Assembly: GCA_964574195.1 (NCBI GenBank)
Contig: CAZNMO010000009.1
Span: 1 to 45,346 of the forward strand
Direction of reading: 5' to 3'
Length of the DNA stretch: 45,346 nucleotides
Source of the DNA: an uncultured Clostridiaceae bacterium
Lineage (GTDB): Bacteria; Bacillota; Clostridia; Lutisporales; Lutisporaceae
Shown here in pieces: positions 1-45,346 of the stretch; position 1 is the stretch's first letter; the number at the start of each line of letters is the position of its first letter. Under the pieces are notes generated by a model. The model did not search any database. It worked only from the letters and a program-made list of their open reading frames with translations, and was not told the DNA's origin. The translations under genes and the position numbers were made by a program.

Positions 1-343
1 TTAGTTTAGCATCTTTGTATATCGTAGCGTTGAATTGTCGTCCATCTTTTGAAAGAGACTTCTGCATTGGAGTAGCCCCAGTTATGTCTCTTTTCAAGAA
101 TTTCTTCCTGGCTTTCTTATATATGGACTTGTCAATGACATCCAGTTCACCTACACTATTACACACCAGGATTCCATCTGAACCAGCTTCCCCAAGGATT
201 TCATGCCGTTTACCGTTGGCTTGTATCATTAGAGCAACTTCAGTCCCTCCGATAGACTTATATACATCCATTACATACAACCAGTCTTCTTTTCTCCCGT
301 CGGACTGCGCTATATGTTTCGCAGATGTCCATAATACATCCAT
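1..343 (-). CDS. hypothetical protein (partial; C-terminus runs off the window start)
   Basis: ATG at 341-343 follows an AAGGGGGA SD just after the phoH stop. The frame stays open to position 1 (114 codons). Absent from the ORF track because there is no stop in the window. Confidence 0.55.
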   Translation of the reverse strand, partial: MDVLWTSAKHIAQSDGRKEDWLYVMDVYKSIGGTEVALMIQANGKRHEILGEAGSDGILVCNSVGELDVIDKSIYKKARKKFLKRDITGATPMQKSLSKDGRQFNATIYKDAKL

Positions 344-358
344 GTTGCGTATTCCCCC

Positions 359-1081
359 TTACAATTCATCCAGAGTTTCTTGGATTTTATCTGCCCATTG
401 GCTGATTTCTCCTCGGTAGTTGTTCAACAAAACACATTCCTTAGTAAACGACTTCTTCAACATATGGATTTTGTATGCTTGGAATGGAGTGTACCCGTAC
501 TTCTTAGTAAGCTCAACCCCTCGATTGTCCTGCTGTCCAGAGTGTCCAATAACAACTGCTTTACCGCCTTTGTCGTGGATACGAGTCAACAACAGTTGAA
601 GGTCAGAGATTTTACGAGCGTTCTGCGCTTCATCTATAATCACAAATGAGTGCTTCAGGTTTCGCCCACGCATTGTAGAATCTGTTGTTAAAACTAGTTG
701 CTCATTTTCACGCATATGCTCCATGGAGCGTTCGCTGACACTCAATTCCTCTATAGCGTCAAAGAATGGGAAGAACAGCTTTGATTCTTTCTCTTCAAGC
801 GTACCTGGTAGGAAACCTTGCTTCATGTAACGGTCATCTGGGAATCGAATGTAAACCAGTTGTTGGCAGATTCCTTTTCGTAGGAACTCAAAGCCCTGTT
901 GCACTGCAAGCGTCGTTTTACCTGTACCTGACGCTGCATCCACCCAAGTAACTGGATACTTTGTGATTGCCTTTTGATAAGCCGTTTGATATTCGTCTGG
1001 AGTGAAGCTCAGTTTTGTAAGATATGGATTGAAGTCATAATCCTCTTCTGTTCTGCTATTCATGCGCTTACGCTTTCCCAT
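359..1081 (-). CDS. phoH: PhoH-like ATPase
   Basis: Walker A AASGTGKTTLA, Walker B FVIIDEAQN, and a PhoH-like length. SD GGAGGAG lies upstream of the ATG. Confidence 0.85.
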   Translation of the reverse strand: MGKRKRMNSRTEEDYDFNPYLTKLSFTPDEYQTAYQKAITKYPVTWVDAASGTGKTTLAVQQGFEFLRKGICQQLVYIRFPDDRYMKQGFLPGTLEEKESKLFFPFFDAIEELSVSERSMEHMRENEQLVLTTDSTMRGRNLKHSFVIIDEAQNARKISDLQLLLTRIHDKGGKAVVIGHSGQQDNRGVELTKKYGYTPFQAYKIHMLKKSFTKECVLLNNYRGEISQWADKIQETLDEL

Positions 1082-1105
1082 AGCAACTCCTCCTAGCTTT
1101 CAGGG

Positions 1106-1143
1106 TAATAAAAAGAGCCATGGTTTTATACCACAGCTCTTTT
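1106..1143 (-). terminator. hairpin + T-run
   Basis: Stem AGAGC..GCTCT with an inner TGG/CCA pairing, followed by TTTTTATTA on the minus strand. Confidence 0.45.
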
Positions 1144-1178
1144 CTTACTTACAATATACAATTGATAGTAGTATTTTC

Positions 1179-1409
1179 TTAAAACACTACGTCGTCAAGG
1201 TCGTCAACTTGTTCGTTGTCGAAGTCTTGCCAACCTTTAACATCGTTTTGCTTTGTTAGGTCTGAAGCTACCCAAGCCAAATCTTTCATTTTTCCAGGAG
1301 TGAACAACGACTGTTTGTCATTGCTGTTGTCCTTCACAACGAATTTGGCTGTTTCGCCGTACTCACCATTCCAAAGCAAGAATGTATAACCAGTTGTTTT
1401 ACTAGCCAT
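1179..1409 (-). CDS. hypothetical protein
   Basis: ORF-track frame 1179..1427. I prefer the ATG at 1407-1409 (MASKTTGY) because GAAGGAGAG sits 7 nt upstream. Confidence 0.6.
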   Translation of the reverse strand: MASKTTGYTFLLWNGEYGETAKFVVKDNSNDKQSLFTPGKMKDLAWVASDLTKQNDVKGWQDFDNEQVDDLDDVVF

Positions 1410-1477
1410 AGTAAATCTCTCCTTCACCTCGTGGTTGCTTTTCTTGTTGACAATTTAGTACACGCCTGTTTTTTATT

Positions 1478-1609
1478 TTATTTCTTGAGGGTGAAGTCGT
1501 TGAAACGCTTGACTAGGTCAGGCTTTCCAATTGCTTTACTAGTATTGCAAGTATGAGACTTAACTTCACTATGCTGTAATTGCTTACGGCAGTGCGGGCA
1601 TTGATACAC
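1478..1609 (-). CDS. small Cys-rich (zinc-ribbon-like) protein, not in ORF track
   Basis: GTG start after AAGGGGG. Peptide is VYQCPHCRKQLQHSEVKSHTC... (43 aa). It fills the 1428-1622 gap. Confidence 0.35.
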   Translation of the reverse strand: MYQCPHCRKQLQHSEVKSHTCNTSKAIGKPDLVKRFNDFTLKK

Positions 1610-1622
1610 ATCAGTCACCCCC

Positions 1623-2351
1623 TTAGTTCAATATTGTTACAACTAAGTCTCGTCGTACACCGAACTCTTTTGCTCGGCTTGGACTATTGAAATATATGTC
1701 CAGTTTGTTGCCTTTGATAGCTCCACCTGTGTCTTCAGCTACATAATACCCGTTTATCGCAGGATATGAAGCTGAAGTAATATGAAGCTTGCTCCCAAGA
1801 GGAATGACACTTGGGTCTACAGCAACAGTTCTTCCTTCCACAGTGTTTGTACCAGTAGCTGTTATGCCCTTACCATTCATACCAGCGTCGTGATTTGTGT
1901 AGGCAGTCGCTCTCATGTAGATAGTCTTCCTGGCGCTCGTTGGGCTTCCCCCTCGACTAACGGTAGTTGCCTGAGCCCTAGTCTTTGGGGTATAGCTTAC
2001 CTGCTTCCTCTCCAACTCTTTCTTCTGATTTTGGAGTGTTTGATTCTGCTTCCTCAACTCTACAACCTTGGTTTGAAGGTCAGTCAAGGATTTCTGAAGC
2101 GTTTCGGCTTTCATACGCTCATCTTTCAGTTGGGTTTTAGTGCCTTCTAGCTCCTTATTGACGTTTCCAAGCTCTTTGACCGTCTTTTCCACTTGGAGCT
2201 TTACCTCACTAACTTCCTCTTGCGACTGTGATAAATTCTTCTGAGTTACCTCCAGCTCATTCTTTGTTCCTTGTTGAATGTAAAGGGTGAACCCATTTAG
2301 AATGACCATCAGACCCAATACTGAAGATAGAACTTTTGTGTTCCTCTGCAT
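1623..2351 (-). CDS. membrane-anchored coiled-coil protein with C-terminal 3D (YuiC/YabE-like) cell-wall hydrolase domain
   Basis: N-terminal TM (VLSSVLGLMVILNGF), a long Q/K/E coiled coil, and a C-terminal YMRATAYT..GITATGT..GRTVAVDPSVIPLGS..YVAEDTGGAIKGNKLDIYF. Start moved to the ATG at 2349-2351 after AAAGGAGGA. Confidence 0.75.
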   Translation of the reverse strand: MQRNTKVLSSVLGLMVILNGFTLYIQQGTKNELEVTQKNLSQSQEEVSEVKLQVEKTVKELGNVNKELEGTKTQLKDERMKAETLQKSLTDLQTKVVELRKQNQTLQNQKKELERKQVSYTPKTRAQATTVSRGGSPTSARKTIYMRATAYTNHDAGMNGKGITATGTNTVEGRTVAVDPSVIPLGSKLHITSASYPAINGYYVAEDTGGAIKGNKLDIYFNSPSRAKEFGVRRDLVVTILN

Positions 2352-2460
2352 TTCAGTCCTCCTTTGGCGTGTACAAAAGAATATCCAGAGAAGGCTTGTT
2401 TTCACTTGTACCCTGTCGCTGTAGCAACGGGCTGTTGTGTTAGTAAAACCGCCTTACAAC

Positions 2461-2493
2461 TAATAAAAGGCGTTGGTTTGAAAGTTCTCTCCT
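2461..2493 (-). promoter_or_regulatory. class-II bipartite motif AGGAGA-N19-TTTTATTA
   Basis: Minus strand reads AGGAGAGAACTT...TTTTATTA. It abuts the upstream stop and precedes the 3D-hydrolase gene. Confidence 0.4.
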
Positions 2494-2495
2494 AA

Positions 2496-2696
2496 CTAAT
2501 CATAATAACCATCCGTTGACATCTTTTTCTTCTGCTTACTCAAAAAGGTTCTTGTTTCTACTAGCTCAGTGAGCTTTCCTATAAGTTCATCAACCCACAA
2601 AGTATCTCCCAAGTTCTTTGCTGTATGTAACAGCAATAAACTCTCCTCGATTTCTTCATTGACAGTCATCGGCATTTTCTTGTCGTGTTTCGCCAT
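2496..2696 (-). CDS. hypothetical protein
   Basis: ATG at 2694-2696 (MAKHDKK) after AAGGGGAGGGA. The longer track ORF (to 2777) would read through a terminator-like hairpin. Confidence 0.55.
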   Translation of the reverse strand: MAKHDKKMPMTVNEEIEESLLLLHTAKNLGDTLWVDELIGKLTELVETRTFLSKQKKKMSTDGYYD

Positions 2697-2787
2697 AGCA
2701 GTCCCTCCCCTTGTATGAGTTAGCAATAATATGTATAAAGTTCTCCAAAGATTATAAAAATAAAAAGCAGGAGGCAATCGCCCCCTG

Positions 2788-3168
2788 CTACCAAAACTTA
2801 AACATTCTTTTCACTTCACTCTTAACCGATTGTGGTATTTCCATACCAGAAGGTTTCCCAGATACCAAGCTCTTTGCCTTTTGAAATACATAATCAGGAC
2901 TATCCTTTGGCGCTTTCATGAAATTAAGGTCGTTTGCTGTGCCTTTTGAACCTTCCTTGAAGCTACTCCAAGCCCTACTTGCAAAGCTTCCTAGCAGCTT
3001 TCTCCCAGCTCTCCCACGGTGTTGTCTAGTTCGCACCTCGTATTCACCAGGCTCTGGGTTATTGGATTTTATTTCCTTCCAAGCTTCTCCCATGTAATCT
3101 GCAGGTTTTCCGCCGTACTCCTCAGCCATTTCCCTCGCTCGGATACAAACTTCAACTCTGTTACTCAT
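2788..3168 (-). CDS. hypothetical protein
   Basis: ORF with AAAGGAGGAA SD. No recognisable motif. Confidence 0.6.
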   Translation of the reverse strand: MSNRVEVCIRAREMAEEYGGKPADYMGEAWKEIKSNNPEPGEYEVRTRQHRGRAGRKLLGSFASRAWSSFKEGSKGTANDLNFMKAPKDSPDYVFQKAKSLVSGKPSGMEIPQSVKSEVKRMFKFW

Positions 3169-3223
3169 AGATTCCTCCTTTCGGTTTGTATATCTTATTC
3201 CAATTGACGGTTAAAAATAACCA

Positions 3224-3250
3224 AAATAAAAAGGAGCTTTTCAGCCCCTT
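3224..3250 (-). terminator. rho-independent terminator after the holin
   Basis: Minus strand reads GGGGCUgaaaAGCUCC followed by UUUUUAUUUU. Confidence 0.6.
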
Positions 3251-3259
3251 TAATAGTCG

Positions 3260-3514
3260 CTATTTGCGACGTTTTACCAGTTCGCTATCCTCAGCGCCTG
3301 GAGTAGTTGGGTCAACTACGATACCCAGACCAGCAAGGATAACAAGAACTAGGTTGACGATACCCATAACACCGTCAATCATGTCATCTGAAATTGTGTA
3401 ATCAAAACCGAAGTTTTGGGACAAGAATGCTGTCACCAGTTGCGCTAACAAAAGAATTTGAGATACAAAGCTGGCTACAAATAGCTTGTTGCGGAATCGT
3501 ACTTTTAAGTTCAT
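3260..3514 (-). CDS. holin (phi-LC3 / Phage_holin_1-like)
   Basis: 84 aa with two TM segments, signature GIVVDPTTPGAEDS and a charged C-terminus. It lies immediately downstream of the endolysin. Confidence 0.8.
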   Translation of the reverse strand: MNLKVRFRNKLFVASFVSQILLLAQLVTAFLSQNFGFDYTISDDMIDGVMGIVNLVLVILAGLGIVVDPTTPGAEDSELVKRRK

Positions 3515-3526
3515 AGTTGTTCCCTC

Positions 3527-4456
3527 CTATCCTGGAATATTGATTTTTTGACCAATCTGTAACTTACTTGGATTCAAACCAGGGTTGATAGACTGGATAG
3601 CCCCAACCGTAGTTCGGAACTCACGTGACAAGTCCCAGAGCGTATCACCTTTTTGAATTGCGTACATCTTGTACGACGGCGCTGCTTTAATGCGGATTTT
3701 CGCCCCCACTTGCAGCTTTTCAGGTACAACCGTTGGGTTCAGTTTCTTCAACTGGTCAACAGACACTTTCGTTTGTTGAGAAATACCCCAGAACGTGTCG
3801 CCCTTTTTAATTGTGTAGAATTCACCCGTAACGGCTGGAGTCGTTGGCTTTGTAGGATTTGTTGGAGTTGTAGGTGTCGAACCTCCTGCAACATATTTCA
3901 CGCCGTAAGCTTCACAAAGTCCTTTCGCTAACTCAATAGCGCATTCCTTACGGTAGGCTTCACTCATCAATAGTTTAGCTTCTTCCATGTTGTCCATGAA
4001 TCCGCATTCTACGAGAGCTGCTGGCATAGTTGTATTAGCTACAACGTATAACCATCTGCCATCCTTCATACCACGGTCTCTGAGCTTAGTTCCTTGCATC
4101 AGATACTTGTGTAGAATCTTACCAATTCGAAGAGATTCACCACTGCCCCATGTTAAGGTTTCAATACCGCCCCAACTTCCCCAAGAGCCTGTATTGGCAT
4201 TAGCATGCACAGACAAATAGAAATCTGCTTTCGCATTGTTCGCCGTTTTAACTCTTGTCGCAAGAGGAACATCTGTATCACCAGGAGCAACAAGTACAGT
4301 ACGGAATCCACAGCGTTTCAACTCAATATCAAGTAGGGCAACCACACGACGGTTGAATTCATTCTCTTTCATGAACGTACCGTCAGAAAACTTTGGTGTT
4401 CTTTTCCCTGGCGTTTCCATGCCATGTCCGTCGTCAAGAGCAATCAACTTTGTCAT
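3527..4456 (-). CDS. endolysin: N-acetylmuramoyl-L-alanine amidase (Amidase_3) with two C-terminal LysM repeats
   Basis: LDDGHGMETPGKR, YLSVHANA and ALVECGFMDN (Amidase_3 motifs). A T/P linker is followed by two LysM repeats (YTIKKGDTFWGIS.., YAIQKGDTLWDLS..). Confidence 0.9.
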   Translation of the reverse strand: MTKLIALDDGHGMETPGKRTPKFSDGTFMKENEFNRRVVALLDIELKRCGFRTVLVAPGDTDVPLATRVKTANNAKADFYLSVHANANTGSWGSWGGIETLTWGSGESLRIGKILHKYLMQGTKLRDRGMKDGRWLYVVANTTMPAALVECGFMDNMEEAKLLMSEAYRKECAIELAKGLCEAYGVKYVAGGSTPTTPTNPTKPTTPAVTGEFYTIKKGDTFWGISQQTKVSVDQLKKLNPTVVPEKLQVGAKIRIKAAPSYKMYAIQKGDTLWDLSREFRTTVGAIQSINPGLNPSKLQIGQKINIPG

Positions 4457-4529
4457 AGTTTCACACCTCCAAAATCTTAGTCAGTAAAGAATATAGAGGT
4501 CAAACCATAATTCTTTTCGGTGTTTCGTC

Positions 4530-4629
4530 GTTTTATGGGCGTAGCTTTATTTACGTAGTAAATAACTTTATGTTATTTGCATATTCATTAATATGTTTTA
4601 TTATCATATGTATTAATTAGTATTATATG
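4530..4629. repeat. ~100-bp AT-rich element, copy 1 (upstream of endolysin)
   Basis: 72 nt are identical to 18469-18540, then 26 of 30 match. Lies between terminator 4688-4723 and the endolysin start at 4456. Confidence 0.9.
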
Positions 4630-4687
4630 TCTTTTGATACGGGGGAAAATTTTACGTACCAACTCATAGGACACACATAAATTTCTC

Positions 4688-4723
4688 CATAGAAAAGGAG
4701 CTATGAGGGTGTCATAGCTCCTT
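4688..4723 (-). terminator. rho-independent terminator
   Basis: 12-bp stem AAGGAGCTATGA/TCATAGCTCCTT followed by TTTCTATGG. Confidence 0.7.
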
Positions 4724-4726
4724 GGG

Positions 4727-4918
4727 TTAAATCTTGTGGAAATATTCTACATTCTCAAGAACCATTTGGACTTCCTGAGTCATAGCCTCATCCAGATACG
4801 CCGTAATTACAGAAGCCCCTCTTGCATTCGATGCGTTGATATACGCTCGGAACGCCGTTTCATTGTCTCCACGATACAAAATAGTGCCACTAGTCATAAA
4901 GATTTTCACCTTGTTCAT
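4727..4918 (-). CDS. hypothetical protein
   Basis: A single-gene unit: promoter-like site at 4969-4996 upstream and a strong hairpin terminator at 4688-4723 downstream. Confidence 0.6.
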   Translation of the reverse strand: MNKVKIFMTSGTILYRGDNETAFRAYINASNARGASVITAYLDEAMTQEVQMVLENVEYFHKI

Positions 4919-4968
4919 CTACTCAACCCCCTGCTTGAATTTTAAGGCTGATAAATCTCGCCTTGGGT

Positions 4969-4996
4969 ATTTTATCAGAATATAATATAACGTCAA
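4969..4996 (-). promoter_or_regulatory. sigma-A-type promoter TTGACG-N16-TAAAAT
   Basis: -35 at 4991-4996 and -10 at 4969-4974, read on the minus strand. Confidence 0.4.
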
Positions 4997-5029
4997 AACC
5001 TGTTCAATTATTTTTGGTCTAGCTCCATA

Positions 5030-5149
5030 CTAAGAGTCTTGAAGTCGCTTATTATCTCTAAGCGACTCCCTCAGTAGTAAAATGCTAGCAACCAGACAAC
5101 CAATAGTCACAGGAATTGAAGTCACTAATAGAATCCAGTATATGTTCAT
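5030..5149 (-). CDS. small membrane peptide (39 aa)
   Basis: ATG at 5147-5149 after GGGGG. Peptide MNIYWILLVTSIPVTIGCLVASILLL has one TM. The longer track ORF overlaps the helicase 3' end. Confidence 0.35.
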   Translation of the reverse strand: MNIYWILLVTSIPVTIGCLVASILLLRESLRDNKRLQDS

Positions 5150-5153
5150 AATC

Positions 5154-7739
5154 TTATGCCCCCAATATAGCTCTAATGTCAGACAAGGATAAACGCTCTG
5201 CAGATAAGTCTTGTTCCACGTTACCTTGAGCTGAACCAGCAGAACCTTTTCCAAGCAGCTCCTCGATAACTGATACTTTGATTCCTAGCTTTGAACGCTT
5301 TGTGTCCTCCACAGTGTTAGTGATAATCGGCGTTAAGAAGTTTGCGTGGTCGCTAGGTTGTCCCTGACGTAGTACACGCCCTTCACGTTGAGTGATAGAT
5401 TTTGGAACCCAAGGAACATCCAGGTGGATAAGTGTATGAGCGCCGTGTTGTAAGTTTACACCCTCTTCAGCAGCGTTTGTACATAACACAACTTGAATCT
5501 CTCCTGTTTTCATTTTATCCTGAACCTTTGTACGTTCTGCTGGTTTAACGTCCCCAGTAATGAAAGCAATCTTGGAAGCTTCAACCTTCTGGTCGATAAG
5601 TCCTTGACGAATTTTCTCTAATGGTAACTTCATATCACAGAATAGAACCATACCACGGTTTGCAGAATCCTTTAGGTGTTCCGTGATAGTGTTAACAGCC
5701 CACTCTTCTTTCGGATAAAGCTTTGACATATTGATTTTCGAACTATCTGTCTGTAACATATCTGGGTCAATCGCTACCTGTTCAAGGCGCTTCATCTTAG
5801 CAAGAATCATAGGAGCTGACGCCTTGATTCCAGCGTTCTCCATAGACTTGATTTCTGACAGAATGTTGTTCTGAATTGTTTGGTACATTTTGTACTGTTC
5901 TTTCGTCATTTCCAGATTGTACGTAGTGTGTCGCTCTTTCGGTAACTTAGAGTTTACATCTGAGCTGTTATGAGTTCTAATGAAAGCCACGTCGTGCATT
6001 TCAGCTTGTAGTTTGTCGAGATTCTTCAGCGCTACCGCTTTTGAGCCATATCCATCACTTTCCCATTCTACAAAACGGCGTCCAAAGTCTTTCGCCCAAG
6101 TGCCTACCTTGTCTGGACGCAAGTGGTGAAGAATATTGTATGTTTCTTTCGGCTGTCCATTTGGAAACGGCGTAGCTGTTAAGAACCACATATACTTAGC
6201 ATCTTTCCACGTTTCAGTAAACCCTTTAGTCTGTTGCGTGTTGTTTTTCAACTTGTGAGCCTCATCGCCTACAACGCAGTTTGGCGCTAACTTTTTAAGC
6301 TTCTTAGTGATTGTTGCTTTTCTCAACATTTCGTAGTTCACAATAATAACTTGTGCTTTCTCCGCTTCCTCCCAAGCCAGTTTCGCTTTGTTAACACTGT
6401 TCAGCGTGCTAGACTCAAGAACGCAAGCTTTCATATTCGAAAAGTTCTCAATTTCTTTCTTCCAGTTGAATTTAACAGAAGACGGCGCAACAACGATTGC
6501 CCTCTTGATTTCCTTGTTATTGATAAGCTCTCGTATAGCTGTGATAGCTGTTAGCGTTTTCCCTAAACCTACCGCAAGTCCAGCTATGGCTTTTCTGTTC
6601 TGTATAATGAATCGAACGCCCTTTTTCTGGTGGTCGTACAGACTCAACAAAGGGTTCATACCTTTCGGCATTTTGAAGTCGCTGATGTCTATGTCCTCGT
6701 TGTTCTTGATTCGCTCTATAGGCTTTAGTCCCTGAATTAAGTCTTTAACAAGTTTGTCTATGTTGGAAATCTTTTCCATAACTGCTTTGACAGTCGGCGC
6801 TATCTTGGCTGCTATCTCGAAGTTTCGGAACGCTGATGTAACATTTATCACTTCTTTAAAAGGAACGTACCATTTCTTTTCAGGCGTGTCGAACCTTGCA
6901 TTGAACTCTTTTATTTTCTCTTTGTCTCCAAAATTACTGTCCAACTTCACCCAGTTACCTGGACCAAATTCAGATTTTGGAGTTATATCAACTAGGCGGA
7001 TATGACCAGAAGCTATGTCCTCTTTACCCCAACTGTTTATAGTAGTCTTTACACCTTCCCCAACCACGAACGCACCATCCACTGTAGCTGTCTTCAGTCC
7101 CAGTTTCTGATAAAGTTGTTCAATCTTTGGAGCTGAACTTTTCGATTCAACAGGCTTTGTAATCTCGGTAGTTGTCAGAGTCTTTCCAGATATACTGTAA
7201 CCGCTTCCGCTTTCAAGTCGTTTTCCAATCGCCATAGCGCAGCGCATCCAGTCTACCTTTAGAGAGCTTCTGTCCCAAGTAATACCTTGTTTTACAGCGT
7301 CTTCCATTATGAATAATCGTTGTTCTGTTGTAAGCTTCTTACAAAAATCTTTGAACTCGTCTCTTGTTTTGAAGCTTCCTTCTACTCCAGCGCTCTGTTT
7401 AGGTTGAGCAGCTACCTTGTCAACTCCAGACTTGAAAGCTGGAAGAGAAAATGTTTCGCCGTTATTCAGGTGCTTCCCTATGGCCATAGCACATTGCATC
7501 CAAGTAGTTTTCCAAGCTGAAGTCTTTGGGAAGTGTATTCCTGACTGTTCGGCGTAGTCCATAACCTCTTGCCTTTGTTCAGTCGATAGCTTCTTACAGA
7601 AGTCTTTGAACTCAGCCTTATTCTGGAATGTTCTGATTGTACCGTACTTCTCAGCTTCCTGCTGTGGTACTTGGAATGTTTGAAGTTCAGGCTTCCCATT
7701 TTGATAAACGATTTTCTGTACAGTCACTAGGTTTGACAA
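5154..7739 (-). CDS. SNF2-family helicase/ATPase with duplicated N-terminal domain
   Basis: Motif I GLAVGLGKTLTAI, motif II GDEAHKLKN, and C-terminal helicase motifs LIHLDVPWVP..QREGRVLRQGQ. TTG start after GAGAGGTGA. Confidence 0.9.
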   Translation of the reverse strand: MSNLVTVQKIVYQNGKPELQTFQVPQQEAEKYGTIRTFQNKAEFKDFCKKLSTEQRQEVMDYAEQSGIHFPKTSAWKTTWMQCAMAIGKHLNNGETFSLPAFKSGVDKVAAQPKQSAGVEGSFKTRDEFKDFCKKLTTEQRLFIMEDAVKQGITWDRSSLKVDWMRCAMAIGKRLESGSGYSISGKTLTTTEITKPVESKSSAPKIEQLYQKLGLKTATVDGAFVVGEGVKTTINSWGKEDIASGHIRLVDITPKSEFGPGNWVKLDSNFGDKEKIKEFNARFDTPEKKWYVPFKEVINVTSAFRNFEIAAKIAPTVKAVMEKISNIDKLVKDLIQGLKPIERIKNNEDIDISDFKMPKGMNPLLSLYDHQKKGVRFIIQNRKAIAGLAVGLGKTLTAITAIRELINNKEIKRAIVVAPSSVKFNWKKEIENFSNMKACVLESSTLNSVNKAKLAWEEAEKAQVIIVNYEMLRKATITKKLKKLAPNCVVGDEAHKLKNNTQQTKGFTETWKDAKYMWFLTATPFPNGQPKETYNILHHLRPDKVGTWAKDFGRRFVEWESDGYGSKAVALKNLDKLQAEMHDVAFIRTHNSSDVNSKLPKERHTTYNLEMTKEQYKMYQTIQNNILSEIKSMENAGIKASAPMILAKMKRLEQVAIDPDMLQTDSSKINMSKLYPKEEWAVNTITEHLKDSANRGMVLFCDMKLPLEKIRQGLIDQKVEASKIAFITGDVKPAERTKVQDKMKTGEIQVVLCTNAAEEGVNLQHGAHTLIHLDVPWVPKSITQREGRVLRQGQPSDHANFLTPIITNTVEDTKRSKLGIKVSVIEELLGKGSAGSAQGNVEQDLSAERLSLSDIRAILGA
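7215..7613 (-). repeat. in-frame tandem duplication inside the SNF2 N-terminus
   Basis: aa 43-91 (EFKDFCKKLSTEQRQEVMDYAEQSGI..W..WMQCAMAIGKHL) against aa 128-175 (EFKDFCKKLTTEQRLFIMEDAVKQGI..W..WMRCAMAIGKRL). Confidence 0.85.
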
Positions 7740-7856
7740 GATTTTTCACCTCTCTCACTTATTTTTCCTTTGTTGTGGTATTGTTCCGTTCACTAGTCCC
7801 ATATAGCCGTTCTCCCTTTATTGTATACTTTACCGCTCAGGCTTATACCCTTGATA

Positions 7857-7888
7857 TAAATAAAGAGGGTGAATTGAAGTTCACTCCA
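7857..7888 (-). promoter_or_regulatory. class-II motif TGGAGT-N18-TTTATTTA
   Basis: In tandem with sigma-A promoter 7898-7926, upstream of the SNF2 gene. Confidence 0.45.
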
Positions 7889-7897
7889 ACTAGCTCA

Positions 7898-7926
7898 AGC
7901 ATATAGTAAATAATTACAACGGTCAA
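7898..7926 (-). promoter_or_regulatory. sigma-A-type promoter TTGACC-N17-TATGCT
   Basis: -35 at 7921-7926 followed by GTTGT, and -10 at 7898-7903. Lies upstream of the SNF2 gene. Confidence 0.55.
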
Positions 7927-7936
7927 GTGTTTTGGA

Positions 7937-7965
7937 CAAAATAAAGAGCCTGTTTTCACAGGCTC
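7937..7965 (-). terminator. rho-independent terminator
   Basis: GAGCCTG-tgaaaa-CAGGCTC followed by TTTATTTTG. The hairpin spans the stop codon. Confidence 0.6.
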
Positions 7966-8468
7966 AGTTCAGCATATAATTCATCGACTAACTTTTGGTC
8001 AACTACAGGCTCAGGAGCTTTGATTGCTTTACGCTCTGAAACTATAACGGGTTCAGCTTTCTTCTCTTCTTCAATGTCCAGGAACACTCCTGTTTCTTCA
8101 ATCGCTATGTGCGCCCGTGGAAGCCAACCTTCCCAAGTGACGTTGTTCATATTCTGTTTTAGCTCCTGATACCATTTGTCCAACATTTCTTTTGGCATAG
8201 GACTCTCGTGATAGTGTTTTCCGCACTCTGGTCCAATACCAACCAACAAGGACACTGGATGAGTCAGCTGTCTACCACAATGGAAACATACACCAGCTGG
8301 CTGTGGCTTTCCTTTCATCTTTACATATACGCCGTTGGGCGTCTCTTGAGTAATGTACCCAAACATAACTCGCATAGGCACAGGCGCTTTATCTCTGTAC
8401 TGCGGATTTGTACTTGGCTTTGTTAAGAATTGTCTAACACTGATTTTAAATTCCTTTACTCTTTTCAC
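7956..8468 (-). CDS. hypothetical Zn-binding protein (CxxC...GIGPxC motif)
   Basis: Motif CFHCGRQLTHPVSLLVGIGPECGK. Start moved to the GTG at 8466-8468, because the track N-terminus would overlap promoter 8503-8531 and the conserved RBS cassette. Confidence 0.6.
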   Translation of the reverse strand: MKRVKEFKISVRQFLTKPSTNPQYRDKAPVPMRVMFGYITQETPNGVYVKMKGKPQPAGVCFHCGRQLTHPVSLLVGIGPECGKHYHESPMPKEMLDKWYQELKQNMNNVTWEGWLPRAHIAIEETGVFLDIEEEKKAEPVIVSERKAIKAPEPVVDQKLVDELYAELSL

Positions 8469-8502
8469 TATAATCTCTCCTTTTATCTCGGTTACAATCT
8501 CA

Positions 8503-8531
8503 ATCATAATACTATTGGGCACAACCGTCAA
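8503..8531 (-). promoter_or_regulatory. cassette sigma-A-type promoter TTGACG-N17-TATGAT
   Basis: -35 at 8526-8531 (TTGACGGTTGT) and -10 at 8503-8508. Confidence 0.65.
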
Positions 8532-8588
8532 GAATAAAGAGGAAATGCCCCCTCATATTTCCTGTTGAAGTTCACTTCATTCTAAGAT

Positions 8589-8617
8589 ATTATAGTAAGT
8601 GGGTTCGCACAGCCCAA
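8589..8617 (-). promoter_or_regulatory. sigma-A-type promoter TTGGGC-N17-TATAAT
   Basis: Perfect -10 at 8589-8594 and weaker -35 at 8612-8617. Confidence 0.4.
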
Positions 8618-8691
8618 TTCCCTATCCAACATTTTGTGGAGGCAAAGAGCAATCTTTGTCTCTCTTTTTGGTTAAAAGAAAAGAAGCCCTT

Positions 8692-8928
8692 TCAGACTTC
8701 TTTGTATGTGTCATATACACTTTGTAGTACCGCTTCAAACTCGCTAAATTTGTGAGGTTCTTTCCTTCCATCCTTGTACTCAACCTCTATTTCCTTTTCA
8801 ATATTCAGTAAAGCCCTCGCCATTTCTTTGAACACTATGACTCTCTGTACAGCGCTCGGAAAGTTCGGTGCGTAATTTACCGCTAGGTGTGTTTTATACT
8901 GTTCAAATTGTTGAATTACTGGTATCAT
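8692..8928 (-). CDS. hypothetical protein
   Basis: ORF in the co-directional array with a GGAGAT SD-like site. Confidence 0.55.
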   Translation of the reverse strand: MIPVIQQFEQYKTHLAVNYAPNFPSAVQRVIVFKEMARALLNIEKEIEVEYKDGRKEPHKFSEFEAVLQSVYDTYKEV

Positions 8929-8996
8929 TGTAATTATCTCCGTTCTATTGGTGTTTTTATTATCATACTATAGGTAAGCACAACTTACAAGTAGTA

Positions 8997-9572
8997 TTAT
9001 CTGTTATATGTCTCAAATTTCATTTCAGGTTTGAACATCATAAGATGTTCACGCTCTTCACACAGTTTGTAAAAGGCTTCTCTATCCCCATTGACTAACG
9101 TTTCATCAATACGAGCTTCAAGAACATTCATTTCAGAGTCAAACTTCACACAGCTCAGTACGCTGTCCACTGCGTCCCTTTCGCTGTCGCTCAGGTTTAT
9201 AGGGCAATACAAGTTTTCCTCCCACACAGAATGCCACATCTTGCATCGTTCTCTGCCTTCATACTTTATCTCAATGTAAATATCGTCATCTTGGTTGCGT
9301 TTCACGTGCTCATAGCAGCGCTCTGGGTCGCCCCAACTCTCGCCGTTCAAGAAATATCGGAAAGTCCTTGAATCTACATCCACAGTTGACATTTCGATTC
9401 CTCTTGGGGTTTTATCAGCGTCGTACACAAAGTGGATTCTCTCCAGTTGTTTCCTAGCTTTAGAATGGTTTTTGAGATGCTTTAACAACCAACGACACTC
9501 TCTCAAAGAAAACTCTTGACTACTCAATATAAAATCAATGAATTTCATCTTTTGGTCAACTGTTACAGTCAT
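8997..9572 (-). CDS. hypothetical protein
   Basis: ORF with GGGAGGAA SD, preceded by motif 9601-9632. Confidence 0.6.
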   Translation of the reverse strand: MTVTVDQKMKFIDFILSSQEFSLRECRWLLKHLKNHSKARKQLERIHFVYDADKTPRGIEMSTVDVDSRTFRYFLNGESWGDPERCYEHVKRNQDDDIYIEIKYEGRERCKMWHSVWEENLYCPINLSDSERDAVDSVLSCVKFDSEMNVLEARIDETLVNGDREAFYKLCEEREHLMMFKPEMKFETYNR

Positions 9573-9600
9573 ACGTTTATTCCTCCCAAACCTTTTACCC

Positions 9601-9632
9601 TAAATAAAGAAGGGAGACAAAAGTTGTCTCCC
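9601..9632 (-). promoter_or_regulatory. class-II motif GGGAGA-N18-TTTATTTA (also a hairpin terminator)
   Basis: The stem GGGAGACAA/TTGTCTCCC lies between the two half-sites. Confidence 0.4.
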
Positions 9633-9638
9633 TAATTC

Positions 9639-9773
9639 TCACAGGGCGTTGTCAAGAGCTTCAAACGCTTCTGTAATGGCTGTATAAAATTCAATCTCTT
9701 CTTCTGTTAAAGTTTCCACTATCTCCGCCAGCTGTACCATTATTCCTCTTAACTGTTCTTGTGTTGTACCCAA
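9639..9773 (-). CDS. small acidic protein (44 aa), not in ORF track
   Basis: TTG start after AAAAGGGGGA. Followed by hairpin 9601-9632. Confidence 0.35.
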   Translation of the reverse strand: MGTTQEQLRGIMVQLAEIVETLTEEEIEFYTAITEAFEALDNAL

Positions 9774-9876
9774 TGGTATTCCCCCTTTTCGAGATAATAA
9801 TACTTATTACCCTATATTCGATAATATTCCTGTATACATGAAATTAATTGTATTTCTGTAACATTTATGTAAACAC

Positions 9877-9902
9877 GTAAAAAGCCCAACCGAAGTTGGG
9901 CT
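9877..9902 (-). terminator. rho-independent terminator
   Basis: AGCCCAAC-ttcg-GTTGGGCT followed by TTTTTAC. Confidence 0.7.
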
Positions 9903-9909
9903 GTACGCA

Positions 9910-10797
9910 TCAATCAATTTGTCCTTGTCCAGTTCCAAGTTTACCTTTTGGTGCACTGTCAAATTGCTTGCCTTGCTTGTATCCTGCCTGTTTTGCTTCT
10001 GAATCCCCAAGCCCTTTAGCTGAAGACTTTCCGCCTGTTCTAAACTCCATTTGCTCTACCTCTCGCACAACCAGTTCGTCTTTCACAAGAATCAGTCCCC
10101 AATTTTCCTTTGCAACTTGTTCCTTGAACTTGTCAGCCAAACCTCTTACAAATCCACCAATAAAGTCGTTCTTTAGAGCCGTTGGATTGATTGAAATTCC
10201 CATAGCGTCCTTGATAGCCATAATCAAGCGCATTTGGTATATTTCCTTGTTGTCTCCATATTTTCTTCTCACATGCTCAACTCCAGCGCCCTCTTCATAT
10301 CCAAGTTCTTCAAGCTCGTCCAAAGTCATCTTCTTGAAGTTGTATCCAGATTCTTGTTCCGCTTCCTTCTTGCGCTTCTTCAGATACTGTTTAGCGTGAT
10401 GTTCTACGACGTTACAAGCGTATGTGAATACCTCAATCGCAATCTCAACGTCTTCTTTCACTCCAAGGAATCGAAGTTGTACTTTACCGTTTGGCCAAGA
10501 ATTGAAGTAGGACACGCATCGGAAGTTGTCAGCGATAATTCTTGCCAGTTGTCCTTTCCACCAAACTTTACGTTCTACTGGAGAGCCATAGCCGTGGATA
10601 ACAACCTTTTTAGCAAGTCGCTCTGGGTCAGCCCCTTCAACGTCCTCCATTGTAATTCCGTGTTTTACCATCATTCTTTGAGCCATCATCATTGCCGTTT
10701 CGGCTTCCTCTGGTGTAGCTCCGCTGTTTAGCGCTGCTGTTTTTAATGCCTTCTGAATCTTACCTAAGATTTTTTCATCAACGTTTTTCTCTGTCAT
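9910..10797 (-). CDS. DUF2786-like protein
   Basis: The N-terminus ILGKIQKALKTAALNSGATPEEAETAMMMAQRMMVKHGI matches the DUF2786 pattern from memory. Driven by cassette promoter 10850-10878. Confidence 0.6.
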   Translation of the reverse strand: MTEKNVDEKILGKIQKALKTAALNSGATPEEAETAMMMAQRMMVKHGITMEDVEGADPERLAKKVVIHGYGSPVERKVWWKGQLARIIADNFRCVSYFNSWPNGKVQLRFLGVKEDVEIAIEVFTYACNVVEHHAKQYLKKRKKEAEQESGYNFKKMTLDELEELGYEEGAGVEHVRRKYGDNKEIYQMRLIMAIKDAMGISINPTALKNDFIGGFVRGLADKFKEQVAKENWGLILVKDELVVREVEQMEFRTGGKSSAKGLGDSEAKQAGYKQGKQFDSAPKGKLGTGQGQID

Positions 10798-10849
10798 TTG
10801 AACCGCTCCTTTTAGCTTGGTTTTATGTGGTTTTCTAACTCACAAACCA

Positions 10850-10878
10850 ATCATACTATGAAACTGTACAACCGTCAA
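10850..10878 (-). promoter_or_regulatory. cassette promoter TTGACG-N17-TATGAT
   Basis: -35 at 10873-10878 (TTGACGGTTGT) and -10 at 10850-10855. Confidence 0.65.
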
Positions 10879-10904
10879 GTGTTTTGTCGATTTTTACGAC
10901 AACT

Positions 10905-11237
10905 TTATTCATACGTGTCAATTTTTAATATCAACGTTTCATTCTCAACGTCAATTTCGTACTCGCTGTAACAAACTGACTCTGTCAAATGGTTGTCGAT
11001 AACAAAGTCCTCTCCAAGTTCCTCATCATAGTCCTGAACCAATTCAATGAAGTCACGTTGTACGTCCTCTGCGCTTCTGAACGTGTCGATATTCGTGTCC
11101 AAATCGCCCAATGAGATATTCCCGCAAACTTGTGCTAAATCCTCATAGTTTGTTTCTAGCTGTTCATCATTTATAATGACAATTCCCTTTGAAATTCCTT
11201 TAATTTCGTTCCCACCTATTAAATGCGCCACTATCAT
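10905..11237 (-). CDS. highly acidic hypothetical protein
   Basis: ATG at 11235-11237 after GGAGGAG. Rich in D/E. Confidence 0.6.
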   Translation of the reverse strand: MIVAHLIGGNEIKGISKGIVIINDEQLETNYEDLAQVCGNISLGDLDTNIDTFRSAEDVQRDFIELVQDYDEELGEDFVIDNHLTESVCYSEYEIDVENETLILKIDTYE

Positions 11238-11259
11238 TTGCCACACTCCTCCATGTTAT

Positions 11260-11496
11260 TCATCCCACAGTGAAATACATATCGTCTCTATCCAAGATAA
11301 TAACTTTCATGTCTCGGTAGGACTTCAATTTTCTTGACTTTCCTTCTTTCTTCATCTGTGCTATAATGTTCTCAATTCCGTCAATCTCTGTAACCAATAG
11401 GTTATGCATAGTATTAGATAGGATAAGATGTTCACACTTTCTCCCAAATGTTAAGCGTTCTGTTACAACCTTTTCAATAGCTTGTTGTAGTGCCAT
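11260..11496 (-). CDS. hypothetical protein
   Basis: ATG at 11494-11496 after GAGGTGAG. Confidence 0.6.
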   Translation of the reverse strand: MALQQAIEKVVTERLTFGRKCEHLILSNTMHNLLVTEIDGIENIIAQMKKEGKSRKLKSYRDMKVIILDRDDMYFTVG

Positions 11497-11583
11497 TTTT
11501 CTCACCTCAACTAATAGAACCGTATGGAGAAAAGTTCACTCTGAACAAACATAAAAAGAGGAACTCAAATGAGTCCCTCTGGG

Positions 11584-12027
11584 TTACTTGCTCGCAGGTG
11601 GTTGAATCTCCGCTTTCTTCAAAGCTGCTATCACCCACATAAGGTTGATTTTCTCATTCTCAGTTTCTCGCCACTCCAAATTGTGCTTCTGAGCGATTTC
11701 TTTGAGCGTTTCATAGCTATGTCCTTTCCAGCTAGGCTCTGTGCTCTCTGTCTTTGCAGGTGATTCAATTACAATCGGTTCTGTCTGGATAACAGCCACC
11801 CATTCTTCCTCTACAGCAATGGAAGCTTTCTTGGCTGACAACTTGCGGTCTAGGTCAACCACATATTTCGTTTTCTTTCCTCCTGCTATCGCCGTTTTTA
11901 TTGTTCCTGTACTACCTACCTTAGCAGCATATGTGATTCTCCCGTTCGTGGACTTAAATGACACATCCACGACAAATACAACTCTTGTGTCAGCAGTTAA
12001 CAGCGTTTTGGACTCAGTTTTCGACAT
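11584..12027 (-). CDS. hypothetical protein
   Basis: ATG at 12025-12027 after GAAGGGAAGAG. An alternative start lies at 12045. Confidence 0.6.
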   Translation of the reverse strand: MSKTESKTLLTADTRVVFVVDVSFKSTNGRITYAAKVGSTGTIKTAIAGGKKTKYVVDLDRKLSAKKASIAVEEEWVAVIQTEPIVIESPAKTESTEPSWKGHSYETLKEIAQKHNLEWRETENEKINLMWVIAALKKAEIQPPASK

Positions 12028-12160
12028 GTATACTCTTCCCTTCATACTTTAGGATGTAATTCATTTATTCCCTAATAGCATATACCCTAAAAATCAAAAT
12101 CATTCCTAAAATATGAAAAGTTTTTCAGTTGAATTACACAGCACATGGTATCCATTGGTA

Positions 12161-12192
12161 AAATAAAAAGAAGCTCCTTCAGGAGCTTCTTT
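12161..12192 (-). terminator. rho-independent terminator
   Basis: AGAAGCTC..GAGCTTCT followed by TTTTATTTTACC. Confidence 0.65.
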
Positions 12193-12206
12193 GGCATGTG
12201 GAATTA

Positions 12207-12521
12207 TCAGCCTTTAGTCATAAGGTAAGTAACAAGCGCACCTATAGCCAGGAACGAGATTTGTTTGAAGAAATCAATCCAGCGGTTTGAGTCCTGGTCG
12301 GTATTCTTATCTGATTTGTCCCCTAAAGACTTTAGCTGCGATTTTATGTCCTCCAACATCTGGAAAATCTGACTTACATACACCTTAGTCTCAATGGACT
12401 GTTGGCTCAGATTACTTACTGTTTCAGACAATCTTTCTGTCGTTGTCTCTAATTTATCAACCGTCTTTGACAGTTGCTCCACACGCTCTTCCAATACTTG
12501 AACTTGGCCATTGTTTTCCAT
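12207..12521 (-). CDS. XhlA-like coiled-coil protein with C-terminal TM anchor
   Basis: Heptad-rich N-terminus (VEQLSKTVDKLETTTERLSETVSNL) plus a C-terminal TM (ISFLAIGALVTYLM), the architecture of the XhlA family. Confidence 0.55.
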   Translation of the reverse strand: MENNGQVQVLEERVEQLSKTVDKLETTTERLSETVSNLSQQSIETKVYVSQIFQMLEDIKSQLKSLGDKSDKNTDQDSNRWIDFFKQISFLAIGALVTYLMTKG

Positions 12522-12597
12522 CCTATTCACCCCCGCACGTTATGCAAACAAGTCTACTCGTTATAATCTCCGCTTGGGTTGTGCCATTCTTTTCTGG

Positions 12598-12634
12598 GAA
12601 GAAAAAGGAGCTTCCAATTGAATTAGAAGCCCCC
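12598..12634 (-). terminator. rho-independent terminator
   Basis: GGGGCTTC..GGAAGCTCC followed by TTTTTCTTC. Confidence 0.55.
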
Positions 12635-12718
12635 TTGCTAGTTGTACCGTAATTTTCCTTAATTTCCTATGTTTCCTTGTGTGACAAGAAACACGTCATT
12701 TTCCAACATAGGTTGTGT

Positions 12719-13705
12719 TTACTTCTCTACAAATAGGACTTTGATAAACCCTTTCGCATAAGCGTCGTCAATCTTTGCTCCAGCAGCTCGTGGATGACCT
12801 CCACCGCCCATTTTCTGTGCGAATTCTCCAACGTGAACATCTTCCTTGATTCCTCGGAAGCTTATGGAGTTAGAACCAAAGTTCACCATAGCTATGAAGT
12901 CATACTCTGGATTTTCTGTGGCTAGTACATTCCCAAGCTCTGAGTGATACTGCTCTGCGAACACTACTCCAATGTGATAGCCGTGAGCGTCGATTGGAGT
13001 GATTTTGTCTTTGCGTGACTTGATGTACCGCTCCACTCGTTTGTTCTCCGTATCTACAAGAAGCTGCTCTGAACTTTTGAGGATTGCTTCTGGATTTTCA
13101 ACAAAGCGTTCCACAAATTTATATCGTCCAACAAGCATAAGTAGGTCGTTCAGTTGTTTTGGCAGCACTTGGTTGTACAAGTTGAACCACTCCCAAGTGT
13201 CATATCGTCGAATCTGTTCCACTAGGTCTACCAAACCATGGTCTATATCTTCAATCAACCCACAGTCGAACAGGTAATGGAAGAACAAACTTGTTCCGCT
13301 GGACATACGGTCTTCTCGGCTGTCAACGATACCAGGCAGCGCTTTCTCGTACACGTTCACAGAAGCCCAACCGTAGTCATTCAACCATTCTGCTGTAGCG
13401 TGATGGTCGATAAGCTGAACTTTGTCAGCGAAGCTTTCTTGAATCATGTCAGCTACTTCCTTATTCACAGAAATGTCTGTGATGAATACAGCGTCATAGT
13501 TCTCGTAGTCCTCTGACAACAAGAAGTTCTTCACCTTCTCGTCAATCTCGTTGTATCCGCAATACTCAACCTTACAACTGTCTCCAAACGTAACCTTACC
13601 AACGATAGCACAACCAACGCCGTCCAAGTCGTTGTGCGTGAATAACATCACTTTCAATGGTGTTCCTTCTTTCTCCTCGTTAGGGTTTTCCAAGAATATA
13701 GACAT
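12719..13705 (-). CDS. DHH/DHHA1-family phosphoesterase (NrnA-like)
   Basis: Motifs HNDLDGVGC, FITDIS, LIDHHAT and GGGHPRAAG. ATG at 13703-13705 (alternative 13711). Confidence 0.8.
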   Translation of the reverse strand: MSIFLENPNEEKEGTPLKVMLFTHNDLDGVGCAIVGKVTFGDSCKVEYCGYNEIDEKVKNFLLSEDYENYDAVFITDISVNKEVADMIQESFADKVQLIDHHATAEWLNDYGWASVNVYEKALPGIVDSREDRMSSGTSLFFHYLFDCGLIEDIDHGLVDLVEQIRRYDTWEWFNLYNQVLPKQLNDLLMLVGRYKFVERFVENPEAILKSSEQLLVDTENKRVERYIKSRKDKITPIDAHGYHIGVVFAEQYHSELGNVLATENPEYDFIAMVNFGSNSISFRGIKEDVHVGEFAQKMGGGGHPRAAGAKIDDAYAKGFIKVLFVEK

Positions 13706-13731
13706 ATTCATTCCTCCTTTTTATTTACAGA

Positions 13732-13764
13732 TAAATAAAGGAGCCAACATTGAAGTTGACTCCT
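13732..13764 (-). promoter_or_regulatory. class-II motif AGGAGT-N19-TTTATTTA
   Basis: Upstream of the DHH gene. Confidence 0.45.
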
Positions 13765-13843
13765 GTGATGAGTTACCGCTTCTTAAAAATCGCCCTCGCT
13801 AGTAACCGTCCCAGCTCTCTCAAAAATGAGTTGACGAATGTTT

Positions 13844-14434
13844 TCATATGAAACTCTGCCCTAACTCTACAAATGGGTGACGGTTGAAACGACTAGTAAG
13901 CAAGAACTTCAGGAAGCAAGTATGAGCGTGTGCTGCAGGCATAGTGCCACTAGCAAGTATGCTTCCAAACTCTCTGAAAGGCTTCTCAACCACAGTTATC
14001 GCTTCATCGTGGTCTAGTATCTGTGGTTCAGCAACGCCTTTGACTTCAGCGTAGAAGTAGTGAACAAGCTCGTTTGTGAAGCCCATAGATGAATAAGCTG
14101 CTCCCAGGTCTTCAATAACAGTAGGCGTGAATCCAGTTTCTTCTCGCACCTCACGAATCGCTGCTGACATTGGTAGTTCATTTGGGTTGATTCCGCCTGC
14201 TGGAAGTCCTAAACTGTACCCGTTTGCCCCAGTTCGGTACTCATGACACAACACAATTGTGTCATTAGTCGTATTCTTAATCATAACAACCACACAAGGA
14301 GCTTTCCTCACCAAGTCTCGGTTGATTAAGAGGTCTTTTGGCTCTGAAGACTTGAGTAATATATCCAGTTTGTCCACAGAAAATACTGGACCATCATATA
14401 CAGTTTCATTCTTGATTATTTTACTATGCGTCAT
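13844..14434 (-). CDS. Nudix hydrolase, NudF-like ADP-ribose pyrophosphatase
   Basis: Nudix box GGINPNELPMSAAIREVREETGF, followed by SSMGFTNE (compare SPGFTDE in ADPRases). Confidence 0.8.
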   Translation of the reverse strand: MTHSKIIKNETVYDGPVFSVDKLDILLKSSEPKDLLINRDLVRKAPCVVVMIKNTTNDTIVLCHEYRTGANGYSLGLPAGGINPNELPMSAAIREVREETGFTPTVIEDLGAAYSSMGFTNELVHYFYAEVKGVAEPQILDHDEAITVVEKPFREFGSILASGTMPAAHAHTCFLKFLLTSRFNRHPFVELGQSFI

Positions 14435-14688
14435 TATTTTGTTCCCCCGTCGATTATTATTGTTTTTGGTTGTCTTTTAAAGACTTTTGACACAGCAATT
14501 GGCTCTTTCTTAGTTTCTCCTATAGAGTACCTTGTGTCGTATGTGTCATCCTCTGAATTGTATTTCAATATATCTGTTTCTATGAAATAGATACCGCCGT
14601 GCTCATTAATGTGTTCAGCAACCACGTTGAAAGCTTCCTCCAACGTGGGCTGTTTGGGAGCGTACTTCTTTCTCATACGCTTATTCAC
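14434..14688 (-). CDS. hypothetical protein
   Basis: GTG at 14686-14688 lies 9 nt after AAGGAGG. It overlaps the sigma stop by 8 nt and abuts the Nudix start. Confidence 0.5.
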   Translation of the reverse strand: MNKRMRKKYAPKQPTLEEAFNVVAEHINEHGGIYFIETDILKYNSEDDTYDTRYSIGETKKEPIAVSKVFKRQPKTIIIDGGTK

Positions 14689-16042
14689 AGGCTGCTGCCT
14701 CCTTAGACTTGATTTGCACAAAGAATGTTACATCTTCTGCTTCATATATGCCGAACATTTCCACCATCTTTGAGAACTCGGACACAAGTTGGTCTGAACT
14801 TTTGGCTTCTCCTTTCAGAGTGAAGTTCACAACTTGTGCACTACTCTTTGACTTTTCCAAAGGCGGTATTGGAGCGCCAACCCATTCTAGTGATGAAGTT
14901 TCCTTTGGTTCTGGAAGTGCAACTTCAGCTCCTAGTTGTGGAACAGTCTCGGTTACTTCCTCAAGAGTAACATGCGTTTTCGGCTCTGGTTTAGGCAGTT
15001 CTTCCAAGATTTTCTTGCCCTCTTCCAATCGTTTGTTCTTGACCTCTGGCTCTGGCGCTGGTTTTGGTTTTGTTGTAACCTTTGGTTCAGCCTTTGGTGA
15101 TGCTGTATTCTTGGACTTGCTTTGTGTTTTTCTTGGATTCTTTTTAGGTTTTGCATCCACACCAATCGTCTTTCCTCGGATATTCAACCCATGATACGCA
15201 ACAGTTGCGTATGACACCCCAGTTTCAGCAGATATGTCTTTGTAGCTCATTTCTGTGTCCCTGATTAGTCTTTTTGCTTCTTCAACCATTTCTTTGTGTG
15301 ACAATTCGTCTTCCTCCCTTTTCTGGTACTCAAGATACTTTTCGCCAATTTTCTTCAGTATTCGACTGACCTGGACTTGGGTCACGCCTATCTGTTCAGC
15401 TATTGCTGACTGTGTCAAACCTTCCATAACTCCTTGAATCACCGTTTGGTCTTTTTCAGAAAGCGTGTCCAAGAAGTCGTTCACAAACATAAAAGTGTGG
15501 TCGTCACGTGAAGAAAGCGTGTCCCCAATCGTTATGGAGTCTGTGTCATCCTTCCCTCCCGTAGGTGTTTCTGTGGAAGTCGCTCTGGAGAAATAAATGT
15601 AATCAAATCCATCCTCCGCATAGTTTATTGGCACATCAAGAATCTTTGCCACTTCCTCTGGAGTCTTGTCTTCAAGCTCTCCATGGATAATCTTGTAAGC
15701 TGTCTCTTTGGCGTTTCGTGAAAACTTAGCGCCTGGGTTGTGGTCTCGAATCAGTCTCAGGATTTCCCCTTTAATCATTGGAACTGCATATGTTGAGAAT
15801 TTTACGCCGTTACCGCTTGTGCCTTTAAAAGCCGTTGGGTCAAACCGTTCGTATGCTTTAACGAATCCCATAAACCCACATTGTACTATGTCTTCATAGT
15901 CCATACCGTTCGCTTCAGCTCGGCTGGCATACCGTTTGGTAACATGATAAATCAATCTTTCGTTTTCTGCTAAGTATTCATCCAAGTCTCCAAGATGCGG
16001 GTTGAATTTTACCCGTTTAACTTTTTCTGCCGTTCTTCCCAT
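14681..16042 (-). CDS. sigma-70-family RNA polymerase sigma factor with ~200-aa C-terminal extension
   Basis: Region 2 is DIVQCGFMGFVKAYERFDP..FSTYAVPMIKGEILRLIRD. Region 4 is LSEKDQTVIQGVMEGLTQSAIAEQIGVTQVQVSRILKK. ATG at 16040-16042 after GAGGGGAG. Confidence 0.85.
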   Translation of the reverse strand: MGRTAEKVKRVKFNPHLGDLDEYLAENERLIYHVTKRYASRAEANGMDYEDIVQCGFMGFVKAYERFDPTAFKGTSGNGVKFSTYAVPMIKGEILRLIRDHNPGAKFSRNAKETAYKIIHGELEDKTPEEVAKILDVPINYAEDGFDYIYFSRATSTETPTGGKDDTDSITIGDTLSSRDDHTFMFVNDFLDTLSEKDQTVIQGVMEGLTQSAIAEQIGVTQVQVSRILKKIGEKYLEYQKREEDELSHKEMVEEAKRLIRDTEMSYKDISAETGVSYATVAYHGLNIRGKTIGVDAKPKKNPRKTQSKSKNTASPKAEPKVTTKPKPAPEPEVKNKRLEEGKKILEELPKPEPKTHVTLEEVTETVPQLGAEVALPEPKETSSLEWVGAPIPPLEKSKSSAQVVNFTLKGEAKSSDQLVSEFSKMVEMFGIYEAEDVTFFVQIKSKEAAACE

Positions 16043-16084
16043 GGTCACTTTGTCTCCCCTCTCGCTCTTATGAGTCATCTGCAA

Positions 16085-16117
16085 TAAATAAAGAGCGAAA
16101 GTGAAAAGTTTACTCCA
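16085..16117 (-). promoter_or_regulatory. class-II motif TGGAGT-N19-TTTATTTA
   Basis: Immediately after terminator 16119-16153 and upstream of the sigma gene. Confidence 0.45.
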
Positions 16118-16118
16118 T

Positions 16119-16153
16119 AAAATAAAAAAGAAGCCCCTCCAGTGTGGGGCTTC
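16119..16153 (-). terminator. rho-independent terminator
   Basis: GAAGCCCC-loop-GGGGCTTC followed by TTTTTTATTTT. Confidence 0.75.
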
Positions 16154-16163
16154 TCATTTCTTA

Positions 16164-16541
16164 TTACATTATCGTTGTGTGGTCTACGAATAAGTCAACT
16201 GGTAAGTGACTATAGTCTCCGTAGTGTTTTCTGTGTTCAGCGTCAAGGTTTTCCGCTACTACCCAGTGAGTTGAATACCAGTAGGCTACCATGATTTGGT
16301 CTTCTTTCGATAGTTCTTCAAAAGGAACTTCATGTGCTTCCGTACCTCTTCCAACTCTAGTGTGTTGGTATATCATATCTTCAATTATGTCTTGAATTTC
16401 TTTGTGGTCTGGGTTAGGTTCTAGGATTTGAGTCACCTTTACCATTCCGCTTCCGCAATCATAACCGTAACTTGAGTGAAGTCTCTTTTGTTGTCCAACT
16501 TTCACCGTTACCGCTTCAGAGATTACTTGGATTTCTTTCAT
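16164..16541 (-). CDS. hypothetical protein
   Basis: Driven by cassette promoter 16596-16624 and followed by terminator 16119-16153. Confidence 0.65.
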   Translation of the reverse strand: MKEIQVISEAVTVKVGQQKRLHSSYGYDCGSGMVKVTQILEPNPDHKEIQDIIEDMIYQHTRVGRGTEAHEVPFEELSKEDQIMVAYWYSTHWVVAENLDAEHRKHYGDYSHLPVDLFVDHTTIM

Positions 16542-16595
16542 TTTAACCGCTCCTATTCAACTTGGTATTTTTGTAAGTCTCTCGCTTACAAGTTA

Positions 16596-16624
16596 ATCAT
16601 ATACTATATGGAGACAACCGTCAA
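16596..16624 (-). promoter_or_regulatory. cassette promoter TTGACG-N17-TATGAT
   Basis: -35 at 16619-16624 and -10 at 16596-16601. A 5' hairpin TTGTAAG/CTTACAA follows. Confidence 0.7.
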
Positions 16625-16659
16625 CTGTTTTGTTGAAACTTTTTGGAAAAGTTTTCATC

Positions 16660-18312
16660 CTATAGGAAGTCAAAGTTGAACTCTTGTTTTGGCTGGTAAA
16701 TGCCTTTTATTTTCTCGACTCCAATAAGAGCGTAAACCAGACATGAACTCCAGTGGTCGTCGCCTATTCTGGTTGCAACCTGGTAAACTATGCCATTTTC
16801 CTCCTCGTCCATGATACGAACGTTCTTCATATGCTTTGTGAACACCATCAGGTCGTCGTCCATCTTCCACATTCCAATCCCTCTAGCCTTCACAGTGTGA
16901 AGCATACGTTGTACCTTCACTGTTTTATCCACGCTGATTAACCTTGAAGCGTCGTTCCAGCTATCTTGTGGCTTGGACTTCCCTTTGTAAGTATTGTATT
17001 GGCAAGCCCAAGTACGTCCAGGGAATAGCTGCATCAGGTATGTGTTACGGTCTGCCCCAAATCCAGCATCGGCTATGATTAAGTCTGGGTCATACGGTGT
17101 AATGCTAGCAGCGATAAGCCCCACGGGTTCTAATGGCTTCTGCGGGTTATCCTTGAACATGAACAAGTTTAGGAGGTCAACGTGACCGCCCTCTTTTATC
17201 CCCAAAACAACTACCCAGTTACGCACACCCCAGTCAATTCCCACTACAACTTTCTGGTAGTCCTGACGTGAGTGAATCCGTTTCTCGAAGCGTTGAGATG
17301 CCAAAATATCATCTTCTGTAATAACTAAACCTTCAGCTGCAAAAGGCTCTCCAACTACGTAGTTATAGAACAGTTGCTTGGATGTATAAGTCAGCTCGTT
17401 GCGTTTTACTCGGTCAGCGCTAATCCACACGGCATTCAACTGAGAAATGTGGTATCCCCTGATACCTGTTCGACTCGGATGCTTGGCCACCCATTCCCCA
17501 TTATACCATCTGTCTATTGGTTTGGAGCACTTAGCACAAACAAATCCAAATGTACCATCGGCTACCTCATTTGTAAGTAAGTCAACGCCGTCAGCTTTAT
17601 ACTGGAAAATGTTGTCCTCAACGTTCAAAATCTGCCATTCGTTACAAGCTTCACATTTATGCATATAGAATCGTTGGTCAGAGTTTCTGAACTGCGCATC
17701 CACTCCACGTCCTGGAATCGTTGGAGTTGACCAACGGCGTAACCAACCAAATTCTGAAGATTTCATGGACTCTTGGAACGCAAATTCAATGTTGTCCTGC
17801 ATTCGGTCATACTCGTCAAACGCTAGGAAGTCAATGTCCGCACCCTCACCCATAGCTCCGCCCCAAGCTGAACGGAACATCATGAAGCTGTCTCTGATAC
17901 GCTTTACTTCAATAGAATCCATCTTTGTGTCTAGGATAGACTTGAAGTATTCATTGCTTTCAAATACAGGATTCATACGAGTTTTAACAAAGTCGGTCAT
18001 TTGTCTCGCACGTGGGAACGTATACATCAGCTTTGTGTTATTGTGGAAATCGCTGAACCAGATGGCTTCCGCTACCCCCATCTCAGATAGTCCAAGCTGA
18101 CGGGACTTGCGGACAACCTTATCAGGGTGATGGTCGTCAACTATATCAACCTGCCAAGGACGGTGAGCACGTGCTCTCTTCTCATTCCTGTCAAGTATAG
18201 AGAACGTCAAAGGCTTGTTTCTAATTGTGTAGTGATTAAGTAAATACAGAGACGGCGTAGCTCTGACTATATAATCCATAAACTCTTTGCTATTTAAAGA
18301 CTCGTTAGTCAT
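16660..18312 (-). CDS. terL: terminase large subunit (GpA-like)
   Basis: P-loop-like KSRQLGLSE (compare lambda gpA KSARVGYS and T4 gp17 SRQLGKT) and Walker B DIDFLAFDEYD. Central Cys pairs CEACN..CAKCS, and a nuclease-like VVVGIDWG..IIADAGFG. Confidence 0.75.
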   Translation of the reverse strand: MTNESLNSKEFMDYIVRATPSLYLLNHYTIRNKPLTFSILDRNEKRARAHRPWQVDIVDDHHPDKVVRKSRQLGLSEMGVAEAIWFSDFHNNTKLMYTFPRARQMTDFVKTRMNPVFESNEYFKSILDTKMDSIEVKRIRDSFMMFRSAWGGAMGEGADIDFLAFDEYDRMQDNIEFAFQESMKSSEFGWLRRWSTPTIPGRGVDAQFRNSDQRFYMHKCEACNEWQILNVEDNIFQYKADGVDLLTNEVADGTFGFVCAKCSKPIDRWYNGEWVAKHPSRTGIRGYHISQLNAVWISADRVKRNELTYTSKQLFYNYVVGEPFAAEGLVITEDDILASQRFEKRIHSRQDYQKVVVGIDWGVRNWVVVLGIKEGGHVDLLNLFMFKDNPQKPLEPVGLIAASITPYDPDLIIADAGFGADRNTYLMQLFPGRTWACQYNTYKGKSKPQDSWNDASRLISVDKTVKVQRMLHTVKARGIGMWKMDDDLMVFTKHMKNVRIMDEEENGIVYQVATRIGDDHWSSCLVYALIGVEKIKGIYQPKQEFNFDFL

Positions 18313-18468
18313 ATCGTTTTCCTCCAGTTTTAAGACTCATAGCTTGTTCATATTTTCATTTAAATATCCTTTTCAATAAAATACCCAGAAAGAGAATTAA
18401 ATCAAAATACGTACATTCTAACCATTTATTTTTAATCAAGGATTTCTATGTTGAAATTCTCTAAATCG

Positions 18469-18568
18469 GTTTTATGGGCGTAGCTTTATTTACGTAGTAA
18501 ATAACTTTATGTTATTTGCATATTCATTAATATGTTTTATATACATATGTATTAATAAGTATTATATG
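18469..18568. repeat. ~100-bp AT-rich element, copy 2 (upstream of terL)
   Basis: See copy 1. Lies between terminator 18614-18648 and the terL start at 18312. Confidence 0.9.
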
Positions 18569-18613
18569 CATTTAATACGCACGTAAAAATTACCTGCCTC
18601 AAAGGGTCATTTA

Positions 18614-18648
18614 TGGAAAAAGCCACACGTATGGAGAACACGTGTGGC
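18614..18648 (-). terminator. rho-independent terminator
   Basis: GCCACACGT-loop-ACGTGTGGC followed by TTTTTCC. Confidence 0.7.
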
Positions 18649-18656
18649 AACCCTGT

Positions 18657-18899
18657 TTATACCAGGTCGTAACCATGCATTTCTGCGTACTTTAAAGCAC
18701 GTTGATGAGCAAGGTTTTTCTTCTGTTCAACAGTCAATTTCGGCTGATAGTTCTCCTCCACCTGACCGATGGCTTCAAAACCGTTCTCCAAGCGAATGAC
18801 GCATGTGTATAACTCGTTCTCAACATAGTAATCAGTATTGAACTTTGTTGTGACATGGTTGTCGCTTTTGATAGGTTGTACTTTGTCAACTCGTTCCAT
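18657..18899 (-). CDS. hypothetical protein
   Basis: ORF with GGAGGGGG SD. Terminator 18614-18648 lies downstream. Confidence 0.6.
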   Translation of the reverse strand: MERVDKVQPIKSDNHVTTKFNTDYYVENELYTCVIRLENGFEAIGQVEENYQPKLTVEQKKNLAHQRALKYAEMHGYDLV

Positions 18900-18952
18900 G
18901 GGTTACACCCCCTCCATTTATTCTCCTAATAATGTAGGCACTACTGTGGATT

Positions 18953-19420
18953 CTATTTATTATCAAAAATACCAACAGTGTTTCGGAATACCTGTGTAAG
19001 CTCCTCGGATATGTTGAACCGCTTCTGGTTTAATTCAATACTGTCATTGAAATCGCCATCAGCGTGACGCATACTCGCTGCTTTCCAGTCACAATACATT
19101 TCCACGATGTCCATAAGAGTCATACCCTGTATCCCGTTTGGATAATGTTCTGGGTGATGGCTGTTATTAGCGTAGTGGTGGTCTAACGCTACCTGCATGC
19201 CTTTTAAGTGTTCGAAGTATTCAGGTGAACCGTATGTCGTGCCGTTTAGTTTTGGTGTATACTCAGTGAAGATTTCAAGCTCAGGTGATTCAAGCTTACT
19301 CTTGTCGTGCTTTAAAGCTCGTTCAATCAAGTCTCGAATCATCGTATAAAGGTTCAACTGAACCTGCTCTATGTGCTTCTGAGTATCCTTAATACACATT
19401 TCCTGTGTATACTCTTCCAT
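18953..19420 (-). CDS. HD-like metal-binding protein (DUF5662-like)
   Basis: Motifs HDKSK, LDHHYANNSHHPEH and CDWKAA. ATG at 19418-19420. Confidence 0.5.
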   Translation of the reverse strand: MEEYTQEMCIKDTQKHIEQVQLNLYTMIRDLIERALKHDKSKLESPELEIFTEYTPKLNGTTYGSPEYFEHLKGMQVALDHHYANNSHHPEHYPNGIQGMTLMDIVEMYCDWKAASMRHADGDFNDSIELNQKRFNISEELTQVFRNTVGIFDNK

Positions 19421-19435
19421 CAAAACCGCTCCCCT

Positions 19436-19795
19436 CTAGTTTCCTTCATTTTGTTTGTTCATTTGCGCAGCCAACATAGCCTTGATTTTCTCGAACTCAT
19501 CAGTGCCAGCAATCGCTTGGAATTGTTCTTCCTGTACAACATCTGTTGTGACTTCAACTTTCTCAGTCGCTTCACCATTGACAAGTAGTCCCAATTTAAC
19601 TAGCTTCTCGAAGTCCCCAACGTTGTCGATTTTCACTTGGCCATTGTAAAGGCGGAAAATGAAGTCATCCACGCCCTTCTGAACGGCTGCTCCAACCTCG
19701 TTCTTCAGCTTCTCTGCTTTTGTAGCACCTTCTAGGTTCAACTGCTTCTTCAAGCGTCGCATAGATGTGCTAATGTATGGGTTTGGTTGAACCAT
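19436..19795 (-). CDS. hypothetical protein
   Basis: ORF with AGGAGGTGA SD. Confidence 0.6.
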   Translation of the reverse strand: MVQPNPYISTSMRRLKKQLNLEGATKAEKLKNEVGAAVQKGVDDFIFRLYNGQVKIDNVGDFEKLVKLGLLVNGEATEKVEVTTDVVQEEQFQAIAGTDEFEKIKAMLAAQMNKQNEGN

Positions 19796-19808
19796 ATGTT
19801 TTCACCTC

Positions 19809-19994
19809 CTAGTCAATATCACATTCGCTCTCGTCAAAACTCCAGTCCTCTTCAACACAGGTAGTGAGTTCAAACGGCACAACAGCCATATCCCAAAGGG
19901 TTAGCTGTTGCATCAAACGGATATATTTGTTTTTATCAATCTTTCCCCTTGCGTGTTTGACAGCAAGGATTTGGAAGTATGTGTCAATATTCAG
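19809..19994 (-). CDS. possible 61-aa protein with non-canonical start
   Basis: A frame open from the TAG at 20011-20013 to the TAG at 19809-19811 fills a gap. GGGAGGG SD is present, but only CTG or ATT lies at the right spacing. Confidence 0.25.
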   Translation of the reverse strand: MNIDTYFQILAVKHARGKIDKNKYIRLMQQLTLWDMAVVPFELTTCVEEDWSFDESECDID

Positions 19995-20034
19995 ATGAAT
20001 CCCTCCCGTCTAAATAAACCGCAAAGTTGTAAGT

Positions 20035-20193
20035 TTACCTCTTGAATAACATAATACGAATACAGATAAAACCAATGAATATGTCAGATATACTCGTGAT
20101 TGTAGCGCCTGATTCCTCGTCCAACATTTCCTCGTCTACAATCCCTATCCCAAACATGAACGTCAATGGCATTAACAAGACTTCAACTCTCAT
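20035..20193 (-). CDS. small membrane protein (52 aa)
   Basis: ATG at 20191-20193 after GAGGGA. This is the 3' half of track ORF 20035..20304, which I read as two genes. Confidence 0.5.
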   Translation of the reverse strand: MRVEVLLMPLTFMFGIGIVDEEMLDEESGATITSISDIFIGFICIRIMLFKR

Positions 20194-20344
20194 AATTTGT
20201 CCCTCGCTTTCGTAGCATCTTGACCAGTGAAGCTCTGTCATCGTTGTACTCGTCATAACTCTCCGCACAGCGCTCGCACCACTCTGGGAAATCCTCTGAA
20301 GCATATTTCTCCTTTCCGCACACCTGGCAAATTATCTTTTCCAT
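20183..20344 (-). CDS. small zinc-ribbon protein (53 aa), not in ORF track
   Basis: ATG at 20342-20344 after GGAGGGTGGG. Peptide is MEKIICQVCGKE..EWCERCAE. Its stop overlaps the next start. Confidence 0.55.
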   Translation of the reverse strand: MEKIICQVCGKEKYASEDFPEWCERCAESYDEYNDDRASLVKMLRKRGTNYES

Positions 20345-20408
20345 GTCCCACCCTCCAAGTTGAAGTCATTCAAGAATTACTAACAATATAGGAGAAACCA
20401 TGGAAACA

Positions 20409-20438
20409 TTAAAAAACCGCTCACAATCGTGAACGGTT
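20409..20438 (-). terminator. rho-independent terminator
   Basis: AACCGTTCAC-gatt-GTGAGCGGTT followed by TTTTTAATG. Confidence 0.7.
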
Positions 20439-20660
20439 CTTCTCATCATGCCTTTTCTCACATGTGTTACCTTGCCAGCAGAGTCTCAACTGAAGTCCCT
20501 CGGCGGTATAACCTATAATGTGTTGTTGTTGTTTTAGGTAGCCTGTTGTGTAGTCTAACTTGGTAAGCTCTTTCCCACAGTAAGCGCAGAAGTAATGGTC
20601 ATACACTTTGTGCTTCTTGGCTTTGCCAGTCCGCACTATGCCCATTCGTTCATATCTCAT
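20421..20660 (-). CDS. Cys-rich hypothetical protein
   Basis: Cys motifs CAYCGKEL..CWQGNTC. ATGA overlap with the thioredoxin stop. The terminator hairpin spans its own stop. Confidence 0.6.
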   Translation of the reverse strand: MRYERMGIVRTGKAKKHKVYDHYFCAYCGKELTKLDYTTGYLKQQQHIIGYTAEGLQLRLCWQGNTCEKRHDEKNRSRL

Positions 20661-20968
20661 GCTGGTAAGTGTGCTTTCAGCTTCTCAATCATCACTTCTG
20701 CTGGGTTGTACCCAATAAGGCGCTCAACTTCTTCCCCGTCTTTCAGGACAAGAATTTGTGGAACTTTCATTACATCGTAGGCGTCAGAGATTTCTGTGCC
20801 TTCCTCAATGTTGTAGTTCAGAACCTCGATACCAAGAGCAGCTTCCACTTCAGGAATCAAAGGATTCAACATCTTACATGGACCACAAGTGGTTGAATAG
20901 AACTTCACCACTTTGATTCCCTCCGTGCCTACCTCTGTGTTGAATGTGTCTTTCGTTACGTCTTTCAT
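20657..20968 (-). CDS. thioredoxin
   Basis: Active site FYSTTCGPCKML (CGPC) and a thioredoxin-fold length. ATG at 20966-20968 after GGGGGTG. Confidence 0.85.
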   Translation of the reverse strand: MKDVTKDTFNTEVGTEGIKVVKFYSTTCGPCKMLNPLIPEVEAALGIEVLNYNIEEGTEISDAYDVMKVPQILVLKDGEEVERLIGYNPAEVMIEKLKAHLPA

Positions 20969-21024
20969 TTGAACACCCCCGTATAAAGTTACAGTATACA
21001 AAATCCATAGTGGTTGGATTTCTT

Positions 21025-21363
21025 TTATAGTCTTGTAGTGCCTGCGTTAGGTGGTGGCGTGTCCCATTCTCTCCGCTTCTTCCAAATTGTTTCCACGTCT
21101 ACTTTGGTTGCGTCATGCGGATTCTCTACAACCTGTAATCCGTCGAAGTCGTACACTCTTCCCTCATCGTCCATAGCTATTGGCATAACACGTCTCTCCT
21201 CGCTCATTCTGTGTAGCATTTGGGCTATTTGATATTGCATAGCCGTTCTGTTTTGTTCGTTGTTATGTTTACCAATGTAGTGTCGCCCATGGTAGTTGGC
21301 TTCATCCAGGATTCCTTGCATAATAACCCGACTCTGTTCATCAATGTGGGTTGGTTTGTCCAT
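21025..21363 (-). CDS. hypothetical protein
   Basis: ORF with AGGAGGAG SD. Confidence 0.6.
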   Translation of the reverse strand: MDKPTHIDEQSRVIMQGILDEANYHGRHYIGKHNNEQNRTAMQYQIAQMLHRMSEERRVMPIAMDDEGRVYDFDGLQVVENPHDATKVDVETIWKKRREWDTPPPNAGTTRL

Positions 21364-21364
21364 G

Positions 21365-21856
21365 TTATTCTCCTCCTATTGGCCCAAGACATTCATGATA
21401 CAATCTAGCTCTTTCAAGAAGCTCTCTGTCCAGCATACTTGAATAAATCTTTTGGTCAACATCGGCTTTGAGTCTACCCTCTGAATACGCTTTGGCTTCA
21501 ACACAATATTTTATGATGTCCGTGCGTTGATTTGAAGTTAGAATGATGTCCAACTGTGGCTTTTTACGTTCTCTTTTCACAATTGTATCGTCCTTCTCGT
21601 CCTCTTCCTCTGCTGCTTTCTGTGCTGCCGCTGAAGCGTATGGATGCACTGGTAATGAGTTTTCCACAACCTTTTCATCGTTCGCATTAAACAGAACTTC
21701 AAACAGCTCTTTGTCGATTAAGCGCAGCGTGTTCCCGTGAGCCAACAGATAATCGCCTTTCTCCCCAGACATATTGTGTTTGCCTGTATTAAGATACGTG
21801 CTACTGCTCAACTCGAAAACGTCCACTTCAACCCCTGCAGCTGTGGTTAATCTCAT
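21365..21856 (-). CDS. hypothetical protein
   Basis: ORF with GGGAGGAA SD, downstream of motif 21905-21937. Confidence 0.6.
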   Translation of the reverse strand: MRLTTAAGVEVDVFELSSSTYLNTGKHNMSGEKGDYLLAHGNTLRLIDKELFEVLFNANDEKVVENSLPVHPYASAAAQKAAEEEDEKDDTIVKRERKKPQLDIILTSNQRTDIIKYCVEAKAYSEGRLKADVDQKIYSSMLDRELLERARLYHECLGPIGGE

Positions 21857-21904
21857 GTTGATTCCTCCCTAGATGTGGTTGTATAGCGTTGATTCTATAC
21901 AACA

Positions 21905-21937
21905 TAAATAAAGGAGCGAACCAAAAAGTTCACTCCT
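21905..21937 (-). promoter_or_regulatory. class-II motif AGGAGT-N19-TTTATTTA
   Basis: Minus strand reads AGGAGTGAACTT.... Confidence 0.45.
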
Positions 21938-21949
21938 CATTTCAGCATA

Positions 21950-22447
21950 TTAAGCTCTCGCAAGTCTCCATAGCACATCACGGTTCTTCTCCACTACCTC
22001 TTTGAGGTAGGCTTTTCGCCCAACTCTGTGTAGCGTGAGAATCTCATTTTTGTTCTCGTCCTCCGTATGGACAGTCACAAAGCCCTCCAAGTATTTCTTG
22101 TAATCAACATATTTGTCAGGCACCATAATCTCAGGAGCGTATGTGAGGAATCTGTACCATATTAAGTCCAGAAGTTTGTTCTGTTCATGGAACTCCTCTC
22201 TTGGCTCTGAAATAATGAGCGTTCCGTTGTCCTTCAGCAATCTCTTGAACTCTCCAAACAACAAAGGCAAGTCCGCTTCAGGTATGTGATGTATAACGTT
22301 TCTACAGTGGATAACATCGCAGGACTTGTCTTCCAAATCCAACACCCTGTAGTCCTTTATGAAGTAGTCGTACCCTGGAGCGCCACAGAAGTCTGAAGAC
22401 TTGAAGCCTTTCTTGGGCTTGCTCCCTGAACCGTAATCCAAGTTCAT
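21950..22447 (-). CDS. class I SAM-dependent methyltransferase (substrate unknown)
   Basis: LDYGSGSKP (motif I-like), DVIHCRNVIHHI and RLLKDNGTLIISEP (Methyltransf_11-like). Confidence 0.65.
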   Translation of the reverse strand: MNLDYGSGSKPKKGFKSSDFCGAPGYDYFIKDYRVLDLEDKSCDVIHCRNVIHHIPEADLPLLFGEFKRLLKDNGTLIISEPREEFHEQNKLLDLIWYRFLTYAPEIMVPDKYVDYKKYLEGFVTVHTEDENKNEILTLHRVGRKAYLKEVVEKNRDVLWRLARA

Positions 22448-22765
22448 TTACGCTTGCCCCTTTCTCGCTCTCAGTCTCTCTTCATCAGGCTTGCGTCTCT
22501 GACCCAGCTGCTTGACGTCTACGGCGTTTTTAATCTTTCCTAGTATAAAACTAAAGACAGACGATATTTCACCAGATTCAGTCATTTTACGAGCTTCTTG
22601 CAAGTCCGCTTCTGGAATGAAATAGTCATCCGCTGATAATCTGTAGTAGTCCATATGCCAAGACTGTCGCCCTCGTGTCGTCTCTGTAATATAGTGCGTG
22701 TCTGTTACGGCGATTAATCTGCCCTCAATTGCTTGTTTCATCATTTTCATCGTCATCCTTCCCAA
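22448..22765 (-). CDS. hypothetical protein
   Basis: Track ORF. The true start is probably one of the clustered ATGs at 22748-22756. Confidence 0.55.
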   Translation of the reverse strand: MGRMTMKMMKQAIEGRLIAVTDTHYITETTRGRQSWHMDYYRLSADDYFIPEADLQEARKMTESGEISSVFSFILGKIKNAVDVKQLGQRRKPDEERLRARKGQA

Positions 22766-22835
22766 ATTTAATACCAGTTACCATGGAAAACATAGTCATA
22801 ACAACAGCGAACATAACAGCAAGTTTAGCTCTCAT
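22725..22835 (-). CDS. small membrane peptide (36 aa), not in ORF track
   Basis: ATG at 22833-22835 after AGGAGGAG. Peptide is MRAKLAVMFAVVMTMFSMVTG. Confidence 0.4.
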   Translation of the reverse strand: MRAKLAVMFAVVMTMFSMVTGIKFGKDDDENDETSN

Positions 22836-22869
22836 ATGTGCTCCTCCTACCTTATACCCTTTATGTAAT

Positions 22870-22901
22870 AATAAAAGGAAGCCAACTGTAAGTTGACTCC
22901 C
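22870..22901 (-). promoter_or_regulatory. class-II variant GGGAGT-N19-TTTTATT
   Basis: Variant -10-like element. Confidence 0.35.
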
Positions 22902-22919
22902 TCTTTATGGAAAATTATT

Positions 22920-23135
22920 TTATTTTATTACCCTGTAATCGTCCTCACCGTGGACTAGTCCAAGTTTACTTCCAGTATCCCAGTCTACATGAAGCGTTCC
23001 CATGTCGTCTACGAAAGCCACAGTTCCTTTCGTTCCTGGTTTCAAATGTGTGTATGGGTCTTTCATTTCCACAAGCTCAACCCGTTTCCCTTCTAATGCT
23101 CTTAATGCCTCTACTACTGTGTGTCTGTTTTTCAT
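22920..23135 (-). CDS. DUF4314-like protein
   Basis: GTKGTVAFVDDMGTLHVDWDTGSKLGLVHGEDDY matches the DUF4314 pattern from memory. Start fixed by the conserved cassette RBS. Confidence 0.55.
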   Translation of the reverse strand: MKNRHTVVEALRALEGKRVELVEMKDPYTHLKPGTKGTVAFVDDMGTLHVDWDTGSKLGLVHGEDDYRVIK

Positions 23136-23190
23136 TTTTACCGCTCCTATTCTTCTTGGTATTTTGTAAGCGTTTCTCACTTACAAGTTA

Positions 23191-23219
23191 ATCATAACCG
23201 ATATGTGCACAACCGTCAA
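23191..23219 (-). promoter_or_regulatory. cassette promoter TTGACG-N17-TATGAT
   Basis: About 51 bp are identical to the copy at 34525-34575. Confidence 0.7.
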
Positions 23220-23242
23220 CTGTTTTTATGAAACTTTTTCAC

Positions 23243-23270
23243 AAAAAGAAAAGCCAGCCAAACGGCTGAC
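23243..23270 (-). terminator. rho-independent terminator
   Basis: GTCAGCC-gttt-GGCTGGC followed by TTTTCTTTTTG. Confidence 0.65.
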
Positions 23271-24071
23271 TCACACAGTCCTTCCAAAGTATGTTCTAAC
23301 GTCTCTAATATGTTCTGGTAAAATAAGGACTTCTTTTTCACCACGAGCATCAAGATATGTTATAATTTTGTCCACGTAAACCTCCGCTTCATGTAACTTT
23401 CCATAGTCCGCAAACCTTGAAGCAAAGAATTGTGCCTTTTCTTTGTCTAACGTCCAAGAATACGCTTTATCCAAAGGAGAACTTTTGCTCTGAGTACCTC
23501 GGTACACAGTCACGTAGTTCTCTGTGTCAGGGAATCGGTATCTAAACGGCTTCCATTCAGCGTCCTTGAATCTTGTCTCGAATACCTTTCGCATAAAATC
23601 TGGGTCTTGGTCGGCAAAACCATACTCACCCATCACATAAACTTCCTCGAATATAGAGAACTTCTCATTGTCTGGAATCAAATCAAACAACTCTCGGTAC
23701 AATCGGAATCGCACACGCTTGTCTTGTAAACAGATAAATGAGTCATAATCTCTGTCCTCCAACATACGTCCAAAGCGCTCCCTTTGTCTCTTGAAGGATT
23801 CAATTTCATGTTGGAATATCATGTTGTCTGGGTCGGCTTGCGTCAACCCCATAATGTTGAAAGCGTAGAAAACCAAATCTTTGTAGTACACAAGTGGGTT
23901 TATTATAGAACCTTGGTTCAGATAGAATCCGTCTGGGTCAGCTTCCAGTAGCTCGCAGACCTCATCAAAGTTGTCTGGTCGTAGCTCTGGGTGTTCTCCC
24001 AGGTTCTGAAGCTTATCAAAGTCTAGCTCCCCGTGTAAATCCTGGAATATTTGGTTTGTAAAGTTGCTCAA
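23271..24071 (-). CDS. putative ADP-ribosyltransferase (R-S-ExE type C-terminal domain)
   Basis: C-terminal triad VTVYRG ... YSWT ... GEKEVLILP (compare VIP2 EKEILL and iota GEYEVLL). TTG start after the cassette RBS AAAAGGAGAGGTTAAA. Confidence 0.45.
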   Translation of the reverse strand: MSNFTNQIFQDLHGELDFDKLQNLGEHPELRPDNFDEVCELLEADPDGFYLNQGSIINPLVYYKDLVFYAFNIMGLTQADPDNMIFQHEIESFKRQRERFGRMLEDRDYDSFICLQDKRVRFRLYRELFDLIPDNEKFSIFEEVYVMGEYGFADQDPDFMRKVFETRFKDAEWKPFRYRFPDTENYVTVYRGTQSKSSPLDKAYSWTLDKEKAQFFASRFADYGKLHEAEVYVDKIITYLDARGEKEVLILPEHIRDVRTYFGRTV

Positions 24072-24112
24072 TTTAACCTCTCCTTTTGTTCTCAGTTGGT
24101 CTTACAAGAACA

Positions 24113-24141
24113 ATCATATAATAAATGGAGACAACCGTCAA
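24113..24141 (-). promoter_or_regulatory. cassette promoter TTGACG-N17-TATGAT
   Basis: Near-identical to the 24923-24951 copy. Drives the ART-like gene. Confidence 0.7.
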
Positions 24142-24204
24142 GTGTTTTCTTCAAAATAAAAAGGAACGGTTTTCACCGCTCCTTCTTGTTTTATATTGTC
24201 GCCA

Positions 24205-24378
24205 CTAGGCGTTCTTGTAACTGGACTCAGATGTTCTAGTGCTTTCTTGACGAGATAATAACCCACGCTGTTCTCTCTCTGTCGGTTCTTTCTGTTCCTC
24301 AATGAAGTTCACTGCGTGAAAAGTTATTACACTCAAGATAAAGATTCCAGATACGATACCAAAAATCATCGCTGCCAT
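24205..24378 (-). CDS. small membrane protein (57 aa), not in ORF track
   Basis: ATG at 24376-24378 after GGGAGGTAA. Has an N-terminal TM. Own promoter at 24458-24486. Confidence 0.5.
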   Translation of the reverse strand: MAAMIFGIVSGIFILSVITFHAVNFIEEQKEPTEREQRGLLSRQESTRTSESSYKNA

Positions 24379-24457
24379 GTTATTACCTCCCGTTTTTATT
24401 GTGATAATTTTGTTTCCTATATCTCGCTAGAAAGTAAAATACTTCCTTACAATACAT

Positions 24458-24486
24458 AGCATAAACTATCTCAATGCAACAGGCAA
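24458..24486 (-). promoter_or_regulatory. sigma-A-type promoter TTGCCT-N17-TATGCT
   Basis: -35 at 24481-24486 followed by GTTG, and -10 at 24458-24463. Confidence 0.45.
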
Positions 24487-24511
24487 GCTTTTTCTCTTAA
24501 AATTTTGAAAC

Positions 24512-24545
24512 AAAATAAAAAGAAGGAGCTTTTACAAGCTCCTTC
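24512..24545 (-). terminator. rho-independent terminator
   Basis: GAAGGAGCTT-gtaa-AAGCTCCTTC followed by TTTTTATTTTG. Confidence 0.75.
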
Positions 24546-24547
24546 CA

Positions 24548-24871
24548 TTATTCTCCCAAGCCTTTTATCATCCAATCTTTTTCATACCATTCTCTATCGG
24601 CTTTTATAATGTTGTATCCTAACTCGTTTATTCTATCCTCAATTATGTGAATGTAGTCGCTCTCCAGAACTTCCTTCACTTCCGTCGGCAGAATCTCTCG
24701 ACTAAAGAAAATATGCTCCATAGCTTCAAATCCGTGCTTGAAACCCGTTTCCCAAAGTCGTCCGTATACTCCAAGCCCTCTCTCGTGGACTAACTCAAAC
24801 CCCTCGCCCACATTCTCGTTCTGTAAAGTCAACCAAAACCCACTTACTGCTACAATCGTTTTCTTTCCCAT
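24548..24871 (-). CDS. hypothetical protein
   Basis: Cassette promoter 24923-24951 upstream and terminator 24512-24545 downstream. Confidence 0.65.
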   Translation of the reverse strand: MGKKTIVAVSGFWLTLQNENVGEGFELVHERGLGVYGRLWETGFKHGFEAMEHIFFSREILPTEVKEVLESDYIHIIEDRINELGYNIIKADREWYEKDWMIKGLGE

Positions 24872-24922
24872 TTTAACCTCTCCTATTCACTCGGTAGTGT
24901 GTAAGATTCCCTTACAAGAACA

Positions 24923-24951
24923 ATCATATAATAAATGTTCACAACCGTCAA
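24923..24951 (-). promoter_or_regulatory. cassette promoter TTGACG-N17-TATGAT
   Basis: -35 at 24946-24951 and -10 at 24923-24928. Confidence 0.7.
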
Positions 24952-24956
24952 GTGTT

Positions 24957-25100
24957 TTAATAAAATTCTTTCATCTTTTCCAGTGCTTCTTTCATTTCTG
25001 TAAGAAGTTCTTCTGCTCGTTCAAACTCTTTTTCTCCCAAGGCAACTCGGCGTTCCTCTGCTAGCCGTTTAACTTCTTCTACGCATTCATCATGTGTCAC
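24957..25100 (-). CDS. small coiled-coil protein (47 aa), not in ORF track
   Basis: GTG at 25098-25100 lies 5 nt after AAGGAGGGA. The ORF ends just before the -35 of the next promoter. Confidence 0.4.
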   Translation of the reverse strand: MTHDECVEEVKRLAEERRVALGEKEFERAEELLTEMKEALEKMKEFY

Positions 25101-25119
25101 AATTATCCCTCCTTATGTA

Positions 25120-25144
25120 CAAAAAGAGCGCTTTTCAGCGCTCC
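25120..25144 (-). terminator. hairpin + T-run
   Basis: GAGCGCT-gaaa-AGCGCTC followed by TTTTTG. Confidence 0.55.
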
Positions 25145-25347
25145 TTTTCCTCAAGCATTTCTTCAACAGCGTTCTTCAAAGTTACCAGAGCTGAAAAGTC
25201 AACACACTCCATAGCTTTTACAACATTAGCAGGAAGGTTAGTCATACTTCCTAGCGCCATAGTAGCGTTGTCTAAGCTCCCGCAAGCTTCATCCAGTTGA
25301 TTCCAAACCGTCGCCAGGTTGTCTTTCGTTTTGTACACCTTTTTCAT
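25135..25347 (-). CDS. hypothetical protein
   Basis: ATG at 25345-25347 (MKKVYKTKD). Confidence 0.55.
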   Translation of the reverse strand: MKKVYKTKDNLATVWNQLDEACGSLDNATMALGSMTNLPANVVKAMECVDFSALVTLKNAVEEMLEEKER

Positions 25348-25352
25348 AGTCG

Positions 25353-25598
25353 TCAACCTTTCTCCAGGTAGTCGCATTCATAAAATCCTTCAGAGTCGTA
25401 GTCAATACACTCAAACCAGTTTTTGGAGTTCATGTTTTTGACGGTCATACCCTCGCCCTGTTGTAACATTACTACGCACTTACGTCCATCTTCATTAGTA
25501 CCAGCGTACAGACCGCTTTCTGCGTTTAATATAAAAGCCTTTCGAACCTCTCTGCTTGTGAAGTCTAAATCAACCAACGCTTTACTTTCTTGTGTCAT
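25353..25598 (-). CDS. hypothetical protein
   Basis: ATG at 25596-25598 after the cassette RBS AAAAGGGGAGAG. Promoter at 25640-25668. Confidence 0.6.
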   Translation of the reverse strand: MTQESKALVDLDFTSREVRKAFILNAESGLYAGTNEDGRKCVVMLQQGEGMTVKNMNSKNWFECIDYDSEGFYECDYLEKG

Positions 25599-25639
25599 AT
25601 AACTCTCCCCTTTTATCTCGGTTATTGTCCTACATTTCA

Positions 25640-25668
25640 ATCATATAGTATCTCAACCCAACGGTCAA
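25640..25668 (-). promoter_or_regulatory. cassette promoter TTGACC-N17-TATGAT
   Basis: -35 at 25663-25668 and -10 at 25640-25645. Confidence 0.65.
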
Positions 25669-25677
25669 GTCTTTTAA

Positions 25678-25705
25678 CAAAGAAAAGAGAGCTTTTCAGC
25701 TCTCT
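25678..25705 (-). terminator. rho-independent terminator
   Basis: AGAGAGC-tgaaaa-GCTCTCT followed by TTTCTTTG. The same hairpin recurs at 34594-34620. Confidence 0.6.
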
Positions 25706-26010
25706 TCCTTTATGATTCGAATGACTCTGATATCATCGCCTGTAATCTCCAGCTTTGCGCTAGCATTTTCCAAAGATTGTACATCGTCATTAACGGGTAT
25801 GCCTTCCACACTTACTGTTTTGAGTACGCCGTTTATTTTCACCGATATGAAGAGTCTGTACGCATCTGACCCACCAAGCTCGGCGTGTAATATCGGAACA
25901 ATATCATATGATACTTTGTCGCTCTCCGTTGCCTTTTGTTTCTGTTCGCAAGCTACTAGTGCGATTGTTATTGTAAGTAATACTGTGAATGTTGCTATTG
26001 CTCGTTTCAT
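25696..26010 (-). CDS. lipoprotein
   Basis: Signal peptide plus lipobox MKRAIATFTVLLTITIALVAC. Confidence 0.7.
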   Translation of the reverse strand: MKRAIATFTVLLTITIALVACEQKQKATESDKVSYDIVPILHAELGGSDAYRLFISVKINGVLKTVSVEGIPVNDDVQSLENASAKLEITGDDIRVIRIIKEES

Positions 26011-26384
26011 GCTTGTAATTTCCCCATTTCTTGCGCTGTTACTGTTCTAACGAATGTTTCTGTTACTGTCCAGACTTTGCCGCCTGCTGACTCAGCTATG
26101 CGCTGCGCTAAATCTCTGGACTCAATACGTGTAGCCTTGTCCGCTACTAGTTGTAGTCCTTCTAATGTATCCAAGTTCAGGTTCTGTGGAAGCATAACCC
26201 CAAAGTTCCCTACCGATACTTGATAATAAACCGCTTCATGGTGTCTCGGCGTGAAATTGTTTACGTCCTTAGAGAACTGACCGCTGTTCTCTGTGATTCG
26301 TTTGCTGTTCTTCACCTTTTGTTCCTCCTTGTTTGTGTACTTAGAGCTACAGTGTCCGCTTGATATTACTGGCCATCTGTTCAT
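26007..26384 (-). CDS. hypothetical protein
   Basis: ATGA-coupled to both neighbours. Confidence 0.55.
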   Translation of the reverse strand: MNRWPVISSGHCSSKYTNKEEQKVKNSKRITENSGQFSKDVNNFTPRHHEAVYYQVSVGNFGVMLPQNLNLDTLEGLQLVADKATRIESRDLAQRIAESAGGKVWTVTETFVRTVTAQEMGKLQA

Positions 26385-27109
26385 CCCCAGTGTCCATTTC
26401 TCTTCAGTATGCTAGCTACTTCCACAGCATAGCTCTCGTCTGTATTAATAACCAGATATTGATTCGTCAGGTTCTTCCCATCCTTGCGTCTGCCCTCCTC
26501 GATTTCAGTTGCTATGTCTCTGAGTCCGCCTAACATCCATGATGGTACGTACTTGTTTATGTCAGCTTGATTGAACACAACAAACTTCTGTACCATGCCG
26601 TCAAGAGCGTCAATTTTGTCTCTCTTTACAAGCTCTGAATGGATAATCTTTTTGTTGTCCGCTAGGACGTTCAAAGCTGACTCAGTACCCCAGACATAGT
26701 AACCGTCATCAGCTAAGTCTCTATGCTCAGGAGGGTTTGAAATCTCAACTGGTTTCTCCTGTGAGAAATTGAAAGTTCTAGCTTTCCCCAAGTTACCCTT
26801 CCAGAATACTCTTGCACCACCTAAAACGCCAACAGGAACGGCAGAGATAATCAAGGAGCGTTCTTCCATCGGTACGTCCAAATCATCGCAACCGATATTC
26901 TCCCCAAAGTATGCCTGTACACCATAGTGGCCAGCCTGTTTAACCTCTTCAAGAATCTGTTCCAACGTTTTCTCTTGTTCAAAATCTGATATGTTAGCTC
27001 CAAGTATATCGTTGCAAAGTTTATCAAAGCAAGCCTTGCTACATATCTCTCCGTAGGTAGTGCTAACAACTGCCTCCTTACCGCAACCACGTATGCTACA
27101 AGTTTCCAT
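26381..27109 (-). CDS. hypothetical protein with Cys-rich N-terminus
   Basis: N-terminus CSIRGCGKEAV..CSKACFDKLC. AGGAGGAA SD. Confidence 0.6.
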   Translation of the reverse strand: METCSIRGCGKEAVVSTTYGEICSKACFDKLCNDILGANISDFEQEKTLEQILEEVKQAGHYGVQAYFGENIGCDDLDVPMEERSLIISAVPVGVLGGARVFWKGNLGKARTFNFSQEKPVEISNPPEHRDLADDGYYVWGTESALNVLADNKKIIHSELVKRDKIDALDGMVQKFVVFNQADINKYVPSWMLGGLRDIATEIEEGRRKDGKNLTNQYLVINTDESYAVEVASILKRNGHWG

Positions 27110-27443
27110 GTTGTTCCTCCTCTAATAGCCCAATACTACGAGCGATTATTCTTGTTTCTGTACCCACTGGGTGTTTTGTTAATGCTACCGCTGTACAAGA
27201 CTTGTGTACAAACGTATCGAACTCAATATCAAATACCAGTCCGCCGTCCCTCTTGTGACAGTACCAACATCCACCATCTTGGGGCGTAGCCTTTTCTTGC
27301 TTACCGTTACGGCTACATTCCATACAAATCCAACCGTCATAAGCCATAGAGCCAGGAGCGCTGCGGAACACTGACATTTCAAACTTGTTGTATTCTTTTT
27401 CACATAACACGCAGAACGTTTTGTTTTCGTCGCTTTGACACAT
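27096..27443 (-). CDS. Cys-rich zinc-finger protein
   Basis: Cys pairs CVLCEKEY, CMECS, CWYCH..HKSC. AAAAGGAGGAA SD. Downstream of motif 27475-27506. Confidence 0.6.
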   Translation of the reverse strand: MCQSDENKTFCVLCEKEYNKFEMSVFRSAPGSMAYDGWICMECSRNGKQEKATPQDGGCWYCHKRDGGLVFDIEFDTFVHKSCTAVALTKHPVGTETRIIARSIGLLEEEQHGNL

Positions 27444-27474
27444 CGTTGATTCCTCCTTTTAACCTTATACGGTA

Positions 27475-27506
27475 TAAATAAACCGAACAAATGGAAAAAC
27501 ACTCCT
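27475..27506 (-). promoter_or_regulatory. class-II motif AGGAGT-N18-TTTATTTA
   Basis: AGGAGT sits in the 3' arm of terminator 27493-27523. TTTATTTA is separate from that terminator's T-run. Confidence 0.5.
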
Positions 27507-27523
27507 CGTATGTGAGGAGTGTT
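27493..27523 (-). terminator. rho-independent terminator
   Basis: AACACTCCTC-acatac-GAGGAGTGTT followed by TTTCC. Confidence 0.65.
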
Positions 27524-27528
27524 CATAA

Positions 27529-27723
27529 CTATTTAATCTCTTGGTATCGCATCATGAACTTTCTGCGCTTCATAAACATGTTAGAGCCGTCTGGGAATTT
27601 TACCTCCAAGTCCTGGTCGCCATTATAACCTGGGTTGTTATCCACATCAACTACTTCACAGGTTTTTCCCATATCCATGAACTCTGGGTCTACACACTTC
27701 CATTTGCTACCTATCTGTATCAA
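27529..27723 (-). CDS. hypothetical protein
   Basis: Track ORF with a TTG start. The SD spacing is long, so the start is uncertain. Confidence 0.45.
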   Translation of the reverse strand: MIQIGSKWKCVDPEFMDMGKTCEVVDVDNNPGYNGDQDLEVKFPDGSNMFMKRRKFMMRYQEIK

Positions 27724-27743
27724 CTTTCTTGACGCCCCTCTCC

Positions 27744-28082
27744 CTATAACGTGTCCAGAATTTCCTTAACTACTTCCAATGGCATTCTCAGACAGTGAGC
27801 GCTTTCAACATAGTAAGGGGCAAGAAATTCATCCTCGCCAGTCTCAGCCTGATGGAACCATTCGTATAGATGTTGAGCTAGTTTGTCCTGTTCCTCTTTC
27901 GGTATGGCCATCTTTGTCATATAGCTCATAGCGTATGAATCCTGATATGTCTTTATATCTGAAATGACCAACTCTGCTAGGTCGCTACCTTCAGCAGTCA
28001 CAGCGTCCAAACATTGTTGGAAGTCCGCCCCTGTGGGCTGTTCCTTCCAATCCCATATCGCAAAGGCAAAGCTAATAATCAT
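27744..28082 (-). CDS. acidic hypothetical protein
   Basis: ATGA overlap with the upstream stop. Confidence 0.55.
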   Translation of the reverse strand: MIISFAFAIWDWKEQPTGADFQQCLDAVTAEGSDLAELVISDIKTYQDSYAMSYMTKMAIPKEEQDKLAQHLYEWFHQAETGEDEFLAPYYVESAHCLRMPLEVVKEILDTL

Positions 28083-28396
28083 ACTTCATCCCACTCCTCT
28101 CTACCTTGCTTCTCACGCATAATCTCCCAGAACTTTTGACCATCTTCATTCGCTTCAATAAATGAATCAACCATAACTTTCGCCCCAATTACGTTCTCAG
28201 ACCAGGTAGCCCCTGGCATAGCTTGATAGCCGTCTCTCACAACTACATACCCACGTCTGTACGTATTGCCGTTAGAAGACCAAGGGTGTTTCCCCATATC
28301 AAGTTTTGGTTGAATCGTGAACCCTCTGTACTCGATTCTGATGTTAGGAACGTTAATCATCCCGTTGAACACCATTTCCGCTTTCTTCTTTTCCAT
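28079..28396 (-). CDS. hypothetical protein
   Basis: ATG at 28394-28396 (MEKKKAEM) lies 7 nt after GAGGAGGA. Confidence 0.6.
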   Translation of the reverse strand: MEKKKAEMVFNGMINVPNIRIEYRGFTIQPKLDMGKHPWSSNGNTYRRGYVVVRDGYQAMPGATWSENVIGAKVMVDSFIEANEDGQKFWEIMREKQGREEWDEV

Positions 28397-28397
28397 A

Positions 28398-28607
28398 TCA
28401 AATTCCTCCTCGGTACAATTTAAGCTTCTCTTCTTCACTCGCTAATTTTTCTTTGAGTCCTTCCAACTCAGCTCTCGCTTTCTCCGTGTCTTCCTCAATA
28501 TCCTCTGCTAGCTTGTGTTCAAACACTTCTACAAAGAATCTGTAAACCTCTATGCTCTGCTCTAGCTCCTTGATTGCTCTTAGAGTTTCTAGTGTGTAAA
28601 CTGACAT
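28398..28607 (-). CDS. coiled-coil hypothetical protein
   Basis: ATG at 28605-28607 after GGAGGGA. Confidence 0.55.
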   Translation of the reverse strand: MSVYTLETLRAIKELEQSIEVYRFFVEVFEHKLAEDIEEDTEKARAELEGLKEKLASEEEKLKLYRGGI

Positions 28608-28664
28608 CACCAGTTCCCTCCTACATTGTAGAGACGGTGGATTACTCCACCGCCGTTAGTTTTA

Positions 28665-29435
28665 TCAGTTCCAGTCTGTTACTTCAACGCCAAGCTCTCT
28701 AAGCTTCTCAGCGCCCTCTTCTGTACCATCCCATTCGAATAACATTGGACCAACAGGGAATCCTCCAGCCGTCCCTTTCACTTCTCCTTCTTCCTTCAGG
28801 ATACGATTCATTTCAGCTTTCTGTTCACTAGTAGCAACAACGCTCTCTGTCACGCTGTACTTCTTTGTTTCTGCGTGTTTCCAATCTCCGCCATCCATAA
28901 TAGACGGTTTAGACAAAGGCGGTTCTGGATTGAAGTGAATCACTTCCGCTGGGTCATCCCCAAGGTAGAAATCTCTGTATCCAAGTACGCCGTGTACTGT
29001 TTCAACGGCTGCTCTAAATCCGTCTGGACCACCGTTTGACTCTATGATTATCTTATCTCCAAGATGATGTTTCGCTATCACTAGGAAGGTAGTGACTGCT
29101 ATGTCGTATGGTTTTCTATCAGTCTTACAGCATCGGAAAAATAGTTCTCTATCGGCGTATTTCTCGACGTCAACAAATTTCCCGTGCTCCTCTTGAAAGA
29201 AATAGAAGCACTCATGCCACTGGTCGTTCTCCCTTAAACCATTGAATACTACTGACCCTTTCCAGTTAGCTATTACTGGTTTGCCTTCACCTTCAGCTCC
29301 TGCTAGATTAAGGTTGAACCCCAAATCTTTGTTCCAACGTAGGTCTTTCAGAAGAGTTCTGAAGTCCTTCACAATAGCCGTGTAAGCTTCCTTTTCAATT
29401 ACTGCTTGACGATACCAATAGTGCGTATAACCCAT
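28665..29435 (-). CDS. hypothetical protein
   Basis: ATG at 29433-29435 after the cassette RBS. Promoter at 29492-29520. Confidence 0.65.
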   Translation of the reverse strand: MGYTHYWYRQAVIEKEAYTAIVKDFRTLLKDLRWNKDLGFNLNLAGAEGEGKPVIANWKGSVVFNGLRENDQWHECFYFFQEEHGKFVDVEKYADRELFFRCCKTDRKPYDIAVTTFLVIAKHHLGDKIIIESNGGPDGFRAAVETVHGVLGYRDFYLGDDPAEVIHFNPEPPLSKPSIMDGGDWKHAETKKYSVTESVVATSEQKAEMNRILKEEGEVKGTAGGFPVGPMLFEWDGTEEGAEKLRELGVEVTDWN

Positions 29436-29491
29436 TATAAATCCGCTCCTATTCAACTTGGATGTTAAGACGTTACCGCCTTACAAGTACA

Positions 29492-29520
29492 ATCATATAA
29501 TAGTTCAAACCAACCGTCAA
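29492..29520 (-). promoter_or_regulatory. cassette promoter TTGACG-N17-TATGAT
   Basis: -35 at 29515-29520 and -10 at 29492-29497. Confidence 0.7.
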
Positions 29521-29606
29521 CTGTTTTCGTAAAACTTTTCAAATTATTTTTGACTCGTAAACACAAACAATGGAGCTAACAGGTTTCACCCACTAGCCCC
29601 ACAGCG

Positions 29607-29834
29607 TCACTCTCCCGATATTTCTTTGAATCTTTCCTCTTGTTCGATTACGCCATTTAATATGTCTCGTAGTTGTTTCACTTCCTCAAGGTCTAGCACA
29701 GGCTGTCCTTCATTGTTGAACACCCAGATTCCTTTTCCTCGCTCGTGTTCGATACCAAACACAGACTCTTCATAGACTTCTCCTTGTCTAATAAGAGAGT
29801 ACATAAACCCATCCGCTTCAAATTTACCGCTCAT
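29607..29834 (-). CDS. hypothetical protein
   Basis: ORF with GTGGAGG SD. Confidence 0.55.
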   Translation of the reverse strand: MSGKFEADGFMYSLIRQGEVYEESVFGIEHERGKGIWVFNNEGQPVLDLEEVKQLRDILNGVIEQEERFKEISGE

Positions 29835-29845
29835 ACCTCCACGTC

Positions 29846-30040
29846 CTATCTGTATCTTTTCTTACTACCAAACCCAAACATAATTTTACTAGCTGCGAAC
29901 ATTAGAAGCACCATCATAGTCGGCGTACTAATTTTGATGAGCGTGTATAGATAAGGATGCTGCGTAGCCCAAACCCACATTGCCATACTCTCCGTTGAAC
30001 CAGATAATAAACCCACTTCATTCCTCCTTCTTATTCTCAT
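29846..30040 (-). CDS. small membrane protein
   Basis: Two hydrophobic segments. ATGA overlap with the upstream stop. Confidence 0.5.
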   Translation of the reverse strand: MRIRRRNEVGLLSGSTESMAMWVWATQHPYLYTLIKISTPTMMVLLMFAASKIMFGFGSKKRYR

Positions 30041-30300
30041 TTACCTTTCGTGTAAAGCTTCATCCACACAGACTCAATAGCCATTCCAGAGAGGTTTAAA
30101 AGTTGATATGGTCTGTATCCCTTATGTTTAGATTCCACAACAACTACAGCGTTCTTGTGTCTCTCTATTATAATTGATTCCCATTGTTTGTAAGCTTTCG
30201 CATTTGGAGGGCAGGCTGGCTCGTAACATACGAATGTCGAACCAGGCTCACTCTGAATAACCTCCAGTAACGTACATTTGTCTCCGTCATTGATAATCAT
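30037..30300 (-). CDS. hypothetical protein
   Basis: Overlaps the nadR 3' end by 14 nt and lies in the same coupled string. Confidence 0.55.
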   Translation of the reverse strand: MIINDGDKCTLLEVIQSEPGSTFVCYEPACPPNAKAYKQWESIIIERHKNAVVVVESKHKGYRPYQLLNLSGMAIESVWMKLYTKGK

Positions 30301-31333
30301 AATTCTGTTCCACCGCTTTCTTGAGTAACTCTGCTGACGCTGATTTCGCTATCTCCCAACGTTCATCCCAAGTACCTTTTACATCAACCCATTTCACGCC
30401 ACGTGCTGTAAGTTCTGCCTTGAACTTCTCGAACACCTCATAACGATTGTCTTCAAATGTACGGCTTCCATCTTGAACCCAGGGAACGTCAGGATGACAC
30501 AATAATGTGAGGTCGTATTGCTCTTCATTGGCCAATCGCTCAACGAACTCGTCAACCTTCCCATATAGAAGCTCAGAGAATATCTTTGTAGTCAAATGGT
30601 CGGTGTCTATGAACAAGAGCTTGTCTGTATTGAAGTATGAAGCCATTACATCGATGTAATATCGGTGTCCCTCGGCTATTTGTACCAGGTCTTCATATCT
30701 GAACTCATTCATATTGTTGTTATAGGCTTCCTCTATGTAAGTCCGCCCGTACTCGTTTACATATTCTGTGTTAAACTCTTCAGCTAGTCTCTTGGTAAGC
30801 TCAGATTTGCCACAGCTCTCTCCACCTATAATGCGAACTTTCTTGATAAAGTACGGTCTAGCTGCCTCGCTGATGAAGTCCCATTCACCGTGTGGGTCTT
30901 GTCGGCACTGAGTACCGCTGATTGGGACTCTCTCACGCTCTAAATCCACCATATGATGCTCCGCTCCGAACAATTCTGCAAGTTCGTACCCATACATTTC
31001 AGAAGAAAACACAACGTCTATGGGTTCTGGGTGGTTTTTCTTGATTAAATCGTGCCAGATAGTCCAGAAATTTGTGTCTTCAGACGGTTCTTGTGGAACT
31101 ACCTTGTCATAATGGATGACTCTCACGCTCTTAGGTGGCTTTTTCATAGTCATAATCATAGAGCGCACAGATTTCCACATCCATCTGTATCGTTCTTCAC
31201 CTGGAATCGGTTCAGTTGGAAGACTGCACACAAGTATAGTCAACATATCGCAGTTCTCCAACCCAGTTTTTACAAGATACTCGTGACCTGTGTGTAACGG
31301 CATGAACTTCCCTAGTATTAATCCATGTTTCAT
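30287..31333 (-). CDS. nadR: NadR-type bifunctional NMN adenylyltransferase / ribosylnicotinamide kinase (no HTH domain)
   Basis: NMNAT motifs GKFMPLHTGH and ISGTQCR. Kinase Walker A GGESCGKS and Walker B LLFIDTD. Confidence 0.9.
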   Translation of the reverse strand: MKHGLILGKFMPLHTGHEYLVKTGLENCDMLTILVCSLPTEPIPGEERYRWMWKSVRSMIMTMKKPPKSVRVIHYDKVVPQEPSEDTNFWTIWHDLIKKNHPEPIDVVFSSEMYGYELAELFGAEHHMVDLERERVPISGTQCRQDPHGEWDFISEAARPYFIKKVRIIGGESCGKSELTKRLAEEFNTEYVNEYGRTYIEEAYNNNMNEFRYEDLVQIAEGHRYYIDVMASYFNTDKLLFIDTDHLTTKIFSELLYGKVDEFVERLANEEQYDLTLLCHPDVPWVQDGSRTFEDNRYEVFEKFKAELTARGVKWVDVKGTWDERWEIAKSASAELLKKAVEQNYDYQ

Positions 31334-31449
31334 TCTGTTTCCTCCTCCATTTCATCATCACATTCTGGGTCACAGCACTCCTCGGCTCTACCTTTAGTCA
31401 TATATTCCTCTTGACATATCCCGCATTTCCACATTTGATAAGCATCCAT
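31330..31449 (-). CDS. small Cys-rich acidic protein (39 aa), not in ORF track
   Basis: Peptide MDAYQMWKCGICQEEY..ECCDPEC. TGATG overlap upstream and ATGA overlap with the nadR start. SD GGAGGAA. Confidence 0.5.
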   Translation of the reverse strand: MDAYQMWKCGICQEEYMTKGRAEECCDPECDDEMEEETE

Positions 31450-31646
31450 CAGGATTCCTCCTTAACAGTAATAGTGAGAGCCGATTTACCATTGATTACA
31501 AGTTTTCCTCCGCCAGCTGAATCCAGGCTATACCCATTGTAAGCTCTTTGTAGTACCTCTGCTTCAGTCCCATCGAACAGAACATAGTAAGACACGCTTG
31601 GCGTATCGTGTGGACTAGTTACTGTAACAAAGAATTTGCGTTTCAT
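31449..31646 (-). CDS. hypothetical protein
   Basis: ATGA-coupled on the upstream side. Confidence 0.55.
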   Translation of the reverse strand: MKRKFFVTVTSPHDTPSVSYYVLFDGTEAEVLQRAYNGYSLDSAGGGKLVINGKSALTITVKEES

Positions 31647-31759
31647 TTCTCTTCCTCCTTGTCTCCTCGTTTAGGGAAAGTCATTTTTGGACAACACTTC
31701 TCTGCATCCTTCCAAGATAAATGTTTATTTCCGCACACCCTACAGATACATGTTGTCAT
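31643..31759 (-). CDS. small Cys-rich protein (38 aa), not in ORF track
   Basis: Peptide MTTCICRVCGNKH..EKCCPK. ATGA overlaps with the pnuC stop and the next start. Confidence 0.45.
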   Translation of the reverse strand: MTTCICRVCGNKHLSWKDAEKCCPKMTFPKRGDKEEEK

Positions 31760-32394
31760 AGTCCGTTCTCCGCTTCATATTCTTTCTTCCAAGCAATATA
31801 ACCATACACAGCGTTCGCCAAGAAGAATACATAAGTCAGAGCGACAATGTGAAGGTCTTTATACATATACATTCCGATAGATAGTACATCAATCGCAATC
31901 CATAACAACCAGTTCTCAAGGACTTTCTTACCCATAAAGAACTGCGCTACAACGGACATAGAAGCTACAAAAGCGTCAAGATACGGTATGGAAGCATTTG
32001 TGAAGTTGTGTAGACTTCCTCCCCACACAATCGTGATAGCTAGGATAACAGGAAGCAATAGAACCCATTCACGGGTTGTCATAACTCTCGTAGGTCGTAC
32101 AGGCTGCCCTTCTCGCTTAGTCAACCATATGAACCAACCATACAACGATAGTACAAAGAAGACAATCTGTAGTCCAGCATCAGCGTACAACTGGACGTTA
32201 TAGAACATATACACGTAGCATACTATGTTGACCAGTCCAACTGGATAAGTCCACACGTTCCTTTTCGCTGCTAGCCATACACAAAGCAGACCAGATATTG
32301 CCGATAATATTTCGATAGGTGAGGAGCTGGTAAAGTAGGCTACCGCTCCAAACACCGCTACTATGAATGAGTTTAAAAGGATTTTGTTTGTCAT
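31756..32394 (-). CDS. pnuC: nicotinamide riboside transporter PnuC
   Basis: Polytopic, 212 aa. AKRNVWTYPVGLVNIVCYVYMFY..LYADAGLQIVFFVLSLYGWFIW matches PnuC signatures. Confidence 0.85.
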   Translation of the reverse strand: MTNKILLNSFIVAVFGAVAYFTSSSPIEILSAISGLLCVWLAAKRNVWTYPVGLVNIVCYVYMFYNVQLYADAGLQIVFFVLSLYGWFIWLTKREGQPVRPTRVMTTREWVLLLPVILAITIVWGGSLHNFTNASIPYLDAFVASMSVVAQFFMGKKVLENWLLWIAIDVLSIGMYMYKDLHIVALTYVFFLANAVYGYIAWKKEYEAENGL

Positions 32395-32735
32395 TCGCTC
32401 ACCTCTGGTCTGAAAGTTTCTTCTCCGTCAGCAAACTCTGTTGTAACGTTTGCTGGATAACTGTTCTCGCTGAGCTTAAACATTTCCATACGCTCCTGGC
32501 GTTCATAATCTTGTACCGCTTGTAACTCAAAGTCTTCCTGGGATATAGCCTCATCAATTGCCACAATCTCAGAAGCCAGTACGGCACACTCTGTAAAGTT
32601 GATTACTTTTGGGTCATACTGTTTCAAACACCAAATCCATAGTCCAATAACGCTTCTCCCGTCATCCTCTTGTCTTGTTAATGTACGTTCAGTACCATTT
32701 TTAAACATAACTCTATACACGTTCACGTTGCTCAT
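32391..32735 (-). CDS. hypothetical protein
   Basis: GGGGGAGAAG SD. ATGA-coupled to pnuC. Confidence 0.6.
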   Translation of the reverse strand: MSNVNVYRVMFKNGTERTLTRQEDDGRSVIGLWIWCLKQYDPKVINFTECAVLASEIVAIDEAISQEDFELQAVQDYERQERMEMFKLSENSYPANVTTEFADGEETFRPEVSE

Positions 32736-33004
32736 TTCTTCTCCCCCTTGTATAGTTTCAAATCTCTCGTTAACATAACAACAGCGTTACCAGTATGCTC
32801 AGGAATGACTCTGCCCTCCTGACGTTCCCATAACACAACGGTTATCTCTGGAATTTGAGGCGTGGCGCTTCGAACCTCCACAACCTCCCCTATTACACGT
32901 CGGTTGAATAGTTTGAAGTAACCTTCATTAGTCTCAACCTTTGTCCCTGGAGGAAATATATGTTGTGACTTCGCTGGTGTTCTCCAGTTCTTTCTTCTTT
33001 TCAA
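32732..33004 (-). CDS. hypothetical protein
   Basis: TTG start after GGGAGAAG. Overlaps the upstream gene by 71 nt, so the start is uncertain. Confidence 0.45.
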   Translation of the reverse strand: MKRRKNWRTPAKSQHIFPPGTKVETNEGYFKLFNRRVIGEVVEVRSATPQIPEITVVLWERQEGRVIPEHTGNAVVMLTRDLKLYKGEKK

Positions 33005-33656
33005 TTATGAACTTCTCCCTTCCAATTACAGCCTGTTCTACCGTTGTAAAGATACCTACATAATACTGTTGTCCCTTATGATACCACATAGCTCTGAATC
33101 TGCCATCGCCGTTAGGGTAGACACCTTTTGCTCCGCTCTTGGCTTTCGCTTGTGGAGTACTGAAGGCTGGGTTCTCTAGTGACATAACCATTTGTTCAGA
33201 AACGTCCAACGTATTCAAGTCAGGAATCTGTATGTGTTTAGGCGCTTCAGGCTCTGGTTCTCCGCTGTATTTCGGTTTGAAGGTCTTTAAGTCCATACCG
33301 ATTACTTCAGTGGCAGTAGCAAGCCAGCAATCCTCACTACAGTGCTTTCCTAGCTTAGTTTCATAGAACTCATCGCCCTCGTTTATGATATGGTCGCAAT
33401 CCTTTCTAACGCAGGCTACAGCTTTTGGAGCATCATCGTACAGTATAAGCGCTGAACGATTTTCCTTGATGAAATCTTTCGCTTCACCATATGAGTCACC
33501 TTTGAACTTCTTACCTGTTACGGCTTGAATTTTCTCAATCTCCTTCCGCTGAGTGTACGTTACTATATTGCGTTTATTATTGTCTAGTTCGCCATAAACG
33601 TTTGTTTTCACTGTCTTCTTTCCGTATCTGCTACGATTAATTTTATCATAGTTCAT
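32934..33656 (-). CDS. AP2-domain DNA-binding protein
   Basis: The C-terminal GVYPNGDGRFRAMWYHKGQQYYVGIFTTVEQAVIGREKF fits the AP2/integrase-type DNA-binding pattern. No HNH motif was seen. Confidence 0.5.
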   Translation of the reverse strand: MNYDKINRSRYGKKTVKTNVYGELDNNKRNIVTYTQRKEIEKIQAVTGKKFKGDSYGEAKDFIKENRSALILYDDAPKAVACVRKDCDHIINEGDEFYETKLGKHCSEDCWLATATEVIGMDLKTFKPKYSGEPEPEAPKHIQIPDLNTLDVSEQMVMSLENPAFSTPQAKAKSGAKGVYPNGDGRFRAMWYHKGQQYYVGIFTTVEQAVIGREKFIIEKKKELENTSEVTTYISSRDKG

Positions 33657-33698
33657 AGTATACTCATCCTTTCGTTTAGCGTTTTACCTTATACGCTA

Positions 33699-33730
33699 TA
33701 AATAAAGTAGCAAAATAAAAACGCACTCCG
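33699..33730 (-). promoter_or_regulatory. class-II motif CGGAGT-N18-TTTATTTA
   Basis: Same geometry as the 27475 copy. Both are followed by TA(G/C)CGTATAAGGT. Confidence 0.5.
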
Positions 33731-33748
33731 CTGATGTGCAGAGTGCGT
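33711..33748 (-). terminator. terminator hairpin inside a promoter-proximal leader
   Basis: ACGCACTC-12 nt-GAGTGCGT followed by TTTTATTTTG, about 50 nt downstream of promoter 33803-33831. Confidence 0.55.
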
Positions 33749-33802
33749 AGCTTTCATATTCTCACAGGGCTAGGGCAACACCATATCATTTGGGCTATAG
33801 CA

Positions 33803-33831
33803 ACCATACTATAACTCAACCACACGGTCAA
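33803..33831 (-). promoter_or_regulatory. sigma-A-type promoter TTGACC-N17-TATGGT
   Basis: -35 at 33826-33831 and -10 at 33803-33808. The transcript meets a terminator hairpin about 50 nt downstream. Confidence 0.5.
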
Positions 33832-33842
33832 GAACTTTCTCA

Positions 33843-33867
33843 TAAGAAAAGCCCTCATAAGAGGGCT
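33843..33867 (-). terminator. rho-independent terminator
   Basis: AGCCCTC-ttat-GAGGGCT followed by TTTCTTATG. Confidence 0.65.
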
Positions 33868-33872
33868 GTGGG

Positions 33873-34151
33873 TTATCCTACTATCACATCATTACTATGA
33901 ACAAGTAGCAAATCGTATCCTTTGGAGTTTTTAGGAAGTTGGAAACCGTAGTAACCTTTTCTTGCCCAATCTCCGCCGATAGTATTGTGTTGTGGTCCAG
34001 CTCCGTGCTTCCCTATTGGGTCAACCTGTATGTCTTCTAGGAAGTACATTGTTTCTTTCTTGATTACTTTATCCTCAATCACAGGCTGCTGTAGTCCGTT
34101 AAACTTTACCGCTTTTGCTTTTGTTCCAACCTCTAATACGAATGCTTTCAT
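33873..34151 (-). CDS. hypothetical protein
   Basis: ATG at 34149-34151 after the conserved RBS block AACCAAGATAAAAGGAGCGGTTCAA. Confidence 0.6.
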   Translation of the reverse strand: MKAFVLEVGTKAKAVKFNGLQQPVIEDKVIKKETMYFLEDIQVDPIGKHGAGPQHNTIGGDWARKGYYGFQLPKNSKGYDLLLVHSNDVIVG

Positions 34152-34194
34152 TTGAACCGCTCCTTTTATCTTGGTTTTTGTGGGAAAAGCTCTC

Positions 34195-34482
34195 CTAGTG
34201 GAGAACTCTTCCAATTCCTTTCATAATCTTTTCGCCGTCTCTCTGGGCTAGTCGCTCAGCAATCCAGCCTTCAAAGTTCGCATCTTCCAACGCTTCCTTT
34301 AGTAGCTTATCCAGACCCATTGAGAACTCTGTTGTGAAGAGCTGTTTGTAAATCTCCACCGTAGCTTTCTGAACCTCGTCAATCCGTAGCTCTCCAGATT
34401 GTACTGAAGCTTCCAAGATTTTGTAAACCTCTTCTTCCATCATAGCCTTGATTCTCGCTACCGCAACTTTTTCCCATTCCAT
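34195..34482 (-). CDS. hypothetical protein
   Basis: Driven by cassette promoter 34534-34562. Confidence 0.65.
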   Translation of the reverse strand: MEWEKVAVARIKAMMEEEVYKILEASVQSGELRIDEVQKATVEIYKQLFTTEFSMGLDKLLKEALEDANFEGWIAERLAQRDGEKIMKGIGRVLH

Positions 34483-34533
34483 CTTAACCTCTCCTTTTAT
34501 CTCGGTTATGTAAGCATTTTCGCTTACAAGTTA

Positions 34534-34562
34534 ATCATAACCGATATGTGCACAACCGTCAA
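34534..34562 (-). promoter_or_regulatory. cassette promoter TTGACG-N17-TATGAT
   Basis: -35 at 34557-34562 and -10 at 34534-34539. Confidence 0.7.
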
Positions 34563-34593
34563 CTGTTTTTATGTAAAAAGTTTTGTAAAAATC

Positions 34594-34620
34594 GACAAAA
34601 GAGAGCTTTTCAGCTCTCTC
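34594..34620 (-). terminator. rho-independent terminator
   Basis: AGAGAGC-tgaaaa-GCTCTCT followed by TTTGTCG. Confidence 0.55.
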
Positions 34621-34623
34621 CAA

Positions 34624-34893
34624 TTACTTTGTTAATTCTATTTTGAGGATAATTCCTTCAGGAATAACTTGCCCGTTGTCGATGAACTGTTTTCCGTTCA
34701 CTTCCATAGTACCGCTCTTGATTTGTTTGTAGGCTTTATTCCAGGGAATCAGTTTATCTCCAACTTGGATTCCGTGAATGTCGCAACCATCGCCGTACAT
34801 TGTACCCTCTCCTGGAACGTAAGTTTTCACGTTCTCCCCTTTTTCGTTGTACCAAGACGCCACATCGTACATAGTAGTAATTTTCACTAACAT
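34624..34893 (-). CDS. hypothetical protein
   Basis: Cassette promoter 34945-34973 upstream and terminator 34594-34620 downstream. Confidence 0.65.
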   Translation of the reverse strand: MLVKITTMYDVASWYNEKGENVKTYVPGEGTMYGDGCDIHGIQVGDKLIPWNKAYKQIKSGTMEVNGKQFIDNGQVIPEGIILKIELTK

Positions 34894-34944
34894 TTTAACC
34901 TCTCCTTTTAGCTCGGTATTGTGTAAGTTTTCCTTACAAGTTAA

Positions 34945-34973
34945 TCATAACCTATATGTGTACAACCGTCAAG
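34945..34973 (-). promoter_or_regulatory. cassette promoter TTGACG-N17-TATGAT
   Basis: -35 at 34968-34973 and -10 at 34945-34950. Confidence 0.7.
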
Positions 34974-35024
34974 AGGTTTATTGATATTTATATAAGAAAA
35001 GAGCACCATAAAGGCGCTCCCAAT

Positions 35025-35387
35025 TTATTGTTTCAAAGGCGTGAGTGGCTCGTAAGTCTCTGGCCACTTCTCTGCGTAGTATTTCCCTTTCTTAGTAGCT
35101 AGTAATCCACGCAGTACCTCGTCGAACTGTTCATATGAATATTCCTTCTTCACGTTATCGTTTCCATTTGGGTGATTACGTCTCACAACCTGCTCCAGAT
35201 ATACCACCGTGATTTCCTTATCTGAAGAAGTCCCAGGGCGTGCTATGTCGATTCTCATTACTTTCGGTTTCGTATCGAATAGAGGAAAGTACATAAATTC
35301 TTTAGCATTATGGTTAGTTCCGAACCTTTCTAATAGTGCTGGCTCAATTCCCTCTTCCAAGAAACATACCTCTTTAGTTTTACTCAT
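35025..35387 (-). CDS. hypothetical protein
   Basis: ATG at 35385-35387 after AAAGGAGAG. Promoter at 35429-35457. Confidence 0.6.
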   Translation of the reverse strand: MSKTKEVCFLEEGIEPALLERFGTNHNAKEFMYFPLFDTKPKVMRIDIARPGTSSDKEITVVYLEQVVRRNHPNGNDNVKKEYSYEQFDEVLRGLLATKKGKYYAEKWPETYEPLTPLKQ

Positions 35388-35428
35388 AAACAATCTCTCC
35401 TTTGTGCTCAATTTGTTTGTACAGCCAG

Positions 35429-35457
35429 AGCATACTATAAATTAGCACAACAGTCAA
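35429..35457 (-). promoter_or_regulatory. sigma-A-type promoter TTGACT-N17-TATGCT
   Basis: -35 at 35452-35457 followed by GTTGT, and -10 at 35429-35434. Confidence 0.55.
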
Positions 35458-35467
35458 CTGTTTTTAC

Positions 35468-35498
35468 AAAAGAAAAGAGACAGTTTTCACTGTCTCTT
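35468..35498 (-). terminator. rho-independent terminator
   Basis: GAGACAG-tgaaaa-CTGTCTC followed by TTTTCTTTTG. Confidence 0.6.
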
Positions 35499-35732
35499 TA
35501 AACTCACAAACATACCTTCATCGGTACGCTCTCTGTTCAGTTGTAGTCCTTCCTTAGTAGCTAAAAGATAGAAGCTGTCAAACTCCAAAAGGTTCTTAAA
35601 TGTATGTGGTGTTCCTGATTTAACCTTGTCCAAAATTAGTAATTCACGTTCAGCTAACTTTTGGCGGACAACTTTATTCACAGTGACAAACAGCGCTACA
35701 ACAACGATAGTCAATAGAAAAATATTAGTCAT
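35487..35732 (-). CDS. membrane protein (N-terminal TM)
   Basis: ATG at 35730-35732 after GGAGGGA. Promoter at 35763-35791. Confidence 0.6.
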   Translation of the reverse strand: MTNIFLLTIVVVALFVTVNKVVRQKLAERELLILDKVKSGTPHTFKNLLEFDSFYLLATKEGLQLNRERTDEGMFVSLKRQ

Positions 35733-35762
35733 GTACATTCCCTCCAAAAATATATTTCCTCT

Positions 35763-35791
35763 ATCTTACTATGGAGGGAAATGTTAGTCAA
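35763..35791 (-). promoter_or_regulatory. sigma-A-type promoter TTGACT-N17-TAAGAT
   Basis: -35 at 35786-35791 and -10 at 35763-35768. Confidence 0.5.
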
Positions 35792-35794
35792 CTA

Positions 35795-35974
35795 TTATTT
35801 CCTATTTTTCCCTCCAGTCCCACGGTCAAGAACGTTGGATAATACACGGGTTACATCGCTCAGGTTGGGCTGCTTCCTGCGCACACCTTTAACATACCCA
35901 TATACGAATCCGCCTACAAACAGTAAAGCTCCAATGACAAGCAGCATGATAGCAGTAAGTAGTCCGCTAATCAT
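35795..35974 (-). CDS. small membrane protein (59 aa), not in ORF track
   Basis: ATGA overlap with the upstream stop. Peptide is MISGLLTAIMLLVIGALLFVGGFVYGY. It replaces plus-strand track ORF 35781..35996. Confidence 0.5.
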   Translation of the reverse strand: MISGLLTAIMLLVIGALLFVGGFVYGYVKGVRRKQPNLSDVTRVLSNVLDRGTGGKNRK

Positions 35975-36252
35975 TCTGTCACCTTCTTGGCCATAATAAT
36001 CGTACTGTTCAAAGTTATCCCAGGTTCAGCGCTACGTCCTAAAGGAACGTAACTTGTTATGAAATAACCCTCCTCTTGCTGTTCTCTAATGAGTGTTTCT
36101 AACGTTTCCTGAGTAAAACTACTGTATTCATATTTATGGCCACCTGCATCAAGATACTGTACTTTAATGATGCCCTTCTTTTTGCTAGAGTATACCATCT
36201 TAGTTGATTGTTCTTCCTGTGATGAGATAACAACGTGAATATACTCGCTCAT
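35971..36252 (-). CDS. hypothetical protein
   Basis: ATGA-coupled ORF. Confidence 0.55.
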   Translation of the reverse strand: MSEYIHVVISSQEEQSTKMVYSSKKKGIIKVQYLDAGGHKYEYSSFTQETLETLIREQQEEGYFITSYVPLGRSAEPGITLNSTIIMAKKVTE

Positions 36253-36626
36253 TCCTTTTCCACTCCTTCAACATTGAGTCCTAAAGTAGTAATAACAAAT
36301 CTCATACCGTTAGCGAATGCCTCAGCGTCAAACAACGTCTTGTGGTCTCTAGTTGTGTTCTGTGTCTCTCGCTTATCTCTATACGTTCTAGCAACTTCCT
36401 CATATGGAGTCAAGTCATAGTAGTAGCCGTTGTCCAGAATACGAGCAAGCAGAATAACATCAATAACATTCAACGGGTTCAAGTTCTCGCTGTGTGGTGC
36501 GTGAGAGAATCCGTGTTTCACTCTCATTGAGATAATGTCTGACTTCCTAGCATCCGTCAGCTCGCATCCAGCAATAAGCCAGTCCAGAGCTTTCCCCACA
36601 TTTCGCTCCACGTATATTTTGTACAT
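36249..36626 (-). CDS. hypothetical protein (paralog of 36626..36976)
   Basis: Shares ARILD..Y..LTP.E......Y.........FA.G...V..TL...EGV with its neighbour. Confidence 0.6.
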   Translation of the reverse strand: MYKIYVERNVGKALDWLIAGCELTDARKSDIISMRVKHGFSHAPHSENLNPLNVIDVILLARILDNGYYYDLTPYEEVARTYRDKRETQNTTRDHKTLFDAEAFANGMRFVITTLGLNVEGVEKE

Positions 36627-36976
36627 TAGTCATTCACACCCTCAATCTTGATGTTGAGAGTGTGCAGAACATACTTGATGCCTTTAGCGAATTCATTGTC
36701 ATATGCAGTACGAGACTGTGTACTCTTGATGTACTTTTGTTTAATGGTTTCTTGTGGTGTAAGCTCCAGTTCATATTGTCCATCCAGTATGCGAGCAAAG
36801 TCCATAGGTGAATATTTCTCAATACACTTTGCTTCCTCCTTGATGTCCTTGAATCCTTCAATCCAAGCTTGAGTATGCTGAGCCAAAAGAGAGTTCTTCC
36901 AGTCACTCATACCATCGTTGTGTAGTTCTATGAAGTCCAATACCTCTTGTGTAACTTTTCTCGGTTTCTTATCCAT
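36626..36976 (-). CDS. hypothetical protein (paralog of 36249..36626)
   Basis: See the paralog at 36249..36626. TAATG coupling. Confidence 0.6.
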   Translation of the reverse strand: MDKKPRKVTQEVLDFIELHNDGMSDWKNSLLAQHTQAWIEGFKDIKEEAKCIEKYSPMDFARILDGQYELELTPQETIKQKYIKSTQSRTAYDNEFAKGIKYVLHTLNIKIEGVND

Positions 36977-37215
36977 TATCGTCTTCCCCTTCCAAATACG
37001 TTTAATCTTGCTTGCGCTTTCTCATACGCTTCCTTCATACTGATTGAGTTAGGATATTCCGCCTTCACCCAATCCTCAGTAGGAAAATACATACTGTCTC
37101 GGTCATTCGGCTGTCCCTCTGGCGTAGAGCTTGTCCAGCTGAACCAGATACTACCAAGGTAGTGTCCAGCTGCAGACTCCATTCTCACGTTGCTAATAAC
37201 AAAGCCGTTATCCAT
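36976..37215 (-). CDS. hypothetical protein
   Basis: ORF with GAGGGAA SD. Confidence 0.55.
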   Translation of the reverse strand: MDNGFVISNVRMESAAGHYLGSIWFSWTSSTPEGQPNDRDSMYFPTEDWVKAEYPNSISMKEAYEKAQARLNVFGRGRR

Positions 37216-37216
37216 G

Positions 37217-37411
37217 TTAGTTCCCTCGCAATCTAATACTCGCTAATAATCCAATAACAAGAAACATGAAGTAATAACTCGCTTTAGTAGCTTCAATGCT
37301 GAATAGCTCTTTTAACGCTTTCAGAACAAACTCGTCAATATTGAACCAAGTCAGTATCCAAGCCACAAGCAGAGCTTCTATGATGTTTTCAAACACGTGT
37401 CCAGTAAGCAT
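37217..37411 (-). CDS. small membrane protein
   Basis: Two hydrophobic segments. GGAGGA SD. Confidence 0.55.
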   Translation of the reverse strand: MLTGHVFENIIEALLVAWILTWFNIDEFVLKALKELFSIEATKASYYFMFLVIGLLASIRLRGN

Positions 37412-37414
37412 ACA

Positions 37415-37549
37415 TTAGTCCTCCATCCAGAAATCATAGTCAGGGTGTGATGGGTCAATCTGCGCTACGCCGTCTTTGACCACAAGAGGTTCTTTATCAG
37501 CAACAAGCTGCTTGATAAGTTCTTCATCAATGATAGGTAGTTGTTCCAT
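37415..37549 (-). CDS. small acidic protein (44 aa), not in ORF track
   Basis: ATG at 37547-37549 after AGGAGGA. Confidence 0.45.
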   Translation of the reverse strand: MEQLPIIDEELIKQLVADKEPLVVKDGVAQIDPSHPDYDFWMED

Positions 37550-37559
37550 AATAGTCCTC

Positions 37560-37799
37560 CTAATTCAACGGTTTGTTGTCGTCTTTCATATACATTCTAA
37601 CGAACAGTACAAAGGCATCAGACACATCATCTTTATCGTGGCCATAGACTTTGTGTAGTCTGTTTATTGCGTAGGGCAAAGGCATGTTGTTGTCCATCAC
37701 CAATTTACGCATTTTCTCTACGAGTGGTGCCAAAAAGTCTATGTGCTCTTGCTCCCATACGATATTGTCATGTTCATCGTATACACGCTCACGGCTCAT
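37560..37799 (-). CDS. hypothetical protein
   Basis: ATGA-coupled to the upstream small ORF. Confidence 0.55.
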   Translation of the reverse strand: MSRERVYDEHDNIVWEQEHIDFLAPLVEKMRKLVMDNNMPLPYAINRLHKVYGHDKDDVSDAFVLFVRMYMKDDNKPLN

Positions 37800-37969
37800 T
37801 CTGCTTCCTCCGCTTCTTTTCTCATTTCCTGTACAGCCTGCAATATGTCAGCTTGCGTGTATTTGTCAACGTGATGTAACGTATTCATAGCTGTTCGCAA
37901 GTCCATACCGCCTATAACAAGCTCAAACAGGCTGTCCTTAATCACCATTATGGTTTCTCGGTTGTCCAT
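37796..37969 (-). CDS. small protein (57 aa), not in ORF track
   Basis: ATG at 37967-37969 after AAGGAGG. Confidence 0.5.
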   Translation of the reverse strand: MDNRETIMVIKDSLFELVIGGMDLRTAMNTLHHVDKYTQADILQAVQEMRKEAEEAE

Positions 37970-37971
37970 AC

Positions 37972-38250
37972 TCAAACCTCCTTGTCAAACTCTTCCATAG
38001 TGAACTTGGCTTGTATTACAATTCCTCTGAACACCTTGTAATAACCCATGTAGTCATCCGTTTCATATACATCAATAAACTCACCATCGTCATACGGCTC
38101 GAATGACTCAATCTCGTTCCCCTGTTCGTCATAGAACGTATACTGTTCAAAGAACCCATACGCTGAACGCTGCAGATAGTAGGTCTGACCGTCTACGCTC
38201 TTTATCACTCGTATACCGCTGTCTGGTCTTAATTGAAAGCCCACAGTCAA
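37972..38250 (-). CDS. hypothetical protein
   Basis: TTG at 38248-38250 (TTGA overlap), or GTG at 38242-38244, after AAGGAGGGA. Confidence 0.55.
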   Translation of the reverse strand: MTVGFQLRPDSGIRVIKSVDGQTYYLQRSAYGFFEQYTFYDEQGNEIESFEPYDDGEFIDVYETDDYMGYYKVFRGIVIQAKFTMEEFDKEV

Positions 38251-38603
38251 ACTTCCCTCCTTTGCGACAAGTCAACTCTCTCAGTACGTCCTACCCAGAA
38301 TCCAAGCTCCCTCTCGCCCTCCCAGAAGTCAAACACTTTCCTTGGGTCACCAAAGGCAAAAGGCAGGTTGAGAGTCCTCATACCATATATCTGAAATGCT
38401 GTCTCTCGGATTTCCTTCACAGCATCCGCTTCATCCACTAGCAAAGGCACACCGAACTTCCCTTCATCCACAAGCTTGTAAGCGATACAATAGATACCTT
38501 CATCAGTGATAATCAGCTTGTCACCGCTATGAATATAGATGACACGCTCCCCCTCACCTTCTGTAAGCTCCTTAACTAGTTCTTCAACATCTATGTTCAC
38601 CAT
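38247..38603 (-). CDS. hypothetical protein
   Basis: ATG after GAGGAGGA. Overlaps the upstream stop. Confidence 0.6.
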   Translation of the reverse strand: MVNIDVEELVKELTEGEGERVIYIHSGDKLIITDEGIYCIAYKLVDEGKFGVPLLVDEADAVKEIRETAFQIYGMRTLNLPFAFGDPRKVFDFWEGERELGFWVGRTERVDLSQRREV

Positions 38604-38866
38604 TCTTCATCCTCCTCTGCATTAAACAACGGCGCTAACTCTTTAGAAATCTTTTCCTGAACATACTCCTTCACACCAAGAACTTTAAGCTCATTGTGAA
38701 TCTCCGCTAACCGCTTCTTGCTTTTCTCCTTAGCAGGCTCATCATTCTGCTTCATAGCATCGGACAAAGACGCAAGCTCATAGTCCTGTTCACGCTTCAA
38801 CATTTCTATATACTGGCGCTCTATGTCAACCTTACGAATGATTTTGATTTTGGGCATTCTCGCCAT
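38597..38866 (-). CDS. hypothetical protein
   Basis: TAATG coupling with the upstream gene. Confidence 0.55.
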   Translation of the reverse strand: MARMPKIKIIRKVDIERQYIEMLKREQDYELASLSDAMKQNDEPAKEKSKKRLAEIHNELKVLGVKEYVQEKISKELAPLFNAEEDEEW

Positions 38867-39495
38867 TACACTTCTCCACCTTTCAGTTTCTCTTCACGTA
38901 ACCGCTTCAACCTTTTCTCAACTGCGTTCAAGCTCCTATCCAGTATGACAGCGATTTCCTTCTGTGTGAGACCGCTTACATAAAAGAGTTGCCATAGTCG
39001 GTTGTCTTCCTCTGGAGTCCAAAATGCTCTCTGCTTCTTCGGTTTGGTGTCAAGATGTAGCTTTATAGCTTCTTGTAGCCAATCTGGTTCAGGTATGAGG
39101 CTGTCTGGAACATACTTTGACCAGTTTACAAGCTCCTTGTTCTTCTTCGCCCAACGCCAGAACTTCACTGGGTCTATGAACCAAGAATTATGTTTCTGTT
39201 TACCAAAGCGCAGATTCTTCTTTCTCAACGGCAGGTCGAATTTCTCTTTCCAACGCATAGTCACTTTATGATGAACCTGGAGCGCTCTACACAGTTCAAG
39301 ATTGCTTATCAACCCAGATTCAGCCTTTGTGCCGACTAGTCCCATACGTGTAAGCTGACGTTCCACAGCCTTGGCGCTTCTCCCTAGCTTCTCACCTATT
39401 ATGATGAAGGTCGTAGTCCCAACCAACTCCTCCAACAGTTCTAATTCTTCTTGTGAATATTTCTTGCCTTCCCTGGGCAGTTTCGCTTTCTCCAT
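38866..39495 (-). CDS. DNA-binding protein with two Myb/SANT-like HTH repeats
   Basis: Repeat 1 is YSQEELELLEELVG..IIGEKLGRSAKAVERQLTRMG. Repeat 2 is WTPEEDNRLWQLFYVSGLTQKEIAVILDRSLNAVEKRLKRL. Downstream of motif 39527-39558. Confidence 0.55.
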   Translation of the reverse strand: MEKAKLPREGKKYSQEELELLEELVGTTTFIIIGEKLGRSAKAVERQLTRMGLVGTKAESGLISNLELCRALQVHHKVTMRWKEKFDLPLRKKNLRFGKQKHNSWFIDPVKFWRWAKKNKELVNWSKYVPDSLIPEPDWLQEAIKLHLDTKPKKQRAFWTPEEDNRLWQLFYVSGLTQKEIAVILDRSLNAVEKRLKRLREEKLKGGEV

Positions 39496-39526
39496 ATGAA
39501 CGCTCCTTCCTTATAAGGTAACTATC

Positions 39527-39558
39527 TAAATAAAGAAAAGGAGTGAAAATTCACTCCT
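39527..39558 (-). promoter_or_regulatory. class-II motif AGGAGT-N18-TTTATTTA
   Basis: Abuts the stop at 39559 and lies upstream of the Myb-like gene. Confidence 0.45.
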
Positions 39559-39858
39559 TTAGAATCCATATGGATTATCCATTTGTAGATTACCGCTCAT
39601 CTGGAAGTCTCTCAGCTTGTATCTTACCCCAGTAGGCTCTCCACGAGCGTCAACCAACCATATGCCTGATACCATGTTACCTTGTCGCTCGTCGTACACT
39701 TCCCTCAATATAGCAGGTCGCATTACCATTTCACGTTGTCCATCTTTAATCTCACAGAAGTCAACGCCTGTTCCGTATTCGTCCATTTCGATGTACAGTC
39801 CATTCTGTCCAGTACCATCAGTCCATAGATAGCCTGATTGCTTCCCTTTATAGTTCAT
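39559..39858 (-). CDS. hypothetical protein
   Basis: ATGA-coupled ORF. Confidence 0.55.
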   Translation of the reverse strand: MNYKGKQSGYLWTDGTGQNGLYIEMDEYGTGVDFCEIKDGQREMVMRPAILREVYDERQGNMVSGIWLVDARGEPTGVRYKLRDFQMSGNLQMDNPYGF

Positions 39859-40073
39859 TCTCCAGCCCCCATAGTTACTTTCATTGGCACCATAAAGTCC
39901 CCAGCTAAAGTAATCAGCGTATTATCGCACACTGTTATTTCCTTGTTATCAGGCGTATCGTTTGTCAACCGTATTCTGTCGCCCTTCTGGAGTAGTTGCA
40001 CTGTAGCCTGCTCCCATACTCCGTTCACCAGTCGCTCAACTGTCTGTAACCTATTCATACTTACTCCGAACAT
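39855..40073 (-). CDS. hypothetical protein
   Basis: ATG at 40071-40073 lies 9 nt after AAGGAGG. Confidence 0.55.
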   Translation of the reverse strand: MFGVSMNRLQTVERLVNGVWEQATVQLLQKGDRIRLTNDTPDNKEITVCDNTLITLAGDFMVPMKVTMGAGE

Positions 40074-40097
40074 TAGTCTCAACCTCCTTGTTTCAAC

Positions 40098-40274
40098 CTA
40101 ATCGAATATGTCAAATATGTTGGTCAAATCGAATCCTCTGCCTCCACCTCTGACACAAGCAATGACTAGGTACAAGAAGCTGAGAACCGCTAATACTACC
40201 CAAACCCAATGAAAACTAGCAACACACAATACTAATGATATTCCCAATACAGCTAAAGCGATGAGCACATCCAT
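40098..40274 (-). CDS. small membrane protein (58 aa), not in ORF track
   Basis: ATG at 40272-40274. Peptide MDVLIALAVLGISLVLCVASF..VVLAVLSFLYLVIA has two TM segments. Confidence 0.5.
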   Translation of the reverse strand: MDVLIALAVLGISLVLCVASFHWVWVVLAVLSFLYLVIACVRGGGRGFDLTNIFDIFD

Positions 40275-40475
40275 CTACTCACCGCCCTTCATATTCAACA
40301 AAGTTTCCGTCACCGTTACGTCGTTGCTATGATAACGTTCCTCAACGCCCGTCATCTGTAGCCCCTGAAATACAACTAATACCCCACATTCACACTCCAT
40401 AGTAATACGGTCAGGATGGCCAAAAGCTGATTCTATTTCAACCACTTTACCCTTCTTGTGCTGACACTCGCTCAT
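40275..40475 (-). CDS. small Cys-containing protein
   Basis: AAAGGAG SD. Confidence 0.55.
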   Translation of the reverse strand: MSECQHKKGKVVEIESAFGHPDRITMECECGVLVVFQGLQMTGVEERYHSNDVTVTETLLNMKGGE

Positions 40476-40716
40476 ATGTTTGCTCCTTTCTCTGTACTAC
40501 TCGGACAATGTCAACGTAGTAGACTGTGAAAGCTCCTTGTACGTCTGACTCTTGCATAATAACATGCGTATCATAAAGCTCCAATATACGCCCAAATTGA
40601 TACTTCCCCTTTCTATCCAGAAGTATATAGGTATCTCCAACGACTAACTCAACCTTGCCTTCAGGCTCTTGTGTGACGAAAGCGCTGACTCTTACTTCCA
40701 CATTCCCATGATACAT
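40447..40716 (-). CDS. hypothetical protein
   Basis: Track ORF. Its 3' end overlaps the next gene by 29 nt. Confidence 0.5.
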   Translation of the reverse strand: MYHGNVEVRVSAFVTQEPEGKVELVVGDTYILLDRKGKYQFGRILELYDTHVIMQESDVQGAFTVYYVDIVRVVQRKEQTYERVSAQEG

Positions 40717-40882
40717 TCAATCATCGCCCTTCCAGAAATTGTTCACGTTGGCGTTCTTCTAAGTCGTCCAATCCATGTGATGGCTCCATCATATCACTCC
40801 TTCAATCAGGTTCGCAAACACTACAATAACAGTAACAAGTAAGATAAATCCTAGTACAATACCTATACGCTCTCTGTTCATA

Positions 40883-41275
40883 CTAGTGATGGCTACCAGG
40901 CAGCGAGAATAACCGCTTTATGTCCTCTGGCTTATGACCATCCCATTTAGGTGCTCGCTCTAGCTCTCTTACAACGAACATATCCCAGAACTCCTTATGA
41001 TAATGATATGAGTAATCGCCTTTTGGAGTCGTTATCCCCACTATGAAGTAATTCTCATACATATCGCCCTCGTGATGTAGCTTAGACTTCCAAGCCTTGA
41101 GTGGGTTCTGATTACAGATAATAGCAAACAGCACCATACGATGATAATACAGTTCATCAAACGTATGGTAGCCGTCACTCACCTGGCCAATCGTTGTGAA
41201 CCCAAAGTCCTCAAACACGTTTGTGACTTCTCTGTCTCCTTGCTCCAGCCATCCTACTAGCTGCTTCAGATTCAT
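40883..41275 (-). CDS. WDGH-motif hypothetical protein
   Basis: ATG at 41273-41275 (ATGA overlap). Motifs DGYHTFDELYYHR..SYHY..APKWDGH. Confidence 0.55.
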   Translation of the reverse strand: MNLKQLVGWLEQGDREVTNVFEDFGFTTIGQVSDGYHTFDELYYHRMVLFAIICNQNPLKAWKSKLHHEGDMYENYFIVGITTPKGDYSYHYHKEFWDMFVVRELERAPKWDGHKPEDIKRLFSLPGSHH

Positions 41276-41457
41276 AGCTCCAACTTCCCTTCTATCGTAA
41301 TTTTGTGTAAAGGAGCTTCTGGAAGTTGTACTACACTCGTACTCCCACATTTAAAACACGCAACAACTTGAGTCTTACCTTTCCCAACAGTAAAATCGTA
41401 TTCAGCTAGTACCAATTCACAGGTCTGCTCCTTACATTTATAACAAAAGGCAGTCAT
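41272..41457 (-). CDS. zinc-ribbon protein
   Basis: Cys pairs CYKCKEQ...CFKCGS. GGGAGGA SD. Confidence 0.6.
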   Translation of the reverse strand: MTAFCYKCKEQTCELVLAEYDFTVGKGKTQVVACFKCGSTSVVQLPEAPLHKITIEGKLEL

Positions 41458-42014
41458 AGCAATTTATCCTCCCAATCTCGCCCATATTTCATAAAAAGTT
41501 TATTCCGCAAGTCGTTGTATTCGTTACGCCATTTGATTCGCTCACGGTCTGCCCTGTTATATTGACGTTCTAGGTGTTGAACTACCGTAGGCTTGTTACT
41601 TCTTATGAGCTTGTCTGCTTCTCTTGATAGAGAGCGTATTAAGGAGCTTTTAAGAATCTCTTCATCAACGCCCAGCTCCTGCTTTTTAGGTCTTTTCTTT
41701 AATCGGTTTCCAACATAGACTCCTATATGTGACGGTATCTCATCTTTCACCTTCTCATACAGTTCGTCTGTCAGTACAAAGTAATTGTAATGGCCATGAA
41801 AAGAGAGCTTGGCTTTACTTCTGAAGTCAGACAAGCTCGACTTTATCTCATAGCAGCGCCAGATGCCTTTAGTGTCGTATGTAATATAGTCAACACGTTC
41901 GCTCCCATACCACCCAATCGTCACCTCATAGCATGCAAATACGCCTTGTTTCTTAGTAGCGTTGTATATGTCTCGCTCTAACTGTAGTGTTGCTTCATTC
42001 TTCGCCACCTTCAT
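41454..42014 (-). CDS. PD-(D/E)XK-fold nuclease-like protein (MmcB-like)
   Basis: ERVDYITYD...CYEIKSS gives the D...ExK arrangement. The start codon is uncertain. Confidence 0.45.
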   Translation of the reverse strand: MKVAKNEATLQLERDIYNATKKQGVFACYEVTIGWYGSERVDYITYDTKGIWRCYEIKSSLSDFRSKAKLSFHGHYNYFVLTDELYEKVKDEIPSHIGVYVGNRLKKRPKKQELGVDEEILKSSLIRSLSREADKLIRSNKPTVVQHLERQYNRADRERIKWRNEYNDLRNKLFMKYGRDWEDKLL

Positions 42015-42225
42015 CCTCTCCCTGTTTATAGTAACAAGAGCTGCAGCAATCGCCGTCTGTCAGCTCTCCGCTTCCACATTCACACTCTTCCAAATCATTA
42101 GCACAGTCTATACAATACAGAGTCCCATCAATAGTCTTGATGGTATCTCCTTCCTTCTCATCCTTGAAGATTCTTTGGTGACAATGGAAGCACCATCGCC
42201 ACTCATATTTCTCCTCCATAGTCAC
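41995..42225 (-). CDS. Cys-rich protein
   Basis: Cys motifs CFHCHQ..CIDC..CECG..CCSSC. Confidence 0.55.
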   Translation of the reverse strand: MTMEEKYEWRWCFHCHQRIFKDEKEGDTIKTIDGTLYCIDCANDLEECECGSGELTDGDCCSSCYYKQGEDEGGEE

Positions 42226-42422
42226 CCTTCCTCTCTATGTCGGTTCAGTATTTTATCAGCCACATACTTGGCCATGCCTGCCTTAATCTCATCAGTAAAC
42301 ACTACGTCACGTGGCAGCCCTACAGAATCAAGATACTCCCTGGAATACTTCACTATGTCTCCGCTCTGTAAGGTTTCTCTCATATTGATTACTGTCTGTG
42401 CAAACACATCATGTTGACTCAT
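42222..42422 (-). CDS. hypothetical protein
   Basis: ATGA-coupled ORF. Confidence 0.55.
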   Translation of the reverse strand: MSQHDVFAQTVINMRETLQSGDIVKYSREYLDSVGLPRDVVFTDEIKAGMAKYVADKILNRHREEG

Positions 42423-42886
42423 ACAACTCCCCTCCCTTCTCGTATGAGCTTATAGAACAGCTCTTCATCCTTATTCAGCAGAGCCTGGTCGATTAAGTAT
42501 TCATAGTTCTTCTTCTCTAATGTTTCTATAAGCTTTTTACTCTCATACAAGTATAATGGATACTCGGAACTTGTATTGTGCGGGCTACCTGATGTTGAAC
42601 AGCTCTTGAGAATCGGTTCAAGGTGTTCGTGTATATTCGATATGAGCATGAGCTGGTATAATGGCATACGTATGAACCTATTGCCCTTCTGGAATACAAA
42701 CACTTCAGACATATTCTCAATCTGTCCAGTATCCATATTGATTATCATTTCCTTTCCCTCTATGGGTATGAAATGAAACAGCTCTCCTTCTTTCATCACA
42801 GTAAAGTATTGGTAGGCAAACACTAGTCGTAGCTTATTGCCTTTCACCTTAGTGTGGAATGGCTTCATGTATTGGACTTGTATCAT
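42419..42886 (-). CDS. IDEAL-domain protein
   Basis: The C-terminal IDQALLNKDEELFYKL matches the IDEAL motif found in Bacillus YpiB-type proteins. Confidence 0.5.
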   Translation of the reverse strand: MIQVQYMKPFHTKVKGNKLRLVFAYQYFTVMKEGELFHFIPIEGKEMIINMDTGQIENMSEVFVFQKGNRFIRMPLYQLMLISNIHEHLEPILKSCSTSGSPHNTSSEYPLYLYESKKLIETLEKKNYEYLIDQALLNKDEELFYKLIREGRGVV

Positions 42887-43137
42887 ACTTTGTCCCCCTC
42901 ATCTATCCAGTTTCCAAGATGTTCTGTCTTGAACAGCTTCTCATAGCAACCTCTACATAACCGCTTCTTGCCTTTCTGGAAGTATGTTCGTTCCTCACGT
43001 GTTGTCTCTCTAATAACAAGAGCTTTCGCATCATGGTTCATATTCTCTGTCATAATGCTGATTGTCTTGCCGCAATCCTTACAGCCCACCATACCACGAG
43101 TAACACATTTTCTCCATCCTGATAAGTTATCACTCAT
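42883..43137 (-). CDS. zinc-ribbon protein
   Basis: Cys pairs CKDCGKT...CRGC. Confidence 0.55.
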   Translation of the reverse strand: MSDNLSGWRKCVTRGMVGCKDCGKTISIMTENMNHDAKALVIRETTREERTYFQKGKKRLCRGCYEKLFKTEHLGNWIDEGDKV

Positions 43138-43858
43138 TCACAACGTCCTCCTCTATTGCAGCTTCATAAGCGTCGCCTAGTCCAATTGATTCATAGTAGT
43201 CCTGTGTTGCCTTCTCCATCTCAGTTATTACTTCCATATGTTGCTCCTCTGGAATGTACTTCAACATGATAACTAAGATAGCAGCCTCACGAGCAGCTTC
43301 ACGCAGTCTGATTTCTTCTAGTCCGTATGTTGTAATGCCTCCATGCGCTCCGCCTGTCAGCTTGTGCTTCAGCTCAATCGCTTTCAAGAAGTCCTTCGGC
43401 GCTATGGCTTCCATATTCAGTAGTGTCTCATAGCCTTTCTGCATTACAGCATCCAATAGCTCCATATCAGACTTCAGCTTGTCCACTGTCAGGTTCGCAG
43501 CCTTTCTGTCCTGTACAAGCTTCTCATCAGCTCTCTTCTGCTTACCTGTCTTGTATCGTTGCGAGTCCACCTTCACACCCTGTTTAGCAGGTCGTTGTTC
43601 AGGCTTCTTCTTACCCACATTGGTTCTAGGCTGTGTGCGCTTATCCATCACTTGCTCCATCTGTATGTCTTTCACAATCGCTTCCTTACGTCTCTTAGCA
43701 TACGTATACACCGTTGGTGTGCTTATATCAATTCCGTTTTCTCTAATCCATTCAGCACACTGGTTCGCAGAGATACCATCATCCAACATCTTGTCCAGAA
43801 ATGGTCTCTTGTTCCATTGCAATAGCTCCTCAAGCTTAGTCATCTGTTTCTTTTTCAT
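43130..43858 (-). CDS. HTH DNA-binding protein (regulator or small-terminase-like; function unresolved)
   Basis: ATG at 43856-43858 after GGAGGTTG. N-terminal HTH-like ISANQCAEWIRENGIDISTPTVYTYAKRR followed by a basic linker. Sits next to the TTTTAAA array. Confidence 0.5.
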   Translation of the reverse strand: MKKKQMTKLEELLQWNKRPFLDKMLDDGISANQCAEWIRENGIDISTPTVYTYAKRRKEAIVKDIQMEQVMDKRTQPRTNVGKKKPEQRPAKQGVKVDSQRYKTGKQKRADEKLVQDRKAANLTVDKLKSDMELLDAVMQKGYETLLNMEAIAPKDFLKAIELKHKLTGGAHGGITTYGLEEIRLREAAREAAILVIMLKYIPEEQHMEVITEMEKATQDYYESIGLGDAYEAAIEEDVVNE

Positions 43859-43901
43859 GTTTAACAACCTCCATGCACATTCTGTATTGTACATAATATC
43901 C

Positions 43902-44106
43902 TTTTAAGACTTTGTGTCGTTTTAAAGGTAGGCTGTTTTAAAACATGATTCTTTTAAAGCTCATATATGGTTGTGTTCCTATAAGAAAAGCGCCACATAT
44001 CTTTAAACAGCAGATACATAGCGCCTTTAAAACTCTTTTAAAACATAGTGTGCAGTCTATGTCAGCGTATGGGTGTATGAACGTTTTTAAAGCCTATCTT
44101 TTAAAA
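43902..44106. repeat. array of nine (C/G)TTTTAAA(A/G) sites
   Basis: Sites start at 43902, 43920, 43936, 43952, 44002, 44026, 44036, 44084 and 44099. Intergenic, directly upstream of the HTH gene 43130..43858. Confidence 0.8.
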
Positions 44107-44249
44107 GCTACATACTGTGCTAGCTTATGAATACTATCCATAGTTCTTCCATGTAGGATAATCAACCACGCTACCGCTAAAGCCATAACCCATTTAGGCG
44201 TCAGTATGAGTACAGTAGCGAATAATATGAACCATACTAGTCTTACCAT
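44094..44249 (-). CDS. small membrane protein (51 aa)
   Basis: ATG at 44247-44249 after GAGAGGGGAG. Confidence 0.5.
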   Translation of the reverse strand: MVRLVWFILFATVLILTPKWVMALAVAWLIILHGRTMDSIHKLAQYVAFKR

Positions 44250-44250
44250 G

Positions 44251-44484
44251 TTACTCCCCTCTCTTACTTCTGATATGTTTTTGTAACTCTTCAGGTAGTG
44301 ACTCATAGTCTACTTCTGATTCTACTTTCTCAACAGGCGGTTCGAATCCATCTACAGAGATAATAAGATTACATAGCTTCTCTGCTTTGTCGCATAGGTC
44401 TAGGATTTCAATTGGGTCGAAAGCTCCTTGTTTTGTATCGTTACGTACAGAAGCGATTAAATCATATAACGTTAATGGTTGCAT
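44251..44484 (-). CDS. hypothetical protein
   Basis: ATG at 44482-44484 after TGGAGGA. Confidence 0.55.
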   Translation of the reverse strand: MQPLTLYDLIASVRNDTKQGAFDPIEILDLCDKAEKLCNLIISVDGFEPPVEKVESEVDYESLPEELQKHIRSKRGE

Positions 44485-44485
44485 G

Positions 44486-44860
44486 TTAGTCCTCCAGTCT
44501 TGGGTCATAATTTATGATATTGATTCCAATTAGATACTTTGCGCAGTCTTCTAAGTCAATATGAACTGTTCTTCCGTCTGGATACTGGAATATGAGGCTT
44601 TCTATCTCCTTATGCGTAACGTCCTCATCATCTTCATCGTAGAACACGCAGTGTAGCTTATTCAGAACGTTATCGAATGGAGCTGACATGCCTGTTTCAA
44701 AGTCAGTGCACATTGTTTCTCCGCCTACAGCATCCCCTCCCATAGTCGTTTCAAACTGAGCGAATGCATCCTGGTACTGGAAGTAATATCTCAATGTGTG
44801 AACTTGATTGAAGTTGTATGTTTCCTCTGGGTCATAATACTCCATTTTCTTTTCCATCAT
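44486..44860 (-). CDS. acidic hypothetical protein
   Basis: AGGAGGGAA SD. Rich in D/E. Confidence 0.6.
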   Translation of the reverse strand: MMEKKMEYYDPEETYNFNQVHTLRYYFQYQDAFAQFETTMGGDAVGGETMCTDFETGMSAPFDNVLNKLHCVFYDEDDEDVTHKEIESLIFQYPDGRTVHIDLEDCAKYLIGINIINYDPRLED

Positions 44861-44869
44861 TGTTCCCTC

Positions 44870-45070
44870 CTATCGTAACATTAATAACATAAATACATAG
44901 AATAATATCAGCGTTATGGCAGAGCTTGCTATTGTTCCTATTCTCTTACTAGTTGACATTAATGTTATGTCTTCACTCACCCATAGCGATACTGTTACAA
45001 TTACGCTTATTACCAAAAGTATAAGAACCATTACCGTGTTTGCTGTTTGAAGTGCTGTAGATGTTATCAT
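44870..45070 (-). CDS. small membrane protein
   Basis: Two TM segments. GGGGAGGGA SD. Downstream of motif 45091-45122. Confidence 0.6.
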   Translation of the reverse strand: MITSTALQTANTVMVLILLVISVIVTVSLWVSEDITLMSTSKRIGTIASSAITLILFYVFMLLMLR

Positions 45071-45090
45071 TTCTATCCCTCCCCTATACC

Positions 45091-45122
45091 TAAATAAACC
45101 CTTTACTATGAAAAATACTCCT
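45091..45122 (-). promoter_or_regulatory. class-II motif AGGAGT-N18-TTTATTTA
   Basis: AGGAGT sits in the 3' arm of hairpin 45109-45140. Confidence 0.5.
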
Positions 45123-45140
45123 CACGTATGTGAAGAGTAT
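45109..45140 (-). terminator. hairpin + T-run
   Basis: ATACTCTTCAC-atac-GTGAGGAGTAT followed by TTTTTCAT. Confidence 0.55.
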
Positions 45141-45146
45141 GTTTGT

Positions 45147-45346
45147 TTATAAGTTGTAAGCTCTAATACTGTTCAGCTGTTCCTCTATGTCCATAGATAA
45201 GTTATATACTTCCTCTATCCTGTCTGGCTTCTTATCATACGCCTTGACAAAGTCTCTAACATCATTGCCTGGCATTATATACATAGGGTAGTTCTCCTCA
45301 TCAAAGTCGTCGTAAGCGATTATGACGTGGGTTGCTCCTTTATCTA
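45147..45346 (-). CDS. hypothetical protein (partial; N-terminus beyond window end)
   Basis: Open frame from the window edge to the TAA at 45147-45149 (..EEQLNSIRAYNL*), followed by hairpin 45109-45140. Confidence 0.5.
   Translation of the reverse strand, partial: DKGATHVIIAYDDFDEENYPMYIMPGNDVRDFVKAYDKKPDRIEEVYNLSMDIEEQLNSIRAYNL

Follow-up and report, generated by a model that had tools for sequence, protein, structure and literature searches.

The question raised by this locus was what the 266-aa product of one gene on the minus strand, within a 45,346-nucleotide stretch of DNA (hereafter the window), does during phage infection. The original prediction described an early-promoter-driven protein with an ADP-ribosyltransferase (ART)-like R-S-ExE C-terminus, and this description was supported by conservation among homologues, a structural model, the list of matches obtained by searching the PDB with Foldseek, and profile alignment with T4 ModA/ModB. 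The protein is probably a new family-level member of the known ADP-ribosyltransferase superfamily, and an active, NAD+-using enzyme with an ART fold is predicted with a probability of about 0.7.

The window was ~99% identical to the Lysinibacillus phages vB_LfM_LysYB1/YB2 (Herelleviridae), and WAB25307.1 of phage vB_LfM_LysYB2 (OP628076.1) was an exact match to the 266-aa protein, which counts among the early proteins of a SPO1-like phage of Lysinibacillus. The family HMM matched it with 274 bits (E = 1.9e-83) and found this sole copy within the window. The only label carried by the identical LysYB protein was "mRNA catabolic process", and no mention of the LysYB phages was found in the literature.

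The ORF stands alone as a one-gene unit and has a promoter, a ribosome-binding site and a terminator of its own (Table 1). The sigma-A promoter, TTG start and dedicated terminator proposed earlier were all recovered, using promoter and terminator scans, RNA folding and direct reading of the sequence. The promoter consists of a -35 element TTGACG (24141-24136), a 17-nt spacer and a -10 element TATGAT (24118-24113). Its cassette, TTGACGGTTGT, was present at up to 1 mismatch in 11 copies, all on the minus strand, versus 0.79 expected, and alignment of 12 copies (with the copy at 25668 added) gave the extended consensus aaaACAc-TTGACG-GTTGT-N12-TATGAT-t..CTTGTAAG. The ribosome-binding site is strong. 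The terminator stem (23272-23251) is followed by UUUUCUUUUU, and the RNA folded at -14.2 kcal/mol (z = -2.9). Soil metatranscriptome contigs span the ORF interior, which is a weak sign of RNA, and an Rfam scan of the window returned no match. A junction joining 24933 to 23210 in metagenome contigs, read as a deletion of the gene, was rejected as a repeat artefact: the promoter has a third copy at 29520, whose spacer agrees with the 8 letters that bridge the junction (GTTCAAAC; reverse complement GTTTGAAC).

Table 1. Coordinates in the window of the 266-aa gene, its expression signals and the predicted parts of its product
Feature	Position	Strand	Basis
Coding sequence, 266 aa, TTG start, TGA stop	23271..24071	minus	ORF list
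Sigma-A-type promoter, copy of repeated early-promoter cassette	24113..24141	minus	Consensus scan, 10/12 matches
Ribosome-binding site AAAGGAGAGG, 5 nt 5′ of TTG	24077..24086	minus	Direct sequence reading
Intrinsic terminator, 9-bp stem, GUUU loop, U-rich tail, overlapping stop codon	23241..23272	minus	Terminator scan
Residues 1-91, variable N-terminal region, helices and small beta-hairpin	23799..24071	minus	Low conservation, model, tblastn
Residues 92-180, conserved helical subdomain of family core	23532..23798	minus	Conservation, model, hhalign
Residues 186-262, compact ART-like beta core	23286..23516	minus	AlphaFold2 model, Foldseek PDB list
R191 codon (Y-R-G), predicted NAD-binding Arg	23499..23501	minus	Homologue alignment; pairs with R72 of ModA, R73 of ModB
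S205-W206-T207 codons, S-x-S/T on strand 2	23451..23459	minus	Alignment; pairs with SaS of ModA, SfT of ModB
E245-K246-E247 codons, ExE, loop and start of strand 5	23331..23339	minus	Alignment; pairs with E-Q-E of ModA and ModB

An exhaustive HMMER search returned 3,873 cluster representatives at E values up to 0.001, and the family, with thousands of clusters, occurs in phages, in chromosomes of Syntrophomonadaceae and within polyvalent proteins. Members from over 100 sequenced phages are labelled "hypothetical" or "no known function", and a word-indexed homologue search, which yielded 3-7 proteins, added no functional names. Scans of the 266-aa protein against Pfam (E up to 10), NCBIfam and PADLOC gave no match, and for up to 88 homologues the same three collections yielded neither an ART family nor any other informative one. 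Searching the PDB by sequence gave chance matches to the prolyl endopeptidase FAP alone (E = 0.16), and a profile search gave 0 matches. Residues 92-258 matched PHROG 4776 (E = 4e-18), and mycobacteriophage LeBron gp117 was identified as a family member carrying the same motifs (hhalign, 99.4%, E = 1.7e-21). Because this PHROG, which includes gp117, is of unknown function and both are unannotated ('hypothetical', 'NKF'), they give no function.

The C-terminal sequences VTVYRG (residues 187-192), YSWT (204-207) and GEKEVLILP (244-252) are present in the order originally described, with the triad in the last 80 residues. The R-to-S spacing, put earlier at ~17 aa, was measured as 14 residues (R191 to S205), and the Arg and the catalytic Glu lie ~56 residues apart. 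Conservation was scored on 88 diverse homologues, which share 23-48% identity with the 266-aa protein and have a mean column identity of 26%. The invariant columns were G192, W206, E245 and E247 only. Position 190 is Y in 83/88 homologues, position 205 is S in 87/88, and position 207 is T in 80 and S in the other 8; at position 191, R (76/88) alternates with H (12/88), while SWT and ExE are kept. Alternation of R and H at the first motif position characterizes the ART superfamily. As judged from the alignment, the pattern [YF]-[RH]-G / S-x-[ST] / E-x-E is an ADP-ribosyltransferase signature. A triad in a single sequence carries little information, but its invariance across the family makes chance an unlikely explanation. 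The aromatic-R-G, S-x-S/T and E-x-E features of the R-S-E clade were all found in the 88-homologue alignment, but the spacing of that clade, in which R and S lie tens of residues apart with intervening helices, was not matched (R to S, 14; S to E, 40). The basic residues K118, R219 and R243 are also conserved, R243 preceding the ExE motif.

The ~180-aa N-terminal domain in which no motif had been recognized needs to be redrawn, as residues ~92-180 form the helical part of the family core and the variable region is confined to residues ~1-91. The latter are absent or different in many homologues, and tblastn matches in actinophages begin at about residue 85-104. Conserved positions in residues 92-180 include D117-K118, I132-P133, F141, Y145 and E149-Y-G-F152, and in the hhalign comparison (query span 123-263) residues 123-180 fall on the N-terminal helices of ModB.

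An AlphaFold2 model built on the 88-sequence alignment had a pLDDT of 93.7 and a pTM of 0.90; a prediction from 3 sequences (pLDDT 65) was too poor for use. The modeled core consists of six strands (186-193, containing YRG; 205-207, SWT; 225-232; 236-240; 247-250, starting at E247; and 256-262) and one helix (210-218), with a loop at 241-246 (RxE). The model has the fold-level order of ARTs, namely a first strand carrying R/H, a second strand carrying S/Y with a helix after it, and further on, beyond a loop, a strand that starts at the catalytic E. The structure prediction and Foldseek comparison suggested as a check placed ART-fold chains at the top, although none was significant. Using the uncropped full-length model, the top 26 PDB matches were Tpt1/KptA, the catalytic domains of PARP1/2/12/13, or Yersinia CNFy, the matched portion of which we take to be its ART-like domain. 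E values for these 26 were 0.11-1.5 and TM scores ~0.2-0.3; no PDB match reached E = 0.001, and no rival fold was present among the PDB matches listed.

Of the known families, T4 ModA/ModB (PF26816) alone was picked up, tentatively, when profiles were aligned with each other, although hmmscan with the Pfam model PF26816 did not match the 266-aa protein. Against ModA and ModB singly, hhalign aligned YRG and S-x-S/T with E values of 0.03-0.04. Against an 8-sequence Mod alignment, the three motifs and the preceding helices were in register (score 24.7, P = 0.0065, probability 5.8%); column-shuffled controls scored 13.6 ± 2.6 (maximum 22.1), and 0/100 shuffles reached 24.7. ModA and ModB are likewise small phage early proteins in which N-terminal helices precede a beta core, and the order of their motifs, [WY]-R-G, S-x-[ST] and E-x-E, is the one found here. 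They differ in spacing (R to S, 24-26 residues versus 14 here; S to E, 67-72 versus 40 here) and host clade, and the 266-aa protein has ~90 more N-terminal residues. The family here additionally conserves K118, E149-Y-G-F, R219 and R243.

These comparisons bear on whether the protein is an ART at all. Convergence of the motifs and of the small beta core, in a protein with an unrelated binding or other enzymatic function, would be consistent with the atypical motif spacing, the lack of a significant ART match by sequence profile or Foldseek E value, and the low hhalign probabilities (1%-6%). Such convergence was considered improbable, as no residues in this family of thousands are better conserved than those of the motifs, position 191 shows the R/H alternation, ART-fold chains head the Foldseek list with no competing fold, and the in-register alignment of three motifs with ModA/ModB outscored 100/100 shuffles.

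Within the superfamily, the proposed resemblance to C3/VIP2/iota-type enzymes held in part. Like the C3/VIP2/iota/Alt toxins (ADPrib_exo_Tox), the 266-aa protein has the Arg / Ser-x-Thr / Glu-x-Glu triad with similar local contexts, such as E-K-E-V-L-[IL]; a VIP2/Alt-like ART of actinophages carries LYR / STT / EKEVLLPRG. However, the best structural neighbors belong to the H-H-h (Tpt1) and H-Y-E (PARP) clades, none of the 50 best Foldseek PDB matches was a C3/VIP2/iota/Alt toxin, and the core here is far more compact. When hhalign was run against a VIP2/Alt-like set drawn from contigs of actinophages, the alignment kept its register without reaching significance (score 16-17).

The prominence of Tpt1/KptA among the structural neighbors raises the alternative that the same ART-like chemistry is directed at RNA, DNA or a nucleotide, where a phosphate or base would be the acceptor, in RNA-end healing or repair or in anti-defence. 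The activity would then be a Tpt1/KptA-like removal or ADP-ribosylation of terminal phosphates, or that of a nucleic-acid ART, with RtcB-type ligases and phosphoesterases as partners. Tpt1/KptA chains were the top PDB neighbors (E = 0.11-0.5 over 93-101 aligned columns, not significant; 20%-21% identity to Aeropyrum Tpt1 in the Foldseek alignment), and they share a small, minimal ART core. The catalytic set of Tpt1, an enzyme of two-lobe RNA/NAD architecture, is Arg-His-Arg-Arg, whereas the family here conserves R/H-S-ExE.

Gene neighborhoods and fusions of relatives speak in part for such an acceptor. In the closest relatives (41%-48% identity; three SPO1-like contigs of one lineage), the gene order is DUF4314-YodL-[homologue]-small ORF-RtcB, and one homologue is divergent to a gene for a kinase-phosphatase-Rnl1 (Pnkp-Rnl1) fusion, so that some relatives adjoin RNA ligase genes. 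The gene for LeBron gp117 and a tRNA cluster are ~0.5 kb apart, and an RNA ligase, a polynucleotide kinase and a Ro-like protein are among the products of the LeBron genome. The phage genome related to the window codes for a Macro 'Appr-1-p processing' protein. Among 53 long homologues, 41 carry a C-terminal HD phosphohydrolase domain, and these fusions were found in chromosomes of Syntrophomonadaceae as well as in IMG/VR contigs; in 3 long homologues a P-loop kinase is fused, with an NT5C/HAD phosphatase added in 2 of the 3. The conserved K118, R219 and R243 suggest, from the alignment, a phosphate-rich substrate and count against a protein target.

Against a nucleic-acid or nucleotide acceptor, the window holds no RtcB, Pnkp-Rnl1, HD domain of the fused type, such kinase or tRNAs, and no RNA-repair neighbor of the gene. 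No conserved genomic partner was found across 111 IMG/VR loci (32 sequence groups), where only integrases, methylases and Dps recur; RtcB was found in 1 of the 32 groups (~10 kb off) and a tRNA within 3 kb in 3. Neighbors in Syntrophomonadaceae vary and are of housekeeping type (betaine ABC transporter, TrkH, MFS/HlyD/TetR, GGDEF), and the upstream proteins in jumbo-type and actinophage contigs are mutually unrelated. In addition, it is established that ligation by RtcB requires no removal of a 2′-phosphate, and the Tpt1 tetrad has not been kept. An acceptor on RNA, DNA or a nucleotide was considered possible but doubtful.

A broader form of this proposal was rated a little lower still, as rather unlikely. 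The protein would be a founding example of an unnamed, very widespread ART-like family that acts on nucleotides or on RNA or DNA ends bearing phosphate. As an R-S-ExE-type enzyme it would be a functional counterpart of Tpt1/KptA, working with RtcB or Rnl1 ligases and with the frequently fused HD, kinase or HAD phosphoesterase domains in RNA repair or counter-defence. The HD-fused forms might instead perform a SidE-like two-step reaction of ADP-ribosylation and phosphodiester cleavage. In SidE effectors, an R-S-ExE-type mART is joined to a metal-dependent phosphodiesterase domain. The likeness, a lead from weak matches, applies to the HD-fused homologues only, in which an ART module is joined to a phosphodiesterase-like domain: the fused HD domain matched HD-GYP phosphodiesterases with E = 2.5e-4 and lpg1496 very weakly (E = 0.5). 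Unlike in the SidE effectors, the domain order differs, and the 266-aa protein has no HD domain.

Many ART-fold proteins act as NADases, and a protein that is not a transferase but an NAD+ glycohydrolase or a processor of NAD derivatives, depleting or reshaping the NAD+/ADP-ribose pool as a toxin or to interfere with NAD-based host immunity, would suit the presence of NadR-like, PnuC, NUDIX and DHH genes in the window and of the Macro protein elsewhere in the related genome. The NAD/ADP-ribose theme originally proposed for the window is real as to these four genes, but they lie 6-10 kb from the 266-aa gene, are separately organized and have no link to it. An ExE that is strictly conserved and preceded by a loop, as found here, is more typical of transferases. 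Overexpression of LeBron gp117 (pham 1206) in M. smegmatis reduced growth only mildly (score 1; PMC13148394). Such a mild effect is more in line with a specific modifier than with a toxin that destroys NAD+ in general, and a hydrolase of NAD+ or its derivatives was judged very improbable.

The gene is best explained as encoding a catalytically intact, very compact ART of the R-S-ExE type, as predicted from conservation and the model. Host RNA polymerase would transcribe it immediately after infection. In the protein, R191 on strand 1 and S205-x-T207 on strand 2 would bind NAD+, E247 together with E245 would activate the nicotinamide-ribose bond, and ADP-ribose would be passed to a host macromolecule. 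The phage NadR-like and PnuC proteins could help to sustain the NAD+ pool. The likeliest target, and the weakest step of the scheme, would be an arginine on a host transcription or translation protein, modified during host takeover as by T4 ModA/ModB. The ExE motif, the likeness to ModA/ModB and the early promoter favor a host protein as the target, while an RNA or nucleotide substrate is favored by what relatives show, namely fusion to HD, kinase or phosphatase domains and RtcB or Pnkp-Rnl1 genes as neighbors. The account as a whole, an ART that includes a host protein target, was given somewhat less than an even chance.

If the predicted ART is active, a large and so far unlabelled family would join the known phage ADP-ribosyltransferases, and SPO1-like phages of Bacillales would gain a counterpart of the host-takeover enzymes Alt, ModA and ModB of T4. 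With ~56 residues from Arg to Glu, its core would be among the smallest R-S-ExE modules. The fusions to HD, kinase and phosphatase domains, together with the RNA-ligase neighbors, offer a testable link from ADP-ribosylation to RNA or nucleotide processing, and thousands of database proteins could be re-annotated as "ART-like, predicted".

The window was ~99% identical, over the 2.5 kb tested, to Lysinibacillus phages vB_LfM_LysYB1 and YB2 (Herelleviridae, Spounavirinae). Its candidate ADP-ribosyltransferase (ART)-like protein has the same sequence as WAB25307.1 of YB2, and the depositors' name for the identical protein is "mRNA catabolic process" (GenBank OP628075.1, OP628076.1), a label that no search in this analysis supports or explains. 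No second copy of the family was found elsewhere in the window.

The gene is a monocistronic unit with sigma-A-type signals. That it forms a single-gene unit, as originally predicted, was confirmed by the promoter, ribosome-binding site and terminator (stem-loop -14.2 kcal/mol, z -2.9) around the ORF, and by the next cassette promoter after the terminator, at 23219. In the window, TTGACGGTTGT occurred 11 times with ≤1 mismatch, always on the minus strand, vs 0.79 expected. Alignment of 12 cassette copies revealed conservation past the hexamers (aaaACAc-TTGACG-GTTGT-N12-TATGAT-t..CTTGTAAG), including the downstream CTTGTAAG box. From its sequence, this extended cassette looks like the early-promoter class of the phage, and the gene is called "early" because of its promoter type. 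The only transcript evidence, which is weak, consists of soil metatranscriptome contigs that span the inside of the ORF as well as the next gene (23002-23172) and leave the spacers uncovered, with DNA carry-over possible; this coverage pattern was recorded for window 23183-23269 and 24053-24835. An apparent contig join from 24933 to 23210 in two DNA runs was explained by a third promoter copy at 29520. Genes for a SNF2-family helicase, a sigma-70-region-2 protein, a terminase large subunit and a SAM-methyltransferase lie among the numerous small genes driven by cassette promoters; the terminase is thus a late-type gene mid-way in an otherwise early-looking region.

Positions of features in the window, in the ART-like protein (residues; secondary structure from the AlphaFold2 model) and in contigs of its closest relatives
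Feature	Position	Strand	Details
ORF of ART-like protein	23271..24071	minus	TTG start, 266 aa
-35 TTGACG	24141-24136	minus	promoter of ART-like gene
-10 TATGAT	24118-24113	minus	17-nt spacer from -35
Ribosome-binding site	5 nt upstream of TTG start		AAAGGAGAGG
Terminator	overlaps stop codon		9-bp stem-loop, then UUUUCUUUUU
12 cassette -35 starts	7926, 8531, 10878, 16624, 23219, 24141, 24951, 25668, 29520, 34562, 34972, 35457	minus	
SNF2-family helicase	5154-7739	minus	861 aa
DHH/DHHA1 phosphoesterase	12719-13711	minus	
NUDIX hydrolase	13844-14434	minus	
Sigma-70-region-2 protein	14681-16084	minus	
Terminase large subunit	16660-18312	minus	
SAM-methyltransferase	21950-22447	minus	small
NadR-like protein	30287-31333	minus	AAA_28 E 1.5e-35, weak nucleotidyltransferase-like N-terminus
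PnuC nicotinamide-mononucleotide transporter	31756-32394	minus	E 8.7e-60
VTVYRG	residues 187-192		
YSWT	residues 204-207		
GEKEVLILP	residues 244-252		
Helices and small hairpin	residues 1-71		
Helical	residues 84-179		
Six strands and one helix	residues 186-262		
Strand	residues 186-193		YRG at end
Strand	residues 205-207		bears SWT
Helix	residues 210-218		
Two strands	residues 225-232, 236-240		
Loop	residues 241-246		contains R243, E245
Strand	residues 247-250		E247 at start
Last strand	residues 256-262		
Closest-relative loci	L012 8001-10412; L099 34-2399; L225 909-3540		

Neither Pfam (E up to 10) nor NCBIfam nor PADLOC matched the protein, and a PDB sequence search gave chance matches only; PHROG 4776 (unknown function) matched with E 4e-18. 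The family appears unannotated in all libraries and records checked. Exhaustive HMMER searching, seeded with a profile of three sequences (cut-off E up to 0.001), returned 3,873 cluster representatives, 1,047 with E ≤ 1e-10. When 88 homologues of 230-300 aa (23-48% identity to the window protein) were aligned, G192, W206, E245 and E247 were the only invariant columns, and Y190, S205, T207, A213, F216, R219, F220, P133, F141, E149 and F152 were conserved at ≥90%. Residue 191 was Arg in 76 sequences and His in 12, and the His variants retained SWT and ExE. On the basis of these columns, and of SWT and ExE being kept in the His variants, the family signature is [YF]-[RH]-G ... S-W-[TS] ... R-x-E-x-E, the order and local context of which are those of the ART catalytic triad, down to the alternation of Arg and His by which the two large ART clades are told apart. 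The window protein carries a complete, family-conserved R-S-ExE set; its VTVYRG, YSWT and GEKEVLILP motifs were found as predicted, and the Arg-to-Ser spacing, put at ~17 aa, measured 14 residues (R191 to S205).

Matches by tblastn were obtained in ~100 mycobacteriophages (e.g. LeBron, Faith1, Corndog, Catdawg) and in Gordonia phage Octobien14, all annotated as hypothetical. The mycobacteriophage matches begin at residue 85-104 and the family's conserved core spans residues ~92-260, so the helical stretch that precedes the beta core is part of the same module, as in T4 ModA/ModB; the proposed separate N-terminal domain without motif was revised accordingly.

AlphaFold2 with the 88-sequence alignment gave a confident model (pLDDT 93.7, pTM 0.90) with a predicted ART-like strand order. 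Foldseek against the PDB yielded no significant match (best E 0.11); the first 26 matches, none significant, were all to Tpt1/KptA, the catalytic domains of PARP1, 2, 12 and 13, or Yersinia CNFy, the matched part of which we take to be its ART-like domain. Among viral models, the only strong match (E 2e-10) was an uncharacterised Gordonia phage protein that is a family member by tblastn; weaker matches included large polyvalent proteins, a protein that goes by the name ADP-ribosyltransferase in a mycobacteriophage, and Bodo saltans virus proteins of the WWE/ART kind. Using hhalign, the family alignment matched T4 ModA and ModB singly with low probabilities (E 0.03-0.04), pairing YRG with their WRG/YRG and SWT with their SaS/SfT. 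Against an eight-sequence Mod alignment (T4 ModA and ModB and six ModB homologues carrying Pfam PF26816), a permissive run spanned query 123-263 and ModB 6-188 with all three motifs in register, including RnE.EVLV vs dEqEwMiP; the score was 24.7 (P 0.0065), compared with 13.6 ± 2.6 (maximum 22.1) when the columns of the Mod alignment were shuffled 100 times and 14.5 for the reversed alignment. A VIP2/Alt-like set from actinophage contigs was in register, not significantly.

A fusion census covered the best 152 matches, 53 of which are ≥328 aa. Among these 53, a custom HMM detected a C-terminal HD domain in 41 and Pfam HD did so in 37; three have a P-loop kinase-like region (followed in two by an NT5C/HAD phosphatase), and one has a minimal SLOG domain. 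The fused HD part looks like a generic phosphodiesterase of the HD/HD-GYP type (best PDB E 2.5e-4). Full-length HD-fused genes in ~19 Syntrophomonadaceae genomes are standalone and chromosomal, with variable housekeeping neighbours.

An IMG/VR DNA-pattern scan gave 120 loci. A family member was present in 111 of them, which formed 32 groups at 50% identity. No partner gene was conserved across the 32 groups; RtcB occurred in one and a tRNA within 3 kb in three. A canonical-looking R-S-ExE ART (LYR / STT / EKEVLLPRG) was present in 21 of the 120 loci (e.g. L203 5362-6150), many with a MuF-type head-morphogenesis gene; some phages thus have two distinct ART-like proteins. The closest relatives (41-48% identity) lie on three SPO1-like contigs, effectively one lineage, in which the homologue is followed by one small ORF and then RtcB RNA ligase; in L012 and L225 a YodL-like gene precedes it, with a DUF4314 gene slightly further upstream. 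The window differs in having its DUF4314 gene downstream, and contains no RtcB, no HD domain or kinase of the fused types, and no tRNA. Another homologue is encoded divergently from a kinase-phosphatase-Rnl1 fusion.

In the proposed mechanism, NAD+ would be bound by R191 and S205/T207, catalysis would be performed by E247 together with E245, and ADP-ribose would be transferred, shortly after infection, to a molecule of the host. We lean slightly to a host protein arginine as acceptor because of the ExE motif, the early-gene setting and ModA/ModB being the only detectable relatives. A nucleic acid or nucleotide is nearly as likely, given that homologues are fused to HD, kinase and phosphatase domains and that relatives have RNA-ligase neighbours, and given the Tpt1 structural neighbours and three further basic residues that are conserved (K118, R219 and R243). 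The mild phenotype of LeBron gp117, a clear family member (hhalign 99.4%, E 1.7e-21; motifs VYRG, SWT, RGESE), speaks against a plain NADase toxin: in an overexpression screen it was listed as "no known function, score 1", a mild colony-size reduction rather than severe toxicity, and the clone formed pink colonies without inducer, which the authors read as pointing to an internal promoter (PMC13148394). In LeBron (L224 4758-5495 and 5993-8432), about ten tRNA genes are clustered ~0.5 kb away from gp117.

The NAD/ADP-ribose theme originally proposed stood as to gene content: the window holds a dispersed set of NAD-salvage and ADP-ribose genes (NadR-like, PnuC, NUDIX and DHH/DHHA1). They are 6-10 kb from the ART-like gene and in other transcription units; a shared theme is only plausible. 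A Macro 'Appr-1-p processing' gene is at 39939-40451 of the related genome OP628076.1, outside the window.

We class the window protein as a predicted member, new at the family level, of the ART superfamily and not as a new kind of system, since its fold class and chemistry are both familiar. The family is very large, its core unusually compact and its fusions distinctive; that it forms a nucleic-acid or nucleotide-directed ART branch seems unlikely to us, and would, if true, be considerably more interesting.

Follow-up and report, generated by a model that had tools for sequence, protein, structure and literature searches.

A putative NARP3-type nicotinamide-riboside salvage module with interleaved small genes in a Herelleviridae phage of Lysinibacillus

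The occurrence of genes for a PnuC-type transporter and a NadR-like enzyme in a single phage gene string, with three small ORFs lying between them, raises the question of what this pair does for the phage and whether the small ORFs belong to it. The whole stretch of DNA analysed, here called the window, comprises 45,346 nucleotides. The locus is probably a NARP3-type nicotinamide-riboside salvage module of a Herelleviridae phage of Lysinibacillus. Its function in this phage and in Lysinibacillus would follow from homology and from intact motifs, the experiments being those made with homologs of about 32-33% identity.

Over 4.2 kb the window is about 98.7% identical to vB_LfM_LysYB1 and vB_LfM_LysYB2 (LysYB1 and LysYB2), Herelleviridae phages of Lysinibacillus fusiformis, and on this match the module is encoded by a phage. 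The original prediction of a PnuC and an HTH-less NadR in a coupled string with interleaved small ORFs was confirmed feature by feature and position by position. It had also supposed a Bacillus host, in place of which the nearly identical phages infect Lysinibacillus fusiformis, and had described small ORFs missed by the ORF track; the annotation of LysYB1 and LysYB2 already has pnuC, nadR and the ORFs between them, the three small ones being CDS M5_0148 to M5_0150 in the public record OP628076. The features, from upstream to downstream, are the following.

33831-33803, minus strand: promoter-like site before the leader hairpin (consensus scan and sequence)
33721..33748, minus strand: leader hairpin of terminator-like form, ahead of the string's first gene (consensus scan and sequence)
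32934..33656, minus strand: 240-aa ORF, first in the string (phrog_99, E 1.8e-9, residues 161-236)
32391..32735, minus strand: 114-aa ORF with a 4-nt overlap with the pnuC start (weak PHROG matches only)
31756..32394, minus strand: pnuC, PnuC-type nicotinamide riboside transporter, 212 aa (Pfam, TIGR01528, phrog_1880, 4QTN)
31643..31759, minus strand: miniA, 38-aa ORF with a single CxxC-x12-CC finger, CRVCGNKHLSWKDAEKCC (GGAG 8 nt upstream)
31449..31646, minus strand: 65-aa ORF, found by tblastn in this phage lineage only (AAGGAGG Shine-Dalgarno)
31330..31449, minus strand: miniC, 39-aa ORF with a single WxCxxC-x12-CC finger, WKCGICQEEYMTKGRAEECC (AAGGAGG Shine-Dalgarno)
30287..31333, minus strand: nadR-like gene, HTH-less bifunctional NMN adenylyltransferase and ribosylnicotinamide kinase, 348 aa (TIGR01526, NF005988, Pfam, PHROG, PDB)
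30037..30300, minus strand: 87-aa ORF with a 14-nt overlap with the 3' end of nadR (no family match in Pfam, NCBIfam or PHROG)
29846..30040, minus strand: 64-aa ORF with a 4-nt overlap with the 87-aa ORF (shorter form in the LysYB2 annotation)
29607..29834, minus strand: 75-aa ORF, the final gene ahead of the terminator-like site (ORF; LysYB2 annotation)
29570..29602, minus strand: terminator-like hairpin at which the transcription unit likely ends (a stem of 15 pairs and then a T-rich tail in the consensus scan)

The genes thus listed form a minus-strand string of overlapping genes in which pnuC (31756-32394) is followed by the 38-, 65- and 39-aa ORFs and then by the nadR-like gene (30287-31333). 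Four-nucleotide ATGA overlaps join the 114-aa ORF to pnuC, pnuC to miniA, miniA to the 65-aa ORF, miniC to nadR and the 87-aa to the 64-aa ORF, and the 65-aa ORF is joined to miniC by a 1-nt TGATG overlap. The Shine-Dalgarno sequences of the small ORFs (GGAG for miniA, AAGGAGG for the 65-aa ORF and miniC) are placed 7-8 nt before them. Taken with the terminator-like hairpins that bracket the string, the overlaps and Shine-Dalgarno sequences suggest that it is an operon. The C-terminal part of the 240-aa product is similar to the part of phage HNH-endonuclease families that binds DNA (phrog_99), and a Pfam search with this ORF gave no significant family. At gathering thresholds Rfam had no match in the whole window, and an NAD+ riboswitch or pnuC-motif RNA in the operon leader was rejected, no Rfam match being obtained at E up to 5 over 29400-34300.

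The transporter was readily recognized by Pfam PF04973 (NMN_transporter; E 8.7e-60), by TIGR01528 (131.5 bits, cutoff 42.45), by phrog_1880 (E 9.7e-44) and by 4QTN, the solved PnuC structure from Neisseria (E 1.7e-20). Members of the PnuC family also carry other riboside vitamins. The NadR-like protein aligns with positions 1-324 of the 325 of TIGR01526 (E 9.4e-77), with a score (258.4 bits) under the equivalog cutoff of 341.15. Against NF005988, a trifunctional NadR model of 411 positions, it barely reaches the cutoff (201.5 bits, cutoff 201) and covers positions 65-399; because this alignment begins at position 65, the N-terminal HTH is absent. Judged by an N-terminal HTH and by scores over the curated cutoffs, the protein is not a trifunctional NadR. 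It also matches Pfam AAA_28 (E 1.5e-35), phrog_3462 (E 2.4e-79) and the solved NadR structures 8X7F, 1LW7 and 9X6F (E 1e-42 to 1e-45, with 1.2e-41 for 9X6F). Its translation contains GKFMPLHTGH, ISGTQCR, the Walker A motif GGESCGKS and FIDTD, so that the HxGH, ISxTxxR and Walker A/B motifs are intact, and the conserved NGW reads NFW.

In infection PnuC would admit external nicotinamide riboside (NR) to the cell, where the C-terminal P-loop kinase domain of the NadR-like enzyme would convert NR to NMN and thereby trap it, and the N-terminal HxGH nucleotidyltransferase domain would adenylate NMN with ATP to give NAD+. Since the HTH repressor domain is absent, the NadR-like protein would have an enzymatic role only. 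With both genes expressed from a single phage operon, the pair may keep NAD+ available during infection, and this supply would matter most when NAD+ is being depleted by host NADase immunity (SIR2, TIR or DSR-type effectors).

A phage operon of PnuC and NadR was proposed as an additional NAD+ reconstitution route by Osterman et al. (2024 preprint), and the route was demonstrated by Yan et al. (Sci Adv, Aug 2026; PMC13464706) as NARP3, which counters Sir2-HerA and DSR1. In Escherichia phage TrudiRoth NARP3 consists of the NadR-like Bas30_86 and the PnuC-like Bas30_87, which import NR, convert it to NMN and NAD+ and restore NAD+ and phage growth against NADase defences; the rescue against Sir2-HerA is 10^3 to 10^4-fold, DSR1 is also countered, and in E. 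coli the system functions with just two genes (PMC13464706). The uptake-based third NAD+ route with a counter-defence role that had been predicted for this locus is therefore right in kind, having been published for homologs as NARP3, but it is not new: the PnuC-NadR counter-defence inference is already in print, as a hypothesis in Osterman et al. and as a demonstration in Yan et al.

The structure 9X6F was taken to be Bas30_86, as all 17 residues numbered in the paper fit its chain at an offset of 6. Nine of these 17 functional residues are identical in the NadR-like protein (K10, F11, S37, F110, S112, V139, I141, K168 and D275) and two are conservatively replaced (R167 by K, E230 by D). The NMN-site residues E80, P84 and G89 are not conserved and belong to a variable loop. 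Compared with LysYB2, nadR shows 20 synonymous and 5 nonsynonymous differences and pnuC 8 and 2, and this mostly synonymous divergence suggests that the pair is under purifying selection.

Homologs of both genes are widespread in phages. By tblastn 798 phage records were found with NadR and 777 with PnuC, with a near-identical taxon breakdown; they include Vibrio, Bacillus, Prevotella Lak and Caulobacter phages, and for NadR also Enterococcus and Lactobacillus phages. The two genes adjoin each other in PBC2, Exiguobacterium phage vB_EalM-132, Lactobacillus phage Lbab1, Vibrio phages and the BASEL T5-like phages. Single-protein scans of IMG/VR with NadR and PnuC gave no close relatives. The nearest non-self NadR (47-49% identity) and PnuC (55-56%) occur together on the same phage-like contigs, and this points to an ancestry of the pair within phage lineages.

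Two kinds of small ORF lie between pnuC and nadR. The 38- and 39-aa products, miniA and miniC, are paralogs that flank the 65-aa ORF and have in common the unit [WFY]xCxxCx3[HYFW]x5AExCC, of which miniA lacks the aromatic residue at position -2. Dozens of small phage proteins contain this unit, each with one to four copies of it. A profile made from the two mini-ORFs retrieved 12 other proteins with 1-4 units (E 2e-10 to 8e-4, among 1.84 billion sequences); these relatives came from an exhaustive profile search, word-indexed protein searches having given almost only self-matches. When 26 units were aligned, C, C, A and CC were invariant. Two-copy relatives fall in phrog_32948, miniA and miniC themselves match no PHROG, and Pfam has no family covering the unit. 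An AlphaFold2 model of miniC, built from the repeat alignment, has two short strands and a helix (beta-beta-alpha) with a block-mean pLDDT of 89-92 for residues 11-30, and its best Foldseek matches are almost all C2H2 zinc fingers, yet with E of at least 0.75 they are not significant. Carrying the unit [WFYH]-x-C-x2-C-x3-[HYFW]-x5-A-[E]-x-C-C, with significant profile similarity, miniA and miniC are most likely single-copy members of an uncharacterised phage family of predicted Cys4 fingers.

The 65-aa ORF has no match in Pfam, NCBIfam or PHROG. Its single-sequence AF2 model is of moderate confidence (pLDDT 74), and a fold search of PDB and BFVD gave no significant match save its own BFVD entry, with a poor superposition of 8.3 A. 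When the mini-ORFs and the 65-aa ORF were compared with phages by tblastn, the queries proved too short to find anything beyond LysYB1 and LysYB2. In the PnuC-NadR modules closest to this one, the pnuC/nadR junction holds either an unrelated ORF of 69-86 aa or none; a Tad2/DUF2829-like identity of these junction ORFs was rejected for want of a Pfam match, and their homology to the 65-aa or 87-aa ORF for want of a BLASTP alignment. A search for DNA repeats indicative of a mobile cassette comprising the three small ORFs gave only short matches at chance level. The mini-ORF region has zero substitutions relative to LysYB2, but this was rejected as evidence of constraint because the divergence is mosaic and many neighbouring kilobases also have 0-5 differences.

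The small ORFs might be accessory subunits or regulators of PnuC-NadR, as had been suggested for the mini-proteins. They lie between the two genes in translational coupling, their Shine-Dalgarno sequences are strong, the paralogous fingers stand on both sides of the 65-aa ORF, and a fold of the predicted zinc-finger-like kind would be able to bind a nucleic acid or a protein. However, no PnuC or NadR was found in the available flanks of the finger-motif loci, in 68 IMG/VR stretches and three metagenome contexts, and conversely the finger is absent from the nine other PnuC-NadR loci examined, so that the predicted role finds no co-occurrence to sustain it. Moreover, NARP3 needs its two genes alone in E. 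coli, and the junction of the closest modules is either empty or filled by an unrelated ORF. An accessory role is accordingly regarded as improbable, and the three ORFs are most likely small, independent genes of the phage for which the junction was a permissive landing place. Were the mini-proteins and the 65-aa ORF nonetheless recruited as adjuncts, which we consider a long shot, they might, for example, interact with PnuC or NadR, or adjust expression or activity when NAD+ is depleted; such recruitment would constitute a three-to-five-component variant of NARP3 and give a first function to widespread phage predicted Cys4 beta-beta-alpha fingers.

As to the pair itself, recent capture of host cargo with no role in the phage could be suspected, since PnuC and NadR are bacterial families and many bacterial HTH-less NadR homologs exist. 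The original prediction had named simple host-derived cargo as the finding that would tell against it, and what was found is otherwise: at 47-56% identity, the best non-self homologs come from phage-like contigs and not from Lysinibacillus or Bacillus genomes, and neither genus contributes a protein to the 120 best matches listed. In addition, the pnuC-to-nadR order is common to other Firmicutes phages, including a Spounavirinae phage that has the pair upstream of the terminase as in the window, and the divergence is mostly synonymous; host cargo is very improbable. The same biochemistry could instead serve as a general metabolic booster that supplies NAD+ for replication, for example for an NAD+-dependent ligase or redox demand, regardless of immunity. 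The PHROGs class is that of auxiliary metabolic genes, very diverse large phages carry the module (Vibrio, Lak megaphages, Caulobacter, Herelleviridae), an Enterococcus phage has it amid nucleotide-metabolism genes, and the window holds no feature that links it to one particular defence. Against this, the homologous NARP3 rescues phage 10^3 to 10^4-fold specifically against Sir2-HerA and also counters DSR1, and the booster explanation is considered rather unlikely. The booster and counter-defence readings are not mutually exclusive.

The preferred reading, a NARP3-type salvage module, would extend this counter-defence pathway to Herelleviridae phages of Gram-positive hosts. NARP3 was stated to be largely restricted to phages of Enterobacteriaceae, with 124 mostly enterobacterial operons counted (PMC13464706), and the approximately 780-800 phage records per gene obtained by tblastn are far broader than this. 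This bears on estimates of how common NAD+ rebuilding is in phages, and on the choice or engineering of phages against hosts with NADase immunity. A modestly novel by-product is the uncharacterised CxxC-x12-CC finger family, recurrent and uncurated in small phage proteins.

In comparison with C2H2 zinc fingers, the mini-proteins share the spacing aromatic-x-C-x2-C-x3-aromatic-x8-ligand, and the predicted fold superposes on fingers of Tramtrack, Zif268 and CTCF at 0.7-1.1 A over about 20 residues, whereas two adjacent cysteines (CC) where the helix ends would form the second ligand pair in place of H-x3-5-H. The mini-ORFs have no Pfam zinc-finger match at E up to 0.1 and their relatives score 12-18 bits against zf-C2H2 (cutoff 25.2); by ligand set and Pfam score the mini-ORFs are not classical C2H2 fingers.

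Salvage by PnuC and NadR in bacteria (NadR 1LW7 of H. influenzae, NadR of Salmonella and E. coli, PnuC 4QTN of Neisseria) relies on these two families too, with the same chemistry predicted, from NR through NMN to NAD+. The module described here differs in being phage-borne and in having no HTH repressor domain, and whereas pnuC and nadR are at separate loci in E. coli, here they are apparently co-operonic. NARP1, NARP2 and the NadV/NatV of KVP40 share the presumed purpose of rebuilding NAD+ during infection but use other substrates (ADPR and nicotinamide, or nicotinamide and PRPP), other enzymes and no transporter.

Among Firmicutes phages, Bacillus PBC2, Exiguobacterium vB_EalM-132, Lactobacillus Lbab1 and Enterococcus EfsSzw-1 have the same gene order, are large myoviruses, mostly Herelleviridae, and have the pair already annotated as NMN/NR transporter and NMN adenylyltransferase. 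Their NadR is just 27-34% identical to the one described here, none of them has the finger mini-genes, and three of the four have the two genes side by side, while in the Enterococcus phage four different genes intervene.

The differences from NARP3 (Bas30_86/87) are several. Identity between the NadR-like protein and its counterpart in T5-like enterobacterial phages, among which Bas30 belongs, is about 32-33%, and the protein reads the canonical HTGH where Bas30_86 has TRGH. The order here is pnuC to nadR, whereas phages of the Bas26/Bas30 type have nadR to pnuC. A gap of 1 nt separates the NARP3 genes; here there are 422 nt (31334-31755) with three small ORFs, and the locus is not a compact cassette of two adjacent genes, although pnuC and nadR, with the three ORFs that intervene (31330-31759), are on the same strand and in the same coupled string. 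The phage, moreover, is a Herelleviridae phage with a Gram-positive Lysinibacillus host. What the two have in common is a phage PnuC-type transporter combined with an HTH-less NMNAT-RNK enzyme in a single predicted operon, with most of the mutationally important residues of Bas30_86 kept in the NadR-like protein.

An unbroken run of genes occupies the minus strand from about 33656 to 29607.

Features of the gene string (window coordinates)
33748-33721, minus, terminator-like hairpin, one flank of the string
32934-33656, minus, 240-aa ORF, head of the string
32732-33004, minus, possible 90-aa ORF
32391-32735, minus, 114-aa ORF
31756-32394, minus, PnuC, 212 aa
31643-31759, minus, miniA, 38-aa Cys-rich ORF
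31449-31646, minus, 65-aa ORF
31330-31449, minus, miniC, 39-aa Cys-rich ORF
30287-31333, minus, NadR-like protein, 348 aa
30037-30300, minus, 87-aa ORF
29846-30040, minus, 64-aa ORF
29607-29834, minus, 75-aa ORF
29602-29570, minus, terminator-like hairpin, other flank

The ATGA/TGATG overlaps claimed between these genes are present at the junctions, according to both the window coordinates and the sequence, and a Shine-Dalgarno sequence lies 7-8 nt before every small ORF, inside the preceding gene. A promoter-like site (TTGACC-17-TATGGT, 33831-33803, minus) followed by the strong hairpin 33748-33721 in the leader of the first gene suggests attenuation; the leader (33721-33831) matched no Rfam family, NAD+ riboswitches included. 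The last 75 residues of the 240-aa protein resemble the portion of phage HNH-endonuclease PHROGs that binds DNA (phrog_99, E 1.8e-9), and no HNH nuclease was matched; the protein may bind DNA on its own account. Three sigma-70-like sites with identical hexamers (TTGACG-17-TATGAT) are found on the coding strand at 34972-34944, 34562-34534 and 29520-29492 (minus) and may represent a repeated phage early-promoter type.

Both proteins of the pair are full-length family members with intact catalytic motifs. PnuC matches Pfam NMN_transporter (E 8.7e-60), scores above the NCBIfam PnuC equivalog cutoff (131.5 against 42.45 bits) and matches the solved PnuC structure 4QTN (E 1.7e-20). The NadR-like protein aligns from end to end with TIGR01526 (E 9.4e-77) and lacks the HTH, because the alignment covers positions 65-399 of the 411 in the trifunctional NadR model; it carries HTGH, ISGTQCR, GGESCGKS and FIDTD and aligns to three solved NadR-type structures (E 1e-42 to 1e-45). 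Profiles, motifs and structure matches thus bear out the original prediction of a PnuC with an HTH-less NadR having NMNAT and RN-kinase motifs. Residues mutated or described in Bas30_86, the NadR-like protein of the published NARP3 pathway, were mapped by alignment (chain numbering offset of 6, checked on 17 of 17 residues): nine functional residues are identical and two conservative, and the loop triplet E80, P84, G89 differs.

Over 29500-33700 the sequence shares 98.6-98.7% identity with vB_LfM_LysYB2 and LysYB1, phages of Lysinibacillus fusiformis (Herelleviridae, Spounavirinae), and between about 23 and 34.5 kb the CDS coordinates are those annotated in the LysYB records. There PnuC is labelled as an NMN transporter and NadR only as "AAA domain protein"; hypothetical proteins are already annotated for the three small ORFs between them. 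Compared with LysYB2, the NadR-like gene has 20 synonymous and 5 nonsynonymous codon differences and pnuC has 8 and 2, a pattern that fits purifying selection. Just downstream of the 29602-29570 hairpin, a 263-aa ORF (28665-29456, minus) is a hot spot of divergence from LysYB2, with 169 nt differences (62 nonsynonymous and 47 synonymous codons) against 0-2.5% in flanking genes; it has no match in Pfam or PHROG and may be a fast-evolving host-interaction gene. Elsewhere in the window a Nudix hydrolase (13844-14434, minus), whose best matches are the ADP-sugar/ADP-ribose pyrophosphatases NudE and YffH/AdpP, all below cutoff, adjoins a DHH/DHHA1 phosphoesterase (12719-13711, minus). Both might play into how this phage handles ADP-ribose or nucleotide signals.

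The closest non-self NadR homologs (47-49% identity) are HTH-less, and those looked up sit on phage-like metagenome contigs of up to 170 kb, immediately after a PnuC that is itself the closest one (55-56%); thus the two genes move through phage lineages as a pair. Among the best 120 matches listed there was no Lysinibacillus or Bacillus protein. The pnuC/nadR junction tolerates small insertions, as in these relatives it holds an unrelated 69-86-aa ORF (contigs L011-L013) or nothing (L015). That ORF (L011 5748-6008, L012 5784-6008, L013 908-1117) is conserved, with the pattern MxKxExxxxTxGExVDxLKSGQ..., and in the closest modules nadR is followed by an acyl-carrier-like PP-binding ORF and an NT5C nucleotidase.

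The mini-proteins miniA and miniC are paralogs sharing the spacing CxxC-x12-CC and AE.CC, with no family match in Pfam, NCBIfam or PHROG. When 1.84 billion representative proteins were searched exhaustively with a profile, 12 more small proteins came up (36-191 aa, E 2e-10 to 8e-4), each matching in 1-4 stretches; one of these proteins (P0007) is of the classical C2H2 type, not the CC type. The 26 finger units align without internal gaps, with C, C, A and CC invariant, an aromatic residue at -2 from the first Cys and His or an aromatic at +4 from the second. AlphaFold2 with the unit alignment gave two short strands and a helix (core block-mean pLDDT 89-92), and the best Foldseek matches in the PDB were almost all classical C2H2 fingers (Tramtrack, Zif268, CTCF, BCL11A), superposing at 0.7-1.1 A over about 20 residues with E-values that are not significant for a domain so small. 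The unit is therefore read as a probable Cys4 zinc finger of C2H2-like topology, with metal binding predicted; it has an adjacent CC at the helix end where C2H2 fingers have HxxxH.

A back-translated motif scan of IMG/VR found 68 stretches. About 60 of these belong to intact small ORFs that hold one or two units, among them single-finger proteins of 31-40 aa resembling miniA and miniC; the others were out-of-frame chance matches of low complexity. Pfam has no model for the unit, and two-finger relatives belong to phrog_32948, of unknown function. The unit recurs in small phage proteins as single-finger (31-40 aa) and two-finger (60-85 aa) forms and in the ~119-aa phrog_32948 family, which has two fingers and a further CPxC...HCxxC element (IMG/VR loci L016-L083, for example L021 1236-1295, L025 4956-5096 and L059 4684-4824; metagenome loci L006-L009). 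This uncurated phage repeat is a modest side-finding.

The original prediction had proposed the mini-proteins as regulators or accessory subunits, which is unsupported. A survey for co-occurrence with the module, run on viral, metagenome and PnuC-NadR loci, found none: tblastn detected no PnuC or NadR in the examined flanks of finger-bearing viral loci (758 kb over all loci), three metagenome contexts were ordinary strings of small phage genes by portal and terminase, or by Dam, helicase and RNR, and the finger ORF was absent from all nine other PnuC-NadR loci. In E. coli, NARP3 works with its two genes alone (PMC13464706). The association is therefore confined to the LysYB lineage and most simply seen as incidental. 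For the 65-aa ORF, neither a relative nor a confident fold match could be detected.

An uptake-based third NAD+ route, as had been proposed, is correct in kind and is not new. Phage NadR was catalogued by Iyer et al., and Osterman et al., who noted that phage NadR genes mostly lie in one operon with PnuC, suggested an additional pathway of NAD+ reconstitution. The name NARP3 was given to the pair by Yan et al. (Sci Adv, 12 Aug 2026; PMC13464706), who demonstrated that the PnuC-like Bas30_87 imports NR and that HTH-less Bas30_86 turns NR into NMN and then NAD+, and who also reported crystal structures. NARP3 gave 10^3 to 10^4-fold phage rescue from Sir2-HerA and also counters DSR1. In the window, pnuC and the NadR-like gene share an orientation and are coupled in translation; they evolve under purifying selection and descend as one phage module. 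Going by published work on homologs, NR would enter via PnuC, the RNK domain would phosphorylate it to NMN, the NMNAT domain would adenylate NMN to NAD+, and the module would rescue the phage from NADase immunity. We infer that this route operates during Lysinibacillus infection, and that its selective reason is counter-defence and not general NAD+ supply.

Yan et al. (PMC13464706) counted 124 NARP3 operons, largely restricted to Enterobacteriaceae phages. By tblastn, 798 phage records have a NadR homolog and 777 a PnuC homolog, near-equal by genus (NadR/PnuC: Vibrio 355/355, Salmonella 173/175, Klebsiella 47/47, Bacillus 24/24, Prevotella 15/15). The pair in the window is thus a further example of a phage module already known and annotated. 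In Bacillus phage PBC2, Exiguobacterium phage vB_EalM-132 and Lactobacillus phage Lbab1 nadR directly follows pnuC, whereas an Enterococcus phage has four other genes between the two. In the T5-like BASEL phages nadR comes first, with a 1-nt gap before pnuC; the window pair, from a Gram-positive setting and the Herelleviridae, has the reversed order and is split by three small ORFs that look like passengers.
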